Assembly: GCA_965612795.1 (NCBI GenBank)
Contig: CBFDTI010000001.1
Span: 37,895 to 101,894 of the forward strand
Origin: an uncultured bacterium
Lineage (GTDB): Bacteria > Hydrothermota > UBA3073 > NMUJ01
Length of the DNA stretch: 64,000 nt
Reading direction: 5' to 3'
Below, piece by piece: positions 1 through 64,000 of the stretch. Numbering within the stretch: position 1 is the stretch's first letter; each line of letters opens with the position of its first letter. A model generated the notes under the pieces. The model was not told where the DNA came from and searched no databases. It saw nothing but the letters and a program-made list of their open reading frames with translations. The translations under genes and the position numbers were made by a program.

Positions 1-683
1 TACGCATTCACAAGTTGCGAACTTCCCCTTACATACATCACTATCCCAGAGTCTGTACCCACCCATAAAGTGTCATTACACCACTCCAATGCCGTAATCC
101 TAGCTTCCCTAACTTCAACCGGTAGATCCGTCTTTGGTATCACATGCCAGCCGTTACCTTCAACATCCGTTACACCGATACCGTCTTCTGTACAGAACCA
201 CAACGAATCGTTATGATAATAAACACGCAATACTTTATTATCCAACGGTACAGGTAGGTTCCAATAGCTTATTCTCTCAATATCGGATAAGTTAGCAGCA
301 AGTTCCAATACCGTGACAGGTGCATCATCCTCAGTAGCTATCCATACTCTTCTACCTGCTACTGCCATTGAAGAGAACCTGTCACTTTGTGGTAACCCCT
401 GTGCGTTCGTGTAACTGTACGATATACCATGCGTGAAGATTACCAACCCCTTACTACGTGTAAGACACCACACCCCAGACGAGTCTACAAATATATCCTG
501 TACGTTATTTTCGGTAAGCCCATCCACATTTGTTAAATGTTGTAACTCATCCGTATCAGGGTTATAAATTACCACACCACCCTCGGTTGCTGCATAAATA
601 CAAGTTTCGTAATGAAAAATATCATTCACTTTATAAGTAGAGAGAAAGCTCTCCCATACGATCCCCAATACAAACAATATCAT
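1..683 (-). CDS. PorZ-like / two-component-regulator-propeller beta-propeller protein (3' end runs off the window)
   Basis: Not in the ORF track. Manual translation from ATG at 683 (ATGA overlap with the upstream gene's stop) gives MILFVLGIVWESFLSTYKVNDIFHYETCIYAATEGGVVIYNPDTDELQHLTNVDGLTENNVQDIFVDSSGVW..., typical Reg_prop blade repeats as in the PorZ N-terminus. Confidence 0.7.
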   Translation of the reverse strand, partial: MILFVLGIVWESFLSTYKVNDIFHYETCIYAATEGGVVIYNPDTDELQHLTNVDGLTENNVQDIFVDSSGVWCLTRSKGLVIFTHGISYSYTNAQGLPQSDRFSSMAVAGRRVWIATEDDAPVTVLELAANLSDIERISYWNLPVPLDNKVLRVYYHNDSLWFCTEDGIGVTDVEGNGWHVIPKTDLPVEVREARITALEWCNDTLWVGTDSGIVMYVRGSSQLVNA

Positions 684-1072
684 TTACCCAGCTTATTACG
701 TATGAATTCTATCACCTGCTCTTTGTTGCCCCTAAACCTCACGTACATACCACGAAAGTTTTCCAACCTGTTGGGTTTATCAAACGGGCTAAGCAATACA
801 CCATATTTATCGACATAGTAGCTTTTGATCGACTCCCAGCGCCTGAATTGTGTCACAAAGAACCCCTTTTTATAGACACCCCTGTCGTTCATTACATAGG
901 TGGTTGGCAAAAAATACGACAATATATTTACAACAAGCAAAAACGTACCAAATAATGTCCACCACACTCCCCACGTATAGTAAAGACCAATCGCCAAAAA
1001 CACAATAAAAGCTATCAAATACGCTGTTTTACGTGGCTCCTCTTTAGCGGGTAACGACCGCCATTCTATCAT
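680..1072 (-). CDS. small membrane protein (two TM helices plus YcxB/PH-like C-terminal domain)
   Basis: 130 aa ORF with two hydrophobic helices; 4-nt overlaps with both neighbours. Confidence 0.65.
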   Translation of the reverse strand: MIEWRSLPAKEEPRKTAYLIAFIVFLAIGLYYTWGVWWTLFGTFLLVVNILSYFLPTTYVMNDRGVYKKGFFVTQFRRWESIKSYYVDKYGVLLSPFDKPNRLENFRGMYVRFRGNKEQVIEFIRNKLGK

Positions 1073-2175
1073 AACTTAAGTTTATCAAACTCAGGTTTCA
1101 ACATCTCATAGATTTTATCGAGTGCTGCTGATATCACCTTTGTATCACCAATTACTGGCATAAAGTTGGTATCCCCCAACCACCTTGGTACAATATGTAC
1201 ATGTATATGGTCGACCACACCCGCACCCGCCACTTTACCCACATTTATACCGATGTTGAACCCATGGGGATGCATCACCTTACGCAATATCTCCACAGAG
1301 GCTTGTACTAAACGCCCAACCTCCACAAGCTCTTCCGGAGTCAACTCTGTCAGTTCACCAGTGTGACGTGTGGGTGCTACCATCAAATGTCCGTTATTAT
1401 AAGGGAAGATATTCATGACAACAAAAGCCCGTTCACTACGATACAATACATAGCTCTTGGCCATATTTTTGAGCGCATCACAAAATATGCATCCCCCCTT
1501 GCGTGGCCCCGTTATGTACTCTATACGCCAAGGTGCCCACAACCTATGCGGTACTGTTGTCAACAGCTTTTCAGTTGTCTTAAAATGTAACTTCGCAACC
1601 TTACCTAATGCGTGTTCACCTTTTGTTAAGACAAATTCCTTACCTATCAGCTCCACTTCTGTAGACGCGCCCTTGGGTAACACCATACCTTCGCTCTCCG
1701 ATAATTTATTTAATTGCTCCAAAAATGTAGCACGTGCCAAAAGTGACGCCAGCATCACCGCAAGATCCTCCTCCCCATGTGGATGTATCACCAACGGTAC
1801 TCCTTTCGGGAAATACGATTTTATAAAATCCGGATCCGCAAACTGATCTATCACTATACGGTCGCAACTACCCACACTGTTAAGTAGCTTCATCACAACC
1901 CTACTATGTAGCCATGCCAAGATATGGTTGAGGTTAGGTGTCCTACTATAGAGCTTATTGTATTCTGTAGGCGCCAGATAGCATATCTCATGTACACACA
2001 ATTTTTTAATTTCCTGGCTCAGATATATAGCTTGTGCATCGGTTACCTTTTTGCTCTCCCTTATTGGTAGTTTCTTCAGTTCTGGTAGCTTCTCGTCATC
2101 CAAAAATACTGCCGCAACTGCCAATCCACCAAAATAATCCCCCTTACCAGCTTCGTCACTACCTATCCATCTCAT
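1069..2175 (-). CDS. rnhC: ribonuclease HIII catalytic domain fused to a C-terminal HIT-family nucleotide hydrolase
   Basis: N-terminal GSDEAGKGDYFG, IDQF and KLHF (RNase HIII motifs); C-terminal LWAPWR..CIFC..PYNNGHLMV..GFNIG.N.G..AG...HIHVHIVPRW.GDTNFM (HIT, Ap4A phosphorylase/FHIT-like). Confidence 0.85.
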   Translation of the reverse strand: MRWIGSDEAGKGDYFGGLAVAAVFLDDEKLPELKKLPIRESKKVTDAQAIYLSQEIKKLCVHEICYLAPTEYNKLYSRTPNLNHILAWLHSRVVMKLLNSVGSCDRIVIDQFADPDFIKSYFPKGVPLVIHPHGEEDLAVMLASLLARATFLEQLNKLSESEGMVLPKGASTEVELIGKEFVLTKGEHALGKVAKLHFKTTEKLLTTVPHRLWAPWRIEYITGPRKGGCIFCDALKNMAKSYVLYRSERAFVVMNIFPYNNGHLMVAPTRHTGELTELTPEELVEVGRLVQASVEILRKVMHPHGFNIGINVGKVAGAGVVDHIHVHIVPRWLGDTNFMPVIGDTKVISAALDKIYEMLKPEFDKLKL

Positions 2176-4592
2176 TTTGTAACTATATTGATGAGCTTTT
2201 TAGGTACCACGATGATACGTTTCACCTGCTTACCCATAATATGTTGCCGTATTTTGGGATGTTCCAGTGCCATCTTACGTATATCGTCTTCTGTCACATC
2301 AAACGGTACCTGCAGACGTACCCTAAGCTTACCATCAACCTGCACCGGTATCTCAATCTCCGGTAGGTATACTTTCCCTGGATCATACTGAGGCCAACTT
2401 GCGTGGAAAATAGATCCCTCACCTCCGATCCTATGCCATAATTCTTCCGCTAGATATGGTGCAAATGGTGCAATCAGCTTCACTAACGTATAAAGCCCAT
2501 AACCGAGCGTCTCGTCCTTTCCAGACTTGTAGAATTCATTGACAAGCTCCATCAACGCCGCTATCGCAGTATTATAGTGGAAATCTTCAATATCCTCCGT
2601 AACCTTCTTGATCGTGTAGTTAATCCTACGCAATAATATACTGTCATTAGCCGGTACATTCTCCGTGATTATATCGGTGTTCTCCGTCACAATCCTATAG
2701 ACTCGATCAAGGAACCGCCGTGCACCTTCAACTACACGTTCGCTCCATATACCTTCTTTTTCCGGTGGCCCCAGAAACAGCACCCCCACACGTGCAACGT
2801 CTGCACCTACCCGCTGCACGAGAGGTCTCACCGGTACAGCTGTACCCCTTGAAGATGACATCACCTTTCCGTCTTCGTTCAATATCATACCCTGTGTGAA
2901 CAACCGTAATGCCGGTTCATTCACCGGCGATATACCTGCATCGTATAACACTTTCGTGATAAATCTGAAGTATATCAGGTGACCGGTTGCATGCTCGATA
3001 CCACCAATATATTGATCGATAGGCATCCATCTCTTCGCTATCTTAGGGTCAAATATTTCGTTATCGTTATGTGGGTCGGTGTATCGCAGTTGATACCAAG
3101 ATGAATCCACGAACGTATCCATAGTATCAGGGTCACGCTTTGCATCCCCTCCACACCGTGGACACTTTGTATTTATAAATTCAGGTACCGACTCAAGTGG
3201 CGATTTACCTTTAGGAGCGTAATCCACCACTTCAGGTAATTTCACCGGTAACTCTTCTTCCGGCACAGGTACCACACCACAACGTGGACAATGTATCATA
3301 GGGATTGGTGCACCCCAATAACGTTGCCGTGATACAAGCCAATCCCTAAGATGGAATTGCACCTCTCTACCACCCAATCCCATGGCCTTGAGCTCATCCG
3401 CCACTGCTGAAATCCCCTCTTCAGAGGTAAGTCCCGTAAATTTACCAGATTCTATCATCACCCCGTACTCTTCATAAGCTTTATCGAGCGGTTCGCTTAA
3501 TTCACTATCCACGGGTTTAATTACTACCTTTATCGGTAAGCCATACTTTTTAGCAAACTCAAAATCACGCTGATCGTGTGCAGGTACACCCATTACGATA
3601 CCTGTCCCATATGTAGCAAGTACATAATCACACACATAGATCGGAATACGTTCACCCGTAAAGGGATGCACCGCATATAGGCCTGTGAATACCCCAGTCT
3701 TTTCGCGTTCACGTGATGTACGCTCTATCTCCGAAATCCTAAGCGACCTCTCGATATATTGGTGAACCTCCTCACTTAAGGGTAAGCCTTCCAATATCTC
3801 ATGTTCTGGTGCTATCGCAATAAATGTCACCCCAAATACAGTATCAGCACGTGTTGTAAACACTGGTAACTGCTTATCGAACTCTGGTAGCTTAAACACG
3901 ATACGTACACCCTCGCTCTTGCCGATCCAATTTCGTTGCAGGTTTATCACCTCATCAGGCCATTTACCTTCGAGATATTTCAGATCATCCAGTAACCTCT
4001 CCGCATATGCAGTAATTTTGAAGAACCATTGGGTTAACTTACGTTTAATTACAAGGCTGCTACAACGCCAACATTTGCCATCACTCACTTGTTCGTTAGC
4101 TAACACTGTCTGACAGTTTGGGCACCAGTTCACATATGCAGGTTTACGGTAGGCCAGCCCTCTCTTGTAAAGTAGAAGGAATATCCATTGCGTCCATTTG
4201 TAGTACTCCGGTTCGCACGTCAGTATCTCACGTGTCCAATCATAACTTATACCCATGAGTCGGTAGCTTTCACGTGATATCTCGATATTCTTCATTGTCC
4301 AATCTCTTGGGTGTATACCATGCCGTATTGCTGCATTCTCTGCGGGTAGGCCAAACGCATCCCAGCCCACCGGATGCAACACCTGATACCCCTGCATCAT
4401 TTTGTACCGGGTTAATACATCACCCAACACATAGTTACGTAGATGCCCTATGTGTAAGTCACCTGATGGATACGCGAACATCTCCAGTACGTAGAATTTT
4501 CTGGCCGGATCCGGTCTATCCGTAGTTCTATAAATACCCTGGGTCTCCCACCACTTACGCCATCTATCCTCTATTTCATGAATCGGGTACAT
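2172..4592 (-). CDS. leuS: leucine--tRNA ligase (divergent KMSKS motif)
   Basis: YPSGDLHIGH, GWDAFGLPAENAA, CP1 editing motif GTG.VMGVPAHDQRD, SRQRYWGAPIP, DTMDTFVDSSWY and C-terminal VQVDGKLR. Confidence 0.97.
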   Translation of the reverse strand: MYPIHEIEDRWRKWWETQGIYRTTDRPDPARKFYVLEMFAYPSGDLHIGHLRNYVLGDVLTRYKMMQGYQVLHPVGWDAFGLPAENAAIRHGIHPRDWTMKNIEISRESYRLMGISYDWTREILTCEPEYYKWTQWIFLLLYKRGLAYRKPAYVNWCPNCQTVLANEQVSDGKCWRCSSLVIKRKLTQWFFKITAYAERLLDDLKYLEGKWPDEVINLQRNWIGKSEGVRIVFKLPEFDKQLPVFTTRADTVFGVTFIAIAPEHEILEGLPLSEEVHQYIERSLRISEIERTSREREKTGVFTGLYAVHPFTGERIPIYVCDYVLATYGTGIVMGVPAHDQRDFEFAKKYGLPIKVVIKPVDSELSEPLDKAYEEYGVMIESGKFTGLTSEEGISAVADELKAMGLGGREVQFHLRDWLVSRQRYWGAPIPMIHCPRCGVVPVPEEELPVKLPEVVDYAPKGKSPLESVPEFINTKCPRCGGDAKRDPDTMDTFVDSSWYQLRYTDPHNDNEIFDPKIAKRWMPIDQYIGGIEHATGHLIYFRFITKVLYDAGISPVNEPALRLFTQGMILNEDGKVMSSSRGTAVPVRPLVQRVGADVARVGVLFLGPPEKEGIWSERVVEGARRFLDRVYRIVTENTDIITENVPANDSILLRRINYTIKKVTEDIEDFHYNTAIAALMELVNEFYKSGKDETLGYGLYTLVKLIAPFAPYLAEELWHRIGGEGSIFHASWPQYDPGKVYLPEIEIPVQVDGKLRVRLQVPFDVTEDDIRKMALEHPKIRQHIMGKQVKRIIVVPKKLINIVTK

Positions 4593-4616
4593 CGAATTTA
4601 TAACTAAAACTACAGA

Positions 4617-5228
4617 TTAAGGGTTGAAGTCAACCCACCATTTCTTGCCTTTTGTGAGTTCACACAGTTTTACCACATTCTTACCGACCAATGTTGCATA
4701 ATGTACCGCTTCACGATCTTTTGTAACATCCTCAAACCCTATCGAGTATGTAAACCCATACGGTGGGAATAACAGACCCATATCGTTAAGTGTACCCATC
4801 AACCCCAATATAGTTTGCATCGCACCATCCTCCGTACCGGTTACGACTATGCCACCAACTTTACCATCGAGTAACTTACCTTCGTTCTCAAGCGCTGTTA
4901 GCCTATCTATGAGGTTCTTCATCATCCCTGACATCGCGTACCAGTACACTGGGGTGACGAAAATCAAGATATCCGCCTCCAGTATCTTTTCAAATATCCA
5001 AACCATATCATCACGCAGATCGTCCGATGTACATGTGCGGCGGGTACATTTTTTCGGATCTTCCGACCCACACCCCTTACATGGACGGATATCGCAATCT
5101 ACAAGATGTAAGATTTCCACTTCATAACCACTTTCTTCTATTGTTTCAATCACCACACGAGCTAATTCCATGGTTATACCATCTTTACGAGGTGACCCAT
5201 TTATAACAAGCGCTTTACCCATTGTCAC
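4617..5228 (-). CDS. flavodoxin-fold FMN reductase / iron-sulfur flavoprotein family protein
   Basis: INGSPRKDG, Cys cluster PCKGC...C....C, TPVYWY and MKNLIDR. Confidence 0.85.
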   Translation of the reverse strand: MTMGKALVINGSPRKDGITMELARVVIETIEESGYEVEILHLVDCDIRPCKGCGSEDPKKCTRRTCTSDDLRDDMVWIFEKILEADILIFVTPVYWYAMSGMMKNLIDRLTALENEGKLLDGKVGGIVVTGTEDGAMQTILGLMGTLNDMGLLFPPYGFTYSIGFEDVTKDREAVHYATLVGKNVVKLCELTKGKKWWVDFNP

Positions 5229-6078
5229 CTCCCACTTTCACGGTAATATTATCAATAAGCCTTGCCTTACCGAGATATGCAGCAATAGCTATAAGAGCTT
5301 CACCCTTTTCCAACCTCTCTATCGGGTTGAGTTCCTCTTTATCCACGATCTCGATATATTCCACCCTTATGCGATCGTACTTAGATAGGAACTCGTGCAT
5401 AGCGGCTATAATTTTACTTGCATCACGTTCACCCTGTTCCACAAGGTTTTTGGCCAACAATAGCGATTGATAAATAGCAGGTGCTACCTTACGTTCTTCC
5501 TCAGTAAGATATTCGTTTCTTGAGCTCATCGCCAGTCCATCTGGTTCACGTACGGTGGGCCCCACGATTATTTTGACGGGAAAGTTAAGGTCACGCACCA
5601 TCCGTTTTATTATTATTGCCTGTTGTGCATCTTTCTCACCAAATACTGCAATATCTGGCATAACGATATTGAAGAGCTTCGCCACCACCGTAGTGACACC
5701 ACGAAAATGTCCTGGCCTGTATCTACCACATAGCTTATCGGAGAGCCCCTTCACCTCGACATATGTGGTAAACCCCTTAGGATACAGGTCATCAACCGAT
5801 GGGTAAAACATTATATCTACCCCCATCTTCTCAAGTATCTCTTTGTCACGCTCAATATCCCTGGGATATCTATCGTAATCTTCACTCGGTCCAAACTGAA
5901 TGGGGTTGACAAATATACTCACAACCACAATATCAGCATGCTTGCGTGCTATATTTATAAGAGAAGTATGTCCCTCATGCAGATACCCCATAGTGGGTAC
6001 GAACCCCACTGTCTTACCCCGTCTTTTATATTCAAGCGATAGTCGCTGCATATCTTTTGACCGTGTCACGATCCTCAT
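5215..6078 (-). CDS. panC: pantoate--beta-alanine ligase
   Basis: VPTMGYLHEGH, SIFVNPIQF, RPGHFRGV, FGEKDAQQ, GLAMSSRN, RLIDN. Confidence 0.97.
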   Translation of the reverse strand: MRIVTRSKDMQRLSLEYKRRGKTVGFVPTMGYLHEGHTSLINIARKHADIVVVSIFVNPIQFGPSEDYDRYPRDIERDKEILEKMGVDIMFYPSVDDLYPKGFTTYVEVKGLSDKLCGRYRPGHFRGVTTVVAKLFNIVMPDIAVFGEKDAQQAIIIKRMVRDLNFPVKIIVGPTVREPDGLAMSSRNEYLTEEERKVAPAIYQSLLLAKNLVEQGERDASKIIAAMHEFLSKYDRIRVEYIEIVDKEELNPIERLEKGEALIAIAAYLGKARLIDNITVKVGGDNG

Positions 6079-6529
6079 CGCTGAGCTCCTTCACTAACTC
6101 ATACACTGTTTTCTTAAGAACGGGATGCACCAAATTAGGTGCTATATCAGCCAGCGGTATCAACACAAACGGCCGTACATGTAAATATGGGTGTGGTATC
6201 TTAAGTTCAGGTGTATCGAGTATCAATTCATCGTAAAATAAGATGTCAATATCTATCTCACGTGGCCCCCAACGTGGTGACGGTTGACGTCCTACCCGTT
6301 GTTCTATCGCTTTTATCTCACGAAGAAGTAACAATGGTGCAAGCTCCGTCACCATCCTTATCACAGCGTTTAAAAATCGTGGCTGTACCATCTGACCCCA
6401 TGCTTCTGTCTCATAAACTGGCGATATTGTGATTAGTTTTCCTACTTTGTGAAGCTCACCTATTGCACGTTTAAGATAGATTAACCTTTCCCCTTTGTTC
6501 GATCCTAACCCCAGATATACTTCATTCAC
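6032..6529 (-). CDS. folK: 2-amino-4-hydroxy-6-hydroxymethyldihydropteridine diphosphokinase
   Basis: YLGLGSN, FLNAV, RWGPREIDIDIL, IPHP..R.FVLIPL. Confidence 0.95.
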   Translation of the reverse strand: MNEVYLGLGSNKGERLIYLKRAIGELHKVGKLITISPVYETEAWGQMVQPRFLNAVIRMVTELAPLLLLREIKAIEQRVGRQPSPRWGPREIDIDILFYDELILDTPELKIPHPYLHVRPFVLIPLADIAPNLVHPVLKKTVYELVKELSDEDRDTVKRYAATIA

Positions 6530-7544
6530 TACCCAATTCTTTAGCTTTGTTCATATCCTGGATAGATGCATCCTTATTACCTAACTTCCAATGTATACCC
6601 GATCGTATAGTATAATACTCTGCTTTGTTGGGGTTTATCTCGATTGCTTTCGAAATCGCATCGAGCGCCTTCTCGTAATTCTCCGCCTGTATACACATCA
6701 CTGCCAGCAGATACCAAGCCTCTTCATCGTCGGGGTTAAGCTCTGTAGCTTTCGCAAACTCTTCTATAGCCTTATCGTATTGTTTAAGCTGTGCGTAAAG
6801 GTTACCCAAGTTGTAATAGGTATCGCTATTGTTAGGGTTAAGCCTGAGCGACTCCTCAAAATACACTATGGCACTATCAGCATACTCTTTATCTTGTGTA
6901 TCATTGTATTTATTTGCATAGATAACACCCATGAAGTAATGTGCATCCCCACTGGTGTCGATTGCTATCCACTTCCTAAGTATAGAGAGAGCTTCGTCCC
7001 ATTTCTTCTCTTTTGTGTAGCGATTAACCAGTATTTCTGCAGACTTCGATATCCATTCCGCTCGTGGGGAGTGTTCAATTATCCCTATGAGAGTGGATTC
7101 AGCAAGCGCCTCTTCACCACCCTGCAGGTATGCTTGTGCTAGGTAAAAATGTGCTGAGAACGAGTCAGGTTCTAACTCTATAGCGCGTTTAAACCGCTCT
7201 ATCGCCTTATCCCACTCCTTTTCGTTGAAACACAGAGCACCAGCGTTGAAATACACACCCCAATAGAAGCCAATATCTTTCTCCATATCCTTAAATGCAT
7301 ATGCTGAATCGAGCTCTATAGCGTGCTCCCATGCATCACTTGCATTCAGATAGTCTTTCTTCATAGCATACGCACGACCCAACCACATGTAAGCGTCAGC
7401 GTTCGGGTTCTCGCTAATCTCAAGTTGAAACTGTTCGATCGCCTTATCCCAGTTCTGTTGTTGCATGTAAACCTTACCACCGGTCATATGTTCAGATGCA
7501 CACCCTACAACCAACAGGCCAACAAGAATAAGCCAGTGCTTCAT
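6522..7544 (-). CDS. TPR-repeat lipoprotein
   Basis: Lipobox VVGC after a hydrophobic signal; multiple TPR repeats (YYNLGNLYAQLKQYDKAIEEFAKATELNP). Confidence 0.85.
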   Translation of the reverse strand: MKHWLILVGLLVVGCASEHMTGGKVYMQQQNWDKAIEQFQLEISENPNADAYMWLGRAYAMKKDYLNASDAWEHAIELDSAYAFKDMEKDIGFYWGVYFNAGALCFNEKEWDKAIERFKRAIELEPDSFSAHFYLAQAYLQGGEEALAESTLIGIIEHSPRAEWISKSAEILVNRYTKEKKWDEALSILRKWIAIDTSGDAHYFMGVIYANKYNDTQDKEYADSAIVYFEESLRLNPNNSDTYYNLGNLYAQLKQYDKAIEEFAKATELNPDDEEAWYLLAVMCIQAENYEKALDAISKAIEINPNKAEYYTIRSGIHWKLGNKDASIQDMNKAKELGSE

Positions 7545-7563
7545 TCTACCCCCTTCTGGATTT

Positions 7564-7590
7564 AAAATACTTGTAAATCTTAGGTGTCAA
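7564..7590 (-). promoter_or_regulatory. putative housekeeping promoter TTGACA-N15-TATTTT for the TPR-folK-panC-leuS-rnhC run
   Basis: Exact -35 TTGACA at 7590-7585 and TATTTT at 7569-7564, about 20 nt upstream of the ATG at 7544. Confidence 0.55.
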
Positions 7591-7867
7591 CATATCTCAC
7601 AATGTATGGGACCGAATTCATCTGGTACATAGCTTCAATCCATAGCTTGATGGTTACCATTTTCACATAGTTTTAGTACATGAAAGGTCAGATGCCCAGG
7701 ATTTTACAAGTAATACTTTTAGAGATATATGTTACTGTTGTGGTAAACTTATTGGTAGTGACAATTTCTGAGGTATTGTGTGTACATTCCCAAAATCTAT
7801 CCCTGCAGCCGTAACAGCTGCTGTAGCTGCCGCATTTGCCGTCTCAAAGAAAATACGGTAACCACGG

Positions 7868-9241
7868 TTAAGCTCCACACTTTCTGCAAACAAGTTGTAT
7901 CATTATCACGAGCAATGACACCATAACCCCAGGTATGAACCCATGTATCCCATATGGATTTCTTAGTATAAGCCATACCAATGAGGTGACAAACCCACCC
8001 AACATCGAATATATCACACGTATACGGTAGGGTTCCCTCATATATATACCAAAAATTAATGGAAACAATGTGATAGATGCAACTACTGCCCACGCGAATG
8101 CACACAGTGTAAGCACAAGAGCGGGCGGCTTAAGCGCGATACCTAATGAGATTAACCCTATTACTATACTCCATAACCTACCATATAGGACACCCATTTC
8201 TTTGTAACGTACAAGATCCTTTACGATGCTGCTGGATAGTATTATCAAGATCGCAGAGAAAGTTGACATCCCTGCAGCTATAACACCCACAAGAAATATG
8301 GCCTCACCAAGCGGGTTAAGGACCAGTTTAACCAAACTTGGAATCGCCAAATCCGGTGACTTTAAGTGTGGAAACAATATACGAGCTATCGCACCGTTAA
8401 AATATGGAAGCACTGCCATACTGCAGCCCAAAGTTGCTAATATAGCACCTACACGTATGAGTTCCTTGCGTTTGATTGAATAAAATCGTACGATAAGTTG
8501 TGGCATACCCCACACACCGAGACTCACCACTAATGCGAACGAAAACAACCCCTTAGCCCCCCATATCCCAGGGGTAGTAACTAATCCCTCATTTATAAGG
8601 CGCAACTTCTCATGTACAATGGTGAACCCACCTGTATATCGTAGTGCCATCCCCGTAATCATAACGAGTGCCACCATCATTATAATAGCTTGTACGAAGC
8701 CAGTCCATACCACCGCAAAGTAACCACCTAGTACCACATAAATAAGGATTATCAAACCCGATAATACTACACCCACCCAGTACGGCATATCCATAAGCAC
8801 TTCAAATGAATGTCCCATACCTTTGAGGATGCTCACGTTGTAGACTATCATAAACAGCACGATGACAATAGCGGAGAATATCTTTGCCACCTCACTGTTG
8901 TATAATTTACCGAGGAAATCCGGCAGCGTAATACTATTGTAACGATGTGTCAACTCACGTATACGTTCACCAAGCAATATCCAACATAACGTGCCACCAA
9001 ACAGCACGTTGAATGCACCTATCCATATGGTGGCCATCCCGTATTTATAGCCATAACCCGCACCTCCCACAATTACGACTGATGAAAAATAAGCTGCTAC
9101 ATATGAGAGTGCAGTCACCCACACCCCTATACGACGACCACCAAGATAATAATCTTCGTCACCCTTTGTACGTTTCTGCCATAATAATCCGATTACCAAT
9201 AACAATCCAAGGTATAAGCAAAGCACAACCACATATATCAT
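7868..9241 (-). CDS. sodium:solute symporter (SSF; PutP/PanF-like)
   Basis: DYYLGGR, S.VAAYFSS...VGGAG.GY..G, GGYFAVVWT.FVQ, GMPQLIVRFY, AAGMST; about 13 TM helices. Confidence 0.9.
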   Translation of the reverse strand: MIYVVVLCLYLGLLLVIGLLWQKRTKGDEDYYLGGRRIGVWVTALSYVAAYFSSVVIVGGAGYGYKYGMATIWIGAFNVLFGGTLCWILLGERIRELTHRYNSITLPDFLGKLYNSEVAKIFSAIVIVLFMIVYNVSILKGMGHSFEVLMDMPYWVGVVLSGLIILIYVVLGGYFAVVWTGFVQAIIMMVALVMITGMALRYTGGFTIVHEKLRLINEGLVTTPGIWGAKGLFSFALVVSLGVWGMPQLIVRFYSIKRKELIRVGAILATLGCSMAVLPYFNGAIARILFPHLKSPDLAIPSLVKLVLNPLGEAIFLVGVIAAGMSTFSAILIILSSSIVKDLVRYKEMGVLYGRLWSIVIGLISLGIALKPPALVLTLCAFAWAVVASITLFPLIFGIYMREPYRIRVIYSMLGGFVTSLVWLILRNPYGIHGFIPGVMVSLLVIMIQLVCRKCGA

Positions 9242-9327
9242 CGATGGCGTATGTACCAGATTACACTATATATAATACATGCCAGGATCAAAACATACGC
9301 ACCAAATGTAGATGGTGGGCAGCCCAT
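9238..9327 (-). CDS. symporter small accessory membrane peptide (29 aa)
   Basis: Not in the ORF track: MGCPPSTFGAYVLILACIIYSVIWYIRHR*; one TM helix; its TGA overlaps the symporter ATG (ATGA), the usual arrangement for SSF accessory peptides. Confidence 0.65.
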   Translation of the reverse strand: MGCPPSTFGAYVLILACIIYSVIWYIRHR

Positions 9328-9373
9328 CGTAACTAAGATGAAGTCCTATCATAGAAGGTCAACTCCTCAAGGC

Positions 9374-9401
9374 TTGTCTAACATTGAAAATGCTGTATAT
9401 T
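9374..9401 (+). promoter_or_regulatory. putative rnpB promoter TTGTCT-N16-TATATT
   Basis: -10 element ends 5 nt before the start of helix P1. Confidence 0.55.
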
Positions 9402-9406
9402 ATTAG

Positions 9407-9753
9407 ATGACCGGGTGGATCGGGTGGTCGCCCCGATGTTGGGGAGGAAAGTCCGGGCACCACAGGGCAGGGTACCCCGCGATAAGCGGGGGCTCTAGGA
9501 GCGATATCTCCTAGAGACGGAAAGTGCCACAGAAAACAGACCGCCAGCGGTCCCGTTCTATGGGATGCGGGCAAGGGTGAAAAGGTGGGGTAAGAGCCCA
9601 CCGCTCTGGTGGCGACACCAGAGGCACGGCAAACCCTACCCGGTGCAAGGCCAAATAGGGGGAGAGGTGGCCCGCCTCGTCATCACCCCGGGTAGGCCGC
9701 TAAGATAGATGACCACCCTCGACAGAACCCGGCTTACAGATCCACCCGGTCAT
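9407..9753 (+). ncRNA. rnpB: RNase P RNA, bacterial type A-like
   Basis: Universal GAGGAAAGTCCGGGC and AGAACCCGGCTTA (P4); perfect 15-bp P1 (9407-9421 with 9739-9753); P2 GGGTGGTC/GACCACCC; GGGTGAAAAGGTGGGGTAAGAGCCCACC; CAAGGCCAAATAGG. Confidence 0.97.
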
Positions 9754-10832
9754 AACTTGTAGTATGGAGGATATACCAGTATATAATCACCGAACCCGTG
9801 TTCGTCCACAAATATGAACACCATGTTACGTGAATAGTAATACCATATCTCATAGGGCTTATATTCGAGTTCGAATGGATGTGATTCCACCTCATCCGGT
9901 GGCCCCAATAGTATATAAACCCTACCTCTATCGGTACGCCATCCTTCCTGAGTTTCACGAAAATGTGTATTCGCATACTCTACACGTTCCAGGTATGTCT
10001 CCTTATATTCATTATGTGGGGTACCGGGAGTAGGGTCACGTTTTTCCCAGAACTTCTTCCATAACTGTTCACGCTCGGAGCGAGTTTTGGCCTTCCTGAA
10101 CGCATCCATTTCGTCGCCTGTCGCTATGTAAGATAATACCTCGTAGTTATCGATGTACTTCCAATCAAGATATGGGCCAAACAGTAACGTATCTTCATAG
10201 ACTTTATCACCAAGCCTTAACTGATATATACCCTGCTTTTCGTCAGCTCTCACATATAACGTGCATGGGTAAGTGATTCTATCTCCACTCAAAATTATGC
10301 TGTCAGTTCTATCCCCTATTTTGTAATAAACTGTGAAAGGCGCTTTCTTCTCACGAAAATCATATACATTGAAAATCAAGTATCCCAAAAGCACACTATC
10401 TTCTGTTGCTATAAAAATAGGCGATGAGAACGTTAACACATTTTCTGGTTTATCTGGTATCCTGATAGTCTCTCGCTGCCTGGACACAGTTTGTGTCTGT
10501 AGATCACGTAGCTCCACTTCCAACGTATATTCGCCGGGTTCAAACGGCCCCATTTTCAGCTCACTTGTAAGCTCATAATACGACACGGTGGTTTCATATT
10601 CTGGGAACACTTTACGGTCTATATGGATGTCGCCGATCTCAATTTCACCATGCCTCATGTATGCCGAGATTGCAAAATTGGTCACAAACTCCGTATCTTG
10701 ACGTATGAAAGTGAGCTCGTTTGCCGGTATCGAAACATATACAAGCAGATATGGGCGCCCATCTTCCCATATAAGGGTTTTTTGGTAACTAAACCCTACC
10801 ATAAAAAGGAGTAATAAACACCACATACTCAC
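9750..10832 (-). CDS. GWxTD domain-containing exported protein
   Basis: FWEKRDPTPGT..NE....Y..RVEYAN..F...EGWRTDRGRVYILLGPPD, YEIWYY, FIFVD..GFGDY; N-terminal signal peptide. Confidence 0.9.
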   Translation of the reverse strand: MSMWCLLLLFMVGFSYQKTLIWEDGRPYLLVYVSIPANELTFIRQDTEFVTNFAISAYMRHGEIEIGDIHIDRKVFPEYETTVSYYELTSELKMGPFEPGEYTLEVELRDLQTQTVSRQRETIRIPDKPENVLTFSSPIFIATEDSVLLGYLIFNVYDFREKKAPFTVYYKIGDRTDSIILSGDRITYPCTLYVRADEKQGIYQLRLGDKVYEDTLLFGPYLDWKYIDNYEVLSYIATGDEMDAFRKAKTRSEREQLWKKFWEKRDPTPGTPHNEYKETYLERVEYANTHFRETQEGWRTDRGRVYILLGPPDEVESHPFELEYKPYEIWYYYSRNMVFIFVDEHGFGDYILVYPPYYKL

Positions 10833-10866
10833 TTATAAGTTACTGGACAAATCCATTTATGCAATA

Positions 10867-11001
10867 TCATTCGTGTGTCCCGAACATCTGTAAGAATTTC
10901 ACAATAACATTGATATTACGCCAGAGAAATATCAATCCTATAAGCAGAAATATTAGCACGATTATAGGAGTCCATGCAGGTCTTATCCTCCTATACTGCA
11001 C
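10867..11001 (-). CDS. small single-pass membrane protein (44 aa)
   Basis: Not in the ORF track: GTG start, MQYRRIRPAWTPIIVLIFLLIGLIFLWRNINVIVKFLQMFGTHE*; basic N-terminus plus a hydrophobic helix; fills the gap between trmI and the GWxTD gene. Confidence 0.5.
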   Translation of the reverse strand: MQYRRIRPAWTPIIVLIFLLIGLIFLWRNINVIVKFLQMFGTHE

Positions 11002-11011
11002 AAATTTATAG

Positions 11012-11785
11012 TTAGGCCATTTCATTCACAATTTTATTCCCAAATGTAATATAACCCGTATGACATATCATAAACTCCCTTGGCCGTGTTTTACCCTCAC
11101 GCACCAATATCTCACGTTCTATAACCTCCACTGTACGTAACCGCACAAAGTAACTCTTCAACGCCTCATATGTTTTCTGTACCTGTTCAATGTTAGGTGA
11201 AAGTGATACCCAAAATCCACCGGGTTCTAGCACCTCATACACTGGACGGACGAATTCCCATGGTTCAGGTACATCCACAAAAGCCACCTCCACTGCAGGG
11301 ATATTGAACCCTTCCTTTGTAGGGTCACACAGTAAGAATTCCACTCTATCTGCTAAGCTTGCCCTCCTCACATTGTTTATTGCATTATCCAGAAACTCCT
11401 TACGACGCTCAAATGAGTATACTTTACCTGTTGTCCCCACGATAGTGGCAAGCACTATGGTGAATGCACCCGATCCTGTACCCACTTCGAGAACACGGCT
11501 ACCACATCCTATAGACGTATATAACAACATAAGGCCAGCATCTTTTGGATATATGATAGTTGTCAATCTACGTACCTTAAGCATTAGATCGCCGGTGGCT
11601 GGCTTTATCACATAAAATGTCGTCCCAGATGAGGAAACAATCTTCTCACCCCATTTCAAATCCTCAGGTAGGATAATCTCCCCCTTATGTGTGGAAAATT
11701 TAACCCCTGGTTTATAAACAAGTAGAAACTGTGCCTTCGGTCCACTATACAATAGAATTTGGTCACCTTCGTGCACTGATTGCAT
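11012..11785 (-). CDS. trmI: tRNA (adenine-58-N1)-methyltransferase
   Basis: FSTHKG, TIIYPKD, VLEVGTGSG, DVPEPW, SPNIEQV, RP...M..HTGY. Confidence 0.9.
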   Translation of the reverse strand: MQSVHEGDQILLYSGPKAQFLLVYKPGVKFSTHKGEIILPEDLKWGEKIVSSSGTTFYVIKPATGDLMLKVRRLTTIIYPKDAGLMLLYTSIGCGSRVLEVGTGSGAFTIVLATIVGTTGKVYSFERRKEFLDNAINNVRRASLADRVEFLLCDPTKEGFNIPAVEVAFVDVPEPWEFVRPVYEVLEPGGFWVSLSPNIEQVQKTYEALKSYFVRLRTVEVIEREILVREGKTRPREFMICHTGYITFGNKIVNEMA

Positions 11786-12918
11786 TACTTGAAAAATTCA
11801 ATAATCGTATCTATAACATAATCAACCTCATCTTCCGATAAATACTGGAAAATAGGCAAAGATAGCACCTCCTTACTAGCTTTTTCAGAAACTGGCAGAT
11901 CACCCTCCCTATAACCAAGGTATGATAACGCCGGCTGTAAGTGACACGGTATGGGATAATGTATTGCAGTTTCTATCCCTCTCTCCTGGAGGAACTTCCG
12001 CAGATTATCACGTTCTGGCGTCCTTATAGTGTACTGGTGATAGATATGGGTTCTATCAGGCTTTTTAGTTGGTATTTCAACAACCCCCTGGAGCTTCATA
12101 TTGTATTTGGCTGCAATAGCTCTTCGACGTTCGTTCCACTCTTCAAGACGTTTAAAATTCACGCTAAGTATAGCAGCCTGTATCGCATCGAGCCGCGAGT
12201 TATACCCCCAATCCGGATAGTAATACTTCCTTGTGGCCCCATGTATTCTATATGTCTTGACTTTCTCATAAAGTGCAGGATCATCTGTAAATATCATGCC
12301 TGCATCACCAAATGCAGGTAGATTTTTTGTAGGGAAGAAGCTCACCCCTCCTAACAAGCCGAACGAGCCCACCTTTTTACCTTTGTATTCAGCACCTAAT
12401 GCTTGTGCAAGATCCTCTACCACGGGTATCTCATACTTTGTAGCAATATCCATGATTTCATCCATATCCGCACTCTGGCCATAAAGATGTACAGGCATGA
12501 TCGCCTTTAACCGTGAACGTACAGATGGCGGCAGATGTTTAATCACAATAGCAAGGTGTGCGGGATCCATATTGTAGGTTTGGGGTTCGATATCCACAAA
12601 GATAGGTGTAGCACCCAACCGTATTATAACCTCAGGTGTTGCAAAAAACGTAAATGTAGTAGTTATGACGAAATCACCCTGTCCCACACCTATCGCACGT
12701 AGTGCCAGCAGTAATGCATCTGTGCCACTCGCTACTCCCAACGCATATGAGGTACCTACATAATGTGCTAATGTTTGTTCAAGCTGTGCTACAACATCAC
12801 CCAGAATAAACCTACCGGTATTAAGTACTGAGCCGATTGCTGCATCTATATCGGGTTTCAAGTCTTCATACAATCGTCGAAGATTAATCAACGGTACATG
12901 CATCTCATATCTCTTCAT
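11785..12918 (-). CDS. DegT/DnrJ/EryC1/StrS family PLP-dependent sugar aminotransferase
   Basis: SGTDAL.LAL, PVHLYGQ, ED.AQA, SFFPTKNL..FGDAG, NSRLD..QAA, IHYP.P.H.QP. Confidence 0.93.
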   Translation of the reverse strand: MKRYEMHVPLINLRRLYEDLKPDIDAAIGSVLNTGRFILGDVVAQLEQTLAHYVGTSYALGVASGTDALLLALRAIGVGQGDFVITTTFTFFATPEVIIRLGATPIFVDIEPQTYNMDPAHLAIVIKHLPPSVRSRLKAIMPVHLYGQSADMDEIMDIATKYEIPVVEDLAQALGAEYKGKKVGSFGLLGGVSFFPTKNLPAFGDAGMIFTDDPALYEKVKTYRIHGATRKYYYPDWGYNSRLDAIQAAILSVNFKRLEEWNERRRAIAAKYNMKLQGVVEIPTKKPDRTHIYHQYTIRTPERDNLRKFLQERGIETAIHYPIPCHLQPALSYLGYREGDLPVSEKASKEVLSLPIFQYLSEDEVDYVIDTIIEFFK

Positions 12919-13475
12919 TTTACGCGTTCAATATATTCGCCAGTACGTGTATCAACTTTGATGATATCGCCTTCCTCGATAAATAGTGGTACCGTAATGG
13001 TGAGTCCCGTCTCCAGTTTAGCAGGTTTACTACCGCCGGTCGCAGTATCACCACGTACACCAGGGGGTGTCTCAACTACTTTAAGTTCGACAAAATTTGG
13101 CAATTTCACACCTACAGGTTCGCCATCTGCATAAACTATATTCACGTTCATGTTCTCTGTAAGGTAATTACGTGCTTCACCCACAACTTCAACAGATAGC
13201 GGAAGCTGATCGTATGTTTCCATATCCATGAAATAGAACGTATCGCCTTCACGATATATGTACTGAAAGTTCTTTTCCTCCAGATGTACGATGTCTATCT
13301 TATCGCCCGCTTTGAAGGTACGTTCCAGCACCACACCAGTTTTAAGGTTTTTGAGCCGTGTTCGCACAAAAGCACCACCTCTACCCATTTTCACATGTTG
13401 AAAATCCACAACTGTATAGAGGGCATCCTCCAACTTTATTGTTACACCTTTTCTTAGGTCGGATGTTGTGGCCAT
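12915..13475 (-). CDS. efp: translation elongation factor P (Arg32 loop type)
   Basis: FQHVKMGRGGAFVRT.LKNL, FMD.ETYDQ, PG.RGDTA...KPA.LETG, VP.FI..GD...VDTR.GEY..R. Confidence 0.97.
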   Translation of the reverse strand: MATTSDLRKGVTIKLEDALYTVVDFQHVKMGRGGAFVRTRLKNLKTGVVLERTFKAGDKIDIVHLEEKNFQYIYREGDTFYFMDMETYDQLPLSVEVVGEARNYLTENMNVNIVYADGEPVGVKLPNFVELKVVETPPGVRGDTATGGSKPAKLETGLTITVPLFIEEGDIIKVDTRTGEYIERVK

Positions 13476-13476
13476 A

Positions 13477-14214
13477 TCACCCCCTTGTTATACTAAAAGT
13501 CGCCAAATACTGTTTAATAAGTGGTATGTTGGAGGTTTTGAACTCCTCAATATCGCCCTCGAAGATTATCTTACCTTCCGCCAACATCGCTATTTTATCC
13601 GCTACGGTAAATGTACACTGTAGATCATGTGTCACAATTATTGCTGTAAGTCCAAGTGTTTTCTGTAGTTCCTTTATTAACTCGTTTATCTTTTGTGCAG
13701 TGAGTGGATCCAATCCCGTCGTAGGTTCATCAAATAGTAGATATTTGGGTTCCATTGCCAACGCACGTGCAATAGCTACACGTTTTTTCATACCACCCGA
13801 GAGCTCCGATGGCATAAGTTCTTCGCTACCCGCCATCTCAACGAGTGTGAGTTTATCACGTGCTATACGACGTAGATTCTCCTCCGGCAAATGGTCGTGC
13901 ACCCTCAATGCAAGTGTAACATTTTCCCATACAGGTGACGAGTCGAGTAACGCCGAGCCCTGAAACACCATAGCCATTTTCCTACGTATGTTCCAAAGCT
14001 GTTTGCTGGATGCTCTCGTTATATCTATACCATCTATAAATATATTACCGCTGTCAGGTTTAAGTAACCCTATGATGTGTTTCAATAACACACTTTTGCC
14101 CACCCCCGAACGCCCCAATATTACAGTGATCTTCTTCTCTGGAATTATGAGGTTTACACCCCTTAACACATGGTTATCACCAAAGGATTTATGTAAATCT
14201 TTAACCTCTATCAT
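13477..14214 (-). CDS. mlaF: MlaF/Mkl-type ABC transporter ATP-binding protein
   Basis: GRSGVGKS Walker A, LSGGMKKRVA, DEPTTGLDP, VTHD; adjacent to mlaE. Confidence 0.85.
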   Translation of the reverse strand: MIEVKDLHKSFGDNHVLRGVNLIIPEKKITVILGRSGVGKSVLLKHIIGLLKPDSGNIFIDGIDITRASSKQLWNIRRKMAMVFQGSALLDSSPVWENVTLALRVHDHLPEENLRRIARDKLTLVEMAGSEELMPSELSGGMKKRVAIARALAMEPKYLLFDEPTTGLDPLTAQKINELIKELQKTLGLTAIIVTHDLQCTFTVADKIAMLAEGKIIFEGDIEEFKTSNIPLIKQYLATFSITRG

Positions 14215-14954
14215 AAGTAATTAAACATCAGCACACCAACAACGTTGTCAAACAACAACACAAGTACTGAAGCAGCTACTACACTTTGAGTAGCACATTT
14301 ACCTACACTTTCGGCACCTCCCATAGCTTTCATCCCATAGAAGGTACCAATAATACCTATTATTACACCGAATACTGCACTCTTGACAAGGCTACCCGCA
14401 AACTCTATCGGCAGAAAATTAAACCTTAATCCCTCTATGTAGTTGATCAATTTTATATGAAGTAAAGTAGCTGCACATACCCCACCACCTATCATAGCAG
14501 AGACCTCACCCACCATCGTCAATATCGGGGTAGCAATCAACGTCGCCATTATCCTTGGCAATATTATGTAATGATAAGGATCTATAGCAAGTGTCTCAAG
14601 AGCATCTATCTGCTCGGTGACCTTCATGCTACCTATCTCTGCTGCTAAAGCTGACGTCACCTTACCTGCGAGTAGCAACCCCGTTAATAATGGACCTAAC
14701 ATTATAAGGAACGCTTTTGCTACTGCCATACCTATGTACACTTCAGGGAAATACCCCCTCCCCTGAAAGGCGGCTTGATACGCGGTGGCAAATCCACCAA
14801 AGAAGAGCGTTATCAATATGATGGATAACGAACCTACACCAAGCTTCCAAACTTCACTGATAATAGATGGTATCACACTGAAAACCCTCGGTAAACGCTT
14901 GAGCACTTCCCATATAAATAGTGTAAGCTCCCCTACATAACTAAGTGCCTTCAT
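14211..14954 (-). CDS. mlaE: MlaE-family ABC transporter permease
   Basis: LGP.L..L.LAG...S..AAEIGSMKVTEQIDAL, PR..A, G...GGAE.VG...T..VV; ATG at 14954 preferred over the GTG at 14975. Confidence 0.88.
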   Translation of the reverse strand: MKALSYVGELTLFIWEVLKRLPRVFSVIPSIISEVWKLGVGSLSIILITLFFGGFATAYQAAFQGRGYFPEVYIGMAVAKAFLIMLGPLLTGLLLAGKVTSALAAEIGSMKVTEQIDALETLAIDPYHYIILPRIMATLIATPILTMVGEVSAMIGGGVCAATLLHIKLINYIEGLRFNFLPIEFAGSLVKSAVFGVIIGIIGTFYGMKAMGGAESVGKCATQSVVAASVLVLLFDNVVGVLMFNYL

Positions 14955-16281
14955 ATTGCCTCTCAAGTTCCACAAAACGGGTATAATCTTCTTGAAAATA
15001 TAGTTGTGTTATACCCACAGGACCATTACGATTTTTACCAATAATTACTTGGAAAATATTTTGTTCAGTTTCGGTCTCCGGTTTGTGTAAAAATATCACA
15101 ATATCTGCATCCTGCTCTATAGCACCAGATTCACGTAAATCCGATAATTTTGGTGGCCTCTTCTCCCTCGCAGCAGCCCTCGATAGCTGCGATACTGCAA
15201 TAACCGGTAAGTCTAACTCTTTGGCTAAATCTTTCAACGATCTGGATATAAAGCTTATCTCCTGCTGACGATTCTCCATTCTACGGTGTGACGTAATAAG
15301 CTGTAGATAATCGACTATTATGAGCTTGACATCTTCTCGTGATTTAAGTCTCCGTGCCTTTGCACGTAATTCCAGTATAGATATTGCCGGTGTATCATCA
15401 ATAAAGATAGGAGATTCGGAGAGATTACCCGACGCAGTGTATAATCGGGAGAGATCCTCTTGTGTTATATTACCGGTCCGTACTTTATGGATACCCACCT
15501 GTGCATGCATACACAGTAGACGTTGTACAACATGCTCTTTTGACATTTCTAAACTAAAAAACGCAACCGGCACAGGTGGATCCGAACGTACCGCGAGATG
15601 TTCTATAATATTAAGTGCAAATGCTGTTTTACCCATACCAGGGCGCGCTGCTAGGACAATAAATTCACTGTTATGAAAACCTGCAGTATATTTATCAAGA
15701 TCATTGAACCCAGAAGGTATACCAGTGATGAACCTTCGTTCCCTATAAGCCTTTTCTATCATCTCGAACACATCCGTAAGCACCGCACGTACAGGTATAA
15801 ACCCCCTCTTTATTCTCTTCTCTTTAATAGAGAATATGAGTCTCTCCGCCTCATCCAACGTCTCATCCACGTCCTCCGGCATAGCATACGCTGCCTCGAT
15901 GATCTTTTTACCAGCTCGTATCATCTCACGCAAAACAGCCTTGTCTGCAACTATGCGCGCATAATGCTCGATATTTGCCAGAGAGGCGACGCTTTCTAAC
16001 AAATTGGCTAAGAACTCTTTTCCGCCAATTTCTTCTAACATTCCTTTGTCTTTCAGTTTTTCGGCCAATGTCACAACATCAACAACTTCGTTTGATTCAT
16101 ACATTTCGACTATTGTTTCAAAGATTTGGCGATGCGATTTGAGGTAGAATGTGTTAGGTGTAAGCATAGTTATGACCTTCTCTATAGCATCTTTACTCAT
16201 TATCATAGCACCCAGCAGGCTACGTTCTGCGTCTACTGAGTGTGGTTCGTATGCCTCAATTTGTTCTTTCTTCTCTTTCAT
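14941..16281 (-). CDS. dnaB: replicative DNA helicase
   Basis: PHSVDAERSLLG, AARPGMGKT, FSLEMS, VDYLQL, SQLSR, DLRESGAIEQDAD, KNRNG; no intein. Confidence 0.97.
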   Translation of the reverse strand: MKEKKEQIEAYEPHSVDAERSLLGAMIMSKDAIEKVITMLTPNTFYLKSHRQIFETIVEMYESNEVVDVVTLAEKLKDKGMLEEIGGKEFLANLLESVASLANIEHYARIVADKAVLREMIRAGKKIIEAAYAMPEDVDETLDEAERLIFSIKEKRIKRGFIPVRAVLTDVFEMIEKAYRERRFITGIPSGFNDLDKYTAGFHNSEFIVLAARPGMGKTAFALNIIEHLAVRSDPPVPVAFFSLEMSKEHVVQRLLCMHAQVGIHKVRTGNITQEDLSRLYTASGNLSESPIFIDDTPAISILELRAKARRLKSREDVKLIIVDYLQLITSHRRMENRQQEISFISRSLKDLAKELDLPVIAVSQLSRAAAREKRPPKLSDLRESGAIEQDADIVIFLHKPETETEQNIFQVIIGKNRNGPVGITQLYFQEDYTRFVELERQYEGT

Positions 16282-16945
16282 CGTAAAGTCTCCTTAGTAA
16301 TTTAAGATGTTCCCAGGCCTCTTTTTTCCAACCTCCGTGTCTAAGCAGTGCTGCTGGGTGAAATGTTGGTAACACTTTAATTCCCTTCCAGTCGCATATT
16401 TTACCTCGTAGTCTACTGAATTCATACCTACTTTTCTCCAATATTACCGATGTAGCAAATTTACCCAATGTCAATATTATGCTGGGCTTTATAATTTCGA
16501 TCTGACGTATTAGATAATCTTTACATGCTCTTATCTCTTCCGGTAGAGGATCTCGGTTCCCTGGTGGCCTGCATTTCAATACATTCGCTATATAGACGTC
16601 CTCCCTACTAAATCCAATAGCTTCTAACATCTTATCCAGCAGTTTACCTGCTTCACCCACGAACGGTCTGCCTTGCAGATCTTCTTCCCTACCTGGTGCC
16701 TCACCTACCAACATGATGACACAATTTGGATTACCTTCCCCAAACACCACCTTGTTCCTGGTCTTGTGTAATCCACACTTTTTGCACTCCAAAACCTTCC
16801 TCTTAAGTTCATCCAAAACTTTAACCTTACCCTCTTTTATCGCCTTACCTGTTACCCTTATTACACTATTTTCAAGCCAATAGATACCCCTACCCAACAA
16901 CTCTTCACTCTTAAAGTATTGCTTTAATTTATCAATTTTCATCAA
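16256..16945 (-). CDS. uracil-DNA glycosylase family 4 (4Fe-4S)
   Basis: [37 protein letters not shown]. Confidence 0.93.
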
Positions 16946-17567
16946 AAATAAAAAAATTTTCTACCTTATCTACAATTATTTTGCTCAATTTTCTTTTCGA
17001 TACCCTACCGATATCCCAAATTTTAAGCTCTCTATCCACAATTATTGCCTCAATATTATCGCTACCAAATGTCGTTGGTTTATTAACAACTATCATATCG
17101 AGTCCTTTTTTCCTCAGCTTCTCTACCCCATTCCATACCATAAATTCTGTCTCCAATGCGAATCCGACTAGGGTCTTACCTGGGTATCGTTTTCTTGTGA
17201 TTTCCAGCACATCTGGTGTGGGTTCGAACTTAGGCTCAAATTTTACATCTTTTTTAAGCTTCTTGTTGTATCTCTTGACCGGCTTAAAATCTGTGGGTGC
17301 TGCACACATTATTAATGCCGCCCCCCTCTTTAAGTTTTCGACGACTGCATTGAGCATCTCTTCTGTTGACTCCACTCGCACAAATTCTACTCCTACCGGT
17401 TTTTCCAACCCTGTGGGTCCAGACACCAGTATAACATGTCCTCCCCTATCTCTAATCTCTTCCGCTATAGCGTATCCCATTTTACCCGAAGCTGGGTTTG
17501 AGATAAATCTCACCGCATCTATATACTCTCTAGTAGGTCCCGCTGTCACCACTATAGTTCTACCCAC
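16932..17567 (-). CDS. coaB: phosphopantothenate--cysteine ligase domain (CoaB half of coaBC)
   Basis: TAGPTRE.ID.VRFISN.ASGKMG, AA..DF, VGFALET; joins the upstream CoaC frame if one A is added to the A9 run. Confidence 0.9.
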   Translation of the reverse strand: MGRTIVVTAGPTREYIDAVRFISNPASGKMGYAIAEEIRDRGGHVILVSGPTGLEKPVGVEFVRVESTEEMLNAVVENLKRGAALIMCAAPTDFKPVKRYNKKLKKDVKFEPKFEPTPDVLEITRKRYPGKTLVGFALETEFMVWNGVEKLRKKGLDMIVVNKPTTFGSDNIEAIIVDRELKIWDIGRVSKRKLSKIIVDKVENFFIFDEN

Positions 17568-18121
17568 TAAACTTTTTTTTTATCCAGAATTTCTTCCACA
17601 AATTTCACTATCTTCTCGGGGTTACGCATCCTACCCTTACCGATCTTACCGGACGCCAGCTCACCCTCCTCCGGCTCTATTATCTTATATCCCATAACTT
17701 CCGACAACTTTCTGATATTTTCCTGCAACACTTTATTTTCCCATAACCTTTCTTCCATGGCAGGTGCCAACACCACCGGTGCCCTTGTTGTTGCAACTGT
17801 TGCCAACAACACATTATCTGCAATACCAGCCGCTACTTTGTTAATAAAATCGTAACTAGCGGGTGCCACTAACACCAAGTCAGCATCTGCCAACTCCACA
17901 TGTACTGGTACAGTTTGTGATATAAAAAACTCGCTATAAACCTTATTCTGGCTCAACACCTCCGCTGCAAGTGGCGAAACAAACTGTTTAGCATCCGGTG
18001 TCAACACAACCTTCACCTCGTATCCTTCTTTCCTGAGCAACCTCACAATTTCCAACCCTTTATATGCAGCAATACTCGCAGTAATACCGAGTATCACCTC
18101 TCCTTTTCTTCCTCTTTCCAT
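17567..18121 (-). CDS. coaC: phosphopantothenoylcysteine decarboxylase domain (CoaC half of coaBC)
   Basis: GITASIAAYK, HVELA.AD...VAPAS, G.AD, APAM, GELASG..GKGRM. Confidence 0.9.
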   Translation of the reverse strand: MERGRKGEVILGITASIAAYKGLEIVRLLRKEGYEVKVVLTPDAKQFVSPLAAEVLSQNKVYSEFFISQTVPVHVELADADLVLVAPASYDFINKVAAGIADNVLLATVATTRAPVVLAPAMEERLWENKVLQENIRKLSEVMGYKIIEPEEGELASGKIGKGRMRNPEKIVKFVEEILDKKKV

Positions 18122-18324
18122 ACCACCTTCTTCTCTATGAGCCTCCTTAAGCTTTCCAGGCTAAAGTTTCGCAACTCACCCCCCATTATCTCGCCACCTA
18201 ACATCTTAAAATCACGAAATATCCTATGCGCCTCTTTAGCCGCTATCACTATCGCCTTATATTTGTTATCCACAACCTTCTCCAAATCCTCAACTGCTAC
18301 AAATGGTCTCTTTTTTTCTGCCAT
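18094..18324 (-). CDS. rpoZ: RNA polymerase omega subunit
   Basis: VDNKYKAIVIAAKEA resembles the omega N.Y..V..AA.RA motif; canonical position upstream of coaBC. Confidence 0.75.
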   Translation of the reverse strand: MAEKKRPFVAVEDLEKVVDNKYKAIVIAAKEAHRIFRDFKMLGGEIMGGELRNFSLESLRRLIEKKVVWKEEEKER

Positions 18325-18340
18325 TTTTATCCTGTTAAGT

Positions 18341-19426
18341 CTAACTTCCTCTATAAAAGGGTAGTTTCACTATCTCCGCATTTACTCGTTTCCCTCTTAT
18401 ATCCACCTCCACTTTGGTTCCCACCCCATACGTTATATTGACGTATCCCATACCAATCCCGCATCCCAGTGTAGGCGAATATCCCCCACTCGTAATGTAT
18501 CCTATCTCCTCATCCCCGAAATATAAGAGCTGACCCTTCCTCGGTACGGCCTTAGCTTCTCTCACTATTATCCCTACTCTATGTCTTGTCATCTTCTCCT
18601 TCTTCAACCTCAAACTTTCCTTACCTATAAATTCACCTTTGTTGAGTTTCACAACCCATCCTAACTTTGCTTCCCAAGGTGTAGTGGTCTCATCAATATC
18701 ATTCCCATACAGTGGTAACCCAGCTTCTAACCTCAACATATCCCGTGCAATCAACCCACATACTGCCATATTGTACTTTTTACCCCTTTCTATCAACCTA
18801 TCCCATACCTTCACACTATCTTCCGATGATATGTAAATCTCCACCCCATCCTCTCCGGTATACCCTGTACGAGATACCATCACCCTCACATTGTCAATCT
18901 TACTTCTCGTCATTTCGAATCTACGAATCTGTGACACCTTCCCTTCCGTAAGCTCGTCCACCATTTCTATCGCTTTTGGCCCCTGTACCGCTATAAGTAC
19001 CGTTCTATCACTTATATCCTCCACCTGTACCTTAAATTTTCTGCTATTCTCCCTCACCCATTCATAATCTTTACTTATGTTTGCAGCATTGACCACCAAC
19101 ATAAACTCATCCCCTTCCAACCTGTATACGATTAGATCGTCTACAATACCACCTTCCGTATTACACATCATCGAATACTGTGCTGAAAATGGTTTCAGTT
19201 TACCCACGTCATTTACTGTGATATAGTTAACGAACTCAAACGCCCCCTTCCCTCTTATACTGAACTCACCCATGTGGGAAACATCAAACATTCCCACTTT
19301 CTCCCTAACTGATCGTACCTCTTCTATCACCCCACGATAATACATAGGCATGTAGAAGCCCGCAAACTCACCCATCTTCGCACCCAGCTCCACGTGCCTC
19401 TCATGGAGAGGCAACTGCTTCAGCAT
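18341..19426 (-). CDS. gcvT: glycine cleavage system aminomethyltransferase T
   Basis: FAG..MP..Y, FDVSHMGE, VNAAN, SRTGYTGEDG.E, ARD.LRLEAG..LYG. Confidence 0.95.
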   Translation of the reverse strand: MLKQLPLHERHVELGAKMGEFAGFYMPMYYRGVIEEVRSVREKVGMFDVSHMGEFSIRGKGAFEFVNYITVNDVGKLKPFSAQYSMMCNTEGGIVDDLIVYRLEGDEFMLVVNAANISKDYEWVRENSRKFKVQVEDISDRTVLIAVQGPKAIEMVDELTEGKVSQIRRFEMTRSKIDNVRVMVSRTGYTGEDGVEIYISSEDSVKVWDRLIERGKKYNMAVCGLIARDMLRLEAGLPLYGNDIDETTTPWEAKLGWVVKLNKGEFIGKESLRLKKEKMTRHRVGIIVREAKAVPRKGQLLYFGDEEIGYITSGGYSPTLGCGIGMGYVNITYGVGTKVEVDIRGKRVNAEIVKLPFYRGS

Positions 19427-20526
19427 TACTCTTCTGGTACGAATCTATCTTTGAGCTTCTCCATAACCTGCGGCAACGTTGTATACTCCATTTCGGCAAG
19501 CCCTAACCTATGTGGTTCAAACGGTCCATGTGCCCTCATATAGTTTGCGATAACGTTCGCCATACCGCGTGCCTCATCGAAACTCGGGTCATCAAACATA
19601 TCACGTGGCCCCACAAGCATCCCATCCTGCGTTATCTGTAAACCTGCTGCTATAACTCGTGGCGGGCCATCAAACCTTGATGGATTGGCTTGCTCAAATC
19701 CCACAGGCATAAGCGGTCCATGATGAGACCCTCTCATCCATCCTGCCACCAGGTGTGGATTCGTAAACGGCTCCAACACCTCACCCACTGCTGGGAAGCC
19801 ACTCTGTGTCCTCACTATAAGTACCGGATCATCTTTCCCCACATATCTACCAGCCATCATCGATAGCTTCTGAGTCGATGACACAGCTGCTATCTCGCCA
19901 TCCTTTCTGAAGACTCGCTTAATTATGTAATGCTCCATTGCCCCTATTAAAACAAGCATATCATATATCTCTTCAGGTGTATCAAACACTATTTTCTTGT
20001 GCTCATACACATCCAAGACTTCAAACTTAAACCCATTATGAAGTTTAGGATCTATCACCAATCCTGCCGTGTTGAACGGATCTGCAAAAATCTTATATAG
20101 GATGAAATTCCATGCCCCCGGTGATGTTTTATCCGCCATGAAAACAATCACAGGTTCGCTGGGTCTCACCTCAATTTCCATCTCCGCCACACCCGGTCCC
20201 ATACCTTTCACATTGCCTGAGAATGCTTCACTAAGTATATCCTGGCCTGCTCCGTATAAGCCCATCTTCTTCGCAATCTCCGTACATGCGGTAAATATAT
20301 CCCACGCTGTTTTGTGGATATCCGGGTTATCTTCACCCTTCGTATGTGTCATTATGAGTTCCAGATCATCTCCACAATGCAATACCCTATAATCTTTGAT
20401 GATTCCTCTCTCTTTTGCCTTACCTAATTCCTCCTTCGCCTCATCCATGAGTGCTGGATGCATAGAAGAGTGGCCAACATATCCACCGATATCCGCTTTT
20501 ATCACTGATAATGTAACCTTACCCAT
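19426..20526 (-). CDS. fbp: bifunctional fructose-1,6-bisphosphate aldolase/phosphatase (class V FBPase)
   Basis: SVIKADIGG, GDD, LYGAGQD, ADKT.PGAWN, DPFNTAGL, YVGKDDP, GWMRGSH, RFDGPPR, GPFEPHRL. Confidence 0.96.
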   Translation of the reverse strand: MGKVTLSVIKADIGGYVGHSSMHPALMDEAKEELGKAKERGIIKDYRVLHCGDDLELIMTHTKGEDNPDIHKTAWDIFTACTEIAKKMGLYGAGQDILSEAFSGNVKGMGPGVAEMEIEVRPSEPVIVFMADKTSPGAWNFILYKIFADPFNTAGLVIDPKLHNGFKFEVLDVYEHKKIVFDTPEEIYDMLVLIGAMEHYIIKRVFRKDGEIAAVSSTQKLSMMAGRYVGKDDPVLIVRTQSGFPAVGEVLEPFTNPHLVAGWMRGSHHGPLMPVGFEQANPSRFDGPPRVIAAGLQITQDGMLVGPRDMFDDPSFDEARGMANVIANYMRAHGPFEPHRLGLAEMEYTTLPQVMEKLKDRFVPEE

Positions 20527-20537
20527 TTTTTCCTCCT

Positions 20538-20831
20538 TTATTTAATCTCTGACACCATACTTATGGCGTCAAACGGGCACTCCACTGCACATATGCCACA
20601 TCCCTTGCAATACTCATAATCTATCACAAAACGCTCATTTTCTATCACAATAGCAGGTTCGGGACAGTACTTCCAACATATTCCACAGTTTTTACATTTT
20701 CCATAGTCGATCACGGGTCGCATCTGACGCCATGTCCCAGTTTTGTTAACTCGCATACTACTTAATGATACAGCCAACGGTGGCATATCTTCAACACCTG
20801 CCCATTCTATCTTCTTAGCTTCCTTTTTCAT
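20538..20831 (-). CDS. porD: 2-oxoacid:ferredoxin oxidoreductase delta subunit (2x4Fe-4S)
   Basis: TG.WR..RPVID..KC..C..C...CP and YCKGCGICA.ECP. Confidence 0.9.
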   Translation of the reverse strand: MKKEAKKIEWAGVEDMPPLAVSLSSMRVNKTGTWRQMRPVIDYGKCKNCGICWKYCPEPAIVIENERFVIDYEYCKGCGICAVECPFDAISMVSEIK

Positions 20832-21388
20832 CTTAACCTCTTCTTCATAATTTCATAAGCCTCTTCAGCTGCTTTCACATTTTCCTCTTTTTTGACGGGT
20901 GCAAGCTTATAGACTGCCTTAAGTATTGCCTCTTTCGACACTATACCCGACCACGCAGCGAATGCACCCACCATTGGTGTATTCACAATAGGTGCAGTTT
21001 TTGACCCCAACCCATACTTAACGGCTATACTTGTAGCGTCAATAGTTGCTATACTGTAGTTCACGTTTAGATTAAGTTCATCCGGTTCCCGTGGTGTATT
21101 GATAAGCACCTTACCACCATCTTTTAACCCTTCAAACACATTAACGCCACCTCCAATAAGTGTAGGATCAAGTACCACCACCATATCTGGGTGATATATT
21201 TTGCATCTTAAAAATATCTTACAGTCGTTCACCCTCAAAAACGTAGCCACCGGTCTACCTCTTCTTTCAACCCCATACTCCGGAAACGCCTGTGCAAACT
21301 TACCTTCGCTCACCAATGCATCCGCAAGTATCTTAGACGCTACCACTGTACCCTGACCACCCCTACCGTGCATCCTTATTTCTATCAT
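20828..21388 (-). CDS. 2-oxoacid:ferredoxin oxidoreductase gamma subunit
   Basis: EIR.HGRGGQG, AFPEYGVERRG.PV, N..MVGA. Confidence 0.92.
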   Translation of the reverse strand: MIEIRMHGRGGQGTVVASKILADALVSEGKFAQAFPEYGVERRGRPVATFLRVNDCKIFLRCKIYHPDMVVVLDPTLIGGGVNVFEGLKDGGKVLINTPREPDELNLNVNYSIATIDATSIAVKYGLGSKTAPIVNTPMVGAFAAWSGIVSKEAILKAVYKLAPVKKEENVKAAEEAYEIMKKRLR

Positions 21389-22521
21389 TTCGCCCTCTCC
21401 GCTAGTTCTATCGCCTTCATTGCACCCTCTTTCATAGATCGTACCGTGATAAGGTTTGCACTTTCGAGTATTTTCAATGCCTCATCCTCATTCGTCCCGG
21501 TCAACCTAACCACAATAGGCACATCCACACGCATCTTACCTAGTGTTTCCACTATCCCTTTTGCTACGTCATCGCATCGTGTTATTCCGCCAAAGATGTT
21601 AAACCATATCGCCTTAACATTTCTATCCTCGAGTAACAATTCCATAGCCTTCATCACCTTCTCAGGGCTCGAACTTCCACCAATATCCAAGAAATTAGCA
21701 GGTTTCCCCCCATATCGCTTTATTATATCCATAGTAGCCATAGCGAGCCCAGCCCCATTCACCACACACCCTATGTTGCCGTTCAATTTTATATAGCTCA
21801 GTCCATACTTTTTGGCTTCCCATTCCTTGACCTCATCTTCCTCTGGCTCACGCATAAGTTCCTGCCTCCTATACAGCCCATTGTCGTCAATTATAACTTT
21901 AGCATCACACGCATATATTTTACCCGTTGTATCAACTGCTAATGGGTTGATTTCCACAAGCGTAGCATCGTTCTCCTTGAATGCCCTGAATAAGTTCAAA
22001 TATATCCTTGTGGCTTGCTTTCTAAGTTCAGCTTCCTCAAATACCTTAAACGCCAGCTGCCTTGCCTGATATGGCATGAATTCGAACAGCCCCATATCGA
22101 TTGTCGTCCTATATATCTTGTCAGGTTTTTCTCTCGCTATCTCTTCGATATCTACACCACCTTCATCACTCGCCATAACTGTTATACTTTGACGTGCACG
22201 GTCCAACACCACCCCTATATAAGTCTCCTTTGCTATGTCGATTGCTCTTGCCACCAGTATCTTTTTGACTGTTATACCCTTGATCGACATCCCCAGTATA
22301 GCGTCAGCTTTCTCCCTAACTTCATCTATCGAATACGCAAGCTTCACCCCACCCGCCTTACCTCTACCACCTACTAACACCTGTGCTTTGATCACTACGG
22401 GTAACCCCACCTCTTTCGCTATCTCTACTGCTTCCTCTTTGGAAGTCACCACTTTACCTTCACCGAACGGTATCCCATATTTTTTTAGTAACTCTCTACT
22501 CAAATATTCCGGTAGTTTCAT
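21385..22521 (-). CDS. sucC: succinate--CoA ligase (ADP-forming) beta subunit
   Basis: KAQV..GGRGKAGGV, GG.DIEE, EINPL, VNGAGLAMATMD, PANFLDIGG, NIFGGITRCD, VRL.GTN. Confidence 0.95.
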   Translation of the reverse strand: MKLPEYLSRELLKKYGIPFGEGKVVTSKEEAVEIAKEVGLPVVIKAQVLVGGRGKAGGVKLAYSIDEVREKADAILGMSIKGITVKKILVARAIDIAKETYIGVVLDRARQSITVMASDEGGVDIEEIAREKPDKIYRTTIDMGLFEFMPYQARQLAFKVFEEAELRKQATRIYLNLFRAFKENDATLVEINPLAVDTTGKIYACDAKVIIDDNGLYRRQELMREPEEDEVKEWEAKKYGLSYIKLNGNIGCVVNGAGLAMATMDIIKRYGGKPANFLDIGGSSSPEKVMKAMELLLEDRNVKAIWFNIFGGITRCDDVAKGIVETLGKMRVDVPIVVRLTGTNEDEALKILESANLITVRSMKEGAMKAIELAERAK

Positions 22522-22529
22522 TTCTCATT

Positions 22530-22556
22530 AAAATACGTTTAACTTACGCCTGTCAA
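22530..22556 (-). promoter_or_regulatory. putative promoter TTGACA-N15-TATTTT, 8 nt before the sucC ATG (near-leaderless)
   Basis: -35 at 22556-22551 lies inside the end of tsaE; -10 at 22535-22530; no Shine-Dalgarno sequence. Confidence 0.5.
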
Positions 22557-22964
22557 CGGAACTACTTTCATCTCAATCACACGTTCGGCCTCACCAACTA
22601 TCTTCAGAAATATATCGATTCGTCCACCTGGCAAATATTCAGCCACCCTATCCGCCCATTCTATAACCACCACACCCGGTACTCTTAGGTAATCCCACAA
22701 CAGTGGGAAATCTACTTCTCCTCTATATAGATCTACGTGGAACACTTTAAACCTACATTCGTATTCTACCACCCATATGAATGATGGGCTCTTAACCTCT
22801 ACATCTGGACAGCCCGCACCTTTAATTATACCCCTTGCAAGCACAGTTTTACCTGATCCCAATTCCCCATACAGTGCTATGAGTTCGTCCCCTCTAAGTT
22901 TAAGTCCTACCTTCCTACCAAACTCCTCTGTCTCCTCTGGACTATGGGTTACGATCTTCATCAA
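22539..22964 (-). CDS. tsaE: tRNA threonylcarbamoyladenosine biosynthesis ATPase
   Basis: LYGELGSGKT, V.SPSF, HVDLYR, VIEWAD. Confidence 0.93.
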   Translation of the reverse strand: MMKIVTHSPEETEEFGRKVGLKLRGDELIALYGELGSGKTVLARGIIKGAGCPDVEVKSPSFIWVVEYECRFKVFHVDLYRGEVDFPLLWDYLRVPGVVVIEWADRVAEYLPGGRIDIFLKIVGEAERVIEMKVVPLTGVS

Positions 22965-24031
22965 TCATATTCGTGTGCGTCGATCTCACCCCGCAACACC
23001 CTCAGTACACCAGAAGCGAGTGCTTCCATTTCACGTTCACCAGGGTATACTTTAACTGGTGCGAGAAAGCCCACCCTTTCCCTGATTAAGTCAACAAAAT
23101 CCTGTTCATTTGCTAACCCTCCCGTAAGTATTATAGCGTCTATTTTACCTTTCAAAACGGCTGCACCCGCCGCTATCTCCTTAGCTATCTGATACGCCAT
23201 AGCTTCGTAGATAAGTTTCGCTTCATTATCACCAGCTTCTATTCTGCGTTTCACTTCTCTCAAATCATTTGTACCAAGGTATGCAACCATCCCCCCCTGC
23301 CCTACTATTCTCTTCCAAAGCTGTTCCCTGGTGTACTTGCCGGATAGAACAAGTTCGATCAACTGCCACACGGGTAGTGTACCCGTCCTTTCAGGCGTAA
23401 ATGGTCCCTCACCGTTCAGTGCATTATTAACATCCACAACCCTACCATCTTTGTGTATACCTACTGATATTCCACCTCCCATATGTGCCACTATGAATGC
23501 ACACTCTTCGTAATGTTTACCCAGCTCCTCTGCCGCAATACGTGCAACGTATTTCTGGTTTAGTGCATGAAATATACTTTTACGCTCGATCTCGGGCAAT
23601 CCTGACACCTTTGCGATAGGTTCCATTTCATCTACCACTACCGGATCTACAATATAGACGGGTATGTCATATGGTTGTCCTATCTCAACCCCTAAGATCG
23701 CACCCAGGTTAGATGCATGTGCACCATACTTCATGCTGCTGAGGTCATCCAACATCCGTCTGTTCACCCTGTATACGCCACTTGCGAGTGGCTTCAACAA
23801 CCCACCCCTTGCTGCTATTGCCGAAAGTTCTGCCTCACGTAATCCATGCCGATGCATGCTCTCAATTATGATCTCCTTACGCATAGGTAATTGTTCGATA
23901 AGGTTCGAATATTTACGTAACTCTTCGATGGGGTGATGTAACTTCTCTTCCCATACTTTACGTTCATCCTCAAAATACGCTATTTTCGTGGATACAGAAC
24001 CCGGATTTATCACCAATATCCCAAATCCCAT
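22961..24031 (-). CDS. buk: butyrate kinase
   Basis: INPGS.STK, RGGLL.P, HASNLG, DPVVVDE, HALNQK, HMGGGISV, GPFTPER.G, YPGE.E..ALA. Confidence 0.95.
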   Translation of the reverse strand: MGFGILVINPGSVSTKIAYFEDERKVWEEKLHHPIEELRKYSNLIEQLPMRKEIIIESMHRHGLREAELSAIAARGGLLKPLASGVYRVNRRMLDDLSSMKYGAHASNLGAILGVEIGQPYDIPVYIVDPVVVDEMEPIAKVSGLPEIERKSIFHALNQKYVARIAAEELGKHYEECAFIVAHMGGGISVGIHKDGRVVDVNNALNGEGPFTPERTGTLPVWQLIELVLSGKYTREQLWKRIVGQGGMVAYLGTNDLREVKRRIEAGDNEAKLIYEAMAYQIAKEIAAGAAVLKGKIDAIILTGGLANEQDFVDLIRERVGFLAPVKVYPGEREMEALASGVLRVLRGEIDAHEYD

Positions 24032-24040
24032 ATCATCTCC

Positions 24041-24538
24041 TTAAAACTTATACCCTATCTTACGTAGAAATTGCTTACGCTTAGCTATTTCCGTATCATC
24101 TTCCACACCTATTGGAGTAAATCCATCCACCACACCTAGCACTCCCCTACCTTGTCCTGTCCTCACCACAATAACTTCGAGCGGGTTGGCGGTTGCTGCA
24201 AAAATATGGCATATCTCCGGTACGCGCTTCAGGTGTGGCATTATATTTATTGGGTACGCATCTCTTATGATAAGCACAAAGGTATGACCTGCCCCTATCT
24301 TCCTGGCATTTTCCTTAGCAGCCTCTATCAATTCATCATCATTACCCGCATATCTTATAAGGCGTGCACCCGATGCTTCGTTAAATGCAAGCCCCCATTT
24401 TACACCAGGTACCGCGCCTACGACTGCCTCACCGATGTCCTCCACACTTTTGATAAAATGTGTTTGCCCCACGATTATATTGGCATCTTTTGGTATGTTC
24501 AACTTCACAACTTCGAGTTCCATCTTTTCCTCCTTCAT
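24041..24538 (-). CDS. adenosine-specific kinase family protein (DUF355)
   Basis: GQTHFIKSVED, FNEASG..L.R..GND, GHTF, A.PIN, VPE...IF.ATANP, GVVDG. Confidence 0.9.
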   Translation of the reverse strand: MKEEKMELEVVKLNIPKDANIIVGQTHFIKSVEDIGEAVVGAVPGVKWGLAFNEASGARLIRYAGNDDELIEAAKENARKIGAGHTFVLIIRDAYPINIMPHLKRVPEICHIFAATANPLEVIVVRTGQGRGVLGVVDGFTPIGVEDDTEIAKRKQFLRKIGYKF

Positions 24539-24609
24539 CTATTTAATTTCTTATAGATATCGATACCGTCAACATTTACCAAACTCAACCTCACCTTATA
24601 TTAATCACC

Positions 24610-25479
24610 ATGGCCATGGTGAAGATAAGGTTAGCATACCCTCATGATGCGGAACACATTACGCAGATACATCTGTCGGATGCACCTTCACAGGTTGTTG
24701 CAGCCACCGACCCATACACTCGTTGGTATCACGGGGGCCCTTGGATGCATCCACTTACTGCACGTAAGTATATCAAACGTGTCACCCATCGTGGTGGTAG
24801 AATCTTTCTTGCCGTTGATAAATACCCCATAGGGGAAGCGGACGTATGGGAGAGCCATGAATGGCACACCCGTATATTACATATCTCATTGTTATGGGTA
24901 CACTTAAAATATCGAAAGAGAGGAATTGGTAGCAGTTTGATGAATCACATAGTACAGTATGCAAGTCGAATAGGTGTAACTTACATAACTACCTGGCCAG
25001 AAGAGGCTGCACTAAGCTTTTACGACAAATGGGGGTTCAGATTACATTTACCTCAAACCTATGTAAAACTGCATGCCAAGAACTGGCACCTAAATTACGA
25101 GAGGATACCCTTCACCCCACGTAAATTACCCACCACGTTCACCCTGTTGCTAGGTAAAACCCAATGTTCACGTGAGCATTGGGAAATAGTACCCTGGGAG
25201 GCAAAGTTGCTCAATCGCTACAAAGCAACGCGTTTCTTCGCATTACGTGGAATCGTACATGGCCTTCCGTATTATCTCTACCTCATGAAATGGCCATGGG
25301 ACGACTACTATAGGGCTTATCTTTGGGTGAAAGAGAAAGATCCAATCTTTATACCTTTCATCCAACAACTCGCGCATGATAATGGATGGCACTACATCAC
25401 AACGGTGGTACCGAATGAGTTACTACCCCGCAATAACTATATAAAAATAAAACCCATTAACCTGTGGTATAGGGGATAA
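24610..25479 (+). CDS. GNAT-family N-acetyltransferase
   Basis: Acetyl-CoA motif V...YRKRGIGS and A..FY.K.GF; preceded by TTTACC-N16-TATATT ending 7 nt before the ATG. Confidence 0.8.
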
Positions 25480-25497
25480 TCTTTAACCTACATATCA

Positions 25498-25524
25498 TTG
25501 ACACCCTACATTCTTTAGTAACTT
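25498..25524 (+). promoter_or_regulatory. putative promoter TTGACA-N15-TAACTT for hutU
   Basis: Exact -35; followed by a strong RBS (AGGAGGTG) before the ATG at 25551. Confidence 0.55.
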
Positions 25525-25550
25525 ATAAAGATAGAAAGATAGGAGGTGAC

Positions 25551-27257
25551 ATGAACTATAGACCCATACATGCACCTCGTGGTACTCAATTAAGTTGCAA
25601 ATCGTGGCCACTCGAAGCCCCCCTACGTATGTTGATGAATAACGTTGATCCCGACGTAGCAGAGATACCTGAGGAGCTCATCGTTTATGGAGGTGCCGGC
25701 AAAGCCGCCCGTAACTGGGAGTGTTTCTGGGCAATCGTTGAGAGTCTCAAGAATATGGACGAAGACGAAACCTTACTCGTACAATCCGGTAAACCGGTCG
25801 CCATATTCCGTACATCCACATGGGCACCAAGGGTGTTGATCGCTAACTCATTACTTGTACCTAACTGGGCAAATTGGGATCACTTTCGTAAACTTGAAGC
25901 TATGGGATTAATAATGTACGGTCAGATGACTGCCGGTAGCTGGATCTACATCGGTACCCAGGGCATAATACAAGGTACTTACGAGACGTTTGCTGCCGCT
26001 GCCAGCAAACACTTTGACGGTACACTTCGTGGCAAATTTGTACTCACCGCAGGTATGGGCGGTATGAGTGGTGCACAACCTCTTGCTATCACCATGAACG
26101 GCGGTGTTGCCCTCGTTGTAGAAGTAAACCCCGCACGTATCGAACGTCGTCTAAAACAGGGTTTTGTCGATACCATGGTATGGGATCTTGATGAAGCCTT
26201 AAAGCTTGTTGATAAATATGTAAAAGAGAAAAAACCTTATTCAATAGGGCTTGTAGGTAACGCATCCGACACACATCCAGAGCTTGTACGTCGTGGCATA
26301 ATACCGGATTTGTTGACGGATCAAACCTCTGCCCATGATACACTTAATGGCTACGTACCTGGTGGTATGACGTACGAGGAGGCGATCGACCTCCGTCACC
26401 GTGACCCCGATACCTATGTGAAACTCGCGTATGAATCAATCGCACGCCAAATGGAAGCTATGCTCGAGATGCAACGTCAAGGTGCAGTAGCTTTCGACTA
26501 CGGTAATAACATACGTGGACAAGCAGTTAAGGCAGGCATCAAAGACGCATTCAACATACCCGGCTTTGTACTCGAGTATATACGGCCACTATTTTGTGAA
26601 GGACGTGGCCCATTTAGGTGGGTAGCCTTATCCGGTGATCCCGAAGATATTTACCGTACAGATCGTGCTGTACTGGAGCTATTCCCCGAGAATGACATAC
26701 TTACGCGGTGGATCAAACTTGCCGAAGAGAAAGTCCCCTTCCAGGGGTTACCTGCACGTGTCTGCTGGTTAGGTTATGGTGAACGTGCTGAGTTTGGCTT
26801 ACGTATCAATCACATGGTACGTAAAGGTCAGCTCAAAGCCCCCATAGTGATAGGGCGTGACCATTTGGATACTGGGTCGGTTGCTTCCCCTTATCGTGAA
26901 ACTGAGCAGATGAAGGACGGTTCTGATGCGATAGCGGATTGGCCTATCCTTAACGCATTGCTGAATACTGCATCGGGTGCCACCTGGGTTTCAGTACACC
27001 ATGGTGGCGGTGTAGGTATAGGTTACTCCATACATGCAGGTCAGGTTATAGTAGCTGATGGCACAAAAGTGTCAGACCTCAAACTCGAACGTGTGCTCAC
27101 CAACGACCCAGGTATCGGTATCGCACGTCATGCAGATGCGGGCTATTCCAAAGCCATAGAGGTGGCACAATCCAAACAGATAAGAATACCGATGATAGAG
27201 TTTCGCTCCCAGCTACAAGAAATACTAGGTAAGGAGCAACCCACCAAAGTAAATTAA
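25551..27257 (+). CDS. hutU: urocanate hydratase
   Basis: [66 protein letters not shown]. Confidence 0.97.
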
Positions 27258-27275
27258 CGAGTAAAAGGAGTTTGC

Positions 27276-28598
27276 ATGGAGTATGTTGAAGCATTAAGGG
27301 ATAAAATTTTAAATCACTGTTCGAAAATCGGCATAATAGGGTTAGGTTATGTGGGGTTACCGCTTGCACGCGAATTCCTGAAGAAAGGGTTCAAGGTGCT
27401 CGGGTTCGATATTGACGAGGCTAAAGTTAACGCTATAAATGCAGGTCAAAGTTACATCAAACACATAGATTCTGACTTCATAAGCCACTACAGGGAGAAG
27501 GGATACCTGGAGGCAACAACCGACTTCACACGGTTAAAAGAGGCCGATCATATCTTAATCTGTGTACCAACCCCACTTGGTAAGCACAACGAACCTGACC
27601 TATCTTATGTATTGAACACCACCCGTACCATCAGCCATAACTTACGCCCGGGTCATCACATAGTACTGGAGAGTACGACCTATCCTGGTACAACAGAAGA
27701 GGAGATGCTACCCATACTTGAGGAATCAGGCCTAAAAGTAGGTAAGACGTTCTTTTTAGGGTATTCTCCCGAACGCGAGGATCCTGGCAATAAAGAGTAC
27801 ACCACATCCAATATACCCAAAGTTGTGAGCGGTGTCACTCCATCTTGTTTGGAAATTACAAAGTTACTCTACGATCAAATTGTTAAGGAGACTGTCCCTG
27901 TATCATCACCCCGTATAGCGGAGTCGACAAAACTGCTCGAAAACATCTACCGTGCAGTCAACATAGCACTTGTAAACGAGTTAAAGATCATATTTGATCG
28001 CATGGGTATCGACATATGGGAAGTTATCAAAGCAGCTTCTACGAAACCGTTTGGTTTCCACCCTTTCTATCCAGGGCCTGGGCTTGGTGGCCACTGTATA
28101 CCAATTGACCCATTTTATCTTACATGGAAAGCGCGTGAATACGGGCTCAACACCCACTTTATCGAGCTTGCAGGTGAAATTAATACCTCAATGCCATATT
28201 TTGTAGTGGATAAAGTCATCCACGCACTCAACCAGCATGGTAAATCATTAAAAGGTGCCAATATACTCATACTTGGGGTAGCTTACAAACCGGACGTGGA
28301 TGATATGCGTGAGAGTCCTGCACTTAAAATTATCGAAATACTGTGCGAACATGGTGCTATTGTGGATTATAACGACCCACATATACCTGAATTACCACCC
28401 ACCCGCAAGTATCGTTACAAAATGCGTTCTGTACCGCTTACTCCTGAGACGCTCAAAAAGTATGATGCTATCATCATAACAACAAATCATACCGCTTATG
28501 ATTATGGGATGATCGCACAGCATGCCAAATTGATAGTGGATACACGTAACGCGATGGACGGTATATCTGACCTACGTGCTAAACTTGTAAAGGCCTAA
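27276..28598 (+). CDS. UDP-N-acetyl-D-hexosamine 6-dehydrogenase (WbpA/WecC-like)
   Basis: GLGYVGLP, CVPTPL, LESTTYPGTT, SPEREDPG, GPGLGGHCIP.DP, D.RESP. Confidence 0.93.
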   Translation: MEYVEALRDKILNHCSKIGIIGLGYVGLPLAREFLKKGFKVLGFDIDEAKVNAINAGQSYIKHIDSDFISHYREKGYLEATTDFTRLKEADHILICVPTPLGKHNEPDLSYVLNTTRTISHNLRPGHHIVLESTTYPGTTEEEMLPILEESGLKVGKTFFLGYSPEREDPGNKEYTTSNIPKVVSGVTPSCLEITKLLYDQIVKETVPVSSPRIAESTKLLENIYRAVNIALVNELKIIFDRMGIDIWEVIKAASTKPFGFHPFYPGPGLGGHCIPIDPFYLTWKAREYGLNTHFIELAGEINTSMPYFVVDKVIHALNQHGKSLKGANILILGVAYKPDVDDMRESPALKIIEILCEHGAIVDYNDPHIPELPPTRKYRYKMRSVPLTPETLKKYDAIIITTNHTAYDYGMIAQHAKLIVDTRNAMDGISDLRAKLVKA

Positions 28599-29362
28599 CC
28601 TTCACGTTTGATATAAGCGTAAGCGTTGTGATTGTGAATACTTTCCAGGCTTTCAACCTCTATTTCATATCCAAGTACACGCCCGTCATTGTTTAACTTA
28701 ACTGCTACGTTACGGGCTACATCCTCAACAAATGAAGGATGTTCGTACGCCAATTCAGTGACGTACTTCTCGTCTTCACGCTTGAGTAACGCATATACAG
28801 GGGCGGATGCACAATCCTCCACCATTTTGATAAGATCTTCTATCCATAGCAACCCACGAAAGTGCACCTTCACCCTTATGTAAGTGCGTTGGTTATGTGC
28901 ACCTTTTTCTGAAATCTCCTTAGAGCATGGACATACTGTATTTACTGGTACTTCCACCCACAGGTAAAGTTTGATCCTATCTTTGAATTTACCGATAATT
29001 CCACAGTTATAACCCATCAGACTCTTAAGGTTAGATGCAGGTGCTTGCTTTTCAATAAAATATGGAAAAAACAACTCTATATGCGCAGATTCGGCATCAA
29101 ACAGCTCTTTCATACGATGTAAAATCTTCCCAATATTTTGTATCGCTATTTCACCCCTGTACTCGTTGAGTATTTCAACAAACCTACTCATATGGGTGCC
29201 ACGAAAATTATGTGGCAAATTCACGTACATGTTTACTCTTGCAATAGTGTGTTGAAATTCATGTGCTTTGTCACGCAAAAGTATAGGATACGAGAGGTTA
29301 CGTACACCTACTTTATCAATGGGTATGCATCGATCGTCATTCTCCCGTTGCACATCCTTCAT
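28595..29362 (-). CDS. folE2: GTP cyclohydrolase IB
   Basis: I.KVGV, RGTHMSRF, CPCSKEIS..GAHNQR, LKR.DE, FVED..R, ESIH.HNA. Confidence 0.95.
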   Translation of the reverse strand: MKDVQRENDDRCIPIDKVGVRNLSYPILLRDKAHEFQHTIARVNMYVNLPHNFRGTHMSRFVEILNEYRGEIAIQNIGKILHRMKELFDAESAHIELFFPYFIEKQAPASNLKSLMGYNCGIIGKFKDRIKLYLWVEVPVNTVCPCSKEISEKGAHNQRTYIRVKVHFRGLLWIEDLIKMVEDCASAPVYALLKREDEKYVTELAYEHPSFVEDVARNVAVKLNNDGRVLGYEIEVESLESIHNHNAYAYIKREG

Positions 29363-29711
29363 AGTAGCGTACCCCCTGACGTTCGTCCTCCCAAACTTCT
29401 ACATACGTCAAATTTAAATTATCCGGTATTTTACGATTCAAGTTTGTGAAAATGTATTTTGCGATATTCTCAACGGTTGGTGGGTTCATTTTAAAATAGG
29501 ATAAATCGTTCAAATACTTATGATCCAATTCTTTAAGTATTTCAGTCAACCACCCTCTTAACACGCGTAGATCGACGACCATCCCATTAGCGTCTAAATT
29601 ATCGCCCTCGACGGTCACCCACACACGAAAATTATGCCCATGTAGCTCCTCACCACAAATGCTAAGCTTATGTGCAGCAGCAAACTTATCCCCCACTATG
29701 AGTCTAAACAT
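29337..29711 (-). CDS. queD: 6-carboxy-5,6,7,8-tetrahydropterin synthase
   Basis: FAAAH.L..C..LHGHN, LDH.YLN, PT.ENIA, V.E. Confidence 0.9.
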   Translation of the reverse strand: MFRLIVGDKFAAAHKLSICGEELHGHNFRVWVTVEGDNLDANGMVVDLRVLRGWLTEILKELDHKYLNDLSYFKMNPPTVENIAKYIFTNLNRKIPDNLNLTYVEVWEDERQGVRYYEGCATGE

Positions 29712-29712
29712 A

Positions 29713-30609
29713 TCAAATCCTCAAACATATTGTGATTGTGCTTACATATCCCAAATTATAGCGCCATCCACTCAACATATAAGAAAAGGTGATAGGTATA
29801 TCCTTAGCGGTTAAGTTATAATCGAACCCCACATTCCAGACCCTTGTCCTATGTGCGATAGGTATCCCCACATTGATTTTCAAATCTGGCGTCACCTCCA
29901 TCTTCCCACTGATGATATAGAACAATCGTGTATCGCTATCTTTACGTAATTCAAGATTACCTGTAAAGTTTCTTCCTTTATAACCTAGATCTATTGCCAA
30001 CACGATAGGTAATCGCACCCTGTAGTATCTTTCCGGAGTGTAATATCCAATGGGACCCAAATTATCAACCACAAATCCAATCTCCCATCTATCCACGGGT
30101 CTATGTGTTATACCTATTCCTATCGCCCAATGCGTTATACTCGACACGTATATCTTCTCATAGATCAATTTAGGTACAATACCAACCATTGTGTTATCCC
30201 ATACATGTGTATAACCAAATGTAAGCACAACTTGATATACACCATAGTAAGCTTGTAGCCATCTTCCAGTTTCATCCCGTAACTCCATATCCGCAATACC
30301 TGTACCCAATCCACTTACTTTGTAAAGGCTACGGTTGTTCTTACGTACCCATTTAAATGCAAAGCAATCGTCTCCCATAAAGTATCGTGTGTACGAGGAA
30401 TATAACCCTTCATCGATATCTTCAGCTGGGTTAGAGTATTTGCACCACTCATAAGCTGTGGTTGGTAATTTAATAAACGCCAACCCCACATCAGGTTCAA
30501 CCCTTTGTGTCCAATTATAGATTTTATGTATTGTATCTTCTAACCAATCCCTGAAGCGATCCCATCCACTACCAGATACCAGTATCAACAGTAATAGGGT
30601 ATAACTCAT
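29713..30609 (-). CDS. PorV/PorQ-like (UPF0164) outer-membrane beta-barrel protein
   Basis: Signal peptide, NPA motif, KLIYEKI, NLGP...Y, LP.....G, amphipathic strands to the C-terminus. Confidence 0.55.
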   Translation of the reverse strand: MSYTLLLLILVSGSGWDRFRDWLEDTIHKIYNWTQRVEPDVGLAFIKLPTTAYEWCKYSNPAEDIDEGLYSSYTRYFMGDDCFAFKWVRKNNRSLYKVSGLGTGIADMELRDETGRWLQAYYGVYQVVLTFGYTHVWDNTMVGIVPKLIYEKIYVSSITHWAIGIGITHRPVDRWEIGFVVDNLGPIGYYTPERYYRVRLPIVLAIDLGYKGRNFTGNLELRKDSDTRLFYIISGKMEVTPDLKINVGIPIAHRTRVWNVGFDYNLTAKDIPITFSYMLSGWRYNLGYVSTITICLRI

Positions 30610-31586
30610 ATAAGGTTGAGTAATTTTTCGACAATTATATCGCTTGTTACACCCTCAGCTTCAGCTGCAAAGTTAAGTATAAGCCTATGCCTCAATACGG
30701 GTAGCGCCACACTTTTTACGTCATCCCATGACGGTACAGGTCGCCCTTCGAGTAACGCACGTGCTTTTGCCCCTAATATCAAGTATTGTGATGCACGTGG
30801 GCTTGCACCCCAGCTTACCCATTCTTTTATAAATTTGGGTACGCTACTGTTTTCTGATGGTCTGGTGAGATTGACAAAACGTACTACCTCTTCGATAAGC
30901 TTAGGTGCTACCGGCATGCGACGTACAATATCCATTAGTTTCAATATTTCCTCACGTGTGAGGACGGACGAAACTTCAGGTTCATACCCTATGGTTGTGG
31001 TCTCTACAATTTTGACCTCTTCCTTTTCAGTTGGATAGTATATATTCACTTGGAACATAAATCTATCTTTCTGTGCCTCTGGCAATGGATACGTACCTTC
31101 ATGTTCGATAGGGTTTTGTGTAGCTAATACAAAAAACGGGCGCGGCAAATCGTAGTCTTTACCAGCTACTGTAACTTTATACTCTTGCATCGCCTCAAGT
31201 AGTGCTGATTGTGTCTTGGGTGGTGTACGATTTATTTCATCCGCCAGTATAATGTTTGCAAAAATGGGCCCTTTCACAAACCTAAAATAGCGTTCACCCG
31301 ATGCGGTTTCCTCCAATATCTCCGTACCAGTGATATCCGACGGCATAAGATCGGGTGTAAACTGTATTCTTGAGAATGACAGCGATAGCACACGTGCTAA
31401 CGTCTTAACTATGAGAGTCTTAGCGAGCCCCGGCACCCCTACAATGAGTACGTGGCCACCTGACAACAGTGCTATCAGTATTTCTTCGATAACGCGATCT
31501 TGTCCTACTATGATTTTATGTATTTCGTTTAGTATTTTTTCTTTCGTATCGCCGATACGTTCCAATATCTCGGTATCGTTCATCAA
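30606..31586 (-). CDS. MoxR-family AAA+ ATPase
   Basis: GVPGLAKT, RIQFTPDLMPSD, LADEINRTPPKTQSALLEAMQE, ATQNPIE.EGTYPLPEAQ.DRF, GASPRA. Confidence 0.95.
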   Translation of the reverse strand: MMNDTEILERIGDTKEKILNEIHKIIVGQDRVIEEILIALLSGGHVLIVGVPGLAKTLIVKTLARVLSLSFSRIQFTPDLMPSDITGTEILEETASGERYFRFVKGPIFANIILADEINRTPPKTQSALLEAMQEYKVTVAGKDYDLPRPFFVLATQNPIEHEGTYPLPEAQKDRFMFQVNIYYPTEKEEVKIVETTTIGYEPEVSSVLTREEILKLMDIVRRMPVAPKLIEEVVRFVNLTRPSENSSVPKFIKEWVSWGASPRASQYLILGAKARALLEGRPVPSWDDVKSVALPVLRHRLILNFAAEAEGVTSDIIVEKLLNLI

Positions 31587-31924
31587 CTTACGACTTCTTC
31601 CACCAGTGCACGAAACGCATCCGGTTGATGTTCAGCCAATTCTGCCAACACTTTACGATTAAGCCCTACCCCCTTCTCTTTCAGTTTGTGTATAAACTGA
31701 CTATAAGTTATACCATATTGACGACATGCAGCGTTGATCTTCACTATTTGTAAGCGTCGCATATCGCGTTTCTTCTGTCGTCTATGAATATAGCTGTACA
31801 TAAGTGCTTTCATGGCCGCATTTTTTGCCACCCTATACAAGCGACCACGTCCGCCAACGTACCCCTTCACAAGTTTCATCCATTTCTTCTTACGCGTTTT
31901 GGGTTTAAACTTAGCTCTCGGCAT
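31583..31924 (-). CDS. rplT: 50S ribosomal protein L20
   Basis: KGY.G.R, Y..RR.KKRD.R.L.I..INAA.R, YSQFI, LNRKVLA.LA. Confidence 0.95.
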   Translation of the reverse strand: MPRAKFKPKTRKKKWMKLVKGYVGGRGRLYRVAKNAAMKALMYSYIHRRQKKRDMRRLQIVKINAACRQYGITYSQFIHKLKEKGVGLNRKVLAELAEHQPDAFRALVEEVVS

Positions 31925-31932
31925 CTTACCTC

Positions 31933-32130
31933 CTATCCATATGGCAAAAGGCGTCGTATCCGTTGCTTTTCTGCTGGACTGACCACATCTTTCTTACGTA
32001 GTGCACGTCGCCTTTTAGCTGTCTTCTTACGCATAAGGTGGCTACCACCTGCACGAAATCGCAAGATTTTACCGCTTCTCGTGATTCTAAACCTTTTCGC
32101 CACCGCTTTCTTAGTTTTAAGTTTGGGCAT
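31933..32130 (-). CDS. rpmI: 50S ribosomal protein L35
   Basis: MPKLKTKKAVAKRF..T.SGK...H...K...R.R.L...LLPY; ATG at 32130 with a GAGGTG RBS. Confidence 0.95.
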   Translation of the reverse strand: MPKLKTKKAVAKRFRITRSGKILRFRAGGSHLMRKKTAKRRRALRKKDVVSPAEKQRIRRLLPYG

Positions 32131-32137
32131 CTTCACC

Positions 32138-32680
32138 TCACTTTTTCTTAGATTTAGGTACAATCACCGCCACCATATTACGATAACTCTCCATGGCTGG
32201 CGGATGCTCCACCTTCGCAATATCAGATAATGCATCTATGAACTGTTCCAGTACCTTCCTACCATCATCCATATGTATGGCCTGTCTGCCACGAAACCTA
32301 ACCACTATTCGTACCTTGTTACCTTCTTCTAAGAATTCGCGTGCCTTACGTAGCTTTACTTCAAAATCATGATCCTCGATCTGTGGTGAAAACTTCAATT
32401 CCTTCACTTTTATTGTGGTCGATTTCTTCTCTTTTTTCTCCTTCTGATATTTATATTTTCCATAGTCCATAATTCGGCAGACTGGGGGAAACTGGTTTGG
32501 TGCTACCTCAACCAAATCGAGCCCCGCTTCTTCCGCACGTCGCAAAGCCTCTTGTATACTCACGATACCCACCAGTTTACCATTTTCATCTACCAGTTTC
32601 ACCTTACTTACTCTTATCTCTTCGTTTATTCGGGGACCTTCTTTCCTAGGCCTCGGTAGCGGTCCGCGGTAATATCCCAT
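32138..32680 (-). CDS. infC: translation initiation factor IF-3
   Basis: RINEEIR, LDLVEV.P...PPVCRIMDYGKYKY, VKE.K....I..HD, G.KV....RFRGR. Confidence 0.96.
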   Translation of the reverse strand: MGYYRGPLPRPRKEGPRINEEIRVSKVKLVDENGKLVGIVSIQEALRRAEEAGLDLVEVAPNQFPPVCRIMDYGKYKYQKEKKEKKSTTIKVKELKFSPQIEDHDFEVKLRKAREFLEEGNKVRIVVRFRGRQAIHMDDGRKVLEQFIDALSDIAKVEHPPAMESYRNMVAVIVPKSKKK

Positions 32681-34572
32681 TAGGTCAGAGGGTTCTCCTC
32701 ACTTCTCAGGAGCTCCATAAATGCATCCCATTCCATAGAACCGACGTCCCCTTCGCCACGTTTGCGAACCGCAACCTGCCCACTTTCCATCTCCTTCTTC
32801 CCTACAATCACCATATATGGTACCTTTTTCTCAGCTACCATACGCACCTTATAAGATATTTTCTCGTTACTTGTGTCAAGCTCAACTCTATAATTTAATC
32901 TCGTCAATTTCTTATAAATTTCCTGTGCATATGGAGTTGCAGCCTCAGTAATGGTGGCCACCACTATCTGTACAGGTGCTAACCAAAACGGCATCGCCCC
33001 TTTGTGATGTTCGACCAACGTACCCATAAATCGCTCCATTGCCCCCAATATTGCACGATGTATCATGATTACATGATGCGGCGTATTATCAGCTCCTATG
33101 TAAGTTACGTCAAACCTCTCAGGTAGATTAAAATCAAACTGTATCGTAGGGCCTTGCCATTTTCTACCCATTGCGTCACGCAAATGTATGTCAATTTTGG
33201 GTCCATAAAATGCAGCTTCTCCTATCATACGTTCGTAAGGTATATTAAGTTTCTTTAAGACGTTTTCAAGTGCCGCCTCTGCATGCTGCCAATCTTCATC
33301 CCTTCCTGCAAATGACTTCTTATCCGCTGGGTCCCTTACCGATAATGTAACGTCATACTCCTTGAACCCAAATTTTTCTATCATATAGCGTGCAAGTTCT
33401 ATTATTTCACAAATTTCTCTCTCTACCTGATCTGGTCGGCAGAAGATATGTGCATCATCTTGGGTAAACCCTCGCACCCTTAACAACCCATGTAATACAC
33501 CACTACGTTCATATCGGTAAACCGTACCCAACTCCGCGTACTTAATCGGTAAATCGCGATAACTGCGTACTTTCGATTTGTATATGAGAATATGGAAAGG
33601 ACAGTTCATTGGCTTTAAAACATAGTCTTCCTGTCCCATCTTAAATGTGATCATATTCTCACGATAATATTCAAAATGTCCAGATATCTGCCACAGCTCC
33701 GCCTTTGCAATGTGTGGTGTATAGACAAGTTGATATCCACGTTTGATATGCTCTTTTATCCAAAATTCTTCGATTATCCTACGTATTGTTGCACCTTTAG
33801 GGTGCCACAACACTAACCCAGGACCTGGCTCACCAATACTATAATACTCCAGCTGTGTACCTAATTTCCGGTGATCACAAGCTTCTGCCTCTTTCAACAA
33901 CTGTAGGAAATGGGCCAACCTTTCCTGGGTGGTAAACGATATTCCATAAATCCTTTGTAGACGTTCACGTGTCTCGTCACCCCGCCAGTAACTACCTGAC
34001 GTGGATAATAGTTTGAAATACTTTATCCTACCCGTAGATGGCACATGTGGTCCCCTACAAAGGTCAATAAAATCTCCCTGCTTGTAGCAACTTACTACAT
34101 CATCCGTTATCTCATCAATAAGCTCTACTTTAAACTTCTCACCCATCTCCTCAAACATCCTCCGTGCTTCATCTCGCGGTAATTCGAGCCTTTCAAACGT
34201 AAGATCTTTCGCTATAATTTCGCACATCTTAGCCTCGATTTTCTCCAAATCCTCTGGCGTAAATGGCCTATCAACTTCGAAGTCATAATAAAACCCATGC
34301 TCAATGGCTGGCCCTATTGCGAGCTTTGCGTTAGGGAATAACTCCTTAACCGCCTGTGCCATAATATGTGCGGTGGAGTGCCAATAGATTTGTTTACCAT
34401 CATCGTCATCAAATGTTATGGGTTCAATTACATCACCCTCTTGCGGTTTGTACGACAAATCTACCAGTTTACCGTTAACTCTTGCTGCAATAATTTCTGG
34501 TTCCGACAATACTGAAATTAAACGTTCACCCTCTTTTATTTCTTTCACTTCACCTTTGATTTTTACTTTCAT
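32680..34572 (-). CDS. thrS: threonine--tRNA ligase
   Basis: TGS domain, HSTAH, DLCRGPH, DHRKLG, KPMNCP.H, LLRVRGFTQDDAH, FYGPKID, IHRAILG..ERF. Confidence 0.97.
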   Translation of the reverse strand: MKVKIKGEVKEIKEGERLISVLSEPEIIAARVNGKLVDLSYKPQEGDVIEPITFDDDDGKQIYWHSTAHIMAQAVKELFPNAKLAIGPAIEHGFYYDFEVDRPFTPEDLEKIEAKMCEIIAKDLTFERLELPRDEARRMFEEMGEKFKVELIDEITDDVVSCYKQGDFIDLCRGPHVPSTGRIKYFKLLSTSGSYWRGDETRERLQRIYGISFTTQERLAHFLQLLKEAEACDHRKLGTQLEYYSIGEPGPGLVLWHPKGATIRRIIEEFWIKEHIKRGYQLVYTPHIAKAELWQISGHFEYYRENMITFKMGQEDYVLKPMNCPFHILIYKSKVRSYRDLPIKYAELGTVYRYERSGVLHGLLRVRGFTQDDAHIFCRPDQVEREICEIIELARYMIEKFGFKEYDVTLSVRDPADKKSFAGRDEDWQHAEAALENVLKKLNIPYERMIGEAAFYGPKIDIHLRDAMGRKWQGPTIQFDFNLPERFDVTYIGADNTPHHVIMIHRAILGAMERFMGTLVEHHKGAMPFWLAPVQIVVATITEAATPYAQEIYKKLTRLNYRVELDTSNEKISYKVRMVAEKKVPYMVIVGKKEMESGQVAVRKRGEGDVGSMEWDAFMELLRSEENPLT

Positions 34573-34585
34573 GGATAAAAATAAA

Positions 34586-34659
34586 TGGGCGGTACTGGAC
34601 TCGAACCAGTGACCTCCACGATGTCAACGTGGCGCTCTTACCAGCTGAGCTAACCGCCC
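34586..34659 (-). tRNA. tRNA-Val(GAC), CCA not encoded
   Basis: GGGCGGTTAGCTCAGCTGGTAAGAGCG-CCACG-TT-GAC-AT-CGTGG-AGGTC-ACTGGTTCGAGTCCAGT-ACCGCCC-A. Confidence 0.95.
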
Positions 34660-34663
34660 ATAA

Positions 34664-34735
34664 AGCGGGCAACGGGATTCGAACCCGCGACCACCGGCTT
34701 GGGAAGCCGGCACTCTACCGCTGAGTTATGCCCGC
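34664..34735 (-). tRNA. tRNA-Gly(CCC), CCA not encoded
   Basis: GCGGGCATAACTCAGCGGTAGAGTG-CCGGC-TT-CCC-AA-GCCGG-TGGTC-GCGGGTTCGAATCCCGT-TGCCCGC-T. Confidence 0.95.
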
Positions 34736-34744
34736 TTCTTTAAT

Positions 34745-34772
34745 AAAATATTAGTATCCTTGAACCCGTCAA
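34745..34772 (-). promoter_or_regulatory. putative promoter TTGACG-N16-TATTTT for tRNA-Gly/tRNA-Val-thrS-infC-rpmI-rplT
   Basis: -10 ends 9 nt before the tRNA-Gly 5' end. Confidence 0.55.
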
Positions 34773-34809
34773 GCACTTATTTTATACACTCTCAACATTC
34801 AAATTGAAG

Positions 34810-34836
34810 TTGACAACGTTTCCTTCACCCTAATTT
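34810..34836 (+). promoter_or_regulatory. putative divergent promoter TTGACA-N15-TAATTT
   Basis: Exact -35; downstream RBS AAGGAGG at 34859-34865. Confidence 0.5.
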
Positions 34837-34869
34837 TAAGGTATACTATGTTATAATAAAGGAGGAATT

Positions 34870-35046
34870 ATGGGTGACAAAAACGAGAAGGCGAAGGGAT
34901 TAGCGATTTTCTCTTTTGTGGGGTGCTTATTTATTGGGCTCGGTGTGGGATTACTATTCAAACAACCAGGTGCAGGTATACTCATAGGTATAGGCGTAGG
35001 GTTCATCTCAATGGGCGTAATAAAATTTAAGTTTGGCGTATGGTGA
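34870..35046 (+). CDS. small glycine-rich two-helix membrane protein (58 aa)
   Basis: Below the ORF-track cutoff: MGDKNEKAKGLAIFSFVGCLFIGLGVGLLFKQPGAGILIGIGVGFISMGVIKFKFGVW*; strong RBS; GxxxG/glycine-zipper helices. Confidence 0.8.
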   Translation: MGDKNEKAKGLAIFSFVGCLFIGLGVGLLFKQPGAGILIGIGVGFISMGVIKFKFGVW

Positions 35047-35056
35047 TTTCTTAATA

Positions 35057-37099
35057 ATGATGGATAAACAAGCCCTTCCTAAGCTTATCAAATCTGCCGT
35101 ACTACCGGGATGGCGTCGTGGGCTACGTGGATGGACGGTCACGGGGTTACCCAACCATAGCGAGAAAGTTCTACGTGGTGTTGATGGCTCAATAATGGCC
35201 ACCAGTTGGAGTTTTTATTTAAACTTCTGGTTATGGATAGACGACGAGCTAGTCTCACCAGAAACCCTATCTCTAAACAAAATTGAACACCATCTTGATA
35301 GTGGTCATCTACCTATATCGATATTTGAGCTCCACCATAAGGATATATTGATGCGTAACACCTTAACCGTAATCGATGGTGGTACTAACGGTATAGGTCT
35401 TATAAATGTAGATGTTGAAAACCTCTCCCCCACCAGACATAAAGTAGTATTGGGCCTAGTAGTACGTCCGTTTAGGGTTGACGAGCAGATGGGCGCTATT
35501 TCTCATCTCTTTTATGATGATCGTATGTTATCGGTCAATGATAAGTTTCATATATTCGCAGAAGGTACCCCGCAGTTTGTTGTAACTTCGTTGTTCGAAG
35601 GTAATGAACTATCACCAAAAGGTGATAATAAGGTGCCCCAATTACTAAGTGGCGCCTTGATGTACAACCTAAGGATGGCACCGGGTGCCGGCAAACACAT
35701 CAAATTTCGCTTCAACATCGACCCCATGGACCGTCGCTCTGCCGTCCCCATGTTGCATAGGTTGCCCATTTATTTACCCAGAGACAAGGTACGTACGTAC
35801 TGGAGGACACTGCTTTACAGGACACGTTGGCATATACCGGCACCGTTACCTGATGCAATCTATGCATCGCTCGCTTACATTCTTATCAACATGGCTGACG
35901 ACCAGTTACGCCCTGGACCTACGTTTTACGATTATTTCTGGTATCGTGATGCCGCATATATTGTAGCTGCCCTGTTACGCTATGGGTATGCAGATTTTGT
36001 GAAACGCACCTTGCCTGCTTTTATGGAAGGTCAATTACCTACTGGAGAGTTTCCACCTATACTGGACGACAGGTTGCGACCTGTAAAACCCATCAAACGC
36101 CTGAAGGAATGGGATTCGCAAGGTCAAGCCATCTTCGCCATCGCTGAGTACTACAGATTTACAGGTGACAAGAAAATACTCGAAACTTACTATCCACATA
36201 TCCAACGTGGCGCCGAATATATTTTAAAACAGCGTGCCCGCCGGCTTAAGGAACGTCTGCGTAACACCCCCTACTATGGGTTGTTGCCACCGTCGTGGTC
36301 GGCGGAAGACCTCGGCTCTAATAAATGGCACCATTACTGGGACGATTTCTGGTGTGTTATAGGGTTACGTGATGCTGCATTCATAAGCAGGATATTGGGC
36401 AAACAGGATGGCCACCGATACGAAACCGCTGCATCGGAGCTACTTAACTCCGTCTTTAACTCCGTACAGATGCTTATAAGACGTAAAAAAATCAAATGGA
36501 TACCGAATGGTCCAGAAGATTTGAACTCTTCATCAATGGCACGTGGTACATCACCATTATTGTGGCCTGGTATGTTGGTGGATACCTCCAACACCTTAGT
36601 ACGCGAATCGTTCGATTACTACTTCAAGAAGTGGATACAACCCTATGGTGGCGCATACTATCACCAGAAACAATTTTGGCCATATGGGTTAGAATTGGCC
36701 ATCTGCTATCTTATACTTAGGCAACCCCAGCGTGCACATATGATATTAGATTGGTACCTACATCATCAAACCGTACCCGGTACGTATGCGTGGGCTGAGG
36801 TTATTGATGATACCGGTCGTAGGGTAGCCGGTGATGCACCACACGCATGGGTGGCTGCTGATCTGCTCAATCTTTTACGAATGATGTTTGTGATGGAGCA
36901 TAATGACAAAATTGTAATATTTGCAGGTGTAAAGGATGAATGGTTAGATCAACCCATGGTGATCGAGAATCTACCCACGTATTTTGGACAAATTGATGCT
37001 ATAATCTATGAGCCTGCCACTCGCTCAATAAAAATACGGTCATCCATCCCATACGAAAGATTTGAACTGGCTAGATCCGACCTTAAGTTTATACAATAG
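35057..37099 (+). CDS. six-hairpin (alpha/alpha)6 glycoside hydrolase-like protein (GH15/GH63/GH78-related fold)
   Basis: PGP..Y..FWYRDAAY, EWDSQGQ, LLPPS.SAE, YWDDFW...GL, W.E, GD.PH.W; ATG at 35057 preferred over the TTG at 35033. Confidence 0.7.
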   Translation: MMDKQALPKLIKSAVLPGWRRGLRGWTVTGLPNHSEKVLRGVDGSIMATSWSFYLNFWLWIDDELVSPETLSLNKIEHHLDSGHLPISIFELHHKDILMRNTLTVIDGGTNGIGLINVDVENLSPTRHKVVLGLVVRPFRVDEQMGAISHLFYDDRMLSVNDKFHIFAEGTPQFVVTSLFEGNELSPKGDNKVPQLLSGALMYNLRMAPGAGKHIKFRFNIDPMDRRSAVPMLHRLPIYLPRDKVRTYWRTLLYRTRWHIPAPLPDAIYASLAYILINMADDQLRPGPTFYDYFWYRDAAYIVAALLRYGYADFVKRTLPAFMEGQLPTGEFPPILDDRLRPVKPIKRLKEWDSQGQAIFAIAEYYRFTGDKKILETYYPHIQRGAEYILKQRARRLKERLRNTPYYGLLPPSWSAEDLGSNKWHHYWDDFWCVIGLRDAAFISRILGKQDGHRYETAASELLNSVFNSVQMLIRRKKIKWIPNGPEDLNSSSMARGTSPLLWPGMLVDTSNTLVRESFDYYFKKWIQPYGGAYYHQKQFWPYGLELAICYLILRQPQRAHMILDWYLHHQTVPGTYAWAEVIDDTGRRVAGDAPHAWVAADLLNLLRMMFVMEHNDKIVIFAGVKDEWLDQPMVIENLPTYFGQIDAIIYEPATRSIKIRSSIPYERFELARSDLKFIQ

Positions 37100-37110
37100 G
37101 TTATAATATT

Positions 37111-37893
37111 GTGGATAAAAAAGCACTAATTTCAACATTACGTGAGCTCGGCATAACCCCCAGTAAACTTATGGGGCAAACTTTCCTTTTGGATGAAACA
37201 ATAGCTCAAAATATCGTCATCATCGCTGCGGTTACAAATAAGGTAGCCATTGAAGTGGGGCCAGGTCTTGGTATACTCACAAATTATTTGTTACCAAAAG
37301 TGAAGCACTTGATATTAGTTGAACGTGATCCGTTGCTCGCTGGATATCTCAAGCGCACCTTAACTGTATCTAACTACACGCTTATCACAGCTGATATATT
37401 AAAACAGCATATACCACGTCTATATAAAGAGGGTAAAGTAAAAATCGTTTCCAACTTACCTTACTCCATAATTTCGTCATTCTTACGGTGGCTCATACAT
37501 GAAAAGAACTATATTGAGGATGTTACGTTGATGTTGCCCCAAGATGTGGTGGATAAATTGCTTGCCACGCCTGGTACCAAGAAATACTCTGCGCTCACTG
37601 TAATATATGCAATTTCGACTCGTATAACACGATATTTTGTTGTACCACCGCATGTGTTCTATCCACGACCAAAAATCTTTTCAGAGGTTGTCAAGATAGA
37701 GTTCAATGAACTCGATCTACCACGAGGGTTCATAAAGTTTGTAGAACATGGGTTCACCGCACGTCGTAGGAAACTCAAAAATATTTTCACACAGTATAAA
37801 CTCGATAATTTCGGTGATAAACGGCCGGATCAACTCACCCCAGATGAATGGCTTACGATATACAACAGATTGAGTAGATATGATAACCACTAA
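37111..37893 (+). CDS. rsmA: 16S rRNA (adenine-N6)-dimethyltransferase KsgA
   Basis: P.K..GQ.FL.D, EVGPG.G.LT, V.NLPY.I, F.PRP...S, F..RR.KL.N. Confidence 0.92.
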   Translation: MDKKALISTLRELGITPSKLMGQTFLLDETIAQNIVIIAAVTNKVAIEVGPGLGILTNYLLPKVKHLILVERDPLLAGYLKRTLTVSNYTLITADILKQHIPRLYKEGKVKIVSNLPYSIISSFLRWLIHEKNYIEDVTLMLPQDVVDKLLATPGTKKYSALTVIYAISTRITRYFVVPPHVFYPRPKIFSEVVKIEFNELDLPRGFIKFVEHGFTARRRKLKNIFTQYKLDNFGDKRPDQLTPDEWLTIYNRLSRYDNH

Positions 37894-40448
37894 TGGTGGT
37901 GTACCTTTTATTGGCGCTTAACCTGTGGCAACTGAGGGTGATCAAAACTCCACATTATAAGGTATTCTATCCACCGGGTTATAGCCAATCCGCCATCGAG
38001 CTCGCATATTACCTTGAGACCTATCACGATAGTGTGATCAACTTCATAGGCTACGATCCTGGTATGGTTTGTGTCGGTATACAGGATTTGGGACTGTTAA
38101 CGACAGGGGTTGCTGACCCAATATCCAATCGCATCATGGTTATGGCGTCCACACCGTTGCCTTACAATTTCTATATTGGGTCGATACGTAACTGGTGGCG
38201 TTTGGTAGGTATACATGAGTTCACCCATATATCGCATCTACGTATGGTGCATGGTTGGAACAAATTCTTATATTATCTGCTAGGTGCAATAGCGTTACCA
38301 AATATGATATCCCCCGGCTGGATAATAGAAGGTATTACAGTGTTTACTGAATCACAATATGTGCCATACGAGGGTAGGCTAAACGATGGCCTTTATCATG
38401 ATTATATGAAGGTGCTTGCATATTACGATCGTGTGCCATCCCTGACTGAAATCACATATTACCCTTATGAATTTCCATTGGACAACATTTACCTGTTCGG
38501 TGGTACACTCTTTGATTATATAGATCATCGCTATGGTAAGCATACGTTTAGAGAGTTTTTTAGATCTTACTCAGGTAAAGCTTGCAGGGTACCAATATTA
38601 CCCTACTTCGATCTCGACCGTATTGCAAGGTCCACATTTGGCAAAAGTTGGCCCGCTATATGGAGGGATTGGCGATCTTATTTACGAACATCGACGTACA
38701 AATTTGGTGGTATTAGACTTACCAATGATGGCTGGTATGTAGCATGTCCAGTGATGAAGGATGATAGGATTTTCTACTTACGCAGATACGGATATAAAGA
38801 TGCACCACTTCACACGAAACAGGTTTGGACCCTAACTGCATATGACATAAAAACTGGCCGAGAAAAATCGTTACTCATAAACCTACCGTTTATGCCAATA
38901 CTTAGTGTAGAAGGTGATTCACTATACTATGTAATCTACAAATTACGTTTCGGCTACCCTAACATATATAATGATGGTTGGGGTTATGAATCCGAAATAT
39001 GGGTCTATAACTTACGTACGGGTGAACGTCATCCCGTTTTGCAAGATGCGTTATGTTGTTTCACTGTAGATGATGGTACCATCTACTACGTAAAAAATTG
39101 TGGCCACACGTGCAATATTTACAAATATGAGGGTGATCGTATTACCCACGTATCACATCACAATGCGAATATTGGTGAAATCATTGCCACACCTGTGGGG
39201 CTGATCGTATCATACAAACGCTATAATACCAGCTGGAATATTGGCATTTTAGATCAACAGACATATACCATCAAACCATTGATAGCAACACCATGGGTCG
39301 AAAAATCACCCATCTTACAGGATAGTTTACTTTTCTATGTAGCTAATTATGGTAAAGCCTACAGAATATATGCGTATAGCCTTAATGGTGGTCAACTCTA
39401 TAAGGTCTGTAATACGGGCGTAGCTTTGTACCCGGTACCACACGGTGATACACTTTATTACGTGAGCTTGTACCCAGAAGGGTTTGACTTGACGAAGGTC
39501 GAGCTCATCCTATTTAAATTGGGTGCTTTATCTTCTTTATATTGTTTAGAAGAGGAGCTGCCTCGATTGCCATCCTTTAACAAGAGTGTTGTTATCCAAG
39601 ACGGTAACTTTGTTGAAAATTGTGCACCATTACTTATCCCACAGGTAAGACTCCCTATAGCATATTACAATACGATGACGGGTTGGAATATAGGATTACT
39701 CACATATAGTAGCGATGTTATGGGATATTCAACATTACTTACATATTGGGGCTACTCATTGAAAACACACAAAGTGATCCCATATTTGGAACTATGGTTG
39801 ATGCTACCCGTGCCTATCTCATGGACAGTGATATACGATGTTAGCTTAAGTGTGGAGGTGGACATCCCCTATCATAGGGCGCTTTCATCATTATGGCGCT
39901 ATGGTAGCATAAGCTTATCCTATAATAAAGGTGTGGTAGGGGCAGAATTGCAGTTGGACTTCTCGAGTGGTATGAATTGTTATCGTTTCGCAATAGGTAA
40001 ACGTGGGGTAGATTATTGGGCTGATATCGCCATACAGCGCTACTTCCCTACGCACAAAATATGGGTACGACTTTCTCATGGATATGGTAATCCAGGTTTG
40101 TCTAAGATAAACATTGGCAGTTTACATCACTATTTTGCAGTAGAATGCGAGTTACCCTATAGGGTATTCAAGTTACGTAAAGGATGGTGGAACTTTAACT
40201 TTTACATCGAAGATGTATTCTTTATACCGTTTGGTCGTTACATACAGGCAGAAGGTCATACCTCACGCTGGATATTGGGGCTCTTTGTATCACCTGAGTT
40301 GGGAGTATTGTATCAACCCCGAATTATAGCCCCTACCTTCGGCATAACCTATACCAGCGAAGGTAAGTGGCAGCCGATGTTTGAGATACGGGTGCCACCT
40401 TTATCAAAAAGACCTAACCAACCGTATTATCGAGTATATCCACGGTAG
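37893..40448 (+). CDS. exported protein with gluzincin (peptidase MA-like) domain, TolB-like beta-propeller and probable C-terminal beta-barrel
   Basis: W....T.H...FY, HEFTH...PGWIIEG.T zinc motif, propeller-like repeats, aromatic amphipathic C-terminus. Confidence 0.7.
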   Translation: MVVYLLLALNLWQLRVIKTPHYKVFYPPGYSQSAIELAYYLETYHDSVINFIGYDPGMVCVGIQDLGLLTTGVADPISNRIMVMASTPLPYNFYIGSIRNWWRLVGIHEFTHISHLRMVHGWNKFLYYLLGAIALPNMISPGWIIEGITVFTESQYVPYEGRLNDGLYHDYMKVLAYYDRVPSLTEITYYPYEFPLDNIYLFGGTLFDYIDHRYGKHTFREFFRSYSGKACRVPILPYFDLDRIARSTFGKSWPAIWRDWRSYLRTSTYKFGGIRLTNDGWYVACPVMKDDRIFYLRRYGYKDAPLHTKQVWTLTAYDIKTGREKSLLINLPFMPILSVEGDSLYYVIYKLRFGYPNIYNDGWGYESEIWVYNLRTGERHPVLQDALCCFTVDDGTIYYVKNCGHTCNIYKYEGDRITHVSHHNANIGEIIATPVGLIVSYKRYNTSWNIGILDQQTYTIKPLIATPWVEKSPILQDSLLFYVANYGKAYRIYAYSLNGGQLYKVCNTGVALYPVPHGDTLYYVSLYPEGFDLTKVELILFKLGALSSLYCLEEELPRLPSFNKSVVIQDGNFVENCAPLLIPQVRLPIAYYNTMTGWNIGLLTYSSDVMGYSTLLTYWGYSLKTHKVIPYLELWLMLPVPISWTVIYDVSLSVEVDIPYHRALSSLWRYGSISLSYNKGVVGAELQLDFSSGMNCYRFAIGKRGVDYWADIAIQRYFPTHKIWVRLSHGYGNPGLSKINIGSLHHYFAVECELPYRVFKLRKGWWNFNFYIEDVFFIPFGRYIQAEGHTSRWILGLFVSPELGVLYQPRIIAPTFGITYTSEGKWQPMFEIRVPPLSKRPNQPYYRVYPR

Positions 40449-41015
40449 ACTAATAGCAATCCAACCAATAGGCCTAGGTAATGCTAACCAGCTCAACTCA
40501 TATGTCTTATCACCCAGTTTCATACCTAGGGGCACCATGACCGTGCCAGCAATTGCAAACATTGTACCCTGCACCCCTATATAGTTTATCACCTGTGGAA
40601 GACCGCCTGCCCAATGTGGATGTTGAAACAGATAGGTTATAGCCAAGCTGAAAGTTATCGCCGATAGGTAACCAGTGGAGAACCCCACAACTACAGGATA
40701 GTAGTTACGTGAGCTGTACCTACGCCATAAAATACGTGATATATCGTAGCTCACCCCTATAAAGAAAATGGCCACCATATGACATGCATAGAATGGGTGG
40801 TTCATAAACTTGAACAACATAGCAATTGTAGAGATAATCGCACCTGAACCTATCGGTAATCTCATACTTATACCAAGCAATAGAAGTGCACCCGCTGTGA
40901 GGTATACTGAGGATTTCGGTATATGATGTCCGTAGAGCCACCCACCAACGGCAAATTCGTAGATACCCCATAAGGTTGCACACACCAAAAGTAGGAAAAT
41001 GTGGCGTCGCATCAC
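40404..41015 (-). CDS. hypothetical integral membrane protein (about 6 TM, ECF S-component-sized)
   Basis: 203 aa, hydrophobic, LWG..E...G motif; has its own promoter TTGACA-N15-CATATT (41048-41022) 6 nt before the GTG. Confidence 0.7.
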   Translation of the reverse strand: MMRRHIFLLLVCATLWGIYEFAVGGWLYGHHIPKSSVYLTAGALLLLGISMRLPIGSGAIISTIAMLFKFMNHPFYACHMVAIFFIGVSYDISRILWRRYSSRNYYPVVVGFSTGYLSAITFSLAITYLFQHPHWAGGLPQVINYIGVQGTMFAIAGTVMVPLGMKLGDKTYELSWLALPRPIGWIAISLPWIYSIIRLVRSF

Positions 41016-41153
41016 TTAGTTAATATGGGAAGATCTACTTTTTGTCAAGTTCAATAAGTTCACCACTAGCTTATAGGGTTGTCATTTCTCAACGAACGCT
41101 TATTATAAAAGGATGGTTAGCAAGAATTTCTCCATGTCAAACAAGGAGTAAAA

Positions 41154-42317
41154 ATGCGCGTATGGTGGATATTAAGCTTATCCTTTATTATAGCATGTGC
41201 GACAGTACCACCGGAGGAGACGAAACCGCCAACACCTCCCACTGCACCCGAGGAAACGGCACGCCCTAGTAAAGCCACATTGTATTTCTCGTTTGGCTAC
41301 GATTACTATCAGAAAAAAATGTATCCAGATGCAGTTAAGAATTTCGCCAAAGCTATAGAAGAAAGTACGTCCTACGTATCGGCGTATGTGATGTTGGCCA
41401 GATCCTACACTAATATGGGTGAATTCGCGAAAGCTGAATCTGTCTATTTTGCGCTACTGGAGGCCGTACCCGGTGAGATTAAGGCTTACTATGGGTTGGG
41501 TAAACTTCACACTATAATGGGGGATTACGAACGTGCTATCGAGTATTACAATAAAGCGATCGAGCTTAACCCTTCCTATGGTGAAGCCTATTATGGGTTG
41601 GGTTACGCGTATGAAAAATTGGGTGATAACGAAAAAGCACTCGAGTATTATCAAAAAACATTACAATGTGAACCCAACCTTACAGGCGTTAGATACAGGA
41701 TGGCGAAGATCCACGAAGCACTCTCTGAGTACGATAAAGTGGTGGAAATGCTAGTACCGCTGGTAGAGGAACATCCGGAAGATATCGATGCACGTAAGTT
41801 GCTTGCCGATGCATATATAGAATTGGAGCAGTTTGATAAGGCTTTATCACATATCCAGTTTCTGCATGAGAAGTTTCCGGATAATCTTGAATATTGTGTG
41901 AAGCTTGCACGCTGCTGCGAAGGCGCCGCTAATTATGAAGCTGCACGTAATCTATATCTAAGTGCTATAGAGAAAGATTCCACTTATGCACCGGCTTATT
42001 ACCAGCTTATACGTATGGATATAAAGATAAAGGCATTTGGGGAAGCCGAACAGTATATAGAGCTAGCTAAAGCACGTGGCATAAAAACACCCATAATATT
42101 TGCGCTTGAGGGTGACCTTTTCCGTGAGCGCGGTGATCTGGCGTTCAAACAAGGAAAGTTGCAGAAAGCGCTCGATTTCTATAAACGTTCAAAATCGATA
42201 TTTACCAATGTAGTGAAAATGGGCAACCCTGACTGGGCTGAATATGCGCGTAAGAACATCGATTTACTTGATAAGAAGATAAAAATCACAAAGGATAAAC
42301 TCTGGTGGGAGCAATAA
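41154..42317 (+). CDS. TPR-repeat lipoprotein
   Basis: Lipobox IIAC, Pro/Thr linker, many TPRs; RBS AAGGAG; upstream TTGTCA-N16-TATTAT at 41079-41106. Confidence 0.88.
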
Positions 42318-42985
42318 TGCAGATATTCCTTGATACTGCCAATCTTGACGAAATTCGCAAAGGGGTTGAGTGGGGTATCGTGGATGGTGTAACCACAAAC
42401 CCTACTCTATTAGCGAAGGAGATAAAGCGCACCGGTAGAAAAAAAGAGGATATACTCTATGAAATTTGCGAGCTGGTCCACGGCCCTGTAAGTGCGGAAG
42501 GTGTATCACTTGATTTTGATGGTATAGTTAGGGACGCGAAGTACCTATCCTCCATACACCCAAACATCACCGTGAAGATACCCGTGACAACCGCCGGGAT
42601 ACGCGCAATCCGCAAGCTACATGAACTCAACATAAAGGTGAATGCAACCCTAGTGTTCTCACCTAACCAAGCCATACTTGCAGCCAAGGCAGGTGCTAAT
42701 TTTGTAAGCCCATTCATAGGACGGCTCGATGACATAGGTGACGCCGGTATGCGTATAGTTGAACAGATTGTAGCTATATTCGAAAATTACAAATTTGCCA
42801 GTAAAGTGATTGTTGCTTCAGTACGCCACCCTATGCACGTGGTTGAGGCTGCTCTTATAGGTGCAGATATTGTGACAATGCCGTTCAATGTGCTCGAAAA
42901 GATGTTCAGACATCCGCTTACAGATGTGGGGATAGAGCGGTTTATCAAGGATTGGGAAGAAGCCACGCGTATATTAGGTGAATGA
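42317..42985 (+). CDS. tal: transaldolase / fructose-6-phosphate aldolase (TalC type)
   Basis: [50 protein letters not shown]...F..DW; ATG at 42317 overlaps the upstream TAA. Confidence 0.92.
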
Positions 42986-44274
42986 TAGAACGCTACACGT
43001 TGCCACCGTTTGATAAGCTATGGAGTCTGGAGAACAAGTATAATGTTTGGTTAAAAGTGGAGCTTGCTTTTCTTGAAGCGCGTGCGGAGCTGGGTGAAGT
43101 CGATTGGGATACCGTAGAACTAATAAAGAAACGTGCAAAATTTGACATCCAGGAGATTGCGAAAATTGAACGTCAAGTGCAACACGATGTGATAGCGTTT
43201 CTCACAAATGTAGCTTCCTATGTAGGTGAGCCCGCAAAAGAGCTACATTATGGGTTAACATCGTACGATATGGTTGATACTGCACTTGCACTTCTTATGC
43301 TGGAAGCGGGTGAAGCCATCCGATCCGCTTTAGAGGAGTTACTGGAGAGTTTGAAGAAGAAAGCACTCGAGGAGAAATATACACCAATGATTGGACGTAC
43401 GCATGGAATACATGCGGAACCTATCACGTTGGGGGTGAAGTTTCTTCGCTGGTATGATGAGATGTCGCGTAACTACGAACGTTGGCAACATGCACTCGAA
43501 AACATAAGGTACGGTAAATTTTCAGGTGCTGTAGGTACCTATACACATACGACACCGGAATTGGAGTTACTCGCCTGTAAACGGTTGGGATTGAAACCGG
43601 CACTTACCTCAAGCCAGGTCATCGAACGTGACCGTCATGCTGAATATATATTAACACTTGGAATTATAGCGACATCACTTGAGAAGATAGCGACTGAGTT
43701 GCGTCAACTACAACGTACGGAGATACATGAGGTGGAAGAGTTCTTCAGCGCACACCAGAAGGGGTCATCCGCTATGCCGCATAAGAAGAACCCTATTCTA
43801 AGTGAACGCATGTGCGGGTTAGCACGTATTGTACGTAGCCACGTAATAGCAGCCTTACAGAATATGGTGTTGTGGAACGAACGTGACATATCGAACTCAT
43901 GTGTTGAAAGGATAATTTTACCCGAAAGTACCACATTGGTATACTATATGCTCAAGAAAACAAAAGACAATATTGATAACTTACGAATTCTACGTGACAA
44001 TATGGAGCGCAACTTAAAGTTAACGAAGGGTGTGATATTTTCAGAAGCTGTGATGCTGGCACTTATAAAGAAAGGGCTCACCCGCCAATCCGCATATGAT
44101 ATAGTGCAACGTGCCACTTTTAGAAGTTATGAAACTGGTAAACATTTCAAGCAAGTATTGATGGAGGATACTAACATACGCAAATATCTGGACGAAAATG
44201 AGATCCATTCACTGTTTGACCTCCAACATTACTTCCGTCATATAGATGCAATCTATAAGAGGGTGTTGGGTTGA
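42982..44274 (+). CDS. purB: adenylosuccinate lyase
   Basis: [54 protein letters not shown]. Confidence 0.96.
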
Positions 44275-45115
44275 TCATCTTAAGTGCTGGCGCATACATA
44301 ATGCGATAATAGGGGTAGCCGCAGTATTTGTAGCTGCCTATATTGTAAAATTTCCATGGAACTCGATAAACCCATATCTGGCTGCTATATTTACATTTTT
44401 GGTGATAAGTGCCACCAATCTTATGAACGATGCACGTGATGTAGATATCGATCGCATTGTTCATCCCACACGTCCCATACCACAGGGTAAGGTTACACGT
44501 ACGGCCGCACTCACTGAGAGCCTTATATTATGGATTTGTGCACTAGCAGTGGCATGGTTTATATCGTTCAATTTCTACATCATAGCTATTATAACGTTAT
44601 TGCTTGTGGTGCTCTACAATTTCTACTTACGTAGGTACGGGGTGGCGGGCAACTTTATAGTAGCAATGACGGGCGGGTTACCCTTCATATATGGAGGGTT
44701 GAGTGTAGATAACCCCAGATTTATGCTACCTTTTTACTTGTTAGCGGTAGCGCTACACCTGGCACGTGAACTGATGAAAGATGGTGAGGACATTGAAGGT
44801 GATCGTGCTGCCGGGATCAAAAGTCTACCCATAATTTCAATGAGATTAACCCTTATAATAATAGGTATCGGCGTAGCGGGCTTCATAGGGATGTCAATCT
44901 TCATATTCGTTAAGTTATTTCATACACATTACTTTTTGATATCAATATTGCCGGTCGATGTCCTGTTATGCTTCGTATACTATCGGCTCATACGGTGTCC
45001 AGTTACCCCAGTGTTTAGGGTAGCTCAACGTACCACCAAACTGGTGATGGTGCTCACACTGAGTGCATTGTACATCGGTAAGCTGTCCATTATGAAATAT
45101 GTACTTACGCATTAA
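44246..45115 (+). CDS. UbiA-family prenyltransferase, DGGGP-synthase-like
   Basis: Asp-rich motifs NDARDVDIDRIVHPTRPIPQG and RELMKDGEDIEGD...G..SLP; YN..L...G..GN..VA; 8-9 TM helices. Confidence 0.85.
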   Translation: MQSIRGCWVDHLKCWRIHNAIIGVAAVFVAAYIVKFPWNSINPYLAAIFTFLVISATNLMNDARDVDIDRIVHPTRPIPQGKVTRTAALTESLILWICALAVAWFISFNFYIIAIITLLLVVLYNFYLRRYGVAGNFIVAMTGGLPFIYGGLSVDNPRFMLPFYLLAVALHLARELMKDGEDIEGDRAAGIKSLPIISMRLTLIIIGIGVAGFIGMSIFIFVKLFHTHYFLISILPVDVLLCFVYYRLIRCPVTPVFRVAQRTTKLVMVLTLSALYIGKLSIMKYVLTH

Positions 45116-45839
45116 TGATATTCTGTGGCTTGTAACGTTTTTCATAGTTGGTGCTATATTCGGTAGCTTCTTTAATGTATGTATTTATAGGATACCAAGG
45201 AAAAAGTCGATCATTTCACCACGATCACATTGTCCAATGTGTGGTCACACCATCCCATGGTACGATAACATACCTATCATCTCTTACATTTTATTGAAAG
45301 GTAAGTGTCGCTTCTGTGGTGCTACCATACCCGTAAGATACCTTATCGTGGAGCTACTTGCTGCATGCTTGTTCCCTATAAATCTATATATATTTGGTAT
45401 AGGGCTGGAGTTACTCGTGGTACTCGTATTGCTTTCGTTATTAACCATAGTAGCTTTTATAGATATTGAAACCGGCCTAATCCCCAACGTAATAGTATTA
45501 CCCGGTATGGTGCTTGGTATAGGGCTTAGCAGCCTACAAGGTAAAACTATGGAATCGATATTAGGACTCTTGACAGGTGGGATGGTACTTTATATTTTAA
45601 CTGCATTAAGTAACGTTATCTTGAAAAAAGAGGCGATGGGAGGTGGTGATATAAAGTTGTTAGCTATGATAGGCGCATATATGGGGTGGTTTTATACACT
45701 TATCGTCTTGTTTGGGGCATCTCTACTGGGTGTGATCTTTGCCCTACCGCTACGTAAGCGCAAGATAGTGTTTGGCCCTTTTCTCGCAGTTGCTACGCTC
45801 ATAACGATTATCATAAAACACTTCAAGCTTATTGGTTGA
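45099..45839 (+). CDS. pilD: prepilin peptidase / N-methyltransferase
   Basis: GSF.NV.IYR.P, S.CP.C...I.WYDNIP..SY..L.G.CR.C, ID, MGGGD.KL, FGPFL. Confidence 0.95.
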   Translation: MYLRINDILWLVTFFIVGAIFGSFFNVCIYRIPRKKSIISPRSHCPMCGHTIPWYDNIPIISYILLKGKCRFCGATIPVRYLIVELLAACLFPINLYIFGIGLELLVVLVLLSLLTIVAFIDIETGLIPNVIVLPGMVLGIGLSSLQGKTMESILGLLTGGMVLYILTALSNVILKKEAMGGGDIKLLAMIGAYMGWFYTLIVLFGASLLGVIFALPLRKRKIVFGPFLAVATLITIIIKHFKLIG

Positions 45840-45874
45840 CATTTCTATGATTTATAGCAATTTAAAGTCAACAT

Positions 45875-47044
45875 GTGAAATATCAGTTAATGGCAATAGA
45901 AAGAGAAGAATTTAGACTAATTTTAGAAAATTTGGAGACTGCAATACATATTGTTGACAGGGGGATGAAAATTATTTATGCTAACAAATACTGGGAAACG
46001 TTCTCTAGAGGACATATCAAGCGCGAAGATATGATAGGTAAATCATTGTTTGAAGTATTCCCATTCTTACGCAGCTTGGGCAGGGACAAAGAATATAAAC
46101 GAGTACTTGAAACTGGCGAGTCACTTGTTACCGAGGAGACTACCGAAGTTTATGGTGAAACCATCCATACACGCACTAAAAAAATACCCATAAAGGGTGC
46201 TACAGGGCGAGTTGAATACATAGTGACAGCCGTTGAAGATATTACAGAAGATGTTAAACTAAAAGAGACTCTAAACAAAAGGTTAGCAGAGCTTTCGACA
46301 GTATTAGAGATCGACCGTATGCTTATTGCTCAGCCTGATGTCTCCAAAGTGATAGAACTGGCTACTGCACGCGTACATGAGCTGTTAAATGCAGACAGAA
46401 CCGTATTTTCGTTGCTGGATGAGACTAAAGGTATCATAGAACCTGTAGCTGCCGAGGGACCTTACAAAAAAGAAGTACTCGCTATGACGTTAAAATTGGG
46501 GAATGGCTTTACAGGTAAAGTTATCGCAAAGGGTAAAGGTGAGATACTCAATGATGCACATCTAAGTGATGTGGCGATGCAAGTACCTGGCACTCCTGTA
46601 GAACCGGAATCGCTCCTTTGTGTTCCATTAATATTCGAAAATAAAACACTGGGTGCGTTGACGGTTAGCAGGATGGGCGAGGGTAAACACTTTACACCCG
46701 ACGATCTTGCCTTCTGTGAGATAGTAGCGGCTCAGATTGCTATAGCTTTACAGAATGCGAGGTTACATGGCCAGCTAAAAGAATTAGTGGAACAGCGTAC
46801 AAAGGAGTTACAAGAAGCATACAAGAACCTGAAGCGCTTAGAAGAAGAGCGACGAGAATATATATCGAGGCTCATAGCAGATGTCACCCCTACACTTAAT
46901 ATAGTAAAGGAGTGTGTATCCACCTTGCTCGTTGACGAAGCCGCTAAGAAACAGCCAGATAGGTTACTTACGCTGATGAAGACGAAGCTTGACAATCTCA
47001 TAGATATTATGAATAAAATAATGAAAGCACGTGAACATGGATGA
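45875..47044 (+). CDS. cytoplasmic PAS-GAF sensor with a degenerate (His-less) DHp-like C-terminus
   Basis: PAS domain ending EDITE; GAF domain (G.G.TG.V, S.L.VPL, F...D......A.Q.A.AL.NARL); coiled coil LVEQRT.EL; no HATPase domain. Confidence 0.8.
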
Positions 47045-50000
47045 AAAATATGGAGATAGATAGCATAATTCGGGCAATATTCGAAAATGCACCCCATAAG
47101 TTTATATTATTGGATAAAGATGGTAAAATCCTTTACGTAAATAAAGCAGTCGAAAAGACAATTGGCTGTCCATCAAGCGGTATCATAGGTAAACGATTTG
47201 TGGATTTCATCCCTTCTAAATATCATCAATCCTTCCTGAAAACGCTAAACAGTAGCTCGAAAGATTCTACGCTAGTAGTAGAAATTAAAAAACCAGATAA
47301 TAGCCAGATACCAGTAGAACTCTCGATAAACTCCATACCGGCAAAAGAACCAAGAATATTACTAAATATACGTGATGTGGATGAAGTTAAACGGTTAGAA
47401 AACTTGTTAAAAACCATCCGTCAAAGATATGCTTCATTATATGAATTTTATCGGAAAATATTTGATATATGTCCAGTTGGTGTGATATGGTTAGATGATA
47501 AGCTTCGCATTGTGTATGAGAACCCTGAGACGAAGAAGATCCTGGGAGTACCATCTGGTGAAGAATCATCCGCTATGGGTATGGATATTAGAGAAATTTT
47601 CTCGATTAAAGAGGCGGGTTTATCTGAACTGTTTGATGATTTGCTCAAAGGTAAGAAAATCAGAAAAATAGGATATTTCAAGTCAATCTATAAGAAAGAG
47701 TCCTATTTGCTACTGACTGGTATCCCAGTCATTGAAGATGGTAAATTCCAGGGTGGGGTGCTCTTCATAGAGGATTTAACCGAGTTAAAACGTTTGGAGG
47801 AATGGTGGCGTAAACAGATCGAGAGCATCCTCAACATAACTGGCAAATTGCTATTAGAGCGTGATTTAAATACATCACTACAGCTTATATGTGATACGAT
47901 CACAAACGAACTCGGTTGGCGTCAGGTGATACTTTCAGTTCGTGATTATGAGACGATGACATCAAGGCCTGTTGCCGTATCGGGTTACGATGCAAAGACT
48001 GCGGCTGAAATCCTATCACATCCACCTGTAAGTATTAAGAAAACGGAGAAGTTCCTGCGTGACGAATTTAAGATCAGCCGTTCCTATTATATAGATCACA
48101 CACATTGGGAAGAGCTTAAAGATTATCCAAGCAAATTATATATAACACCCGTAAAAGGCATTACACCTGGTGGTTGGCACGAAAAGGATCTGCTACTTAT
48201 ACCAATTTATGGAAAAGACGATAAAATACTGGGGTTCATTTCACCCGATAACCCAGTAACTGGCAAACGGCCAACCCTTGAGGATATTAAACTGCTCGAG
48301 ATATTTGCTGACCAAGCTGCTATCGCAATAGAAAATCTGCGTATTTACAATATGGTGAAACAATCTGAAGAAAAATACCGTACAATGCTGGAGAATACCG
48401 GTACCGCAATCGCGGTAATAGAAGAAGATACCACAATATCAGCGGTAAATGCTGAGTTCGAAAAATTATCTGGTTACTCACGAGCTGAAATCGAAGGAAA
48501 GATGAGCTGGACAGTATTTGTACATCCCGATGATGTTGAGCGTATGAAACATTACCACTATGAACGAAGGAAAAAGAGAGGAAAAGCACCTCGAAATTAC
48601 GAATTTAGGTTCATCGACCGTCACGGTAACCTCAAACATATATATCTAACCGTCAGTATGATACCTGAAACAAAGCAAAGTGTTGCGTCACTTATTGATA
48701 TAACCAAACTTAAACGTATCGAGGAGGAGCTCAAAAACCGCAAGGAGTTCCTGCAAACCATCCTCGATAGCTCACCGGACCTTATCTTTACAGTAAAGAA
48801 GGATGGTACAATCGGATTCACAAATAAGCGGTTAAAGGAGATACTCGGGTATGAACCTGATGAAGTAAAAGGTAGACATTTCTTAGAAGCTATTCCAAAG
48901 GAGTTACACCTTTACATGCAGAAAAAATGGAAGGAAGTTCAAAAAGGCATTAGCGGGGTTTATGAAACTAAGGTTATAAAGAAAGATGGAACATTGGTAG
49001 ACTGCCTCGTATCACATGCACCTTTGAAAGGCATGAATGAACACATTGCCATACTTAAAAATATCACGGAGTACAAGCGTATGCAATATGAGTTGGAAGA
49101 ACGTAAGCTGTACCTTGAAAAAGTCATGGAAAGTACACCAAATGCTGTCATCACGCAAGATAGTGAGGGGAAAGTCCGTCAATGGAACCAAGCTGCCGAA
49201 AAGCTCTTCGGCTATACCATGGAAGAAGCGATAGGTAGAAGACTTGACGATCTCATAGCAAGGTTTGATCCGCATACTTTCAAAGAGGCAACTCATTATA
49301 CTCAAAAAATCTTAAAAGGTGAACCCATAGCGCCGGTCGAAGTTATACGATATCGCAAAGACGGTACACCTATAGAAGTTGTCATGTCAGCGGCTCCAAT
49401 TGTTATTAAAGGTAAAATTGTTGGTGTAGTAGTTACATATGCTGACATAACCGAACGTAAACGTATAGAAAAAGAGCTACGTGCACGTAAAACATATCTC
49501 GAGAAACTTATGGAAAGTGTACCTGATGCTATTGTGACAACAGATGCACAACATAGAATAGTAGAGTGGAACCCAGGTGCTGAAAAGTTATTTGGTTATA
49601 CATGGGATGAAGCTGTTGGCCAGAACCTCGACTATCTTATAGCTGGTGCGGATGTAGCGGCTTTTGAAGAAGCGACTAAATTTACGCGACAGCTGGTCTT
49701 CGATAAAAAAGATATACCACCTACAGAGACTATACGATATCGTAAAGACGGTACCCCGATAAACGTCATAGTGGCCGCATCCCCCATAGTTATAGAGGAT
49801 AAAGTTGTGGGTGTGGCTGTCGTATATACAGACATCACGAATAGGGTAAAACTCGAACATGCACTTAAAGAGTCTGAGGAGCGTTACAGGAAACTTATTG
49901 AAAACATAACAGATGGTGTATGCCTTATATATAATAGGCGGGTGGTGTTTGCTAACCCTGCATTCGAAAAACTCACCGGCTATACAAGGGAGGAACTAGA

Positions 50001-50916
50001 AACAACGGAGATCGAAGATATATTCCCGTTTTATGATGAATTGATGACAAGTGGTGAAAAATTGCAGCATGAGTTTAAGCTTCCAACAAAATACGGTACG
50101 GAGTTGACGGTTGAAGTTACAACTTTACCTATAAGATTGGGCAACAAAGCTGTAACACTGCTCACTTTGAGAGATATAACCCACCAAAAAGAATTGGAAC
50201 AGATGAAGGCAAACTTCATCGCTAACATCTCGCATGATATAAGGACACCACTCGCCTCTGCCAAAGAAGCGGTATCGCTCGTGCTCGATGAGATTGTGGG
50301 AAAGATCAACAACTCACAACGCCGATTCTTGTCAATAGCTTTACAGAATATTGAATCGCTAAATGCATTGTTGAACGAATTACTCGAGATATCAAAAATG
50401 GAAACAGGTAAAATGACTTACGAACAGAAGCTTGTTACAATAGATCCGATAATCGAAAAAGTTATAGATTCACAAAAGATACTTGCACAGAAGAAAAACA
50501 TTAAAATAAAGAAGAAGCTCAAACCTACACCCGCAGTCTATGTAGATCCTACCAAAATAAGGCGCGTAATAATGAACTTATTATCAAACGCCATAAAATT
50601 TACACCAGAAGGTGGTCGGATAGAAATGACGACAGAGGTTGTGGAAGAGGATTCACCGATCATTAAAGAACATGACTTACCACGTAAAAAGTATGTAATG
50701 GTGTCGGTTACAGATACGGGGCCTGGTATAGCACCAAAGGATCAGAAGCGTATTTTCAATAGGTTCGAACAAGTAGGTAAAGTTGCAAAAGGTAGAGGCA
50801 TAGGGTTGGGCTTACCCATAGCTAAAGAGATAGTCGAAGCGCATGGAGGTAAAATCTGGGTAGAAAGTGAATTAGGTAAAGGTAGCAAATTTACATTCGT
50901 AATACCTAGTGCGTGA
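47041..50916 (+). CDS. soluble multi-sensor histidine kinase (7 PAS + GAF + HisKA + HATPase)
   Basis: Repeated PAS domains ending in DIT-type motifs; H-box SHDIRTPL; N-box [11 protein letters not shown]-boxes DTGPGI and G.GLGL; no TM segment. Confidence 0.95.
49090..49860 (+). repeat. tandem duplication of a PAS/PAC module (about 128 aa units)
   Basis: EL..RK.YLEK.MES.P.A....D......[18 protein letters not shown]...[11 protein letters not shown]...A.PIVI..K.VGV.V.Y.DIT occurs twice, with visible DNA identity. Confidence 0.85.
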
Positions 50917-51296
50917 TGAAAAAGAAACGTATATTAATCATAGAAGATGAGCCCTATATGGTGGAGTTACTGAAAACACGGCTTGAGGCCAACAACTACG
51001 AAGTAATAGTTGCGTATGATGGTATGGAAGGATGGAGGAAAGCACGTAATGAGCACCCCGATCTCATACTACTTGATATAATGTTACCGGGTATGGATGG
51101 GTTCAAAATTTGTAAGCTTCTGAAGCATGACATACGCTATAGAAATGTACCAATAATTATGCTCACAGCACGTGCAAATAAGGAAGATATGATGATGGGC
51201 AAAGAAGCAGGTGCTGACGCATATATAGCAAAACCTTTTGATTCAAAATTATTGATCCAAAAGATAGAAGAACTTTTGGGAGGTAAACATGAGTGA
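50913..51296 (+). CDS. single-domain response regulator
   Basis: [27 protein letters not shown]; no output domain. Confidence 0.95.
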
Positions 51297-52860
51297 AAAA
51301 CTAACGCCAGAGAAGCTGGAGGAAATTTATGGTGTACCATTTGTCGATCTAAACAATTTTGTGTTTGAACCTGCTTTAATAAAAATGTTTGGCGAAGATC
51401 TACTTAGAAAGTTGAAATTTATACCATTGTTTAAAATGGGCGATGTACTTACGGTGGCAATGGTTAACCCTTCGGATGTAAAAGCCATCGATGAGATACG
51501 ACGGATAGCTAACCTTGAAGTAGAACCCATGGTGTGCGATGAGGACGATCTCGAGCAGGCATTAAATACAATATTTTCACCATTCGAGGAAACCGAGCAG
51601 AGTAGATGGCGTCGTTTACCCGTCAGGGAGTTAGGAGAAGCACCCTCTACCGCTACTACGGTTGAAACAGAAGCTGTAAAGGAAGAGGAAAGGCCACCGG
51701 AATTAATTGTAACCGAGGATGCGGAGGTTATTCGATATTTGAACGAGCTATTAACAAGAGCTGTACGTGAGCGTGCCAGTGATTTACATATTGAACATAC
51801 TCAGGATGGTGTTGCTGTAAGGATGAGAGTTGACGGTGTACTACACCTGCTTACGCCGCCACCTCCACATATTCAGGATGCGTTAATACCGCGAATAAAA
51901 GTTATGAGTAATCTCAATATTGCAGAACGAAGGTTACCACAAGATGGTAGATGTAATTTTGTTGTTGATGGCAGGGAAGTAGATTTACGTGTATCTACGT
52001 TACCTACTATATACGGTGAAAGTGCCGTTATAAGGATACTCGACAAAAGTACGGGTTTGTTATCCATAGAGGAGTTGGGCCTATCCCCTAGGGATTTAGA
52101 GCGCTTCCAGAAATTACTGAGTATCCCCTATGGTATGCTACTTGTTACAGGACCTACTGGATCGGGTAAAACTACCACGCTTTACGCAATGCTGAACCGC
52201 CTGATAACGGCAGAGAAAAATATCGTAACCATAGAGGATCCTGTAGAATATAGGATACCGGGCATAAGACAGACACAGGTGAACTTGAAAGCAGGTTACA
52301 CATTTGCCAATGGGCTAAGAGCTATACTGCGGCAAGATCCTGACATTATAATGGTGGGTGAGATAAGAGATAAAGAAACTGCGAGTATTGCGGTACATGC
52401 AGCACTTACCGGACATCTTGTATTGAGTACATTTCATACGAATGACGCACCGGGTGCATTGCCAAGGTTGGTTGATATGGGAATAGAGCCCTTCCTTGTT
52501 GCTTCATCAGTTACAGGGGTGATAGCGCAGCGGCTTGTACGTACGATATGCCCGCGATGCCGTGAAGCGTTCATCCCAAGCCCTGAATTGATAAAAGCGG
52601 AAAAGCTACCTAAAGATATAACCCTTTATAGGGGTAAGGGGTGCACGCACTGTCGTGGCACCGGCTATAGAGGTAGAACTGGTGTCTTTCAAATCATGAT
52701 AGTCACAGATAAAATACGTAACCTTGTAGTTACAAAGGCACCAGCCTCTGAGATTGAGAAGGTTGCCCGTGAGGAAGGCATGTCAACCTTACGTGAGGAT
52801 GGACTCCAGAAAGTGTTCGATGGTATCACCACATTAGAAGAAGTACTACGAGTAACCTGA
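51289..52860 (+). CDS. pilB: type IV pilus / T2SS assembly ATPase (PilB/GspE)
   Basis: ASD.HIE, PQDGR, GPTGSGKTTT, T.EDPVE, LRQDPD...VGEIRD, TGHLV, tetracysteine motif CP.C...GC..C..TGY.GR. Confidence 0.93.
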   Translation: MSEKLTPEKLEEIYGVPFVDLNNFVFEPALIKMFGEDLLRKLKFIPLFKMGDVLTVAMVNPSDVKAIDEIRRIANLEVEPMVCDEDDLEQALNTIFSPFEETEQSRWRRLPVRELGEAPSTATTVETEAVKEEERPPELIVTEDAEVIRYLNELLTRAVRERASDLHIEHTQDGVAVRMRVDGVLHLLTPPPPHIQDALIPRIKVMSNLNIAERRLPQDGRCNFVVDGREVDLRVSTLPTIYGESAVIRILDKSTGLLSIEELGLSPRDLERFQKLLSIPYGMLLVTGPTGSGKTTTLYAMLNRLITAEKNIVTIEDPVEYRIPGIRQTQVNLKAGYTFANGLRAILRQDPDIIMVGEIRDKETASIAVHAALTGHLVLSTFHTNDAPGALPRLVDMGIEPFLVASSVTGVIAQRLVRTICPRCREAFIPSPELIKAEKLPKDITLYRGKGCTHCRGTGYRGRTGVFQIMIVTDKIRNLVVTKAPASEIEKVAREEGMSTLREDGLQKVFDGITTLEEVLRVT

Positions 52861-54080
52861 TGGTGTACAAGTATGTAGCTAAAAACTGGGCCGGTCGTAC
52901 TGTAACAGGTACCATGGAAGCCTCAGATGCTGCATTGGTACGTGAACATCTTAGTCGGTTGGGGTTTATACCTCTTTCGATAAAAGAAGTAAAAACTAAA
53001 CGCAAAGTGCCGACATTATCCCTCGGTGGAAAAGTGAAAGATGTCGAGTTGATAAATTTCACACGCCAATTCGTAACCTTACATCGTGCGGGATTGCCAA
53101 TTCCTACAATTATACGTACACTAGCGGAACAGACTGAGAATAAATATTTCAAAACAGTACTCGAGTCCATTGCAAAGGATATTAATGAGGGGTTACCATT
53201 ATCACAGGCGATGGCTAAACATCCCAAAATCTTCTCTGAATATTACGTCAGCTGTGTGGAAGCAGGTGAAGCCGGTGGTGTACTCGATTCGGTATTCGAA
53301 CAGTTACTGGAATTATTGGACAGGCAACGACGTACTAGAGGTGAGATAAAAGCTGCCGCCCGTTACCCGATAATTGTAATGGTAGGGTTGGTGATAGCAT
53401 TTGTTGTATTGGTAGGGTTTGTGATACCCAAATTCGTACAGATGTTTACTGCATTGGGAGCCGAGTTACCATTACCCACACGTATACTGATAGCGGTGAA
53501 CAATTTATTTCAGAACTATTGGTTTGCTATCATAGTGGTCATATCTGGTATGGGTCTATTGTGGTGGATATGGATAAACACCAAAGTGGGGCGGCTGTGG
53601 TGGGATAAATTCAAACTACGCATACCACTAATCGGACATGTGATATACAAAGATTTGATTGCAAGGTTTGCACGTATGTTTGCAGTATTGGATCGTAGTG
53701 GGTTACCAATACTTAGGACATTGGAAATAGTTGCCAACACTGCTAACAACAAATATTTCGAACGTAAACTGATGGAGATAAAGAAAGCCGTATACGATGG
53801 TAAGGGGTTATCAGAGCCGATGCGCGATAGTGAGTTATTTGCACCTCTGGTGATACAGATGGTACAAACAGGTGAAGAATCCGGTACACTCGATGATATG
53901 TTGAACAAAGTGGGTGAACATTACGAACGTGAAGTATCCTATACCATTAGAAATCTGACAGGTATAATAGAACCCGTACTTACTGTTGTATTAGGCTGTG
54001 TCATAATATTCTTCTTTCTTGCAATTTTCCTTCCCTACCTCAATATGTTACAAGCTATAACAGCTGGCGGTATACGATAA
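52860..54080 (+). CDS. pilC: type IV pilus / T2SS inner-membrane platform protein (PilC/GspF)
   Basis: FTRQ......AG, GE..G.LD, YP, LPLPT, GEESG.LD.ML, IEP. Confidence 0.93.
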   Translation: MVYKYVAKNWAGRTVTGTMEASDAALVREHLSRLGFIPLSIKEVKTKRKVPTLSLGGKVKDVELINFTRQFVTLHRAGLPIPTIIRTLAEQTENKYFKTVLESIAKDINEGLPLSQAMAKHPKIFSEYYVSCVEAGEAGGVLDSVFEQLLELLDRQRRTRGEIKAAARYPIIVMVGLVIAFVVLVGFVIPKFVQMFTALGAELPLPTRILIAVNNLFQNYWFAIIVVISGMGLLWWIWINTKVGRLWWDKFKLRIPLIGHVIYKDLIARFARMFAVLDRSGLPILRTLEIVANTANNKYFERKLMEIKKAVYDGKGLSEPMRDSELFAPLVIQMVQTGEESGTLDDMLNKVGEHYEREVSYTIRNLTGIIEPVLTVVLGCVIIFFFLAIFLPYLNMLQAITAGGIR

Positions 54081-54148
54081 ATGCTGAATTATAAAGGCTC
54101 TAACTGCTCTTTTATGATTTATGTGTAGATTTTTAATTAATGAATGGG

Positions 54149-54175
54149 TTGACACATATTCAATAACACTATATT
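54149..54175 (+). promoter_or_regulatory. internal promoter TTGACA-N15-TATATT for the major pilin
   Basis: In the only sizeable gap of the pil cluster; followed by RBS AAGGAGGTG at 54212-54220. Confidence 0.6.
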
Positions 54176-54222
54176 TAAATGACATGTATCGTAAAAATAG
54201 GAATAAACCGAAAGGAGGTGGT

Positions 54223-54693
54223 ATGTTAAAGATAGTGAGGCGTGAGGACGGTTTTACGTTGATCGAACTTATCATGGTGATAGTGATTATCGGTATCCTT
54301 GCAGCGGTGGTGGTACCGAGATATTTCGCATTCCAGACCCAAGCTCGTAGAGCAGCGTTTGAAGGTGTTGTCGGTGGAATACGTAGTGGAATAGCAGCAT
54401 TTCATTACCAAGCGCTGTTGACAGGTAATGTGAACATTTCGTACACTGATCCCACCGGTAAAACCCACACATATACTAGTATTACTGGTGCCGCAGCTAC
54501 TGATACATGGCCGTATGCTCTGGATGACGCCGATAGTGGTTCTGCAAGTCGTTCCAATCCATTCTTCTGGGTAGTACTCGAGCAACCCATCATGAAGGAT
54601 TGGACGAAAGTGAACGACACTACGTATATAGGGCCAGGTAATATTGATACATTCTACTATCATCGCAAGAGCGGTACGGTATCTTACGAGTAA
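54223..54693 (+). CDS. probable major type IV pilin
   Basis: Class III signal MLKIVRREDG/FTLIELIMVIVIIGILAAVVVP; strongest RBS in the cluster; the ORF-track start at 54121 is too long. Confidence 0.88.
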   Translation: MLKIVRREDGFTLIELIMVIVIIGILAAVVVPRYFAFQTQARRAAFEGVVGGIRSGIAAFHYQALLTGNVNISYTDPTGKTHTYTSITGAAATDTWPYALDDADSGSASRSNPFFWVVLEQPIMKDWTKVNDTTYIGPGNIDTFYYHRKSGTVSYE

Positions 54694-54694
54694 T

Positions 54695-55150
54695 ATGCGT
54701 AATCGCGCTGGATTCACACTTCCGGAACTGTTGATGGTAATTGTGATTCTTGGCATACTATCGGCGGTTGCTGTACCGCGTTTTTTACGACTGCAGGAGT
54801 CGGCTTGCATCAATGCCACCAAACAGGAGTTGCTCACCCTTAGGCGTGCGATCATCGGCAATCCCGATGCCATAAGCGGGGGGCAATATACCGATGTGGG
54901 CTATCTCGGTGATGTAGGTAGCCCCCCGCCCAATCTTGAAGCATTGATTAGAAAGCCTGATGATGTGCCAGAGTGGGATCCATACACCCAGATTGGATGG
55001 CATGGCCCCTACATTGATACCACAGAGGGGGATTACCTCCATGATGCATGGGGTAACGAATATATTTATGATAAAGATAACAGAACCATAAAAAGTAAAG
55101 GCCCCGATGGTGTAGAAGATACAGATGACGATATAATTGTAAAATTTTAA
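54695..55150 (+). CDS. GspG-like pseudopilin
   Basis: MRNRAG/FTLPELLMVIVILGIL; W.GPY, DAWG..Y.Y, I.S.GPDG...T.DDI (GspG C-terminal calcium-loop motif). Confidence 0.85.
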   Translation: MRNRAGFTLPELLMVIVILGILSAVAVPRFLRLQESACINATKQELLTLRRAIIGNPDAISGGQYTDVGYLGDVGSPPPNLEALIRKPDDVPEWDPYTQIGWHGPYIDTTEGDYLHDAWGNEYIYDKDNRTIKSKGPDGVEDTDDDIIVKF

Positions 55151-55161
55151 ATCAAAACATA

Positions 55162-56280
55162 ATGAAGCATAATAAAGGGTTTACATTGATCGAACTTCTA
55201 ATGGTCATCGTCATTATGGGTATTATTGCTACAATTGCTACGCGGTCGGTTGTGAGAGCACTCGAACAGGGACGCTTCCAAGCTACGATGAAAGAGATGG
55301 AGACTATTGCACATGCAATAGTAGGTAATCCCGACCTTATTTCTCATGGTGTACGTGTGGATTTTGGCTATGTAGGAGATGTTGGGGATCTACCTAATAC
55401 GCTTGATGACTTAGTGGAAGATCCAGGGGTGCCTAACTGGCACGGCCCATATCTCAATGTACCATTCACTGGTAATCCTGATGATTATAAAAAAGATGCA
55501 TGGGGTCAGGAGTACATTTATAACAAAGATAATTTAACAATCATGAGTGTAGGAGGTGAGGATACTATCACCTATCAGATTGCTCCAAGTAAGGACGATA
55601 TTTTAAACAATAGAATATTGATCACGGTTACGGATAGAGAAGATAACCCACCAGGTGCAGCTTATGATTCCATAGAAATAATGCTGTATCGTGCACCTGA
55701 TGAGATATTTGAGCAATCCACTTCACCTAACTCCATGGGGATCGCTTATTTCGACTCTGTAACCATCGGTAAGTATTACATAAAAGCTACATATAGAAAT
55801 GATACTCTCATAAAAGTGGTAGCCGTACCACCACGTTCAGTGGTGGACGTAAATTTAAGGTTCGTAAGCGTCTCGTGGCAACAGACAGCAGGTGCGGGTA
55901 ATCTCGTTTATATCGATAATACTGCACGTGCGTATGGTACATCTTACAACAATATAGAGTTCCAGATAAGGAACGTCTCTTCAGATACTATCTATTATCT
56001 CACTATGCGTTGCGATTATGATCGAGAGGCTTGGTATTCAAGTGTTACAATAGATGGGTTTCAGGTTTGGAACCGTGGTGGTGGTGCACGTGCAGGTAGT
56101 GGTGAAACTATCACCCTCATTGGTAATCGCTACATTGTACCAGGTGCAGTAGATACATTTAATATAATAGATTTCCGCCAACCCGCCATAGGGTGGGGAT
56201 GGCCTGTCGATATGCGTGGCACCGCCTTTCGTATTACTTTCAATGATGGTTCCATAATAAGATTTACAGTCCCATTCTGA
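55162..56280 (+). CDS. large minor (pseudo)pilin: GspG-like head plus extra beta-sandwich domains
   Basis: KG/FTLIELLMV; AIVGNPD...DFGYVGDVG..P..L..L...WHGPY...DAWG.EY.Y paralogous to the upstream gene; about 230 aa C-terminal extension. Confidence 0.82.
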   Translation: MKHNKGFTLIELLMVIVIMGIIATIATRSVVRALEQGRFQATMKEMETIAHAIVGNPDLISHGVRVDFGYVGDVGDLPNTLDDLVEDPGVPNWHGPYLNVPFTGNPDDYKKDAWGQEYIYNKDNLTIMSVGGEDTITYQIAPSKDDILNNRILITVTDREDNPPGAAYDSIEIMLYRAPDEIFEQSTSPNSMGIAYFDSVTIGKYYIKATYRNDTLIKVVAVPPRSVVDVNLRFVSVSWQQTAGAGNLVYIDNTARAYGTSYNNIEFQIRNVSSDTIYYLTMRCDYDREAWYSSVTIDGFQVWNRGGGARAGSGETITLIGNRYIVPGAVDTFNIIDFRQPAIGWGWPVDMRGTAFRITFNDGSIIRFTVPF

Positions 56281-56281
56281 T

Positions 56282-57853
56282 ATGCCATTATCTCGCTATA
56301 GAAAAGCTGGGCTTGAGATCACCACCCGAGCCATCAAGTATGCAAAAGTAGAAAAGCGCCGTAATACTTATCGGGTGATAGATTCGGTAAAACTCGACAT
56401 AGCGAGCTTGGCGGATAAGATGGAAGCACTGGAAACCCTTAGAAGGAACAAAATTACCGCTCGAGATAAACTTATATTGGCATATCCACCAAACGTCTAT
56501 ACCACGGAGGCGATATTTCCAAGGTTATCAGATAGAGAGCTCCGTCACGCTATAGAGTTGAACGCCGATAAGTACCTTGCGAAGCCAGTCGAAGAAATAA
56601 TATATGATTTCAAAGTTGTGGACCAAGTAGTTGAAGACCATATAGCAAAACAACGCGTACTTATATTATCGTTTAACAAAACAGAACTCGAAAATGAATT
56701 ATCTACACTTAGTGCTGCAAGAATACTACCTTACAAACTCAGTGATGCAAGTTTCGCATTATTTAATTTAGCATCGCTTTCCACCACACTGCCTGAGAGG
56801 GTGTTGCTTGTCAACATAGATATGGATTATATAACTATGGTATTCTTACGGAATAAAAAACTATGGATGAGCCGCACCATACCATTAGGGGTTGCAAACT
56901 TACTTGAGAATTTGCGTCTTACGGTAAGTTTACCCGAAGGTAAAGTTGTGGTAATAGATCATGATAGAGCAGTTCAACTATTAAACGAATATGGGATACC
57001 CGAGTCCACAGATAAATCTACCGAAGAAGGTATACCATTATCGATGTTGAGATCCTTTCACCGTCCATTCTTAGAGAAGCTAATCAACGAATTAAAGCGT
57101 ACGTTGCAATACATTTCATCCGCACTTAAAGAAAAAGTAGAAGCAATCTTCCTCATCGGTGAAGGTGCTACAATAAAGAATTTGCTAAAGAACATAGCAG
57201 AGGAAATCGATATCCGGTGTGAACTTATGGATCCGGGCGAATTTTTCGAAACACCCGACGACCGCCCGCTATATGAATTTGCTATACCATTGGGGTTGGC
57301 GCTTGACTTTGAAAACGTAAACTTACTACCAAGTGCATTAAAACTCGAATGGCATGCACGCCAACAACGTAGCATCGTACAGCTAATTGGTGCGTTGTTG
57401 ATACCAAGTCTTGTGGCCATTTATGGGTTACTACATCTGCAGGAAGTACTCTTAAAAGAGCGCAAGACGTTCCTAAGCTATGAATATGCTACGATGAAGA
57501 AAAAAGCCACAGAATTCTTCAATCTCGTAGAGGAACGCAACCGATTACTCAACCGTAAAGCACATTTACCGCAGGTGGTACAAACTTCGCTGCTTATTGA
57601 TATTCTTAAAGAGTTGTCAGCCTTAACCCCTCGAAATATACAGCTCAACAAGGTAGATCTAAATAAAAACGAAATATTGATATCTGGTGTAGTCTTTGGT
57701 GACGAAGCAGAACTTGAACTCCACCTCTCCGAGTTTCTATTTAAGCTTAACTATTCACCACATATAGGAAACTTGGAAGTACTCAATAAATCGAAAGTCA
57801 TGCTGAGCAATAATGCAGGATTAAGGTTTGAAATTAAAGGAACTGTAAGATGA
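56282..57853 (+). CDS. fused PilM-PilN alignment protein
   Basis: Actin-like N-terminus (GLEI....IK, SR.I..G...L, I.L.GEGA....L, ..LGLAL) immediately followed by the PilN motif VNLLP, a TM helix, coiled coil and PilN core. Confidence 0.85.
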   Translation: MPLSRYRKAGLEITTRAIKYAKVEKRRNTYRVIDSVKLDIASLADKMEALETLRRNKITARDKLILAYPPNVYTTEAIFPRLSDRELRHAIELNADKYLAKPVEEIIYDFKVVDQVVEDHIAKQRVLILSFNKTELENELSTLSAARILPYKLSDASFALFNLASLSTTLPERVLLVNIDMDYITMVFLRNKKLWMSRTIPLGVANLLENLRLTVSLPEGKVVVIDHDRAVQLLNEYGIPESTDKSTEEGIPLSMLRSFHRPFLEKLINELKRTLQYISSALKEKVEAIFLIGEGATIKNLLKNIAEEIDIRCELMDPGEFFETPDDRPLYEFAIPLGLALDFENVNLLPSALKLEWHARQQRSIVQLIGALLIPSLVAIYGLLHLQEVLLKERKTFLSYEYATMKKKATEFFNLVEERNRLLNRKAHLPQVVQTSLLIDILKELSALTPRNIQLNKVDLNKNEILISGVVFGDEAELELHLSEFLFKLNYSPHIGNLEVLNKSKVMLSNNAGLRFEIKGTVR

Positions 57854-58392
57854 GGCCACGTGAAAAATATCTCACAGTGACTATAATCATAGTCATAATG
57901 ATGATTACAGGGGCTGCGTTCTTCTTTTTCTTTATGCCTAAAATAAAGGCGATAGACGAACTCCAAACAGAAGTCAACGCATTAATAACTCAATTATCCG
58001 AGGCACGTAAGCGCATGGACAAGATAAATACACTACGAGCTGAATTGCAACAACTAAGTGCTGAGATATTAGCCCTTGAGTCACGATATGTGAAAGAAGA
58101 AGACCTTCTACCCGCGATAAACGAGCTGGCGGAAATAGCAAAATCCAAAGGCATAGAAGTATTAGATATACAACCACCGGATATCAGCCTCATACAGAAT
58201 AGAAATATCAAAAAATTACCCGTAAACCTGATGCTTCGAGGACGGTTTCTCACTATTGGTAGGTTTCTTGAAGAGCTCAAAGATTTTCGATATTTCGTAA
58301 CAATAGAAGAGATAGAAATAATAACTGAGCCCGACATTTATCCAGAAGTATTGGCAAATGTAACTCTTAGTTTATATAGATATTTAGAATAA
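57850..58392 (+). CDS. pilO: PilO / GspM-like protein
   Basis: N-terminal TM, coiled coil, LP....L.G.F..I..FL..L. Confidence 0.82.
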   Translation: MRPREKYLTVTIIIVIMMITGAAFFFFFMPKIKAIDELQTEVNALITQLSEARKRMDKINTLRAELQQLSAEILALESRYVKEEDLLPAINELAEIAKSKGIEVLDIQPPDISLIQNRNIKKLPVNLMLRGRFLTIGRFLEELKDFRYFVTIEEIEIITEPDIYPEVLANVTLSLYRYLE

Positions 58393-58796
58393 TGAGCCGC
58401 AAAATTATCCTCACCTTACTCGTCATAGTGATAGGGGTTGCAATATATACTTTTATGAGACCTCCATCGAAGCTGCAACCCAAGGGGATATTTACCGCCG
58501 CGCGGTCATCACCCACTACCGTAGAGGAGAAGCCGTCTAAGCCGGTAGAGTATAGATGGCAAAATGATCCATTTGCGCGAATGCCAACTGTGGAGAAGAC
58601 GACCTCTGTTGAAGGAGGGGGGCTTAAACTCACCGGTATATTATGGGATAAACAGGGAGGTATGGCTTTAATAAATGATAGCATAGTGAGGGTGGGTGAC
58701 CGTATCGGTCAATGGAAAGTAAAGAAGATCACACCTTCTTCCGTAATTTTAGAACGTGCAGGTACATACTATGAGTTAAAATTAGGAGCGCCATGA
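58392..58796 (+). CDS. PilP/MshK-like protein
   Basis: TM anchor, NDPF, LKLTGI, ALIN...V.VGD.I....V..I....V.L. Confidence 0.75.
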   Translation: MSRKIILTLLVIVIGVAIYTFMRPPSKLQPKGIFTAARSSPTTVEEKPSKPVEYRWQNDPFARMPTVEKTTSVEGGGLKLTGILWDKQGGMALINDSIVRVGDRIGQWKVKKITPSSVILERAGTYYELKLGAP

Positions 58797-60343
58797 AACA
58801 TATTCTATATTTTTTATTGTTGTTAGGTTTACTCCCATACGTAGTGGATGCTGCCGTGGTCAAATCGATTGACGTACACAAGACAGATGTCACAATCGGG
58901 ATAGTTATAGTGACTGATGAACCCATTCAATTTGATAACCTCTATTTGACCAAACCTAATAGGATAGTGATCGATTTCTATAATGCTGTGCCCAAAATCC
59001 CAGCTGTAATTCCCATGAATTTGGGCCCAATCAAACAGGTACGAGTAGGCTATCCAACCGTGAAACCTAACACCACACGTGTTGTCATAGACGTTACGGA
59101 TATTTCCAGTTATACTGTCACGGAACGTGATACAATCGTGTTAGTGGAAGTATCGCCCAAAATTATAACAGAGTTACCCACTGCGGTTAAGAAGGTTGCC
59201 AAGGAAGTACCTCGTATTTCGCTCGACCTTACCAACGCTGATATTAGAAGTGTACTAAGAATGCTAGCTGAACGATATAGCCTGAACATTGTCATAAGTG
59301 AAAATGTGACCGGTTTCATCACCGTACATATGAAAGATGTCACCCCTCTGGAGGCGTTTGAATCAATTCTCAAAGCTGCCAGTTGTACTTATGTGAAGTC
59401 GGAGGATATCTTAATAGTTAAGCCGATCGGGGAAGCCAAAACCCCTGAGATGGAAACTCGGATATTTAAATTAGAGTATCTTGATGCAACCGATGCTAAG
59501 AACAGTCTAAGTGGATTGCTCTCACCCAATGGTAAAATGGAAGTACTTTACAGAACTTATGGGGAAGAGACTAAACGATCCAATTTCCTCTTAATTACGG
59601 ATATACCTACTAATTTGGAGAAGATCGCTGCTTTGTTGAAGAAACTCGACAAACCACTACCACAAATCAGCATTGAGGCACGTTTCATTGAAACGATCCT
59701 AACCGAGAAAGAAGCCATGGGTATAGATTGGAGCCTAAGATTACGTGCAGCTGGTGCAAGAGTAGCGTTACCGATTACTTTCCCCTTACAGTGGGAAGAG
59801 ATGACATTAGCTACACTATCGCCGGCTGAGTTTACTGCATTGCTGGAAATATTAAAAACTGAAGGTAGATCGCGCTTATTATCTAACCCACGTATAGCGA
59901 CACTCGACAATCAAACTGCCACTATCTCAGTTGGAACTACTGTACCTATTCGTCAAGTAACCATAGAACCTACTACAGGTAGGGAGATAGTGACCTACGT
60001 GGAGCGTTTCATCCCTATTACCTTAAAAGTGACACCCCATGTAAGTGAGGGAAAATATATTACAATGACCATTACACCATCAGTTGAAGCAATAGTAGAA
60101 TGGCGTGGTCCACCTGGCGAGGAACGTCCAGTAACCTCCAAACGTGAAGCTACAACCCAGATCACTGTTAAAGATGGAGAAACCATAGCGATTGGCGGTC
60201 TTATAAAGGATGATATCCTGAGAACTACAAGAAAAATACCTATATTAGGCGATATCCCTATACTTGGGCGGCTATTTCGATACGATAATGTGGAACGACA
60301 ACGGTCAGAGCTGCTGATATTCATAACACCGCATATACTGTGA
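58793..60343 (+). CDS. pilQ: secretin with AMIN domain (PilQ)
   Basis: AMIN (P.RIVID, RVVID), STN/N domains, Q..IEA..IE, LS.P.I.TLDN..A.I..G, L.V.P, DGETI.IGGL, IP.LGDIP.LG.LF, EL.IFITP. Confidence 0.92.
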   Translation: MKHILYFLLLLGLLPYVVDAAVVKSIDVHKTDVTIGIVIVTDEPIQFDNLYLTKPNRIVIDFYNAVPKIPAVIPMNLGPIKQVRVGYPTVKPNTTRVVIDVTDISSYTVTERDTIVLVEVSPKIITELPTAVKKVAKEVPRISLDLTNADIRSVLRMLAERYSLNIVISENVTGFITVHMKDVTPLEAFESILKAASCTYVKSEDILIVKPIGEAKTPEMETRIFKLEYLDATDAKNSLSGLLSPNGKMEVLYRTYGEETKRSNFLLITDIPTNLEKIAALLKKLDKPLPQISIEARFIETILTEKEAMGIDWSLRLRAAGARVALPITFPLQWEEMTLATLSPAEFTALLEILKTEGRSRLLSNPRIATLDNQTATISVGTTVPIRQVTIEPTTGREIVTYVERFIPITLKVTPHVSEGKYITMTITPSVEAIVEWRGPPGEERPVTSKREATTQITVKDGETIAIGGLIKDDILRTTRKIPILGDIPILGRLFRYDNVERQRSELLIFITPHIL

Positions 60344-61431
60344 TGGATAACATTATGCCCATACAGGAGCTGCTTAGATTAGCCGTAGAGCGAGGAGCTT
60401 CCGACCTTCACTTAAGTGTGGGCTATCCACCTATACTCAGAGTTAACGGCCTTTTGACTCCATTACCTATGCCACCTTATACCGATGAAATGCTAGAGAG
60501 GGAGATAATGTCTCTATTGACATCAGAACAACAACGTAAATTCAAAGCGAAAAAGGATCTAGATTTTGCATACATGATACCGAAATTGGCGCGTTTCCGC
60601 GTTAATGTATTCTATCAATTTGGTGGCATAGGGGCTGCGTTTAGAATTATTCCTAGCGAAATACGTACATTGGAGGATCTACCTGCACCCGAGGGGGTGA
60701 TCGAACTCACCAAGAAACGTCAAGGCTTAATACTTGTGACAGGTCCCACAGGTTGTGGTAAATCTACTACATTAGCTGCTATGATAGATAGGATCGACTC
60801 CGAACGTCATGCTCACATCATTACGATCGAAGATCCAATCGAATACATATTCAAAGGTAAAAACTGTCTCATCAACCAACGTGAGATAGGTACACATGCA
60901 ATTTCATTTGCTGATGCACTAAAAAGCGCTCTCAGGGAAGATCCTGACGTTATACTTGTAGGTGAGATGCGTGACCTTGAAACAATATCACTTGCATTAA
61001 CCGCAGCAGAAACCGGTCACCTTGTACTCTCCACCCTACATACGAACAATGTTGCCGAAACTGTGGATAGGGTGATAAATGTCTTTCCAGGTGATCAACA
61101 AAATTTCATTAGAAGCATTTTTGCCAATGTCATAGAGGGTATTATCTCACAAAGTCTTGTCATTAGTAAAGATGGCCAACGTAGGCTAGCTGTGATGGAA
61201 GTACTCATTGCCACACCTGCAATAAGAAACCTCATACGTGAGAACAAATCTTACCAGATACTTTCAACAGTACAGATGAGCACAAAGGAAAAAATGCAGA
61301 CCTTTGATCAAGCACTCATCGATTTATATAATAAGGGATTGATATCCTACGAAACAGTGTTGGAGAACGCACGTGATAAAACGTTTGTGACAGAATCACT
61401 CAAACCCAAAAACACGATATCCGTTAGGTGA
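60340..61431 (+). CDS. pilT: type IV pilus retraction ATPase
   Basis: ASDLHL, GPTGCGKSTT, TIEDPIE, ALREDPD, AETGHLV.STLHT and the PilT signature AIRNLIRE. Confidence 0.95.
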   Translation: MMDNIMPIQELLRLAVERGASDLHLSVGYPPILRVNGLLTPLPMPPYTDEMLEREIMSLLTSEQQRKFKAKKDLDFAYMIPKLARFRVNVFYQFGGIGAAFRIIPSEIRTLEDLPAPEGVIELTKKRQGLILVTGPTGCGKSTTLAAMIDRIDSERHAHIITIEDPIEYIFKGKNCLINQREIGTHAISFADALKSALREDPDVILVGEMRDLETISLALTAAETGHLVLSTLHTNNVAETVDRVINVFPGDQQNFIRSIFANVIEGIISQSLVISKDGQRRLAVMEVLIATPAIRNLIRENKSYQILSTVQMSTKEKMQTFDQALIDLYNKGLISYETVLENARDKTFVTESLKPKNTISVR

Positions 61432-61456
61432 CTCATTTATAATCCAGCTCAGTAAA

Positions 61457-61484
61457 TTGACGTCACCAAAAATTTGTTTATAAT
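61457..61484 (+). promoter_or_regulatory. putative ku promoter TTGACG-N16-TATAAT, 8 nt before the ATG
   Basis: Near-consensus elements; no Shine-Dalgarno sequence; overlaps an imperfect inverted repeat GGTGAC...GTCACC (61427-61467). Confidence 0.6.
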
Positions 61485-61492
61485 TATTTGAC

Positions 61493-62260
61493 ATGCGTCC
61501 TATATGGAAAGGAGCTATAACATTTGCACTCGTTAACATACCAGTTAAACTTTACACTGCTGTACATAGTCGTGCAATATCATTCAAAAGCCTATGCCCG
61601 GATTGCCATTCACCCTTAAGATACAAAAAGTGGTGTGATCACTGTAATAAAGAGATCCATAGGCCACTTAAGGGGTATGAAATATCTAAAGGTGAGTACG
61701 TTATCGTTGAAGATACTGATTTTGAGAGTGTAAAGATAAAGTCCACCCATATGATAGAAATTACGGAGTTTGTTCCACGTGAGTTGTTACCAATGATTTT
61801 CCACGAGAAGTCATTTTATATCGCACCTGATGAAGAATCTGCCAAGATTTATTCCGTATTTTATCATGCATTAAAAGAACTCGACCGCATAGCGATTGGT
61901 AGGTTCACTTTCCATAATCGTGAATACATAGTAGCTATAGAAGCTGGTGATAACTGCTTACACTTACATTTTGTGTATTACCCCATGGAGGTAAAGCCTT
62001 CCAAGGGCATTACGGAGGTTATATCACTACCGAGCCCAAATTCTGAGGAATTAGCGCTTGCAAGAGAGCTCATCAATCGACTTACCAAAGAAAAGCTCGA
62101 TCTTGCCAAATTCAAAGATCGCTACACAGATGGATTGCTAAAAATAATCAAAGCCAAAGCCAAGGGTGAACGTATCGAGGTTACCGAAAAAGCAGCGACC
62201 CAACCCACAGAAGCCAACCTCATGGATATACTGAAAGCATCGCTTAACCAGCTTAAATGA
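61493..62260 (+). CDS. ku: non-homologous end-joining protein Ku
   Basis: MRPIWKGAI.F.LVNIPVKLY.A, KGYE..KG.YV, I.I..FV, EL.LA..LI, F.D.Y, .LM..LKASL. Confidence 0.95.
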   Translation: MRPIWKGAITFALVNIPVKLYTAVHSRAISFKSLCPDCHSPLRYKKWCDHCNKEIHRPLKGYEISKGEYVIVEDTDFESVKIKSTHMIEITEFVPRELLPMIFHEKSFYIAPDEESAKIYSVFYHALKELDRIAIGRFTFHNREYIVAIEAGDNCLHLHFVYYPMEVKPSKGITEVISLPSPNSEELALARELINRLTKEKLDLAKFKDRYTDGLLKIIKAKAKGERIEVTEKAATQPTEANLMDILKASLNQLK

Positions 62261-63213
62261 TACCAACATTCCGCCCTATGTTATGTAGTGAAGGCAGCAC
62301 AGAGTTGTTAGAGAGTAACGACTATCTTTTTGAACCCAAACTCGACGGCATACGAACACTTATCGAAAAACATGGTACCTTAATTAATATAGTTAACCGC
62401 CGCGGTAAGATTGTAACATACAAGTATCCTGAGATTGCCAAGAATATTAACTTACATGCAGACACGGTCGTACTCGATGGTGAAATCGTAATCGTGGAGG
62501 GTGGCAGACCTAACTTCTATAGGATCGAAGAACGTGAACTTATCTCCGACCCCCTAAGAATAGAGGTATTATCGGAACTCCATCCAGCTACCTATTATGT
62601 GTTCGATATTCTTTATGTTAATGGTAAATCACTCCTACGTAAGCCGCTCGAGGAACGTAAGGAGTTGCTCAAAATCATCCTCCAACCCCACCCTCGTATT
62701 GACCTATGTCTATATACAGAGGATGGTAAAACTCTTTTCAATTCTATAAAATCGTCCAATCTTGAAGGTGTTATAGCCAAATTGAAAGGCAGTCCATACG
62801 AACCCGGTAAACGCTCACGGTACTGGTTAAAAATCAAGAATTATAAAACAATCGACGCCATCATTTGTGGTTATACGTATGGTAAAGGTATACGCAGCCA
62901 ATATTTTGGTGCACTTGTACTCGGCTTATATAAAGAAGGGAAGCTGGTGTATATTGGTAAAGTAGGTACTGGTTGGACTGAGCCTCAACTTAAACACTTA
63001 CTAGAAATTCTAAAAACGCTGCAGATAGATACACCCCATTTCGATATACCTTATGAAGTTACCTGGGTGCGTCCCTGTTTGGTTGCTGTGGTCCAGTTTA
63101 TCGAATGGACACAAGACCTACGTTTACGTAACCCCTCATTTAAACGCCTTCGGTTTGATAAATCACCAGAGGATTGTAAATTTAACGGAGTAACCACTAC
63201 GGTTAAAGGATAG
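62257..63213 (+). CDS. ATP-dependent DNA ligase (LigD ligase domain only)
   Basis: EPKLDGIR (motif I), LDGEIV, FDIL, EG..AK..S.Y..G.RS..W.K.K, G.VGTG, LR.P.F...R.DK; no polymerase or phosphoesterase domain. Confidence 0.93.
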   Translation: MIPTFRPMLCSEGSTELLESNDYLFEPKLDGIRTLIEKHGTLINIVNRRGKIVTYKYPEIAKNINLHADTVVLDGEIVIVEGGRPNFYRIEERELISDPLRIEVLSELHPATYYVFDILYVNGKSLLRKPLEERKELLKIILQPHPRIDLCLYTEDGKTLFNSIKSSNLEGVIAKLKGSPYEPGKRSRYWLKIKNYKTIDAIICGYTYGKGIRSQYFGALVLGLYKEGKLVYIGKVGTGWTEPQLKHLLEILKTLQIDTPHFDIPYEVTWVRPCLVAVVQFIEWTQDLRLRNPSFKRLRFDKSPEDCKFNGVTTTVKG

Positions 63214-64000
63214 TTTCTTCACGTCTACCACGGTATAGGTGCACTAGAGCCATCCCCAACGTAAAAACTATGCTCCCTATAGGCAATATATCACCATAAC
63301 GTGCGTAGAAGGTTTCTTCCTTTCTTATAGGCACATTCGCTACTATCACAGCTTCTGTGAACAATTCACTCTCATGAGGTACTTCACCGTTGGGTAACAC
63401 ATACATTGATATACCCGTGTTCGCACACCGGATCACAGGTATACGAAATTCTATCGCCCGTACAATCGGCATGGTAGCATGTTGATAAGGTCCCCACGAA
63501 CGGCCAAACCATGCATCTTCAGTTATATTTATAAGCAGATTGGCTCCATTCAACACAAACTTACGAACCAACCTTGGGAATATTGACTCGAAGCATATCA
63601 ATACAGCAATATTGTATCCATCTAAGTGAAATACTTTGAATTCCCTTCCTTTCGCGAAATTGCCTTGCCCAAACCTAAATATACGCTGTAAAATAGGAAA
63701 GTATTCATCGAACGGCAACTTCTCTGAGAATGGCACCAGATAAATTTTATCATAATAATCCATACCATTATTAGGGGCCAAGAATATAGCCGAGTTGTAC
63801 ACCTTACCATTATCTAGTCTCGTGGCCCCAAATATCAACGGCGTATTAATAGAATCGACAAACTCCACAATTTTGCGATAATAACTACTGTTAGTATCAA
63901 GTACAAACGGGAAAGCAGTTTCCGGCCACACGATAAGATCCACATTCAAGTCGTGACACATATTTTTAAGCTTATCGATACGTTCACTAAGCGGTAATCG
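63203..64000 (-). CDS. lnt: apolipoprotein N-acyltransferase (5' end outside the window)
   Basis: VWPET, YNS, YDK..LVPF.E, ICFES.F, N.T.D.WFG, RA.E, R.ANTGIS, TFY.RYG. Confidence 0.93.
   Translation of the reverse strand, partial: RLPLSERIDKLKNMCHDLNVDLIVWPETAFPFVLDTNSSYYRKIVEFVDSINTPLIFGATRLDNGKVYNSAIFLAPNNGMDYYDKIYLVPFSEKLPFDEYFPILQRIFRFGQGNFAKGREFKVFHLDGYNIAVLICFESIFPRLVRKFVLNGANLLINITEDAWFGRSWGPYQHATMPIVRAIEFRIPVIRCANTGISMYVLPNGEVPHESELFTEAVIVANVPIRKEETFYARYGDILPIGSIVFTLGMALVHLYRGRREETIL

Follow-up and report, generated by a model that had tools for sequence, protein, structure and literature searches.

Enzymes of the histidine triad (HIT) superfamily have the chemistry of nucleotidyl-phosphate transfer in common with aprataxin, the eukaryotic HIT-zinc-finger 5'-deadenylase. 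HIT proteins are obligate dimers, Rv2613c is a tetramer, and the solved relatives of the HIT domain described below are oligomers. A HIT protein can also be joined to an unrelated enzyme, as worms and flies show with NitFhit, the Nit-Fhit 'Rosetta stone' fusion, the two parts of which are encoded by separate genes in other lineages.

Among the RNases H, H2-type enzymes initiate single-ribonucleotide repair (PMC4132731, in excerpt), and a TBP-like N-domain of roughly 70–90 aa is a described feature of RNase HIII (excerpts of PMC9719913 and PMC4132731), where it boosts substrate binding and matters in vivo (excerpt of PMC4132731). In RNase H3 of T. ammonificans, the acidic residue Glu84 binds 2'-OH groups, and Tyr147 and His263 form a phosphate pocket (same excerpt of PMC4132731). 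With Mn2+, the RNases HIII of several bacteria make cuts at single ribonucleotides, and RNases HIII are important in Okazaki maturation (PMC9719913, in excerpt). A literature search, with subscription journals outside its coverage, returned nothing that links RNase HIII to a HIT domain or a histidine triad. Here, we describe a gene of an uncultured bacterium that encodes both in one polypeptide.

Results

Architecture and integrity of the fused gene

The preliminary description of the window (the whole stretch of 64,000 nucleotides analysed here) reported a single uninterrupted ORF of 368 aa in which an RNase HIII core continues in frame into a HIT domain. We confirmed this arrangement; specifically, RNase_HII (PF01351; residues 4–201, E 9.4e-30) and HIT (PF01230; residues 239–331, E 2.6e-17) lie in one frame, and the motifs DEAGKGDYFG, IDQF, KLHF, LWAPWR, CIFC, and HIHVH are all found in the ORF (Table 1). 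Because the stop-to-stop frame comprises 376 codons, of which only 8 lie upstream of the ATG, there is no room upstream for a hidden N-terminal domain. In an alignment of 21 fused proteins, the linker varies from ~4 to ~90 residues, and the junction is almost linkerless in the genus to which the window belongs. In an AF2 monomer model of the fusion (pTM 0.58), pLDDT drops under 50 from residue 209 on, and the low-confidence segments of the HIT half are residues 209–239 and 336–349. A prediction, with alignments, of a complex between the RNase HIII domain and two copies of the HIT domain scored 0.03 against a mark of 0.32, which speaks neither for nor against contact between the halves.

Table 1 Features of the fused gene, its neighbours, and contigs that span the junction (positions in the window)
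Feature	Position	Strand	Details
LeuRS gene	2172..4592	minus	806 aa; upstream; TGA overlaps fusion ATG (ATGA)
Fused ORF (P0001)	1069..2175	minus	368 aa; ATG start, TGA stop; both Pfam domains in a single frame
RNase HIII catalytic core	1561..2175	minus	Residues 1–205; without TBP-like N-domain; TIGR00716 match
Catalytic Asp7-Glu8	2152..2157	minus	DEDE set with Asp110 and Glu135; read from sequence
Junction	1549..1560	minus	Residues 206–209 (TTVP); shortest linker of the fused family; alignment of 21 fused proteins
HIT domain	1072..1548	minus	Residues 210–368; Rv2613c/Ap4A-phosphorylase-like; includes N-terminal LWAPWR segment and CIFC; PF01230
Histidine triad	1195..1209	minus	H323-I-H325-V-H327; read from sequence
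orf130	680..1072	minus	130-aa membrane protein; downstream; ATG overlaps fusion TGA (ATGA)
Contig X3	1029-1965		937 nt; junction-spanning
Contig X4	920-2399		1576 nt; junction-spanning
Contig X18	900-2399		2761 nt; junction-spanning

The contiguity of the junction (~1540–1570) was checked against independent contigs from other runs, which are ~9% diverged and cross it without a single gap or indel. One of them, X18, stems from an RNA-labelled library and spans LeuRS, the fusion, and orf130; such a contig is no proof of transcription.

Distribution and history of the fusion

The fusion is not a peculiarity of one assembly but is carried by other homologue clusters, by other genomes of the class, and by the independent contigs. 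PF01351 and PF01230 occur together in 20 of the 120 homologue clusters listed, a listing that covered proteins of up to 644 aa; these 20 clusters have 45–93% identity and come from JGI, ENA, NCBI, and Logan. Among the 22 genomes of the window's class, 11 encode the intact fusion (three of the same genus and eight further), and these represent five families, across which the RNase halves are 41–47% identical. The preliminary description had counted separate genes in relatives against its own reading, and this applies in part, since rnhC and the HIT gene are separate and unlinked in eight of the 22 class genomes.

Using tblastn with the RNase half, we found no RNase HIII within 4 kb of the same HIT gene at any of 80 loci from other lineages. 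At two of these loci, in a member of the Peptococcaceae (L009) and a member of the Cloacimonadota (L061), HIT matches apparently extended into the RNase part; because the tblastn search was empty at all 80 loci, these are not fusions. Three candidates for a fusion in reverse order (P0124, P0173, and P0233) are actually tandem HIT-HIT proteins. Among uncultured marine bacteria, conservation of the fusion is confined to a narrow group; it is both lineage-restricted and dispensable.

In a tree of RNase HIII domains, 33 of the 77 inner branches are left open, with the window's own genus and family f4 placed on long branches. Because the backbone of the tree is unresolved, the order of fusion and fission cannot be derived from it. 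An AU test did not reject a single clade of all fused proteins (p-AU 0.552), which does not amount to a demonstration of a single origin.

The N-terminal half is an RNase HIII core that lacks the N-domain

The N-terminal half scored 175.6 bits with TIGR00716 (rnhC; cut-off 161.2), which makes it a member of this equivalog, and at most 49 bits with RNase HII models. Because the match is limited to positions 84–284 of the 284 positions of the profile, the TBP-like N-domain is absent; in line with this and with what the preliminary description had noted, homology to 2d0a begins at residue 94 of that protein. The core aligns end to end with known RNases HIII (2D0A/3ASM; Thermovibrio ammonificans 4PY5; Aquifex aeolicus 3VN5; E 1e-26 to 1e-21), covering residues 94–303 of the G. 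stearothermophilus enzyme (2d0a/3asm) and residues 76–266 of 4py5. D7, E8, D110, and E135, which we take to be the catalytic D-E-D-E tetrad of type 2 RNases H, align to D97, E98, D202, and the E of 'PKAE' in 2d0a and are invariant in 21/21 fused proteins, in 116/116 proteins from outside the class, and in the 8/8 unfused RNases HIII of the class. By hand count on the alignment, and taking chain index as residue number + 1, the equivalents of Glu84, Tyr147, and His263 of T. ammonificans RNase H3 are D13, Y76, and H197; the H3-type substrate-recognition residues are kept, with D13 for Glu84 as a conservative change.

The fusion thus has in common with known RNases HIII the DEDE residues, the H3-type substrate residues, and a genome pattern of HII and HIII without HI. 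Unlike them, it has no TBP-like N-domain, and it goes on beyond the KLHF helix, where they end, into a HIT enzyme. Specifically, the genome of the window (99.5% complete) encodes rnhB (G000:C6) as well as the fusion, and neither rnhA nor PF00075 was found in it, a combination that fits the H2+H3 rule (excerpt of PMC4132731). Across the phylum, RNase HI is present in none of the 22 class genomes versus 16 of 19 genomes of the other classes, while strong RNase HIII matches are present in 21 of 22 versus 0 of 19. Judged by this distribution, the whole class has apparently exchanged RNase HI for an RNase HIII core without the N-domain. Such a core stands alone in eight class genomes, and of 134 RNase HIII-like proteins retrieved in non-fused form, 79 are no longer than 260 aa.

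The C-terminal half is an intact Rv2613c-type HIT domain

The preliminary description had regarded the HIT domain as intact and as closer to the Ap4A phosphorylase/FHIT-like branch than to aprataxin. Its best matches in the PDB are indeed Ap4A phosphorylases; it matched the HIT protein 6af2 (residues 210–365, E 1.8e-35) and 3ano, 'AP-4-A phosphorylase' (residues 211–362, E 1.1e-32). The similarity to Rv2613c (3ANO/3WO5) and 6AF2 is full-length (residues 210–365, E 1e-32 to 2e-35) and includes HxHxHxx, the N-terminal (L/R)W(A/T)P(W/Y)R, and the PYNxGH and PRWxGDxNF blocks. The HxHxHxx triad is present as H323-I-H-V-H-I-V and is invariant in 21/21 fused proteins; among 105 standalone relatives, its conservation is 98% or higher. 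In contrast to Rv2613c, the fusion has CIFC, and AGAG precedes its triad instead of AGGS; the small residues A318 and G319 align with the G-S of Rv2613c, to which Mori et al. 2011 reportedly give a meaning for phosphorolysis. The fusion also differs from the Rv2613c type in the nuclease joined at its N-terminus, and its activity on Ap4A would be a prediction: because it scored 142.2 bits with NF052622 ('ATP adenylyltransferase'; cut-off 290), a model named for actinobacteria, Ap4A is a putative substrate. The window's own genome contains a single Nudix, and no match to ApaH or YqeK was found in it.

Where this HIT subfamily is fused to something else, the partner is mostly an enzyme of nucleotide polyphosphates: of the 120 clusters listed, 10 carry CYTH, and of 25 scanned proteins, three carry NUDIX and a further three are tandem HIT proteins. 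One relative is fused to RNase YbeY (P0090) and another to a LigA N-terminal fragment (P0184), and these two cases hint that nucleic-acid settings are within the subfamily's range. NitFhit (1EMS), which is among the PDB matches, resembles the fusion in combining a HIT protein of the Fhit-like branch with an unrelated enzyme; its partner is, however, a nitrilase-fold enzyme rather than a nuclease, and domain order and taxa differ.

Gene neighbourhood and conservation of the two halves

The ATGA overlap between LeuRS and the fusion is real. However, LeuRS adjacency is limited to the window's own genus (L081–L083) and is absent at the nine other loci compared, which weakens the proposal that the HIT domain removes Ap4A produced by LeuRS. 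By contrast, orf130 adjoins the HIT gene, or lies within ~1.3 kb downstream of it, in most class genomes, fused and unfused, as against 3 of the 80 outside loci. No Pfam match was found for orf130; its nearest Atlas cluster is a 'putative PH domain-containing protein' of WOR-3, which we regard as a lead only. Unfused rnhC has another location, flanked by a peptidase C26 gene and nrdD, and no repair genes were found within ~10 kb of the fusion.

Among the fused proteins, 50 columns of the RNase half are at least 95% conserved, of which 45 are matched by the identical residue in 80% or more of 116 outside proteins; in the HIT half, the corresponding number is 39 of 54, compared with 105 standalone HIT proteins. 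Neither domain contains conserved residues specific to the fusion, and sharing below 30% occurred at terminal positions only.

Discussion

From the preliminary description, the real and conserved fusion and the identities of its two domains stand, while the proposal that it nicks and deadenylates found no support, and the proposals that the HIT domain replaces the missing N-domain and that it serves LeuRS are weakened. The explanation that we consider probable is that the protein is a bifunctional polypeptide of two ordinary enzymes, tethered yet catalytically independent, in which a substitute for RNase HI is joined to an Np4N-clearing HIT enzyme and which formed through rnhC upstream of HIT-orf130. 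The RNase HIII core would be this lineage's stand-in for RNase HI, and the complete Rv2613c-type HIT half would most likely degrade dinucleoside polyphosphates (Ap4A/Np4N), probably by phosphorolysis of Np4N to NDP and NTP. Because HIT-orf130 synteny is common to fused and unfused genomes while unfused rnhC lies elsewhere, we suggest that, in one class of a WOR-3-like phylum, rnhC was placed immediately upstream of the HIT-orf130 pair and that loss of the intervening stop then produced the in-frame fusion.

Both active sites are conserved in the fusion; that it has two activities, and that its halves act independently, we infer from sequence comparison. For independence, we rely on absent signals: the linker is variable, pTM is 0.58, the genes are unlinked in relatives, none of the 80 outside loci joins them, and fusion-specific residues are lacking. 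The gain from the fusion is likely co-expression, and because the solved HIT relatives are oligomeric, the fusion may also provide a multivalent nuclease. We note that its retention across family-level divergence with intact active sites suggests some selective benefit, of which co-expression is a weak account.

We also considered that the HIT half is mainly a module for oligomerisation or substrate avidity that offsets the missing hybrid-binding N-domain of RNase HIII, which we regard as unlikely. The N-domain's enhancement of binding to the substrate and its importance in vivo (PMC4132731, in excerpt), together with its absence here, would give such a module a role. The obligate dimers of HIT proteins and the tetramer of Rv2613c would supply the means, and the low-confidence segments 209–239 and 336–349 of the monomer model would fit parts that may become ordered only in an oligomer. 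However, N-domain-less RNase HIII manages alone in the eight sister genomes and in the 79 short non-fused proteins, which weakens the idea that HIT replaces the N-domain, and invariant active-site and nucleotide-binding residues are unexpected for a purely structural module.

Somewhat less probable still is that the fusion, though built from different parts, does in bacteria the work of aprataxin or of an enzyme that decaps 5' ends. On this account, the RNase half would bind an RNA/DNA hybrid (Okazaki primer or R-loop) and cleave the RNA in it, nicking RNA-DNA, and the tethered HIT half would then process that same nucleic acid at its 5' end by removing the 5'-AMP left at the junction by abortive LigA ligation, or an Np4N cap. 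A single polypeptide contains the two strictly conserved active sites, with an almost linkerless junction in the window's own genus, HIT chemistry is that of aprataxin, and there is a conceptual tie to RNase H-generated RNA-DNA junctions. Because RNases HIII can cut single-ribonucleotide sites with Mn2+ (excerpt of PMC9719913), the RNase half could make such nicks, and Np4N caps are known on bacterial RNA (PMC7705103, in excerpt). Nevertheless, the fusion has no detectable specific similarity to aprataxin: of 41 PDB sequences matched at E ≤0.001, none is an aprataxin and the best are Ap4A phosphorylases. It ends ~40 residues past the triad, where aprataxin has a DNA-binding C2HE/C2H2 zinc finger; no zinc finger (E ≤0.1) or other nucleic-acid-binding module was detected, the C-terminal half matching HIT-type Pfam models only, and an FHA domain is absent as well. 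The nuclease is H1-like RNase HIII rather than the junction-specific RNase H2 relevant to aprataxin, canonical rnhB is encoded separately, the two genes are unlinked in 8/22 class genomes and never adjacent at the 80 outside loci, and neither fusion-specific residues nor repair genes within ~10 kb were found. We therefore see no positive evidence for the proposed nick-and-deadenylate coupling.

A regulatory coupling, in which binding or turnover of Ap4A/Np4N alarmones at the HIT half would modulate RNase HIII, or the reverse, and tie hybrid removal to stress, is in our view very unlikely. A second-messenger role of Ap4A in stress is under discussion (excerpt of PMC7705103), and the fusion persists in five families, but a linker of up to ~90 aa and the pTM of 0.58 speak against a defined allosteric interface, as do the lack of fusion-specific residues and the unfused forms in sister families against the coupling itself. 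Finally, that two adjacent genes were merged by an error of sequencing, assembly, or gene calling is hardly conceivable, since, although the halves are in different frames in one relative (G006) and the first ~39 residues are missing in another (G018), the open frame is common to three genomes of the genus, eight more intact class genomes, and 20 metagenomic clusters, and contigs of three other runs traverse the junction with 0 gaps.

We conclude that the fusion is real and old, and that the comparative results guard against annotating it as a repair enzyme. Because outside-clade synteny, fusion-specific residues, linker constancy, and repair-gene context are all neutral or negative, the 'Rosetta stone' inference, by which gene fusion implies cooperation, does not hold up for this protein; our analysis gave no sign that the two halves cooperate, and aprataxin-like coupling is unsupported and in our view unlikely. 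If that coupling were true, the Ap4A-phosphorylase-like HIT family would be one of nucleic-acid-end processing enzymes, and the fusion is a natural construct for asking whether HIT enzymes of this type act on nucleic-acid 5' ends. As for RNase HIII itself, cores that lack the N-domain are frequent among uncultured bacteria, and a class-wide replacement of RNase HI by such a core appears to have taken place; neither is mentioned in the reviews cited here, as far as their excerpts extend.

The RNase HIII-HIT fusion is real and conserved across part of a single class

Pfam places RNase_HII (PF01351) at residues 4-201 (E 9.4e-30) and HIT (PF01230) at residues 239-331 (E 2.6e-17) of the fused protein P0001, and all motifs quoted in the preliminary description were found in its translation. 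The ORF had been described as uninterrupted, and contigs of three other sequencing runs (X3, X4 and X18), ~9% diverged, bear this out by crossing the junction without gaps, with no indels reported. Proteins with both Pfam domains also occur beyond this assembly, in 20 of the best 120 homologue clusters (45-93% identity), and these fused clusters come from four independent sources. Across the fused proteins aligned with the query (A1, an alignment of 21), D7, E8, D110 and E135 of the nuclease half and H323, H325 and H327 of the HIT half are invariant, and the linker varies in length from ~4 residues in P0001 to ~90. The RNase HIII-HIT fusion is real. In a representative library at 50% identity, P0003 was the only fused representative among the best 150; the nearest relatives and the Atlas clusters carry labels that indicate candidate division WOR-3/Stahlbacteria.

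Coordinates of the fused gene, its neighbours, junction-spanning contigs and atypical loci
Feature	Position	Strand	Size	Description
Fused ORF (P0001)	1069..2175	-	368 aa	single ORF, ATG start
LeuRS gene	2172..4592			upstream; ATGA overlap with fusion
orf130	680..1072	-	130 aa	predicted two-TM membrane protein; start shares ATGA with fusion stop
X3	covers 1029-1965		937 nt	spans junction
X4	covers 920-2399		1576 nt	spans junction
X18	covers 900-2399		2761 nt	RNA-labelled library; spans junction
G006 locus	L104 1968-3134			RNase HIII frame stops; HIT resumes in other frame
G018 locus	L088 1350-1520			AT-rich, stop-rich sequence
M54-GNAT ORF	L116 2667-3602 (G000:C1:30561-31496)	-	311 aa	Peptidase_M54 (archaemetzincin-like), residues 15-164; GNAT acetyltransferase, 181-286

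We searched 41 genomes of the phylum for the fusion and examined further the loci of the window's class (22 genomes, G000-G021). The intact fused ORF is present in 11 genomes from families f1, f3, f5, f6 and f7 (G000-2, G004, G008, G010, G012, G014, G016, G020, G021), both genes are present but unlinked in eight (4.3 kb apart in G003; on different contigs with different neighbours in seven f4 genomes), and G013 (90% complete) has HIT only. In G018 the fused frame has lost its first ~39 residues, D7/E8 included, to stop-rich sequence, and in G006 the halves are adjacent but out of frame with each other, with another frameshift close to the C-terminal end of HIT; each of these two loci is either an assembly error or a copy in decay. 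We also compared 80 loci from many phyla outside the class that have a standalone HIT of the same subfamily, and none had RNase HIII within 4 kb. The fusion is conserved across part of this class. In an RNase-domain tree with an unresolved backbone, an AU test did not reject a single clade uniting all fused sequences (p-AU 0.552). The window's own genus has a very long branch in this tree (0.97 changes per column) and a genome of just 1.42 Mb, suggesting a reduced genome that has evolved at an accelerated rate.

The nuclease half as a probable substitute for RNase HI

The RNase half aligns over its full length with RNase HIII catalytic domains of known structure (2d0a/3asm residues 94-303, 4py5 residues 76-266, and 3vn5) and matches rnhC/RNase HIII TIGR00716 (NCBIfam) with 175.6 bits against a cut-off of 161.2. 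The TBP-like N-domain, which reviews present as an RNase HIII feature, had been described as absent; indeed, the match is confined to profile positions 84-284 and, because the frame comprises only 376 codons from stop to stop, this ~80-aa domain cannot fit. Figiel and Nowotny (PMC4132731) showed that Glu84, Tyr147 and His263 of T. ammonificans RNase H3 recognise the hybrid; counted on the alignment, their equivalents are D13, Y76 and H197. In A1, Y76 and H197 do not vary. Position 13 is always Asp in fused and outside proteins but Ser in seven of the eight unfused class copies.

The window's own genome carries a canonical rnhB (trmD-rplS-rnhB-yraN) and no RNase HI was found in it. RNase HI was found in none of the 22 class genomes versus 16 of 19 genomes of the phylum's other classes, and strong RNase HIII matches, in the class all beginning near profile position 80, in 21 of 22 versus none of 19. 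This pattern is clean across the phylum, so RNase HI was replaced by N-domain-less RNase HIII in this class, which agrees with the H2+H3 rule as cited in PMC4132731. In this organism, the RNase HI-substitute role falls to the fused gene alone. Because N-domain-less RNase HIII also stands alone, both in class genomes with unlinked genes and among 134 fetched non-fused RNase HIII-like proteins (79 of ≤260 aa), the missing N-domain is not a consequence of fusion.

Standalone RNase HIII-like proteins of ~205-250 aa, with no space for the N-domain, are numerous (among P0025-P0121; P0129, P0148, P0158, P0205 and others), several of them labelled Nitrospirota. Six RNase HIII proteins of 390-670 aa (P0134, P0136, P0161, P0190, P0230, P0263) have long N-terminal extensions with weak or sub-threshold matches to RnlA-toxin N-terminal/DBD domains, or with DUF3378 matches, and these extensions may represent hybrid-binding modules that are multiplied or exotic.

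The HIT half resembles Ap4A phosphorylases

Over residues 210-365, the N-terminal LWAPWR segment included, the HIT half shows full-length similarity to Ap4A phosphorylases of known structure (6af2, E 1.8e-35; Rv2613c, 3ano, E 1.1e-32). A review (PMC7705103) classes the M. tuberculosis enzyme as an Ap4A phosphorylase and notes its proper HIT motif. In NCBIfam, this half matches 'ATP adenylyltransferase' NF052622 with 142 bits, below the model cut-off of 290 bits. Because ApaH and YqeK have no match in the genome and it carries a single Nudix, the HIT domain is plausible as the predicted main Np4N-clearing activity.

Elsewhere this HIT subfamily is mainly fused to enzymes of nucleotide polyphosphates. 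CYTH is the partner in 10 of the 120 clusters listed (P0029 and nine more) and, among 25 proteins scanned, NUDIX in three and a second HIT in three (P0150, P0211, P0231, P0124, P0173, P0233). Exceptions are RNase YbeY (P0090, a 26-member cluster) and an N-terminal fragment of the NAD-dependent DNA ligase LigA (P0184); the latter and a CorA-fragment fusion (P0048) may be gene-call artefacts.

rnhC looks like an arrival upstream of a HIT-orf130 pair

The ATGA overlap described between the fusion and the LeuRS gene is real; as for translational coupling to LeuRS, adjacency holds in the window's own genus and in no other locus compared. In most class genomes, whether fused or unfused, orf130 adjoins the HIT gene or lies downstream of it by at most ~1.3 kb, and it follows HIT in 3 of 80 loci outside the class (HIT-orf130 loci: L084-L092, L099, L103-L108, L001, L005, L062). 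It has no Pfam match, and the Atlas cluster nearest to it bears the name 'putative PH domain-containing protein' (WOR-3). The conserved unit is the HIT-orf130 pair, not RNase HIII-HIT. In f4 the order is GcvP2-small ORF-HIT-orf130-DegT, with rnhC elsewhere, flanked by a peptidase C26 gene and nrdD. Based on this synteny, the fusion looks like the arrival of rnhC upstream of HIT.

Within ~10 kb either side of the fusion lie genes for a beta-propeller protein, a glycosyltransferase, PheRS alpha and beta, FMN reductase, PanC, HPPK, TPR, SSF, EF-P and similar proteins, and no repair genes; DnaB is ~12.8 kb away. The M54-GNAT ORF, ~7 kb away, is another unusual fusion.

Probably two ordinary enzymes in one chain

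The preliminary description proposed an aprataxin-like enzyme coupling nicking with deadenylation. RNases HIII can cut single-rNMP sites with Mn2+ and have a role in Okazaki maturation (PMC9719913), and the fusion is retained with both active sites intact; nevertheless, linker, residue, synteny and gene-context comparisons gave this proposal no positive support, and we consider it very unlikely. None of the 41 PDB matches of the HIT half is an aprataxin, in line with the caveat already attached to the proposal, and Pfam detected no zinc finger in P0001. The fusion is dispensable, given the unlinked genes in eight class genomes. No fusion-specific conserved residues were found on comparing 29 fused sequences with 105 standalone HITs and 116 outside RNase proteins. 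The fused set has 54 HIT columns with ≥95% conservation, and 39 of them have the same residue in ≥80% of standalone HITs, as do 45 of 50 conserved RNase columns in the outside proteins; only one terminal position per half falls below 30%. In the AF2 model, pLDDT is mostly >90 for the RNase half and 70-94 for the HIT core, with pTM only 0.58 and low confidence in segments 209-239 and 336-349.

No paper describing an RNase HIII-HIT architecture was found in the open-access literature; the architecture is new as a variant, each part being known. We favor the reading that the protein probably joins two ordinary enzymes, namely a nuclease substituting for RNase HI and a phosphorylase or hydrolase of Np4N, and the comparisons made gave no sign that they cooperate. 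The gain from fusion would then be co-expression, and perhaps also oligomer-based avidity.
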